In this document: piece after piece, positions 1 through 16,350 of the stretch
Layout of the letters: every line of letters starts with the position of its first letter
Position numbering within the stretch: the first letter of the stretch is position 1
IMG/VR virus record: IMGVR_UViG_3300002026_000032
Span: 1 to 16,350 of that record
Reading direction: 5' to 3' (one strand)
DNA: 16,350 nucleotides
From: a virus
Lineage: Duplodnaviria; Heunggongvirae; Uroviricota; Caudoviricetes
Position numbers and translations under genes: made by a program
The notes under the pieces: generated by a model
What the model was told of the DNA's origin: nothing
What the model saw: the letters and a program-made list of their open reading frames with translations, nothing else
Databases searched by the model: none

Positions 1-8
1 TATAAATA
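1..8 (+). promoter_or_regulatory. T4-type late promoter motif TATAAATA
   Basis: Exact match to the T4 gp55-dependent late consensus, 30 nt upstream of the likely start (39) of the giant ORF. An 8-mer this AT-rich can occur by chance, so the support is positional. Confidence 0.6.
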
Positions 9-38
9 GTTGTAAGTGAAACTAAAATGGAGTGTATA

Positions 39-3000
39 ATGGTTAAAAAGAAATCCATACTTGAATTCTTTAAGTCAACTGGATCATTGCTATTGGAAGC
101 TAAGAAGGCTAAACAGCCTGTAGTTAATAATTACGCAACAGCCGCAGCCAATGAAGTTATTGCATACGCCAAAGAGAAAGGTGTTGCAGTTACCGACTCA
201 TATGTAAATGATGTTGTTGATAGCTTCAAAGAAGATCTGTTTGATGGTAATCCATCCGGATTCGTTGCATCGGAAAAGAGAAAAATTGATGATGCATCCC
301 GTAGAGGTGATATCAATTATGTGCATGGTAATATTGTTAAAACCGATCTACGAGCTAAATCAAATCGGGTTAGTAATGATATTATAACTAAATCGACATC
401 TACCGGTGTTGATGCTAAAGGGAACCCGATTAACATAACCAGTCGTGGGTTGACTACAGATGGTAATACAGAGAAGAAGAATTCAATTACATCAGGAAAT
501 TTAAAACTTATTCTTGATAATGACATGGTTAAGACATTTATTCGGAATGTTGATGAGTTTGGATCCGATCAAATGATCAATGAACTTCCTGATAATCTCC
601 GTATAGTTAAAGATAATTTTGGTAAGATTTTTAAGATGGATAAAATAACTGGCGTTATCGAGTTTGTCAAAAAGTCTATGTCAAATAAAGCAAGCGACGA
701 TCAATGGGGTGAGGTATTAAAATCTGTAATTTGGAACACATTTGTCAAACCATTCAATGGTGCTGTGAAAAATGTGGTTGATGGTAATAAGATTAAACTG
801 AATGGTATCAAGATTGGTGACCAATTCGTGTCATATGACGAGATGGTTAAGAATCGCAACTCAATCACATCCGATCAGATGTTGGCTGGTAAATTAGACA
901 AATCAATCTCAATTGAAAATCAACTACTGAATATCACTTCACCAGTAGATGCTAAACAGTTTGTATTGTCATTGGATGGTAAAATTCCTGATATCATCGA
1001 TGCCATACAGAATTCGAAGAGTGCTTCATTCTATACCAAAGATACATTTAACTCAGCTATTTCCAAGCTTACGACTTTGCATAATGATAAGGAAGCTGGT
1101 AAACCAGTAGCCACCGAAGAAATTGCTGATGTAGTTTATCGATATGTCCACAAGACATCATCTGATTCAGTCACAACTATTGGTGACATTGATAAGAAGT
1201 TTGATAACAAGAAATATGATACAGAGTATTCTCGCTTGATGGATAAGGGTGATGTGAAATTACCCAGATCATTGGCTGACTCAATCATAACATTCATCAA
1301 CCGAGTTGTTAATGATAAGATGACATTGACTGTATCACAGGCAACATCCGGTCAGAATACATCAAAGATCATTGTCGACAGCAACGCAAAAGACAAGCTT
1401 CGTAAAATTCAGTTGTCATTGGGTGTCACCCTTCAGAAGATTAAAGGGAATAAAACCATACAAGAGTTTGATATGACAACCGATCGATATAATGAATTGG
1501 TTGAAGGTGTAACAGCTGTAGCTCTTTCAATTGCCACAATGAGTCGTAAGGATTCGGAAGAGAGTTATGAACCAAACATAGCATCCATGGTTCGTGCCGT
1601 ATTCACCAAGAAAAAGAATATCGATGTGTTCCTTGATAACATCGCTGTTCCTGGGTACATCCAATTCACAATAAATCAGGGTGAAGTTAAAGATCCAGCT
1701 GAGAATATGATCAAGATGTTTGTTCAAGCAAACAACACCGTATCACCATTGAAAGCTTCCGATAAAGACACAGCACAGCGTCGCAGCGAAAAGGAAGAAG
1801 CTCTTGATGGTATCAATACGCTAATTTCATCAATGTGTAAAACTGAAGCCATCATTGATGCGTATCCCGGTGAAGTGATTGATGCCGTAGAAGATCGTAA
1901 TGATATATCCAAACGGCTAAATGTTCTGGTTGATGGATGGATCATGAGTCGATTGAATTCAATTTATGAAAATACATTGAAGGTTGATGAAGATAATCCA
2001 AAAACAAGGGCACTCACTCAAGCTGACAAGAAGTTTCTGATCGCCGTTACTTCGGGGATCCTTGATACATCAGACGCGCAGGGTGGTATCCGCGTTTATA
2101 CAGGTGTTATCGTTCAACATCTTCAAGATCAATTCAGTGAAGCTTCAAAGAACAATAACACCAAAAATATGTCATTGTCAAAAGAATTAAGTGGTGATTA
2201 TGCTAAGGATAGTTTTTACATCCTTAAACAATATCAGAAGGTTTTAAATAGTGAAAAACCTGATGTTCAGTTGGGGGCTATTGTTGCTTTGTTGAGAAAC
2301 GACGAAGCGTGGAAACCAATCGCCGAAGATCTCATGTCGAAAGATAAGCAGTATCTGTGGTCTATGTATATAGACCAGGGTAAAGATCAAAATGAATCCA
2401 AGTATTATGCTATGGCAAAATATGTTCTAACCGATCTTCTGACACGACCAATGAAGGAACAGCCAGAGATTATCAGCAGAAACCGCGAACTCTTCTCGCT
2501 TGTTTCACGAAACACCAAGACAAAGGATGCTTCAGGAAAAACCATTGAAGTTCCTTCAGCCGATCGAATCGCCATTCAAAAAGCTATTCTTAATCGAGGA
2601 TTGTCTAAGTCTACCGATTCAGCAATTGTTGGGCTGTTTAAGAGGGATATAGCCAAGGATGGTGATAAGGCTGTAACATTCGCATTCCCTAATACAAGCT
2701 TGATGACAAACATGGCTATTGCCAGTTTCATTGTAAGTGGTGGTGATGATCAAATATTTGGTGGTACAAATAACGGAATGTCATATAAAGCGATTGATCA
2801 GTCAAAGAAAGACAAGTTCGTTGCTGGTGTGATAGCACATATCAATTCGGATAAATTTTCTGTGACAGATGATGTACTGGCATTAATTCCGGAAGATAAA
2901 ACAATCAATGATTTTGCAACCAGAAAGCAAGAGTATGTTAATTCTGTGAACAAGGTTGCAATGAAGTTGATGAATCATATCGACATCAAATCTCGGGAAT

Positions 3001-6000
3001 ATATGTATCTGATGGGTCGAAATGAATCTGGTGGAGTTTCATTCAATGTTTCCGATTTAAAAAATAGAGTCGTTGATTTCGTCATGATTGATATGTTGAA
3101 CATGAAAGAGAGTATCAACGCTCCAGCACCAATACATTTGACTAAATTGTATGATGCATTAGAGGGTGTTGTCAATGAGCTTGGTGTTAATCCGATCACC
3201 GTATATCAATTGATCAAATCAAAGATTAAGTTGTTTGACGAGGTTCAATCAATAAAGGTAAATAAGCCCGATGGAACTCCTAATGAGGTTACACCATTCA
3301 ATGATGTCATCAATGATGACAGCATTGCAAAACTTAAAGAGCTGCTACCAAACCTGAAGTTTGATAAAAACACCGGTGTGCTTGGTAAAGAGAAGAACTC
3401 TTTAGCACTTGCCAAGAAAGCTATTGCAATGGCAGATGAGATGTTCGGTATATCTGATCATCCAAACTACCATTCTCTCGGTGGAATTAGCGATCCCGAT
3501 ACAGACTTCGTTGGTATGGTTCGTGATAAGCTTCTCGCCAGTGATAACATTTATGCGGCTAAGAGAGCACTGAGTGTTGAACATAAATACAAAGTTATGG
3601 TTGGAGATCAGTTCATCGAAGGGATTGTTCCTTACAGAGAGTATGTTAAAATCGCCGATACTGATATCCTTGGTGATAAAACTGATATCAATTCATATAA
3701 CAAACTCGGTAAGTTCGAACGATTTGTTGTGGCATATATATGTGCTAAGCAGGTTAATGTACCTATTGAAAAGTTCATACCATCGAATCAATTCAACAAA
3801 CAATTGATTGAAGATGGTGTTGCTATTATTAGCCGTGGTGATTCGAAAGAAACTGAAAACTCAGATTCGTTTACTATGTCTCTTCGTGACTTGACAATGA
3901 AGGTTCAGTTGGTTCATAAGAACCTACGAGCACCAATTGATGTAACTGTAACTGGAATCGATGTTAATGACATTCGATTTGATAGAAGATGGCCTGGATA
4001 TCAAGCCATCGTTGATGCTGGATCTAAAACTGGATTACTTCAGGCTGCAGTTCATTCGTTCAATATGGGTATGCAAGATTTCGTTGGATCCAATACACTC
4101 AGTCAATTCCAGAAGAAGAATGGTGATGTGCTTCCATTCATCAAGAATTTTAAGACTCGAATTTTAAACTCTAGACAGTTTAAAGATGCATGGAATGGTG
4201 CACGGAAGATGATTGGAACTAACACCCCTGGTGTTATATTTGACTCCATAACCGATTTCGATACCAAACAAGAACTTAAAGTCTTAAATTCTATCGATGG
4301 TCAAGTCACTAAAGCTTTAACTCAGCTTAAGGACATCATCGAATCTGCGTATAAGGCCGATAAGAATGCCGCGGGTCAAACATTAAACATAACTGATGAT
4401 AAGGATACACTTCTTAAAGAAATCGATCAACAGCTTCAATTGGTTAATGTGAATATCAGAGATATAATGAATTTGGTTGAGAAAACAAAACTCACCATTG
4501 CCATCCCTTATTCATTGACTAGCATCGAATCTGTACTGAAAATCGATGGCAGCTATATTAACCGCGATTATATGACAAACATTGATGGAACTCCAATCAG
4601 TGATAAGACAATGAATCGTGTTCGATCTATCATGGCAAATGAATCCAAGATGAATTTTGTTAGAGAGGCTGAACGATATGCACACAGTTCGCGTGGAATC
4701 AAAGAGAATAAGCGTCTGCAGATATGGGAAAATGAATCCGACTTCAAGAAATTCTGGGAAGGGTTAACCCATACTCAGGGTGGTAAGGTTCATACTGAAT
4801 CATTGGATGTAAAGTCTATTGAAGATCTTGGTAAGTTTATACAGAATGCATTACCTACTATCAGATTCAATGACAAGTCTGGTGCGTTACAAAGTTTGAT
4901 AACCGCTGTATTTGATAGTGGTGTTGTTGGTGGGACTCATACGAAGCAATCAGTTGAGCGACAGGTTAAATATTATTCATCAATTAAAAAGGGTGAAGAT
5001 GCGACCATACCAATATTAAAGAGCAGAGGTCTTGAGTTTGATAATAAGTCTGCAAGATTCAATGATAAAGATAAAGATAATACTATAGAACATTTTCTTA
5101 ACAGAAAACTCGATAGGAATGACTATGCTAAGTTTATTTCAACTTACACATTCATAACACCAAATCTGTTTGATGATGAGAATCGTAGGATTGTTAACAT
5201 GGTTGCTAGATTAATTGATAAAGTTACGAGTAGCACCGAGCATGATCCGAAAGATGTTATATCATTGCGTAATGAGTTTCTGAATACGATAACTGGCGTT
5301 GCTGCTAGCATTGATAAGAAGCTGACATTTAAGAAAGTTCGTAATGAATCTGTGCTTGATGCAAAGCCATTCAATAAAGAACTTCGGGATTTAGTTAATA
5401 CATCAGCATTCATATCTATGTTTACTGATATTGGAATTGATCAAGCTACAGGTATTGACCTGATAAAGTTGCTATCAAATGCTGTTAATGGTGAGATGGT
5501 ACCTGATATCAATAAAAAATGTATGGATGCCTATACTGTTATGGGTCGAAATCTACAAAAGATTCAGGGTAAATTAGCTGGTACTGATACGACCATATCT
5601 CTAGCTAATGTCTTGAATGAGTTTATTAAAATCGATGTTATGGTTAAGGCCTTTGGTGATACCTTATTTGATGATGAAGTGGCTGATGAACAAGAATCTA
5701 AAGATGCCGGAAAATCTGATTATGAGAAACTTTCTGACATCAATAAAGGGACTAAAGATAGAACCAAAGATGTTGAGAAGATGGGTAAAGTTCAGTTCAA
5801 TAAAATGATACAGGAGTTGGCTGCAACTTTATCAGGTGTATCATCAGATGATCCGAATGAAAACATGAAATCCATCACCCATGGTGGTCGTTCAGCTGAG
5901 TCGTTGGTGAAGTTCAAATCGGTTTATAATGATGAAGTAGTTGCTAAAGTGAAAGAGTATACGGTTACTGGTAAGATGGCAACTCTGGCTGGTTCAGCTA

Positions 6001-6635
6001 AACCACTCCCGGTATCGAAGCTTCCGGAATTCCTTCATGCTCAAATGAGAAAGTTTGGGGATCCTGTTATAGCTGAACTCAAAACTTCGGTTGAATCAAG
6101 ACTTCTTGACGACCCTAAAGCTGCTAAAGAAATGACGGATAAACTCAATGCGATTGAAGGTTTCTTCAAATCTCATGGGCGAGGTGGGATGTCATTTGAT
6201 GCGGCGGATATGACACTTGTAAAAATGATCATGTCCGCAAACACAGCGATCGATGATCTCGATACTGACAGTATGGCTGATGATCTTAATAACTTTATCA
6301 ATGATGCTAAAGATATGGTCATCATTGAGACTCGATCATTACTGAAGTCACCGTTCCCTAATTTTACTGATGATGATAAACTGATGAAAATGATTGAAGG
6401 TATATTCATCAGATTCATTAAGGATAAGGCAAATCGTGAAGTTAAGAGCTGGTGGAAACAGTGGTCTGATAAAGGTGGGGCTAGAAGAATTGGCCAAGAG
6501 TTTGGGTCGGTTGTTGGTCGAGGTGGTCGACACATTGCAGATCTAAACCAGCCAATGAACCAGAGCACTCATTATGGACATCGGGCATCTCTTGTTGAAG
6601 CAGCGAATAGATATTTCAATAAATGCTTCAAGTAG
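39..6635 (+). CDS. Giant hypothetical protein (~2198 aa), probable virion-internal/ejection protein
   Basis: Uninterrupted ORF 27-6635. ATG39 is preferred because GGAG (29-32) sits 6 nt upstream. K/D/I/N-rich, no transmembrane segment or enzyme motif recognised. N-terminus MVKKKSILEFFKSTGSLLLEA. The CDS is near-certain; the function is inferred. Confidence 0.8.
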   Translation: MVKKKSILEFFKSTGSLLLEAKKAKQPVVNNYATAAANEVIAYAKEKGVAVTDSYVNDVVDSFKEDLFDGNPSGFVASEKRKIDDASRRGDINYVHGNIVKTDLRAKSNRVSNDIITKSTSTGVDAKGNPINITSRGLTTDGNTEKKNSITSGNLKLILDNDMVKTFIRNVDEFGSDQMINELPDNLRIVKDNFGKIFKMDKITGVIEFVKKSMSNKASDDQWGEVLKSVIWNTFVKPFNGAVKNVVDGNKIKLNGIKIGDQFVSYDEMVKNRNSITSDQMLAGKLDKSISIENQLLNITSPVDAKQFVLSLDGKIPDIIDAIQNSKSASFYTKDTFNSAISKLTTLHNDKEAGKPVATEEIADVVYRYVHKTSSDSVTTIGDIDKKFDNKKYDTEYSRLMDKGDVKLPRSLADSIITFINRVVNDKMTLTVSQATSGQNTSKIIVDSNAKDKLRKIQLSLGVTLQKIKGNKTIQEFDMTTDRYNELVEGVTAVALSIATMSRKDSEESYEPNIASMVRAVFTKKKNIDVFLDNIAVPGYIQFTINQGEVKDPAENMIKMFVQANNTVSPLKASDKDTAQRRSEKEEALDGINTLISSMCKTEAIIDAYPGEVIDAVEDRNDISKRLNVLVDGWIMSRLNSIYENTLKVDEDNPKTRALTQADKKFLIAVTSGILDTSDAQGGIRVYTGVIVQHLQDQFSEASKNNNTKNMSLSKELSGDYAKDSFYILKQYQKVLNSEKPDVQLGAIVALLRNDEAWKPIAEDLMSKDKQYLWSMYIDQGKDQNESKYYAMAKYVLTDLLTRPMKEQPEIISRNRELFSLVSRNTKTKDASGKTIEVPSADRIAIQKAILNRGLSKSTDSAIVGLFKRDIAKDGDKAVTFAFPNTSLMTNMAIASFIVSGGDDQIFGGTNNGMSYKAIDQSKKDKFVAGVIAHINSDKFSVTDDVLALIPEDKTINDFATRKQEYVNSVNKVAMKLMNHIDIKSREYMYLMGRNESGGVSFNVSDLKNRVVDFVMIDMLNMKESINAPAPIHLTKLYDALEGVVNELGVNPITVYQLIKSKIKLFDEVQSIKVNKPDGTPNEVTPFNDVINDDSIAKLKELLPNLKFDKNTGVLGKEKNSLALAKKAIAMADEMFGISDHPNYHSLGGISDPDTDFVGMVRDKLLASDNIYAAKRALSVEHKYKVMVGDQFIEGIVPYREYVKIADTDILGDKTDINSYNKLGKFERFVVAYICAKQVNVPIEKFIPSNQFNKQLIEDGVAIISRGDSKETENSDSFTMSLRDLTMKVQLVHKNLRAPIDVTVTGIDVNDIRFDRRWPGYQAIVDAGSKTGLLQAAVHSFNMGMQDFVGSNTLSQFQKKNGDVLPFIKNFKTRILNSRQFKDAWNGARKMIGTNTPGVIFDSITDFDTKQELKVLNSIDGQVTKALTQLKDIIESAYKADKNAAGQTLNITDDKDTLLKEIDQQLQLVNVNIRDIMNLVEKTKLTIAIPYSLTSIESVLKIDGSYINRDYMTNIDGTPISDKTMNRVRSIMANESKMNFVREAERYAHSSRGIKENKRLQIWENESDFKKFWEGLTHTQGGKVHTESLDVKSIEDLGKFIQNALPTIRFNDKSGALQSLITAVFDSGVVGGTHTKQSVERQVKYYSSIKKGEDATIPILKSRGLEFDNKSARFNDKDKDNTIEHFLNRKLDRNDYAKFISTYTFITPNLFDDENRRIVNMVARLIDKVTSSTEHDPKDVISLRNEFLNTITGVAASIDKKLTFKKVRNESVLDAKPFNKELRDLVNTSAFISMFTDIGIDQATGIDLIKLLSNAVNGEMVPDINKKCMDAYTVMGRNLQKIQGKLAGTDTTISLANVLNEFIKIDVMVKAFGDTLFDDEVADEQESKDAGKSDYEKLSDINKGTKDRTKDVEKMGKVQFNKMIQELAATLSGVSSDDPNENMKSITHGGRSAESLVKFKSVYNDEVVAKVKEYTVTGKMATLAGSAKPLPVSKLPEFLHAQMRKFGDPVIAELKTSVESRLLDDPKAAKEMTDKLNAIEGFFKSHGRGGMSFDAADMTLVKMIMSANTAIDDLDTDSMADDLNNFINDAKDMVIIETRSLLKSPFPNFTDDDKLMKMIEGIFIRFIKDKANREVKSWWKQWSDKGGARRIGQEFGSVVGRGGRHIADLNQPMNQSTHYGHRASLVEAANRYFNKCFK

Positions 6636-6641
6636 GCTGCT

Positions 6642-6649
6642 TATAAATG
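6642..6649 (+). promoter_or_regulatory. Late-promoter-like motif TATAAATG
   Basis: 7/8 match to TATAAATA in the 54-nt intergenic gap between the giant ORF and the 6690 ORF. Confidence 0.4.
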
Positions 6650-6677
6650 TGGGTGTGGATCAAACCACACTCACATT
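6646..6677 (+). other. 13-bp RNA stem-loop
   Basis: AATGTGGGTGTGG (6646-6658), loop ATCAAA, CCACACTCACATT (6665-6677). One G-U pair favours the + strand RNA. No U-tract; directly followed by SD GAAAGGTG. Confidence 0.8.
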
Positions 6678-6689
6678 GAAAGGTGAAAT

Positions 6690-7103
6690 ATGAATACCAT
6701 TTTAATTTTGTGCATTATCATTCTGCTAACAATTCTCCTGATACTGATCCCCATATCAATAGCCCTATACATCCAAGTTCGGATCGGTATGGATATCATA
6801 TTGATTCCCAAAAAGAATACCACATTCAATGACATTGATAAGATCCTATCAGATCATTTCGGTCATGCAATAGCACAACATCGATTGAACAAATCAGTGT
6901 CAACACTTGATACACTTCTGTTCGGTTTGTGTCAAGATAATAAGCTTCCATTTGATTTCGATTACATTTCAGATCTTATCATATCCGAAGTCAATAGAGT
7001 TGCGTTCACTCCTGAATTTAATCAGATGTATGATGATATGATTGAACATATAAATAAAAGTAACGATGGTGATAACTTTGATGATATTTGGGCTCGGAGG
7101 TAA
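6690..7103 (+). CDS. Membrane-anchored hypothetical protein (137 aa)
   Basis: SD AAGGTG upstream. Strongly hydrophobic N-terminus (ILILCIIILLTILLILIPISIALYI) followed by an acidic soluble domain. Confidence 0.8.
   Translation: MNTILILCIIILLTILLILIPISIALYIQVRIGMDIILIPKKNTTFNDIDKILSDHFGHAIAQHRLNKSVSTLDTLLFGLCQDNKLPFDFDYISDLIISEVNRVAFTPEFNQMYDDMIEHINKSNDGDNFDDIWARR
7049..7056 (+). promoter_or_regulatory. Internal T4-type late promoter motif TATAAATA
   Basis: Exact consensus near the 3' end of the 6690 ORF, about 50 nt upstream of ATG7106. Confidence 0.4.
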
Positions 7104-7105
7104 AG

Positions 7106-7345
7106 ATGCCAAGATTTAATTACAAGTGTAAAGATTGCGGTGCCGTCAAAGATTACATAACAGTTCCAGAGTCATGCCCAGCATGTGGGTGTTCGATTAT
7201 GACTAAGTCATTTTCCCCACCGAAAACTTTGGTAGTTGATGTTGAGGGTGGGTATGAATATAAACATGGAATTCGGGCTTGGCGGACCAGAGTGAACGAA
7301 CATGAGTACGCTCAGATTCTTCTTGGGGATAAGGATCCATACTAA
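7106..7345 (+). CDS. FmdB-family zinc-ribbon protein (79 aa)
   Basis: MPRFNYKCKDCG...CPACG matches the MPxYxYxCxxCG...CPxCG pattern. GGAGG (7096-7100) supports ATG7106 over the longer track start. Confidence 0.85.
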   Translation: MPRFNYKCKDCGAVKDYITVPESCPACGCSIMTKSFSPPKTLVVDVEGGYEYKHGIRAWRTRVNEHEYAQILLGDKDPY

Positions 7346-7671
7346 TGTCAATAGTCAAAGACATCAAATGTGAATACCCAGGGTGTGATATCATCTTCTT
7401 TGGTGATGGTCATAGAAAATATTGTGATGAACACAGCAAGTTGAAGTATCGCAAGAAAATTGAGAAAGCATCAGAAGATGATGCAAACATACTCATCCGA
7501 CATTTATCACATGAACTGTTTACGATCGGTCGAGCATGTGATTGCTGTGGAGTTGATTACAAGATCACTCTATATCCAAAACAGTTCATATACCCAAGGT
7601 ATTGTGAATTACATAGAAATAAATTTAAGAGACGGAATTATAAAGGAGAGTTACATGTTGGCAGTATTTAA
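7345..7671 (+). CDS. Twin zinc-finger protein (108 aa)
   Basis: TAATG overlap with the upstream stop. Two motifs, CEYPGC..KYCDEH and CDCC..RYCELH, each followed by a basic patch. Confidence 0.8.
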   Translation: MSIVKDIKCEYPGCDIIFFGDGHRKYCDEHSKLKYRKKIEKASEDDANILIRHLSHELFTIGRACDCCGVDYKITLYPKQFIYPRYCELHRNKFKRRNYKGELHVGSI

Positions 7672-8011
7672 TAAAACAAAAACCACAAGCAATGGTATTG
7701 AATCGTGGGTTGTCGTTCCAGGAATGGGTGAAGATTCATTATCAATTAAAGTCCATGCTGAGTCATTAAATCGAATCGATATCGAACTGATACCTAATCT
7801 GGAGTGCCAAGAGAGTGACAATCCAATTGCAAATGAAATCATTGATTTTATCATGAATGTTAGTAAAGGCAGCAAGTATACACACCGATCATTTACATAC
7901 AGTTCTGAACGAGATATCGATGTTAATGGCATCACTGCAGATCTGAAGAATGGTGTCATCAAATTTGATATCCCATTCAAGCCAATCAAAACAAAAACTA
8001 TTAAGCTGTAG
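7655..8011 (+). CDS. hsp20: Small heat-shock protein, Hsp20/alpha-crystallin family (118 aa)
   Basis: VVVPGMGEDSLSIKV and IDVNGITADLKNGVIKFDIP match the alpha-crystallin signatures (lPG..I.V and I.A...NGVL.I.lP). AAGGAG precedes ATG7655. Confidence 0.8.
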   Translation: MLAVFNKTKTTSNGIESWVVVPGMGEDSLSIKVHAESLNRIDIELIPNLECQESDNPIANEIIDFIMNVSKGSKYTHRSFTYSSERDIDVNGITADLKNGVIKFDIPFKPIKTKTIKL

Positions 8012-8018
8012 GTGATAA

Positions 8019-9455
8019 GTGGAACCAAATAAACAGCACCCCATTATGGCATATTCAAACATGTCATTGGAAAAGATTCATGAAAAGATATTAGATCTCA
8101 TTGATGAGTATCACAACAAATTTAAAAATGTTGATGGTAATAAATTAAGTGATCCGATCTTAACTACATTCGACAAGCTTGATGTTGATCAGTCAACTAG
8201 GGATAAAATTAGTAAATTACTTGGGTATGCATTGAATTCTAAACAAGAAGATGCTAAGTATTCAATCAAACAGATTATCACTAATGCCGCCCATTGGTAT
8301 ACCAGAAAGCTACCACCATCAATTGATATCAATGATATCATTGGTAGGGCACAGAGTAAAGCATTGAATAAATTTATTACATGGAAGCCTGGGGTAAGTT
8401 CAATAGCCACATATCTAAAACCAGCAATTAGATATGCATTTAATGAGGAAGTTCTGAAGGCTAACGGCCTCACCGGTATGAGTCCACAGCTCATGTCCAG
8501 ATATCTTACGGTGATGGCTATATCACAGAAGTCCGAATCAACTGACCCAACTGAGTTATTGACTATGAATAACGCATCGTTTGATGAGGTTAAACAATTT
8601 GTTGATGACAATTCGATTGATGATGTTGATGTCAGTACCAAGATTCGAAAAAGTAATTCAATCTATGATTACTCATTAACACCGAAGGATATCGAAGCCA
8701 TTGAACGGATTCGGAAGTTTATGAAAGAGAATCCAACACATGCTTCAAATCTAATTCATTCGTTAAAAACTGAATCAACATTTACATTAAGTTTGGATGC
8801 TGGTGTTTCTGATGAGTCGGGTGATACCCACTTGGATAATGTACCCAGTAGTGCTGATGATGTTCGTGTTATTGGTCGCGATGAGAGGTTTAATAGAATT
8901 CTGGATTCACTATTGACAGCTCACCCGAAATTGGATAAAGAGTTTCATATACAGGATAGAAATCTGAACGATTATATTAATGCCCATCTTGATATGAGTG
9001 ATGGGAAAAATATCGAAATGTCCTTGGCTAAATATGATATAACCCGGGGATCATTCGAACGATTTGAAGAGAAATATATCAAACGAAACCCATCAATCTC
9101 ATATCCAAAAGATGATAAAAAAGATGATACTAGGTCTCAAGATGAGGTGTATCAAGATCGAATGAAAGAGATCATGGATGAATTGAGTGATATGTATGAC
9201 CAAAGGGTAAAACGAAATCCTGATGGGAATCATCCTGCATTCACTGAGAATCTAGCAAAGGCTGTAGCTGCGATCAAACTAGGTAATTCATCTGACAGAA
9301 ATTTCATAAACAAAGTTTATAAAATGAATGGTGTTACCAAAGATGCTGTAATGGAACTGCTGACATATATCAATGATGAATCAGATCTTAACGAATCAGT
9401 CAATCATAATCGTGTTGGGTGGATTTCAGACTTACTTAGTAAGCTAAAAATGTAA
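8019..9455 (+). CDS. Divergent sigma-70-family RNA polymerase sigma factor with N- and C-terminal extensions (478 aa)
   Basis: Region 2-like IITNAAHWYTRKLPPSIDINDII...SIATYLKPAIRYAFNEEV (FliA-like), region 3-like DPTEL and TLSLDAGVSDESGDTHLDNV, degenerate region 4-like ITRGSFERFEEKYIK. GTG start with AGGTG upstream. Confidence 0.7.
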   Translation: MEPNKQHPIMAYSNMSLEKIHEKILDLIDEYHNKFKNVDGNKLSDPILTTFDKLDVDQSTRDKISKLLGYALNSKQEDAKYSIKQIITNAAHWYTRKLPPSIDINDIIGRAQSKALNKFITWKPGVSSIATYLKPAIRYAFNEEVLKANGLTGMSPQLMSRYLTVMAISQKSESTDPTELLTMNNASFDEVKQFVDDNSIDDVDVSTKIRKSNSIYDYSLTPKDIEAIERIRKFMKENPTHASNLIHSLKTESTFTLSLDAGVSDESGDTHLDNVPSSADDVRVIGRDERFNRILDSLLTAHPKLDKEFHIQDRNLNDYINAHLDMSDGKNIEMSLAKYDITRGSFERFEEKYIKRNPSISYPKDDKKDDTRSQDEVYQDRMKEIMDELSDMYDQRVKRNPDGNHPAFTENLAKAVAAIKLGNSSDRNFINKVYKMNGVTKDAVMELLTYINDESDLNESVNHNRVGWISDLLSKLKM

Positions 9456-9458
9456 AAA

Positions 9459-9489
9459 TGATGGGCATGGAATAAATCCATGCCCATTA
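9459..9489 (-). terminator. Intrinsic terminator between convergent blocks
   Basis: Perfect 11-bp core ATGGGCATGGA / TCCATGCCCAT with a 5-nt loop. On the minus strand it is followed by CA-TTTTT. It may also act on + transcripts. Confidence 0.8.
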
Positions 9490-9519
9490 CACATCGCGGT
9501 TGAGGTCTCAAGTCTCGTT

Positions 9520-10299
9520 TTAACGCTGTTTTCCCCATGTGGTATACCAAACTGGGTCTACATTCATTACCACGGCAGCTGATGCAATCTTTGACATGTA
9601 TACATGATAATCCGCGGTTGATGTTGACAGAGCATCAAGGTTCCCTGAGTCTGAGTTCATATAACTTTGGATCGTGACCGCAGACAAAGCTGACAGCAAC
9701 AGGGTCGGTGACATGGGTATGGTAAATGTAGGATCAACTGATGTGGTTGGTGTTGCATCAAAAATCTTAGACAGTTCGGTCAGTTGATTGATGAATGACA
9801 TATAAGCCATACGGTGCTGTGTTGCGATGTTTGCTGTATCCATTACGATACGATACTGGAAAATTGCAGCACGAATCAATCTTCTGAATGGAATCAGAAG
9901 GTCATACGCATAATCATATTCACCGGTACCCATCAAGTTTGGATCAATATCAGTGATCAAAGTTCGCAGTCCGGTAGTCGCAGTTTCAACAGCTTCAACG
10001 GACCGGTTGTCGGTTGTAATTGACATTGTGAACTGATCACACCCGTCGGCATTAACTGTAACAATCAGAGCACTGTTGGCAATCATACTGGCTGCTGGGA
10101 TTGTTAATTTATAGATGCCGGGAAAGTTTACATTCTCCGTAACAGTCAGTCCAGTGATGGTTGATTCGGTAGTTGATGTGTACCGGATACATGCAGTTGT
10201 AATTCCAGTGGCACCAACTTTGATTGCGGGTCGAGTTAGTGTATCAACAAGTGTGAATAACACCACACAATCTTGATTTGGGGTTCTTAAAAATTCCAC
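9520..10299 (-). CDS. Thr-rich hypothetical protein, possibly a virion structural protein (259 aa)
   Basis: AAGGAG-N6-GTG at 10299 is preferred to the track start, which overlaps the ATPase gene. Beta-strand-like N-half (FPGIYKLTIPAA) and helical C-half. Confidence 0.7.
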   Translation of the reverse strand: MEFLRTPNQDCVVLFTLVDTLTRPAIKVGATGITTACIRYTSTTESTITGLTVTENVNFPGIYKLTIPAASMIANSALIVTVNADGCDQFTMSITTDNRSVEAVETATTGLRTLITDIDPNLMGTGEYDYAYDLLIPFRRLIRAAIFQYRIVMDTANIATQHRMAYMSFINQLTELSKIFDATPTTSVDPTFTIPMSPTLLLSALSAVTIQSYMNSDSGNLDALSTSTADYHVYMSKIASAAVVMNVDPVWYTTWGKQR

Positions 10300-10327
10300 G
10301 GATATCTCCTTATTTATTTTCTTAGAA

Positions 10328-11080
10328 TCATGTGTACTTAACAACCAGATCTTCCCAATTATCATCATTCATTGCAAAGTTGATCCCTTTAACAAGTGTC
10401 CGGAGATCAACGACTTTGTCTGAGCCATGATTCAGTTGAATCAGATTTAATACCTCTTCCTTAACATTTATAGGAGCTTGTGGATATATGCATTTGAGAA
10501 TGGCTCGCATGTGTTTAAACATGTCAGCCCGGCTAAGTGATACATCAATATGGGTGCATCGAGAAACAACAGCCGAATCGATCTCTGATATGCGTTTATT
10601 GCTAATGAATATCAGAGTTTTCGTGTAGGTGAATGAATCTGGAATCTGATCGTTACTCAATAGTTTCAATTCCAATTGATGATTTCTTGTTCCATTGGCT
10701 GAGATCAGAACATCAGATGGATATGTACTTCTTGAGTTCCAACACACCGGTGAGACTCGGGTGTCCATGACCGATTTCAGAATGTCAATTCCAACTTTAT
10801 CCTTAAGGATTTTATCACAGTCATCGAAGATCATCACTTCGATCATGTCATTCATTTGAGCTCGATACAGTTCGATGTAGAACTCTTTGATTGTTGAATA
10901 GCCGGATACAATTTTATAGCCGGATTTTGATACAAGCCGGTTAACCACAGTCTCAACTGAATGAGACTTACCCTGGCCGGGAAGACCAGTAACAATCAAT
11001 TTTTTGATGTTACTGGTCACAGCCATAGTGGTTAGTCGGTATAAGTCATCGAACACTTTTGGGTATTCTGAGTATACCAT
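10328..11080 (-). CDS. Stand-alone AAA+ family ATPase (250 aa)
   Basis: Walker A GLPGQGKS, Walker B VMIFDDCD, sensor-1 IFISN, Arg finger SAVVSRC. GAGG SD before ATG11080. Confidence 0.85.
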   Translation of the reverse strand: MVYSEYPKVFDDLYRLTTMAVTSNIKKLIVTGLPGQGKSHSVETVVNRLVSKSGYKIVSGYSTIKEFYIELYRAQMNDMIEVMIFDDCDKILKDKVGIDILKSVMDTRVSPVCWNSRSTYPSDVLISANGTRNHQLELKLLSNDQIPDSFTYTKTLIFISNKRISEIDSAVVSRCTHIDVSLSRADMFKHMRAILKCIYPQAPINVKEEVLNLIQLNHGSDKVVDLRTLVKGINFAMNDDNWEDLVVKYT

Positions 11081-11090
11081 ACTATCCTCA

Positions 11091-11417
11091 CTAAGATAAT
11101 TTAATTGTGAACTCCATACACATGGGGTCTGATGGTTGGTCTGGGTATGCAAGCTCGAATGTGAATCGCTCATCATTCTCGTTTGTGTTTGGAAACACTT
11201 TTGCTTTCATCATCTCAACCTGAAGACTGAGATCTGATATGAGTCCCTGAGCTCCATACTTAGGTCTGTTGTTGAACTTCAGAATCAACCGATTCATCAT
11301 ACGAACACCACCGGTCTCTGGGAATACAACCAGATCGCACATGAACTGGTTAATACGCTTCTTAATCATTTCTAATGTCGTTGAGTCGAAATTGTCATGC
11401 ATCAATTTAATAACCAT
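11091..11417 (-). CDS. Hypothetical protein (108 aa)
   Basis: AAGGAGG SD, fits the gene tiling. Weak resemblance to a tail-sheath C-terminal domain (see findings). Confidence 0.75.
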   Translation of the reverse strand: MVIKLMHDNFDSTTLEMIKKRINQFMCDLVVFPETGGVRMMNRLILKFNNRPKYGAQGLISDLSLQVEMMKAKVFPNTNENDERFTFELAYPDQPSDPMCMEFTIKLS

Positions 11418-11426
11418 ACATCCTCC

Positions 11427-12104
11427 TTAGGATTTTAATTTACTGAACCATTTCAAAAAATCTTTCGCAGTGCCTGTCATGTATTTGACATTCTTTCCTA
11501 TCTCTGATACCCTCCATTTGTTTGTGGATGGATAGAAGTCAATACTCGGTTTACCATTCATTCTAAGTAAAGCAACATGCGCTTCAGCTTTATACACGAA
11601 TGGTAACCCAGAAGATTTCAGATCTGCAATATTTCTAACTTCACTCTTGGATAATAATGATTCTGCGTTGACCTTCGGTTTTCCTGACTTATCGAACAGT
11701 TTGTAAACGAATTCACCCGGGGGATACACACCACCGCTATGGATGACTGGTAATAAAGCCCACTCGACATTACTGAGATTAATGTTCTTTTTAATCTTGG
11801 ATAGAGTAATAAAGTTATCGTCAATCGCGATGACTTGAAACAATGCTCCACCAACCTTGGATCTTGTGTCAGCGATCATTAGATACCAACCTTCAACTGG
11901 AACCAACAGATGATCATTATAACCATCCGTTGATTCATTGAATATTGATGGGGGAAACTTCACATCTTCAGTCAGCCAGAAATTGGTTGTATAATGTGCC
12001 GTTGATTCATGATTTGGGTATGAGCACCAAATGGCTGATACCCCAGTTTTTGTTATTGTTAATGGCAAAATAATCAAATCACGATTGTAATTAAATTCAA
12101 ACAT
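11427..12104 (-). CDS. Hypothetical protein (225 aa)
   Basis: Fits the tiling. The C-terminal ~60 aa (LKSSGLPF..AHV..IDFYPSTNKW..GTAKDFLKWF) reads like a small, separate phage domain. Confidence 0.75.
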   Translation of the reverse strand: MFEFNYNRDLIILPLTITKTGVSAIWCSYPNHESTAHYTTNFWLTEDVKFPPSIFNESTDGYNDHLLVPVEGWYLMIADTRSKVGGALFQVIAIDDNFITLSKIKKNINLSNVEWALLPVIHSGGVYPPGEFVYKLFDKSGKPKVNAESLLSKSEVRNIADLKSSGLPFVYKAEAHVALLRMNGKPSIDFYPSTNKWRVSEIGKNVKYMTGTAKDFLKWFSKLKS

Positions 12105-12111
12105 AACAAAC

Positions 12112-12840
12112 TCACTTTTTAATAATTGTTAACACAGCTCCACCCCCGATACCAACTTTAATGCCTTGATCAAACGGATCATAAATAATAGCGGCAGTCA
12201 GTCCGGGCCTCAATACAATCCTTGGTTTTGGTTTATCGAGCTTATCCCAAGATGACACATTCGTCACATGGAACCTCGAATCAGTTGTCGACACCGATGT
12301 CATTTGATATGGTGAAAATATATTCTTACGGGTATGAACAACAGTGACACCAAGATCAATATCAGTTGTTACCTTTATGGAATCCAGCTTAACAGTAATT
12401 ACCGAATCCTTTGTCGATGCTTTAACCGGTATTGAAATGATCGATGTAACCGCACTATCTGAAATCGTATCGACAACTGTCGTATCGATATTAATTCCGG
12501 TCATGACAATCGGTTTTAATACATAGATGGTGTCAAATTTGATAATGGTGTGGGTGCCATCAATTACCGACCCACCCTTACCTTTCGCTTTCATCAGCTG
12601 ATCATACAGATCCTTATCCAATTTCTTCAACTCTTCAATAGATGATACCAGTTGTCGACGCTCGGAAATCATGACTCCGTTCTTGTTCTTGTACACATCG
12701 ACCGAATGCGATAGAGCAAGAATGTTCTTGTCGATTGCTGAGATTGTCTTCTTTGATTCACTCAAGTTGGATGAAAGAATGAATATGACAATCATACAAA
12801 ATATGATTGCCATTAATAAATACACGCTACTACTCTTCAT
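12112..12840 (-). CDS. Membrane-anchored coiled-coil protein, spanin-like (242 aa)
   Basis: N-terminal TM helix (YLLMAIIFCMIVIFILS), coiled coil YKNKNG..IEELKKLDKDLYDQL, beta-rich middle, C-terminal Gly-rich amphipathic strands. GGAGG SD and ATGA overlap. Confidence 0.65.
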   Translation of the reverse strand: MKSSSVYLLMAIIFCMIVIFILSSNLSESKKTISAIDKNILALSHSVDVYKNKNGVMISERRQLVSSIEELKKLDKDLYDQLMKAKGKGGSVIDGTHTIIKFDTIYVLKPIVMTGINIDTTVVDTISDSAVTSIISIPVKASTKDSVITVKLDSIKVTTDIDLGVTVVHTRKNIFSPYQMTSVSTTDSRFHVTNVSSWDKLDKPKPRIVLRPGLTAAIIYDPFDQGIKVGIGGGAVLTIIKK

Positions 12841-13049
12841 GAGTCCTCCAATTCAATAAATAGTTTTTCGATTAGAAACTCAGCTAATTCTGCAGCCTCT
12901 CTATAATTTAGATTGATAACATCTGTGGGAAATTCAGAGTCTTCGTTAACTTGCTCCAACCTGAAATTTCTATTGTCACAATCCCAATTCACCGATGCTC
13001 TATCATCACCTTGAATATCAAGACTTTTCATAGCATATACACCCATCAT
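12837..13049 (-). CDS. Small acidic hypothetical protein (~70 aa)
   Basis: ATGA overlaps at both ends. Start is ambiguous (13049, 13046 or 13031). Confidence 0.7.
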   Translation of the reverse strand: MMGVYAMKSLDIQGDDRASVNWDCDNRNFRLEQVNEDSEFPTDVINLNYREAAELAEFLIEKLFIELEDS

Positions 13050-13384
13050 ACACCCCCATTGACCCATACTAAGTTACCACCACATCGTTTCAAAACAATT
13101 GATGTTTCTGAGTAATCACCATCATATGGGTTGCTAACATTCCGTAAGCATGATGTGTCACATAACGATATAGTTACACCCTTTATATCATGTCTCCACC
13201 GTTTCATAATCAGGTTAACTGTATCACCACTCTTCATACTTTTAATTGATTCCGATGGAACTTCTTGGTTATACACATAAAATCGTTTAATTGATGTGTG
13301 GTTAACAGAAATCCATGATCCAACGAATTTGTCTGCGTTTGATAATGGAATTTGATCGATAACAGGTTTCAATGTAATATTCAT
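13046..13384 (-). CDS. Hypothetical protein (112 aa)
   Basis: AAGGAG-N6-ATG at 13384. Confidence 0.75.
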   Translation of the reverse strand: MNITLKPVIDQIPLSNADKFVGSWISVNHTSIKRFYVYNQEVPSESIKSMKSGDTVNLIMKRWRHDIKGVTISLCDTSCLRNVSNPYDGDYSETSIVLKRCGGNLVWVNGGV

Positions 13385-13394
13385 GATAAACTCC

Positions 13395-14063
13395 TTAGTG
13401 TTTAAGAACTGCACTCTTTAATTTCTTTGGGCAGCGGAGACATGCAGCGCCACAACCAACCCCGGGGCATAATACCAATCCTCTATCTTTGGCTTCTTGT
13501 TCGGTCTTAACAACAACGAAGTCTTGTTCACTGATCATCACTGCAGCCCCATACGCTTCAAGTCGGTTGACTAAGCTGGTTGATGATTTTGAATATGTAT
13601 ATGTAATAATCTTGTTGGATTTAAATTTCTCAGTCATCCCAACAAAGAAGTCAATGTTCCAATCAGCTAAGTCAGAAGACTCATTAAGTCTAACATATTT
13701 GATTGCATGCTTATGACAGTGCTTGGTGATGGTTTCGGCAACCTGTCGACCAAACTCAATTGACTCCCAATCACCAAGCTTATGAACTTCTTTAAGAATG
13801 AATTCGTTTCGATCACGGGATTTTTTAACTGACGGGTATAGCTTCTCAGCTTTACAAGCATAACACATGGGGAATCCAGATGCTTTGTAGTTATCCACAT
13901 GGAAAGGACAGATTGAAGCATTTGGACAATCGAGGCCGGTGCCGGCTGATATGATCGGCACTGCAACCTTGGTATTACCGGTCGATGCATAGAATGTACC
14001 AAAAATGGTTTCAAAGTGGAAATAGTTGCGTGTCGATTTTACTGAAAGGATTACTGATTTCAT
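13395..14063 (-). CDS. GP88-like Cys-rich protein, possible Fe-S/radical-SAM-like (222 aa)
   Basis: CPNASICP..MCYACK, YVRLNESSD, YTYSK, C-terminal CPGVGCGAACLRC and terminal His resemble the phage gene product 88 family. AAGGAG SD. Confidence 0.65.
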   Translation of the reverse strand: MKSVILSVKSTRNYFHFETIFGTFYASTGNTKVAVPIISAGTGLDCPNASICPFHVDNYKASGFPMCYACKAEKLYPSVKKSRDRNEFILKEVHKLGDWESIEFGRQVAETITKHCHKHAIKYVRLNESSDLADWNIDFFVGMTEKFKSNKIITYTYSKSSTSLVNRLEAYGAAVMISEQDFVVVKTEQEAKDRGLVLCPGVGCGAACLRCPKKLKSAVLKH

Positions 14064-14093
14064 TTGAATCTCCTTCTAAGGATTTAATAATTT

Positions 14094-14122
14094 AAAATAT
14101 GATGTGATGTGATGAGAGTCAA
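14094..14122 (-). promoter_or_regulatory. Sigma-70-type promoter
   Basis: TTGACT (14122-14117), 17-nt spacer, TATTTT (14099-14094), in the intergenic gap upstream of the SD and ATG14063. Confidence 0.7.
14100..14114. repeat. Perfect pentanucleotide tandem repeat (TGATG)3, read as (CATCA)3 on the minus strand
   Basis: Read directly from the sequence; occupies 15 of the 17 nt of the promoter spacer. Confidence 0.9.
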
Positions 14123-14123
14123 A

Positions 14124-14405
14124 TCAAATACCAGATGCTGAGTTAAATATTTCACGAACGGAAACCTCAGTTATATCTTTATCAAACATCTGCCTATTCA
14201 ACGGAATCGGTTCGATTGATATCTTTAACTCGGAAGCTCGGAGAGACTTAACTCGTTTGTCTATGTCTATGTCTGACACCTCCGGAAACTCCGGATCGTC
14301 TTTTGTACAATGAAATTCCTTGGATAAGGCTCTATAGATCAACTCAGCCACTGTTGACTTCCCACTTGCGACGCTGCCTAATACAATTACTTTTACTGAT
14401 TTCAT
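14124..14405 (-). CDS. Small P-loop-containing protein (93 aa)
   Basis: VIVLGSVASGKSTVAELI is an NMP-kinase-like Walker A. Too short for a full kinase. ATGA overlap with the upstream gene. Confidence 0.75.
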   Translation of the reverse strand: MKSVKVIVLGSVASGKSTVAELIYRALSKEFHCTKDDPEFPEVSDIDIDKRVKSLRASELKISIEPIPLNRQMFDKDITEVSVREIFNSASGI

Positions 14406-14818
14406 TTCATCACCCTAACTTTTATGCTTGTTAAATTATGTCGAATCAGTTCGATAAACTGATCGGTTATCTTATTCACACGATACACTGAATATGAACC
14501 ATTATGTCTGGGTGCTCGGTTAGTAACCCGTATGAGAGTTCCATCGGGGCAAGACTCTAAACTCTCGTTTGCAAGTTTAACTAACTGATTATACACCCAA
14601 CCACCTTTATATGTTTTAACCTCCTTCCATGATTCTGGTTTTGATTTATGCCCATACTTGTTATTGCCGGTACCACGGATAGTATTTAGATAGCTGTGAC
14701 CATCGAATGTGGATGATAGAACAACACCCCACTTATCGTGTGGACCATCAACAAAGAATGGTTCACCAGTTACACATCGAGTATCGGTTCTTAACCGATA
14801 AGTATTATCCATTGGCAT
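14402..14818 (-). CDS. Hypothetical protein (138 aa)
   Basis: GGAGG-N5-ATG at 14818; fits the tiling. Confidence 0.75.
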   Translation of the reverse strand: MPMDNTYRLRTDTRCVTGEPFFVDGPHDKWGVVLSSTFDGHSYLNTIRGTGNNKYGHKSKPESWKEVKTYKGGWVYNQLVKLANESLESCPDGTLIRVTNRAPRHNGSYSVYRVNKITDQFIELIRHNLTSIKVRVMK

Positions 14819-15005
14819 CATCACCTCCAGGTTTAGATCTCAATACATTTCTGACGTGATCATTGAAGCAAGATGTGCATAGAATCTTATCTCCATGAAC
14901 TTCCGTTGAATAGAAATCGTTATGTGGTGTACATGTCGATACCGATCCACATACACCACATTGACACTCTTTGTAGCACCGGTCTTCATTCTTAGTTGTA
15001 ACCAT
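14805..15005 (-). CDS. Small zinc-finger protein (66 aa)
   Basis: CQCGVCG...CTPHNDFY...LCTSCF Cys pattern. ATG15005 lies just after the upstream stop. Confidence 0.75.
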   Translation of the reverse strand: MVTTKNEDRCYKECQCGVCGSVSTCTPHNDFYSTEVHGDKILCTSCFNDHVRNVLRSKPGGDDANG

Positions 15006-15013
15006 ATCAACAC

Positions 15014-15814
15014 TCACTTTGTTACAGGTTTCCACAGACGATCAATTGTTACAGCCCTGCGAGCTATCGGATCTGATTTACGAGCAATCACAGGTTTCAT
15101 TTGAGCAACCCAATTTGAAACACTGGTGATCTTCCAATCGATCTTACCACGGCTGCTATGAACTATGGCACCAACGGCTGGGATCATCAGTTCCTTAACT
15201 TTCTTGTGGGTCATTATCGGACCTTCACCACTCACACATTCAAATATCGAACTCCCATCTTCATTGAGTATTAGTTGATACATTGTGCCACGCTTCTTAT
15301 GTAGCCAATAGGATCCGATAGGAAACTCACCAGATGAAGTCATATGCATTTTTATGACCGTGGTTATCTTGTTTATTTTTCCGAGTGAATCAATTTCATC
15401 TCTGACGAACTCGAATGGTTCGATCGTTGATGATTCATCATATACCGGTTTGACCGATCGTTCATAATCCCATCCAATTCTGTTATACAGAACTCTCATA
15501 TCATCCGCTTCAATGGTTGATGTCTGGGCTAATGCCTCCTTCCACCAGTTTGACCCTAACGCCCATTCATCGCCATTGATCGTCACACCTGAGAATCGAA
15601 CGCAGAATCGATTATACCACTGCATGAGATCTCGACATTCTGATGGAGTTAGATCTTCAAACCGGTTGAACATCTTATAGCTGAGGATTATGGTATCCCG
15701 AATCAGATCGAACTGGCGGGTGGCTGGAGTTAAAGGATTTCTAAACTCCCGATGATAACGCTCAAGCAATTCACTCAGAGCATTCTTCATTTTCTTGTAA
15801 TTTATATTTGACAT
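15014..15814 (-). CDS. Hypothetical protein (266 aa)
   Basis: AAGGAG-N5-ATG. Helical N-half; the C-half has two short beta-rich segments (GSYWLHKKRGTMYQL and VGAIVHSSRGKIDWKITSV). Confidence 0.75.
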   Translation of the reverse strand: MSNINYKKMKNALSELLERYHREFRNPLTPATRQFDLIRDTIILSYKMFNRFEDLTPSECRDLMQWYNRFCVRFSGVTINGDEWALGSNWWKEALAQTSTIEADDMRVLYNRIGWDYERSVKPVYDESSTIEPFEFVRDEIDSLGKINKITTVIKMHMTSSGEFPIGSYWLHKKRGTMYQLILNEDGSSIFECVSGEGPIMTHKKVKELMIPAVGAIVHSSRGKIDWKITSVSNWVAQMKPVIARKSDPIARRAVTIDRLWKPVTK

Positions 15815-15823
15815 GATAACTCC

Positions 15824-16350
15824 TTACAGTATAACCTTTTGTCTGACCGAACCATAATCAATCTGAGCATTCTGCTTTTTAAGAAGATATCTGAGTCTGG
15901 GTACATATGATTCCCGGCAGATGTAAGTCGATCCCAATTTGACATACATGACACCTTCAAGTTTGAAGTCGTTAACCACGACCTCATTTTCCACACCTTG
16001 TTTTTCACAGGTTGATTCCAGTGGGAGAAAGTCGACTAACAGATCAAGTTCGGAATCATTCAAAGGTGTACCATCTTCATAGTGATACACCGAGTCCGAA
16101 ATACATCCCTTGTTGAACTTATAAGTTCTGATGTAAAATTGTTTCTCATCCTTATCCGACTGGAGAATCACTTTAGATCCATCATAAAAATGACGACCTC
16201 TTGGTGCTTCTGATTTGAAGTCTGCCGTAACGCCTTCTTTGAGTCGACGGTTGTTAACCATGGATTCATAACTGTAATTACCGAATCCATACCCAGATCT
16301 GGTTGATGTTTTGAATATTGTTCGACCCTTAAACATATCATCGAAGGTGA
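15824..16350 (-). CDS. Phage hypothetical protein, 5' end probably outside the window
   Basis: The frame stays open from ATG16336 to the window edge (..TFDDMFKGR). The MVNN..KEG..F / FLP..Q..EV..KLE pattern looks like a recurring phage family, not named with confidence. Confidence 0.7.
   Translation of the reverse strand, partial: TFDDMFKGRTIFKTSTRSGYGFGNYSYESMVNNRRLKEGVTADFKSEAPRGRHFYDGSKVILQSDKDEKQFYIRTYKFNKGCISDSVYHYEDGTPLNDSELDLLVDFLPLESTCEKQGVENEVVVNDFKLEGVMYVKLGSTYICRESYVPRLRYLLKKQNAQIDYGSVRQKVIL

Follow-up and report, generated by a model that had tools for sequence, protein, structure and literature searches.

T4-like phages are thought to rely on host sigma-70 for their early genes and on gp55 for their late genes, and to our knowledge the described phage sigma factors are all products of early or middle genes. 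Among giant phage proteins, DarB of phage P1 is 2255 aa long. The propeptides of T4 are 10–19 residues in length, and in the case of Alt cleavage occurs at either end (PMC9026906). Jumbo phages of the gp23-type (group 2) are reported to encode minimal as well as fuller sigma factors (PMC7824862).

The window considered here, which is the whole 16,350-nt stretch of DNA that was analysed, comes from an uncultured, T4-like jumbo myovirus of ~220 kb found in a microbial mat, and the region described below is probably an accessory segment of its genome that is transcribed late. Within the T4-like myoviruses the phage branches deeply, and it has homologues of gp23, gp20 and the gp21 protease. Its genome gives matches to the Gp23 major capsid protein (E 8e-65), to the T4 portal (E 8e-71) and, for the prohead protease, to Peptidase_S77 (E 7e-33); terminase, sheath and baseplate are all T4-type. 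The completeness of the phage record is ~55%. Base 1 of the window is a contig end, and bases 1–91 are shared exactly with a 43-kb IMG/VR contig of like composition; the junction is spanned by an independent JGI contig. The adjoining upstream contig (G001) carries a canonical 215-aa gp55-like ORF (PHROG 234, E 9e-10), flanked by genes which we take, from size and position alone, to be gp46-like and gp47-like. The only relative found is a 4.2-kb contig (L014), and exact-protein look-ups returned the same contig. Pattern scans of metagenome and viral contigs, using the sigma pair and the conserved Zn-finger pair, found no further relatives, a scan of IMG/VR with the capsid protein gave no match, and the same was true of an Rfam search of the window.

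The locus comprises the following features:
1..8, + strand: TATAAATA, T4-type late-promoter-like motif of the giant gene, matching the head-gene copies
39..6635, + strand: giant orphan ORF, 2198 aa, ~246 kDa, with its ATG at 39 after GGAG at 29–32
5002..5115, + strand: variable patch in the giant gene, codons 1655–1693, from comparison with an independent assembly
6643..6677, + strand: TATAAATG, a 7/8 late motif (motif itself 6643–6650) overlapping a hairpin at 6646–6677
6690..7103, + strand: 137-aa protein, transmembrane segment at its N-terminus, without a family match
7049..7056, + strand: perfect TATAAATA by motif match, 49 nt upstream of the Zn-ribbon ATG
7106..7345, + strand: 79-aa FmdB-type zinc-ribbon protein, profile match below curated cut-offs
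7345..7671, + strand: 108-aa protein with a double Cys/His zinc finger; identity to its counterpart in the relative L014 is 84%
7655..8011, + strand: 118-aa Hsp20/alpha-crystallin-like protein, weak match (E 0.0045) below cut-off
8019..9455, + strand: 478-aa divergent sigma-70-family protein, as predicted from the fold of its model
9387..9404, + strand: L-N-E-S-V-N, residues 457–462 in the C-terminal tail of the sigma-like protein; L-T-E-S-V-N in the homologue
9459..9489, no strand assigned: 13-bp hairpin between convergent genes, dG -21 kcal/mol, z -4.6, U-run on the - strand only

Six ORFs on the + strand run from 27/39 to 9455, and the sequence-only reading had taken them as a single, tightly coupled operon opened by TATAAATA and closed by a hairpin. 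The tight coupling holds for the small genes, which are separated by gaps of 2 and 7 nt or overlap by 1 and 17 nt, and the closing hairpin is present as well, with its U-run restricted to the - strand. The opening of the block does not hold, as base 1 is merely the contig edge and co-directional genes continue upstream. Neither does the reading as one operon, since late-type promoter motifs occur at least three times in the block and a strong hairpin lies inside it. This hairpin (13 bp, dG -22.7 kcal/mol, z -5.9, without a U-run) sits together with TATAAATG between the giant gene and the gene of the 137-aa protein. The region thus probably consists of two units that are neighbours yet distinct: the giant gene, and the unit with the sigma-like gene.

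Thirteen of the 28 copies of TATAAATA in the phage lie 16–62 nt upstream of a start on the same strand, against ~0.85 expected, and the copies near starts include those of the sheath, scaffold, adaptor, tail fibre, giant and Zn-ribbon genes. The motif thus appears to behave as a real T4-type late promoter. The copy at 1–8 overlaps the TAA stop (bases 3–5) of a 683-aa ORF lying outside the window, and its extended form, in which TATAAATA is followed by GT-rich GTAAG, matches the copies at the scaffold and head-tail adaptor genes. The copy at 7049–7056 is likely the late promoter of the unit encoding the Zn-ribbon, Zn-finger, Hsp20-like and sigma-like proteins; the ribosome-binding site of the Zn-ribbon gene is GGAGG. 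Genes for nrdD, a dNMP-kinase and a phosphoesterase are also preceded by a TATAAATA-type motif, so late transcription does not imply packaging. Host-type promoters of the form TTGACT-N18-TATATT occur in the phage too, and a k-mer search for a third promoter class recovered only ribosome-binding sites, TATAAAT and AT-rich words.

The earlier proposal had attached T4-type prohead processing to (L/I)-x-E motifs near the ends of both large proteins. ILEF, LLEA and LVEA in the giant, and LNES in the sigma-like protein, are found where they were claimed to be, and the gp21-type logic applies because the phage is T4-like and possesses a gp21-type prohead protease. The motif as such is not enriched in either protein (21 against 23.5 expected in the giant, 3 against 5.1 in the sigma-like protein), and ~25% of all ORFs carry it in either terminal 28 residues. 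Within the first 28 residues it is found in 8/12 head-module ORFs versus 49/194 of the others (p 0.004), and in 4/6 ORFs of the orphan block. The ORF of the gp22-like scaffold, which lies between those of the protease and the capsid protein, contains 15 such sites in 296 aa. Furthermore, the form [LI]xE[AGS] is present at residues 8–30 in five consecutive ORFs, of which the giant is the last.

The giant protein begins with MVKKKSILE/FFKSTGSLLLE/A and ends with SLVE/AANRYFNKCFK (slashes after the Glu). Counted from Met5, its ILE is at residue 9 and its LLE/A at residue 20, a kind of site with a background of 25% compared with 67% in head genes; an in-frame ATG at 27 would give an ORF of 2202 aa, and the start is identical in the JGI call. 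Its N-terminus looks like a propeptide of 9–20 residues, as do those of three neighbouring orphans upstream (593, 235 and 683 aa). A conserved leader tag on the proteins of the block was considered and rejected, as the leader of the giant is unlike those of its neighbours and only the 235-aa and 683-aa proteins are weakly alike.

The 2198-aa orphan was confirmed on the + strand, with no homologue in any library searched. Profile searches of Pfam, PHROGs and NCBIfam, comparison with PDB sequences, word-index searches with the whole protein and with residues 1500–2202, ESM Atlas searches with both halves, tblastn against 50,697 phage records and pattern scans of IMG/VR all gave no match. The protein is soluble and without recognisable domains: no P-loop, polymerase signature, methyltransferase or helicase domain was found with Pfam, PHROG, NCBIfam or PDB, and three D-x-D-x-D strings lack supporting context. 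As it has no homologues, its location in the virion rests only on the type of its promoter and on an N-terminal motif of low specificity. Judged by its late promoter and its propeptide-like N-terminus, the giant is most likely a virion protein, and its place is probably inside the head.

We consider it unlikely, though worth weighing, that the giant is not head-internal cargo, and would instead be an external part of the virion (fibre or decoration) or a late anti-defence or host-takeover protein outside the virion. The gene lies outside the head and tail modules, its leader is not common to its neighbours, and late motifs are not limited to virion genes. In addition, an independent assembly differs in 21 places, of which 19, an in-frame indel of 6 nt among them, fall in the patch at 5002–5115, and such a localised variable patch would fit a surface or host-contact region. 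However, a search for fibre-type repeats (Ig, beta-helix, collagen and others) and for internal repeats found none, the promoter is of the head-gene type, and the L-x-E/A at residue 20 resembles the sites of the capsid protein and the neighbouring orphans.

The modelled 478-aa protein has region 1.2 and sigma domain 2 at residues 13–149, and sigma domain 3 up to residue ~252. These are followed by an acidic linker (253–286), an insertion of ~110 residues, a three-helix domain (410–452) and a 25-residue tail. All of the best 50 VIA-align matches to this model are sigma chains (Z 8–9.3), although the model has a mean pLDDT of 58 and derives from two sequences, and helical models can reach such Z by chance; the single-sequence AlphaFold model was unusable (pLDDT 36). 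Residues 12–252 align to sigma domains 2 and 3 in canonical order. For residues 13–149, comparison with domain 2 of WhiG, Taq sigma-A and Mtb sigma-A gives Z 8.6–9.0 and rmsd 3.3–4.8 A, the WhiG alignment having Z 9.0 and rmsd 3.3 A over 109 residues. About two thirds of the best 50 Foldseek matches are sigma chains, and ESM Atlas gives a feature score of 0.95 to sigma clusters.

At the level of sequence, the assignment to the sigma factors fails all of the Pfam, NCBIfam and PDB tests. Region 2 (PF04542) was not matched even at E 10, whether by the whole protein, its sub-regions, the homologue or a six-frame search of the genome, and neither was region 4 (PF04545/PF08281) by the 478-aa protein. 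Searching phages by tblastn with both copies yielded nothing, a PDB profile search only a chance ribosomal-protein match, and AFDB Swiss-Prot only weak FliA rows. Aligned pairwise with single E. coli sigmas, the protein gave nothing significant, and hhalign to four of these sigmas gave region 2.1–2.3 as the sole match (E 0.07). Thus, the description "sigma-70-like" stands by fold, where all of the best 50 VIA-align matches agree, but not by Pfam. Across the core-binding motif of region 2.2 and the aromatic residues of region 2.3, the homologue reads DLIGEG...ISTF and the window copy DIIGRA...IATY; the core-binding motif, DLIQEG in sigma-70, is degenerate in the window copy. The possibility that this is the gp55 of the phage was rejected, as the match to PHROG 234 is partial and C-terminal (residues 375–452 to profile positions 7–83, E 0.0017) and the gp55-like ORF upstream is the better one.

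A single homologue was found among 1.8 billion representatives. The two copies are 31–33% identical, versus 54–84% for the flanking genes, and the sigma-like gene is a divergence hot spot that evolves much faster than its neighbours. The best-conserved stretch, residues 133–175, would by our reading of the alignment correspond to regions 2.3–2.4, which contact the -10 element in real sigmas. On the predicted model, the 478-aa protein is a highly divergent and fast-evolving member of the sigma-70 fold family, additional to the canonical gp55.

It has been suggested from the sequence that this factor and the giant may both be late products that enter the prohead, undergo trimming by the gp21-type protease and are injected, the sigma redirecting host RNAP at the onset of the next infection. 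We regard this as improbable, and hold the same of the specific route by which the sigma-like factor would be loaded via its C-terminal tail, cut at L-x-E/S-V-N and injected, possibly with the giant. Support comes from the late-type promoter at 7049 with no evident sigma-70-type promoter on the + strand, and from gp55 being already available for the late genes. The tail motif L-x-E-S-V-N, located after the last sigma domain, is kept in spite of the low overall identity; it occurs just twice in 50,201 phage residues, and the other copy belongs to the gp22-like scaffold, as its first predicted cleavage site. Rapid divergence is likewise seen for T4 internal proteins (PMC3012670), and C-terminal trimming is known for T4 Alt (PMC9026906). 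Of the motifs in the sigma-like protein, the C-terminal LNES is conserved as LTES in the only homologue, whereas neither I-H-E nor I-D-E at the N-terminus is conserved, and both fall within the domain modelled as region 1.2/2. A C-terminal L-x-E also has a background of 25%, late-type motifs precede metabolic genes too, and the existence of host-type promoters means that an injected sigma is not needed. No solid precedent was found in the literature; the sigma of SU10 was detected as one mass-spectrometry peptide, among many non-structural proteins (PMC4281155).

It is similarly doubtful that the 478-aa protein keeps a sigma-like fold yet serves as a mimic or decoy, which would bind core or compete with host sigma in a late shut-off of host or earlier phage transcription rather than initiate: the degenerate DIIGRA of the window copy, the missing Pfam regions 2 and 4, the large insertion and extra tail, the late promoter context and the rapid divergence would fit, but the domain order 2-3-linker-4 is retained, residues 133–175 are the best conserved and the homologue keeps DLIGEG.

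Our preferred explanation, which we advance with moderate confidence, is a late virion giant together with a separate sigma-fold factor acting inside the infected cell. The giant would be a late gene transcribed, as the head genes are, from the gp55-type promoter. Its product may enter the prohead by means of the N-terminal peptide and then be trimmed by the gp21-type protease, at one end or possibly, like T4 Alt, at both. The sigma-like gene would be co-transcribed with those of two zinc-ribbon proteins and the Hsp20-like protein from its own late-type promoter. Most likely, the 478-aa protein would bind the host RNA polymerase core inside the infected cell and redirect it to a class of phage promoters.

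A second sigma-fold protein, full-length but extremely divergent, in a late-promoter context and with a rate of evolution several times that of its neighbours, suggests that polymerase control in this deep, uncultured lineage of T4-like phages has a host-specific layer. With the giant orphan, a 246-kDa late protein lacking any known fold or domain joins the few very large phage proteins that are candidates for being delivered along with the DNA. Were the sigma packaged after all, it would become the first injected sigma factor with good support, and the phage would supply the host RNA polymerase with a promoter-recognition subunit of its own ahead of all phage gene expression.

Compared with the internal head proteins and Alt of T4, the locus shares a T4-like phage background, a gp21-type protease and a predicted late promoter at the giant gene. 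The giant has a candidate N-terminal propeptide, short and ending in (L/I)-x-E ahead of a small residue, and perhaps, as in Alt, a second such site close to the C-terminus. It has no sequence similarity to IPI–III or Alt, the leaders carry no conserved tag, and it is 3–25 times larger. Like P1 DarB, the N4 virion RNA polymerase and crAss-like gp66, it belongs to a giant class of ~250 kDa and is plausible capsid cargo delivered with the DNA, but unlike DarB and the virion RNA polymerases it has no detected methyltransferase, helicase, T7-like or double-psi-barrel polymerase domain. The 478-aa protein resembles the sigmas of group 2 jumbo phages, SPO1 gp28 and phiEco32 gp36 in being a phage-encoded member of the sigma-70 family that would retarget the host core polymerase. 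It differs from those sigmas in falling below every Pfam threshold, in its insertion and in its conserved C-terminal tail, from known phage sigmas in its late-type promoter context, and from T4 gp55 in matching PHROG 234 only weakly, with its C-terminal part. As in the gp23-type jumbo phages, it coexists with a minimal sigma of the gp55 type.

The copy of TATAAATA (an 8-nt T4-type late-promoter-like motif) at base 1 had been taken as the opening of a co-directional block, but base 1 is a contig end, and co-directional genes run on upstream. The IMG/VR record (G000) is a linear fragment of 122,927 b with a completeness rated at ~55%. The end of the adjoining upstream IMG/VR contig (G001, 43,158 b) overlaps window bases 1-91 exactly (91 b), its composition matches that of the record (G+C 39.5% vs 39.7%; tetranucleotide correlation 0.98-0.99), and an independent JGI assembly of 27.6 kb, made from a different sample and 99.9% identical, extends 112 b across the junction. 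This shows the join to be real; since the 43-kb and 27.6-kb contigs carry the genome further upstream, the fragment of this phage measures 166 kb or more. A co-directional block of ~30 kb precedes the window, part of which we take, from size and order alone, to be replication genes. It includes a gp55-like gene and a dNMP kinase, followed by orphan ORFs of 326, 593, 235, 355 and 683 aa, the last of which ends in a stop codon that overlaps the motif at window 1-8. G001 also carries four tRNA genes (three of Met-CAT type, one Tyr) within a 2.4-kb ORF-free stretch (L012 16110-17701).

By its gene content the phage is a T4-like myovirus, with matches to the Gp23 capsid protein (E 8e-65) and the T4 portal (E 8e-71), a Peptidase_S77 prohead protease (E 7e-33), and a T4-type large terminase, sheath and baseplate wedge. 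The capsid protein shares less than 30% identity with its counterparts in cultured phages, of which T4-like cyanophages come nearest, and a microbial mat metagenome is the sole run containing this DNA. In such a deep, uncultured lineage orphan genes are therefore expected. Elsewhere in the record, a 578-aa HNH/homing-endonuclease-like ORF (PHROG 559, E 6e-110; G000 113185-114921) lies between the major capsid and head-tail adaptor genes, and direct repeats with a ~27-nt unit (GGGTGTTCTTTTACATTCGGGCTGATG), a candidate origin or regulatory array, occupy G000 ~37900-38006 in a 573-nt divergent intergenic region.

Features of the block and its late-type motifs (window positions unless stated otherwise)
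1-8, +: late motif TATAAATA, giant gene
1-91 (L007 9975-10065; L015 1-151): assembly break and overlap
27-6635, +: giant ORF, likely start ATG at 39, 2198 aa
5002-5115: variable patch of the giant gene, 115 nt; 8 non-synonymous and 6 synonymous differences, one in-frame 6-nt indel
6643-6650, +: 7/8 late-motif copy, overlapping the hairpin at 6646-6677
6646-6677: strong hairpin, dG -22.7, z -5.9
6690-7103, +: 137-aa protein, N-terminal membrane segment
7049-7056, +: perfect TATAAATA copy, 5' of the four-small-gene unit with the sigma-like gene last
7106-7345, +: 79-aa zinc ribbon
7345-7671, +: 108-aa zinc finger
7655-8011, +: 118-aa Hsp20-like protein
8019-9455, +: 478-aa sigma-like protein, GTG start after AGGTGA
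9459-9489: 13-bp hairpin between the block and convergent - strand genes, dG -21 kcal/mol, z -4.6
G000 71870-74662 and 64685-65506, G001 joined coordinates -7967: perfect TATAAATA before an NrdD-like reductase, a metallophosphoesterase and the dNMP-kinase pair

Six ORFs lie on the + strand in bases 1-9455. The start of the giant at ATG 39 has GGAG just 5' of it and was also called by JGI, neighbouring small genes are coupled, being either 2 or 7 nt apart or overlapped by 1 or 17 nt, and the U-run of the hairpin at 9459-9489 is on the - strand only. The ORFs, their coupling and the hairpin are confirmed, and the terminal motifs ILEF, LLEA, LVEA and LNES are where the sequence-only reading had placed them; the operon start and the single operon did not hold. 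Late-type motifs at 1-8, 6643-6650 and 7049-7056 divide the block into two late units at the minimum, and probably into three. The 137-aa protein, whose N-terminal segment is strongly hydrophobic and whose gene comes directly 3' of a late-type motif and hairpin, may serve in the membrane or in lysis late in infection. The - strand encodes an AAA-type ATPase (window 10328-11080; PHROG 1250, E 2e-27; 84% identical in the sole relative) and a Cys-rich GP88-like protein (window 13395-14063); 5' of the latter's gene stand TTGACTCT and, in the spacer, a CATCA repeat.

Placement distinguishes TATAAATA more than abundance. The joined 166 kb contains 28 copies, vs ~22 expected from composition; 13 of these have an ORF start on the same strand 16-62 nt downstream, vs ~0.85 expected (~3% of positions qualify), giving a binomial probability of <1e-12 by our own estimate. 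Sheath, scaffold, head-tail adaptor, a tail fibre, the giant and the Zn-ribbon are among the genes so preceded, near-perfect copies (CTATAAAT plus one variable base) stand 5' of other structural genes, and many copies have a GT-rich, GTAAG-like stretch directly 3'. Since a gp55 homologue is present, the motif is, on sequence grounds, a T4-type late promoter. Equally well-placed copies precede genes for an anaerobic ribonucleotide reductase (NrdD-like), a metallophosphoesterase and a dNMP-kinase pair; the promoter is therefore neither confined to virion genes here nor a marker of them. A host-type promoter, TTGACT-N18-TATATT, occurs at four intergenic sites. At G000 43410-43460 and 45757-45807 we observed a near-identical promoter-like pair (TTGACTCT, an 18-nt spacer and TATATT), each followed by the same 20-nt stretch with a small hairpin.

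The giant is a soluble protein of 246 kDa, in which we found no transmembrane segment, internal repeat, or P-loop, metal-protease or polymerase signature, and for which no resource tried returned a homologue or family. Between two near-identical assemblies there are 21 differences over 16.3 kb, 19 of them in giant codons 1655-1693. The indel within this patch is in frame, so the reading frame is maintained and a single short patch is variable.

The 478-aa protein very probably has a sigma-family fold, on which four lines of evidence converge. Its earlier description as sigma-70-like stands by fold and fails by sequence family: Pfam sigma models gave no match even at E 10 (whole protein, parts, homologue and six-frame genome searches), NCBIfam and PDB sequence searches were blank, and PHROG 234 ('late sigma') matched only weakly (residues 375-452, E 0.0017). 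By contrast, sigma-70 clusters score 0.95 in an ESM Atlas feature search, and every structural neighbour of the Atlas model is a sigma factor. HMMER, run exhaustively over 1.8 billion representatives, recovered a single homologue (472 aa, 33% identical, E 6e-46), and AlphaFold with this two-sequence alignment raised pLDDT from 36 to 58. Roughly two thirds of the best 50 Foldseek PDB matches are sigma chains (top WhiG, E 0.076), as are 50 of the 50 top VIA-align rows (Z 8-9.3). The fit to sigma domain 2 covers residues 13-149 (WhiG, Z 9.0, rmsd 3.3 A over 109 residues; Taq sigma-A, Z 8.6) and that to domains 2+3 residues 12-252. Furthermore, when E. coli FliA, RpoD, RpoS and RpoH were aligned and compared by hhalign, regions 2.1-2.3 gave the only match (E 0.07), with the register as expected. 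At the DLIQEG position of sigma-70 the homologue has DLIGEG and the window copy a degenerate core-binding motif, DIIGRA. The protein also has an acidic linker (253-286), a ~110-residue insertion and a 25-residue tail beyond the last helical domain.

The phage encodes a separate canonical gp55-like protein (215 aa, PHROG 234, E 9e-10), its gene presumably flanked, from size and position alone, by gp46- and gp47-like genes; the 478-aa protein would therefore be a second sigma. The sole relative, a 4.2-kb JGI contig (L014), has the same gene order. Its flanking proteins are 54-84% identical to those of the window and the flanking DNA 73-75%, whereas the sigma-like protein is 31% identical (window 8019-9455 vs L014 667-2085) and DNA similarity is lost exactly over the gene, making it a divergence hot spot. 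Conservation is strongest at residues 133-175, in the acidic linker and at the C-terminal motif.

The sequence-only reading had both proteins made late, packaged, trimmed by a gp21-type prohead protease at (L/I)-x-E (L-x-E) and injected to redirect host RNA polymerase. As an enriched signal the motif falls away, since its counts are at chance: at 0.0107 per residue, the giant has 21 vs 23.5 expected and the sigma-like protein 3 vs 5.1, and ~25% of ordinary ORFs have one in either terminal 28 residues. Within this phage it still carries information. An ORF that separates the protease gene from the capsid gene, and which we take by position to be a gp22-like scaffold, has 15 sites in 296 aa, mostly with L at the first position and S or A next; an N-terminal L-x-E occurs in 8 of 12 head-module ORFs vs 49 of 194 others (p 0.004); and [LI]xE[AGS] recurs at residues 8-30 of five consecutive ORFs, the giant last. 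The N-terminus of the giant would carry a predicted propeptide of 9 or 20 residues; counting against this, its leader is dissimilar to those of its neighbours and has no homologue in which to look for conservation. Because of its late, head-type promoter and this propeptide-like N-terminus, a virion protein, probably head-internal, is the best single reading of the giant, favoured by a modest degree.

For the sigma-like protein, terminal conservation in the one homologue is split. Both N-terminal sites are lost and lie within the modelled region 1.2/2 domain, so a propeptide there is rejected; the C-terminal L-N-E-S-V-N is kept as L-T-E-S-V-N. Only two copies of [LI]xESVN occur in the 50,201 residues of the phage, the second being the first scaffold site, and this L-x-E-S-V-N is the sole real, though post hoc, hint that the protease may recognise the protein. 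Owing to the conserved tail motif, late-type promoter and hypervariability a packaged sigma is conceivable, yet we consider it improbable, and no solid precedent was found in the published literature. The earlier observation is confirmed in part and its interpretation supported in part; the shared operon is given up. Most likely, the giant is a late virion-associated orphan that adjoins, but lies outside, the operon of a separate, divergent extra sigma factor, which would work inside the infected cell.

Gp23-type jumbo phages with two kinds of sigma factor are already on record (PMC7824862). In SU10, mass spectrometry detected the sigma factor by one peptide, in a set with many non-structural proteins (PMC4281155). 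In T4, capsid targeting sequences are 10-19 residues long and Alt is cut at both ends (PMC9026906); the predicted propeptide of the giant is of a length within the T4 range.

Follow-up and report, generated by a model that had tools for sequence, protein, structure and literature searches.

The gene at 8019-9455 raises the question of whether a phage protein with recognisable pieces of an RNA polymerase sigma factor is a true sigma factor or an imitation of one. A first-pass annotation of the window (the whole 16,350-nt stretch analysed here, from a phage contig that is a 123-kb fragment and about 55% complete) had called it an oversized, degenerate FliA-like sigma factor. The open frame (8019-9455, plus strand) has a GTG start and a TAA stop and encodes a protein of 478 aa, P0001. 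GTG 8019 is the likely start because a TAA stop lies immediately 5′ of it and because the N-terminal residues VE..HPI are kept in the sole homologue, P0002. This full-length homologue (472 aa, 33% identity, E 5.9e-46) was the single one found among 1.84 billion representatives, and a word-indexed protein search, run with the single sequence and with a profile, returned it as the only match. Gene order around P0001 is conserved on contig L002, which carries P0002, and the sHSP-like ORF upstream of P0001 shares 65% identity with the gene that precedes P0002. The ORF is thus a real, conserved gene with a syntenic neighbourhood. It evolves much faster than that neighbourhood, with 33% identity between P0001 and P0002 against 65-84% for neighbouring genes. 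No further relatives were found by tblastn against 50,697 phage records or by IMG/VR scans that used the sigma alignment and the conserved neighbouring ATPase, and in phage PA5oct none of the genes around the ATPase homologue is sigma-like.

The domain layout of P0001 is as follows.

8019..9455, plus strand: complete P0001 ORF, sigma-like protein of 478 aa, with one full-length homologue and conserved gene order
8055..8180, plus strand: N-terminal part (aa 13-54), a sigma-1.2-like helix (aa 17-34) and then a disordered loop in the AF2 model
8181..8477, plus strand: sigma domain 2 (aa 55-153), placed by hhalign and by VIA-align (Z 8.0-8.9 to sigma2 domains)
8478..8774, plus strand: enlarged sigma domain 3 (aa 154-252), placed by AF2 superposition
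8775..8882, plus strand: acidic region 3.2-like linker (aa 253-288), motif SLDAGVSDESGDTHLDNV
8883..9086, plus strand: weak sigma domain 4 (aa 289-356), placed by hhalign of aa 321-358 (0 of 100 shuffles as high)
9087..9452, plus strand: C-terminal extension (aa 357-478, 122 aa), a short disordered spacer and about five helices from aa 374 in the AF2 model

Standard profile searches did not place P0001 in any sigma family. The Pfam profiles Sigma70_r2 (PF04542), r3 and r4 gave no match to the whole protein at E up to 10, five fragments each of P0001 and P0002 were blank at the same threshold, and a six-frame search of the genome with these profiles found nothing; the sigma HMMs that the first-pass annotation had named as a check were silent. 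NCBIfam and PDB sequence searches with P0001 were also blank, with no NCBIfam FliA match, and no sigma match emerged from Pfam, NCBIfam or PDB sequence searches with the whole protein, its fragments or the two-sequence profile.

In direct alignments with hhalign, P0001 aa 86-146 fall on region 2 of E. coli FliA (residues 23-84; score 16.9, E 0.21), aa 86-147 on sigma70 386-445, and aa 321-358 on region 4.2 of sigma70 (residues 561-599; score 19.2-22.7), and a looser setting yields a single 102-column alignment to sigma70 that spans the 3.2 motif through 4.2. The order is correct, with region 2 (aa 86-147) followed by regions 3.2 to 4.2 (aa 252-358). Controls were column shuffles of the alignments, 100-120 per comparison. 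Whole P0001 scores 22.3 against shuffle maxima of 19.7 (global) and 22.2 (local), with 0 of 120 as high; the N-terminal part scores 19.1 (maximum 17.9, 0 of 100) and residues 250-365 score 22.7 (maximum 20.5, 0 of 100). E-values against sigma factors are 0.009-0.2, each for one comparison, and no single score is conventionally significant. As a calibration, the accepted remote pair of gp55 and sigma70 scores only 15.1 by hhalign with the same shallow profiles.

These alignments bear out several features that had been read from the letters alone. The region 2 and region 3.2 motifs are present, and region 4 is weak. Regions 2.1-2.4 lie at about aa 86-147, and identity between P0001 and P0002, about 33% overall, is highest at aa 94-153 (48%) and lowest in sigma4 (22%). 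Conservation between the two proteins is best in the 2.3/2.4-like part of region 2, where sigma3 begins, and in the acidic motif of 3.2. The linker motif SLDAGVSDESGDTHLDNV aligns with ISMETPIGDDEDSHLGDFI of sigma70; the linker is disordered in the AF2 model, and its LD....SDES.D pattern is kept in P0002. At the expected spacing from the acidic motif lies the 4.2-like helix-turn-helix, LAKYDITRGSFERFEEKYIKR.

The order sigma2, sigma3, 3.2 linker and sigma4 is common to P0001 and to group 3 (FliA/WhiG) sigma factors of known structure (PDB 7LQ4 for WhiG; 1RP3 and 6PMJ for sigma28). E. coli FliA and P0001 also share the region 2.1 pattern (R/K)LPxS(V/I)xxxD(L/I)(L/I) and the region 2.3 pattern (S/T)TY...IR. 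P0001 departs from FliA in being twice as long (478 against 239 aa, as the first-pass annotation had estimated), in lacking a Pfam or NCBIfam match and in having lost the region 2.2 consensus. Its sigma3 is larger by about 50 aa, in agreement with the proposed region 3 insertion; this includes a variable, disordered loop of low pLDDT (aa 198-221, nt 8610-8681) from which 16 residues are missing in P0002. The proposed C-terminal extension of about 120 aa is likewise real and corresponds to the extra 122-aa domain. An N-terminal extension also exists, although at about 55-65 aa it is shorter than the 80 aa first suggested, and in the model it carries the sigma-1.2-like helix and no foreign module.

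The core-binding consensus of region 2.2 (DLIQEGNIGL type) is not kept in either protein (DIIGRAQSKAL in P0001, DLIGEGESIAY in P0002), and only the Asp and the hydrophobic spacing are retained; GRAQSKAL stands in place of the sigma70 QEGNIGL, as first noted. T4 gp55 also lacks this consensus, yet it binds core (PMC7892883). The degenerate region 2.2, the weak sigma4, the fast divergence relative to neighbouring genes and a promoter context that looks late (see below) would all suit a protein that has a sigma-like fold, does not initiate transcription, and either blocks host sigma-core binding or titrates a host anti-sigma factor or other regulator late in infection. We judge such a decoy improbable. 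The best-conserved segments, namely the 2.3/2.4-like region, the sigma3 start and the 3.2 motif, fit DNA melting and initiation rather than a simple plug, and the known inhibitors with which phages shut down host transcription tend to be small.

Structure-based comparisons point to the same family. In the ESM Atlas, P0001 has a feature score of 0.95; the named neighbour clusters, like all of the Pfam families shown, belong to sigma-70 or to related helix-turn-helix families, and 10 of 10 structure rows belong to the sigma-70 family. An AF2 model was built on the two-sequence alignment of P0001 and P0002 and has a mean pLDDT of 57.8 (60-83 in the helical blocks) and a pTM of 0.35. A single-sequence model was unusable (mean pLDDT 36) and was discarded. 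Foldseek matches to the model in the PDB are mostly sigma factors, with a best E-value of 0.076. In an exhaustive VIA-align comparison with 48,161 PDB representatives, the top 18 matches are all sigma factors. For model residues 13-149 the best match is WhiG sigma domain 2 (Z 8.9, rmsd 3.4 Å, 110 residues), followed by the sigma2 domains of Mtb SigA (Z 8.7) and Taq SigA (Z 8.6) and by E. coli sigma70 (Z 8.1); Z values of 8-9 are middling among helical proteins, and by the tool's own note Z below ~13 may arise by chance in them. Residues 14-149 also match the sigma2-like domain of T4 gp55 (Z 7.3, rmsd 3.1 Å, 93 residues).

The likeness extends beyond domain 2. At the N-terminus, model residues 12-150 align with Taq SigA 109-271 and residues 13-149 with WhiG 2-115, and residues 12-254 superpose on sigma2 plus sigma3 of several SigA chains (165-174 residues, rmsd 5.3-5.5 Å). 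Full-length sigma superpositions extend to model residues 358-363. A sigma domain 2 fold, the feature on which the first-pass reading depended, is thus present in the AF2 model, albeit one from two sequences with a mean pLDDT of 57.8. The FliA label proved too specific, because group 1, 2 and 3 sigma factors tie within 1 Z unit and because the 3.2 motif is nearer to sigma70 than to FliA. WhiG is the best structural match, and since group 1 and 2 sigma factors tie with it, membership of group 3 is not established. Points against a sigma reading include the lost region 2.2 consensus, the derivation of the model from two sequences and the fast divergence relative to neighbouring genes. A predicted complex of P0001 aa 1-160 with E. 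coli beta-prime 240-340 scored 0.48 against 0.34 for the best control, a difference that counts neither way.

P0001 has a sigma-like fold with its regions in the correct order, and it is most likely an RNA polymerase sigma factor that is very divergent and carries an additional domain at its C-terminus. We consider it very improbable that P0001 is an unrelated helical protein whose likeness to sigma factors stems from common helix packing and a shallow alignment, even though the sequence HMM searches were all blank, the Z values lie in a range that chance can reach in helical proteins, and the pTM of the model is low. Three partly independent methods point to a single family and place the regions in their proper sequence, all of the leading structural matches come from that family, and the acidic 3.2 motif and the 4.2 helix-turn-helix are correctly spaced.

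The C-terminal extension carries a separate signal. PHROG 234 (T4 gp55) matches aa 375-452 weakly (profile positions 7-83 of 181, E 1.7e-3, 19.5 bits), and hhalign of the extension against the gp55 alignment gives 20.2, a score that none of 100 shuffles reached. This weak signal, the only one for gp55 at the sequence level, falls on the C-terminal domain, whereas the gp55 structural match falls on the sigma2 domain. The gp55 residues E70, D74 and E77, which bind beta-prime (PMC7892883), are not conserved in the aligned C-terminal segment. By hhalign, the extension matched neither the protein's own sigma4 nor ECF sigma factors nor the C-terminal extension of the phiA8-29 sigma factor, and an Atlas search with the C-terminal part gave an uninformative score (0.75) with low-scoring helix-turn-helix neighbours. 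A clamp-binding tail was considered and rejected, as P0001 ends in WISDLLSKLKM and seven gp55 proteins in SLDFLYEAND and variants of it.

T4 gp55 (PHROG 234; PDB 7D7D chain F; described in PMC7892883) works with gp33 and the gp45 clamp. It and P0001 are both phage-encoded and highly diverged members of the sigma family, and both phages are T4-type myoviruses with TATAAAT(A) boxes before late genes. With 185 aa, gp55 of T4 comprises no more than a sigma2-like domain, a helix-loop-helix and, at the C-terminus, a motif that binds the clamp. P0001 differs from these single-domain proteins of about 150-190 aa in its 478 aa with sigma3, 3.2 linker and sigma4, and it lacks the SLDFLY-type acidic tail.

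Oversized sigma factors are already known in phages. In Aeromonas phage phiA8-29 gp007 (433 aa), region 2 occupies aa 57-119 and region 4 occupies aa 260-308, and ~125 extra residues follow at the C-terminus; this is the overall layout of P0001, although the two C-terminal extensions share no similarity. Other phage sigma factors above 400 aa occur in Vibrio phages VAP7 (415 aa) and Kuja (685 aa). All three are recognised by Pfam (E 1e-10 to 1e-12), whereas P0001 is not.

We examined the transcriptional context of the gene, and the relevant features of the window are given below.

27..8011, plus strand: upstream genes of the same tightly packed block (2202-aa orphan, 137-aa, 85-aa zinc-ribbon, 108-aa and sHSP-like (7460-8011) ORFs)
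1..8, plus strand: TATAAATA box, 26 nt 5′ of the 2202-aa ORF; it opens the co-directional block whose last gene is P0001
6642..6648, plus strand: TATAAAT box, 48 nt 5′ of ORF 6690-7103
7049..7056, plus strand: TATAAATA box, 39 nt 5′ of ORF 7088-7345 (zinc-ribbon protein)
9459..9489, no strand: strong hairpin between convergent genes (11 pairs, minus-strand T-run, -21.2 kcal/mol, z -4.6)

Three TATAAAT-class boxes thus lie within the operon of P0001, and that at 7049..7056 is the nearest promoter-like site 5′ of the gene. The hairpin at 9459..9489 is likely a two-way terminator that ends the operon. Matches to sigma70-type promoters in the region 6500-9600 are at chance level (13 against 14.3 expected), and no private promoter of this type stands out directly 5′ of P0001. 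Of the 52 TATAAAT copies in the genome, 16 fall 10-80 nt 5′ of a gene with the same orientation, where 2.2 are expected (P 2.4e-10). All 16 are in the first 7.1 kb of the window or in the 66-118 kb late region, and they precede DNA-metabolism and virion genes. A T4-type TATAAAT promoter class is therefore present in the genome, which does not in itself identify its reader. Early genes are preceded by host-type TTGACT-N17-TAxxTT promoters, and the phage therefore uses the host polymerase. Intergenic sequences of the early region showed only these host-type promoters and extended Shine-Dalgarno sites, with no third promoter class.

The presence of host-type early promoters counts against the idea that P0001 is a sigma-like subunit of a non-canonical phage RNA polymerase, comparable to AR9 gp226 or phiKZ gp68, with the polymerase genes in the missing half of the genome or too divergent to recognise; the 2202-aa neighbour would be one possibility. 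The sigma-like subunit of the AR9 non-virion RNA polymerase (PDB 7S01 chain A, 463 aa) has a sigma2-like domain and works with a phage-encoded polymerase. This chain is a weak structural match to P0001 (Z 5.8, 117 residues), the phage encodes GroEL as several jumbo phages do, and P0001 shares its operon with the unexplained giant protein. Cellular sigma factors match P0001 far better, however, and no multisubunit phage polymerase was detected in the 123 kb by Pfam match or by a DFDGD-type motif in any frame, which argues weakly against this reading. We regard it as highly doubtful.

The 123-kb fragment showed no second ORF that resembles a sigma factor or gp55, and nothing in it matched the T4 gp55 and gp33 sequences, the Pfam models of the gp45 clamp or custom-built HMMs for gp55 and sigma factors. 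These blank searches, and those for a polymerase, are uninformative, since the contig is only about 55% complete and even P0001 escapes the custom HMMs. A missing gp55 may be the true TATAAAT reader, since T4-like phages normally carry one and much of the genome is absent. P0001 would then be an accessory sigma factor that reads another set of phage or host promoters, while gp55, gp33 and the clamp, encoded in the missing part, read TATAAAT. The T4-type portal (about 25% identity) leads one to expect gp55 as a core gene, and P0001 sits behind TATAAAT boxes as a late product would. T4-like cyanophages such as Synechococcus phages ACG-2014f, S-H34 and S-N03 carry a multi-domain sigma70-type gene alongside gp55, although their sigma factors are plainly host-like (about 30% identical to RpoS) and P0001 has no detectable relative except P0002. 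The intergenic regions yielded no third motif for such a factor to read, and gp55, gp33 and gp45 went undetected, a weak objection given divergence and the incomplete contig. We see this as an unlikely though plausible alternative.

The converse proposal, quite unlikely in our estimate, is that P0001 itself reads T4-type TATAAAT promoters in a far-T4 lineage without gp55. TATAAATA-type late promoters, cognate to gp55 in T4, do occur in its genome. A full-length sigma factor (sigma2 to sigma4 plus an extra domain) would then do the job that T4 splits between gp55 and gp33, and P0001 could represent a step in evolution that links ordinary sigma factors with the gp55/gp33/clamp system, with a bearing on the origin of gp55 and gp33. 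If P0001 reads TATAAAT, its own first expression from behind these boxes is unexplained. A bolder variant supposes that virions carry P0001 and deliver it together with the DNA, so that it can start the next infection, since it is made from a late-type operon beside a giant candidate virion protein.

The reading we prefer, at a probability of roughly 0.55, is that P0001 belongs to the sigma-70 family as a very divergent, phage-encoded protein that redirects the host polymerase to phage promoters. We infer that P0001 would bind the core enzyme of the host RNA polymerase; domain 2 would contact the beta-prime clamp helices, domain 4 would sit on the beta flap, and the acidic 3.2 linker would thread the active-site and RNA-exit channel. 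The resulting holoenzyme would thereby be redirected to phage promoters. A -10-type element probably dominates promoter recognition, because conservation is strongest in domain 2 and at the beginning of domain 3, and weakest in domain 4. The TATAAAT box is the best candidate target, as it is the only phage-specific promoter class visible in the genome. Core binding and promoter specificity are thus predicted properties, and any role of the C-terminal domain is equally putative.

Taking over host transcription with a phage sigma factor is a known strategy, and phage-encoded sigma factors are a classic route to reprogramming the host RNA polymerase. P0001 shows how far such a protein can drift while its fold is kept, with no detection by HMMs and one relative in 1.84 billion. 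Standard annotation would call it hypothetical, and transcription programmes of metagenome phages are therefore under-annotated. Among public sequencing runs, no RNA run was listed with the P0001 gene, and a single microbial-mat metagenome, probably its source sample, is the only DNA run that contains it; the phage itself is an uncultured, T4-like inhabitant of a microbial mat.

The frame at 8019-9455 (+) is open, as the first-pass annotation had proposed, and encodes the 478-residue sigma-like protein P0001. Its GTG start at 8019 holds, because the residues directly after it are conserved in a homologue and a stop codon lies directly upstream. An exhaustive HMMER search of 1.84 billion cluster representatives returned one relative, P0002, a protein of 472 residues that matches over the full length (E 5.9e-46). 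P0002 is encoded on a 4.2-kb JGI contig (L002) with a gene order identical to that of the window, and the P0001 gene is therefore real and conserved. Judged from sequence identity, P0001 diverges much faster than its neighbours, which points to local acceleration: the two homologues are 33% identical, against 65%, 67% and 84% for the flanking genes compared with L002 (window 7460-8011, 9520-10368 and 10328-11176).

Sequence HMMs are silent on the nature of P0001. No sigma match was found in Pfam, NCBIfam or PDB sequence searches with the whole protein, ten fragments or the two-sequence profile, and a six-frame Sigma70_r2 scan of the whole contig was empty. Profile-profile alignment, the ESM Atlas and structure prediction all agree with the proposal of a sigma-like protein. 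Aligned by hhalign with enterobacterial FliA, the P0001/P0002 alignment places residues 86-146 on FliA 23-84, independently selecting the stretch previously assigned to region 2. When the target profile combined RpoD, RpoS, RpoH and FliA, the two highest-scoring matches stood in the correct region order: residues 86-147 with sigma70 386-445 (regions 2.1-2.4, score 22.3) and residues 321-358 with sigma70 561-599 (region 4.2, score 19.2). The top score was reached by 0 of 120 column shuffles, and domain-wise shuffling produced no score as high for either the N-terminal part or residues 250-365 (0 of 100 each). For T4 gp55 and sigma70, whose remote relationship is accepted, the same profiles give a score of only 15.1. 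A looser setting gives a single 102-column alignment from the 3.2 motif, where SLDAGVSDESGDTHLDNV of P0001 is matched with ISMETPIGDDEDSHLGDFI of sigma70, through the end of region 4.2.

The ESM Atlas feature search scored 0.95; the named neighbour clusters and every Pfam family shown were sigma-70 or related helix-turn-helix families, and all ten rows of the Atlas structure search belong to the sigma-70 family. AlphaFold2 gave an unusable model from the single sequence (pLDDT 36) and a mean pLDDT of 57.8 from the two-sequence alignment, with helical blocks at 60-83. With Foldseek no PDB entry reached E 0.001, but sigma factors predominate among its hits, headed by WhiG (E 0.076). In an exhaustive VIA-align comparison with 48,161 PDB representatives, sigma factors fill the first 18 places, and an unrelated chain first appears at the 19th. 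They include WhiG (Z 8.9, rmsd 3.4 Å, 110 residues), domain 2 of Mtb SigA (Z 8.7) and Taq SigA (Z 8.6), E. coli sigma70 (Z 8.1) and T4 gp55 (Z 7.3, rmsd 3.1 Å, 93 residues), as well as Sigma32, SigE, pro-sigmaK, sigma28, RpoS and SigI. A Z of 8-9 is middling for a helical protein; what carries the sigma-like call is that one family fills the top of the list and that the methods agree, rather than any one score.

The domain anatomy of P0001 was drawn from the P0002 alignment, the AlphaFold2 model, the structural matches and hhalign combined:

Residues 13-54, sigma-1.2-like helix and loop; model residue 12-13 aligns with WhiG residue 2 and Taq SigA residue 109
Residues 55-153, sigma2, with a degenerate region 2.2 that reads GRAQSKAL, as first reported
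Residues 154-252, enlarged sigma3, with a disordered, variable loop at 198-221
Residues 253-288, acidic and disordered 3.2-like linker
Residues 289-356, weak sigma4, with recognition helix DITRGSFERFEEKYIKR
Residues 357-478, C-terminal extension, mostly helical from residue 374

P0001 and P0002 share 48% identity across the region 2.1-2.4 core; the figures for the linker, sigma4 and the C-terminal domain are 36%, 22% and 30%. Residues 375-452 match PHROG 234 (T4 gp55) at E 1.7e-3, and a seven-sequence gp55 alignment scores 20.2 against the C-terminal domain by hhalign, above 100 of 100 shuffles. Counting against this signal, the structural gp55 match falls on the N-terminal sigma2 domain. The gp55 residues E70, D74 and E77 contact the clamp helices (PMC7892883); their equivalents are not conserved in the aligned stretch of the C-terminal domain. 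An Atlas search with this domain gave only low-scoring helix-turn-helix neighbours. A clamp-binding tail was also sought at the C-terminus, and none is visible on inspection.

The phage is an uncultured myovirus: it has a tail sheath, and its portal shares about 25% identity with those of T4-type phages. It also encodes GroEL, NrdD, an ATP-dependent ligase and a helicase. The window covers the first 16,350 nt of its linear contig of 122,927 nt, which is about 55% complete (CheckV), has a G+C content of 39.7% and uses Shine-Dalgarno sites; a microbial-mat metagenome is the only public run containing its DNA. Of the 52 TATAAAT copies on the contig, 16 precede a co-oriented gene by 10-80 nt, where 2.2 would be expected (P 2.4e-10). 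These 16 all lie in the late region at 66-118 kb, which holds DNA-metabolism and virion genes, or in the first 7.1 kb of the window. The boxes fit the consensus (C/T)TATAAAT(A/G), many of them with GT-rich sequence after it, and the genes behind the boxes include NrdD, the sheath, other virion genes and a giant ORF. These boxes are of the T4-type late promoter class. Early genes are instead preceded by host-type TTGACT-N17-TAxxTT promoters, and the phage therefore uses the host polymerase. Downstream of these lie an AT-rich leader and an extended Shine-Dalgarno site, CTTAGGAGG or TTAGAAGGAG, an arrangement that also precedes the GroEL gene.

Window 1-8, 6642-6648 and 7049-7056, TATAAAT-class boxes heading a tightly packed block from the 2202-residue orphan through P0001
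Contig 66,722 to 117,457 (loci L005-L008), 13 further TATAAAT-class boxes
Window 9459-9489, hairpin ending the block between convergent genes (13-bp perfect stem, -21.2 kcal/mol, z -4.6; T-run on the minus strand), likely a two-way terminator
Window 14064-14123 (-), contig 16661-16724 and contig 54414-54490 (-), examples of host-type promoters, TTGACT-N17-TA(A/T)TTT

Taken with this promoter and polymerase context, the sigma-like evidence leads us to interpret P0001 as a genuine phage sigma factor, of predicted activity and extreme divergence. It would probably rely on a -10-type element, for which the TATAAAT class is the best candidate target. The main doubt about this target is that the P0001 gene itself sits behind those boxes. 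No phage RNA polymerase, gp55, gp33 or gp45 was found in the contig fragment, which is weak evidence since nearly half of the genome is missing. A predicted complex of residues 1-160 with E. coli beta-prime residues 240-340 scored 0.48, the best control 0.34, and this result carries no weight for or against binding.

Phage-encoded sigma-70-family factors are well known, and oversized ones have been annotated. The sigma factor of Aeromonas phage phiA8-29 has 433 residues, with Pfam region 2 at 57-119 and region 4 at 260-308 followed by about 125 residues; P0001 is likewise oversized, but its extra C-terminal domain is unrelated to that extension. In T4-like cyanophages, gp55 is accompanied by a sigma70-type gene: records KJ019143 and NC_047713, of the Synechococcus phage ACG-2014f group, hold a gene for the gp55 late sigma and another annotated as a sigma-70 subunit. 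What is new in P0001 is how far it has diverged, as an orphan family of two that HMMs do not detect, together with the unrelated C-terminal domain and the late-type promoter context.

Observations on three neighbouring genes:

27-6635 (+), 2202-residue ORF with a TATAAATA box 26 nt upstream; it has no match in Pfam, PHROGs or PDB sequences and may be a virion protein
7460-8011 (+), ORF directly upstream of P0001, with a weak Hsp20/alpha-crystallin match (E 0.0045)
10328-11176 (-), AAA-type ATPase (PHROG 1250, E 1.7e-27) with a weak clamp-loader signal

Because the L002 homologue of 7460-8011 begins some 42 codons further in, this ORF probably has an internal start, which would shorten its listed overlap with ORF 7345-7671. 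The ATPase has homologues of about 25% identity in T4-like Aeromonas phages, in phages of Acinetobacter and Vibrio, and in jumbo phages such as PA5oct; the 'thioredoxin' label on some of these records looks mis-annotated. Elsewhere on the contig (37,902-38,045; locus L004, 1902-2045), a 70-nt unit, itself containing a 40-nt sub-repeat, occurs in 2.1 tandem copies (98% identity). The repeat sits in a 573-nt gap that separates early gene blocks of divergent orientation, and it could have a regulatory role or mark an origin.
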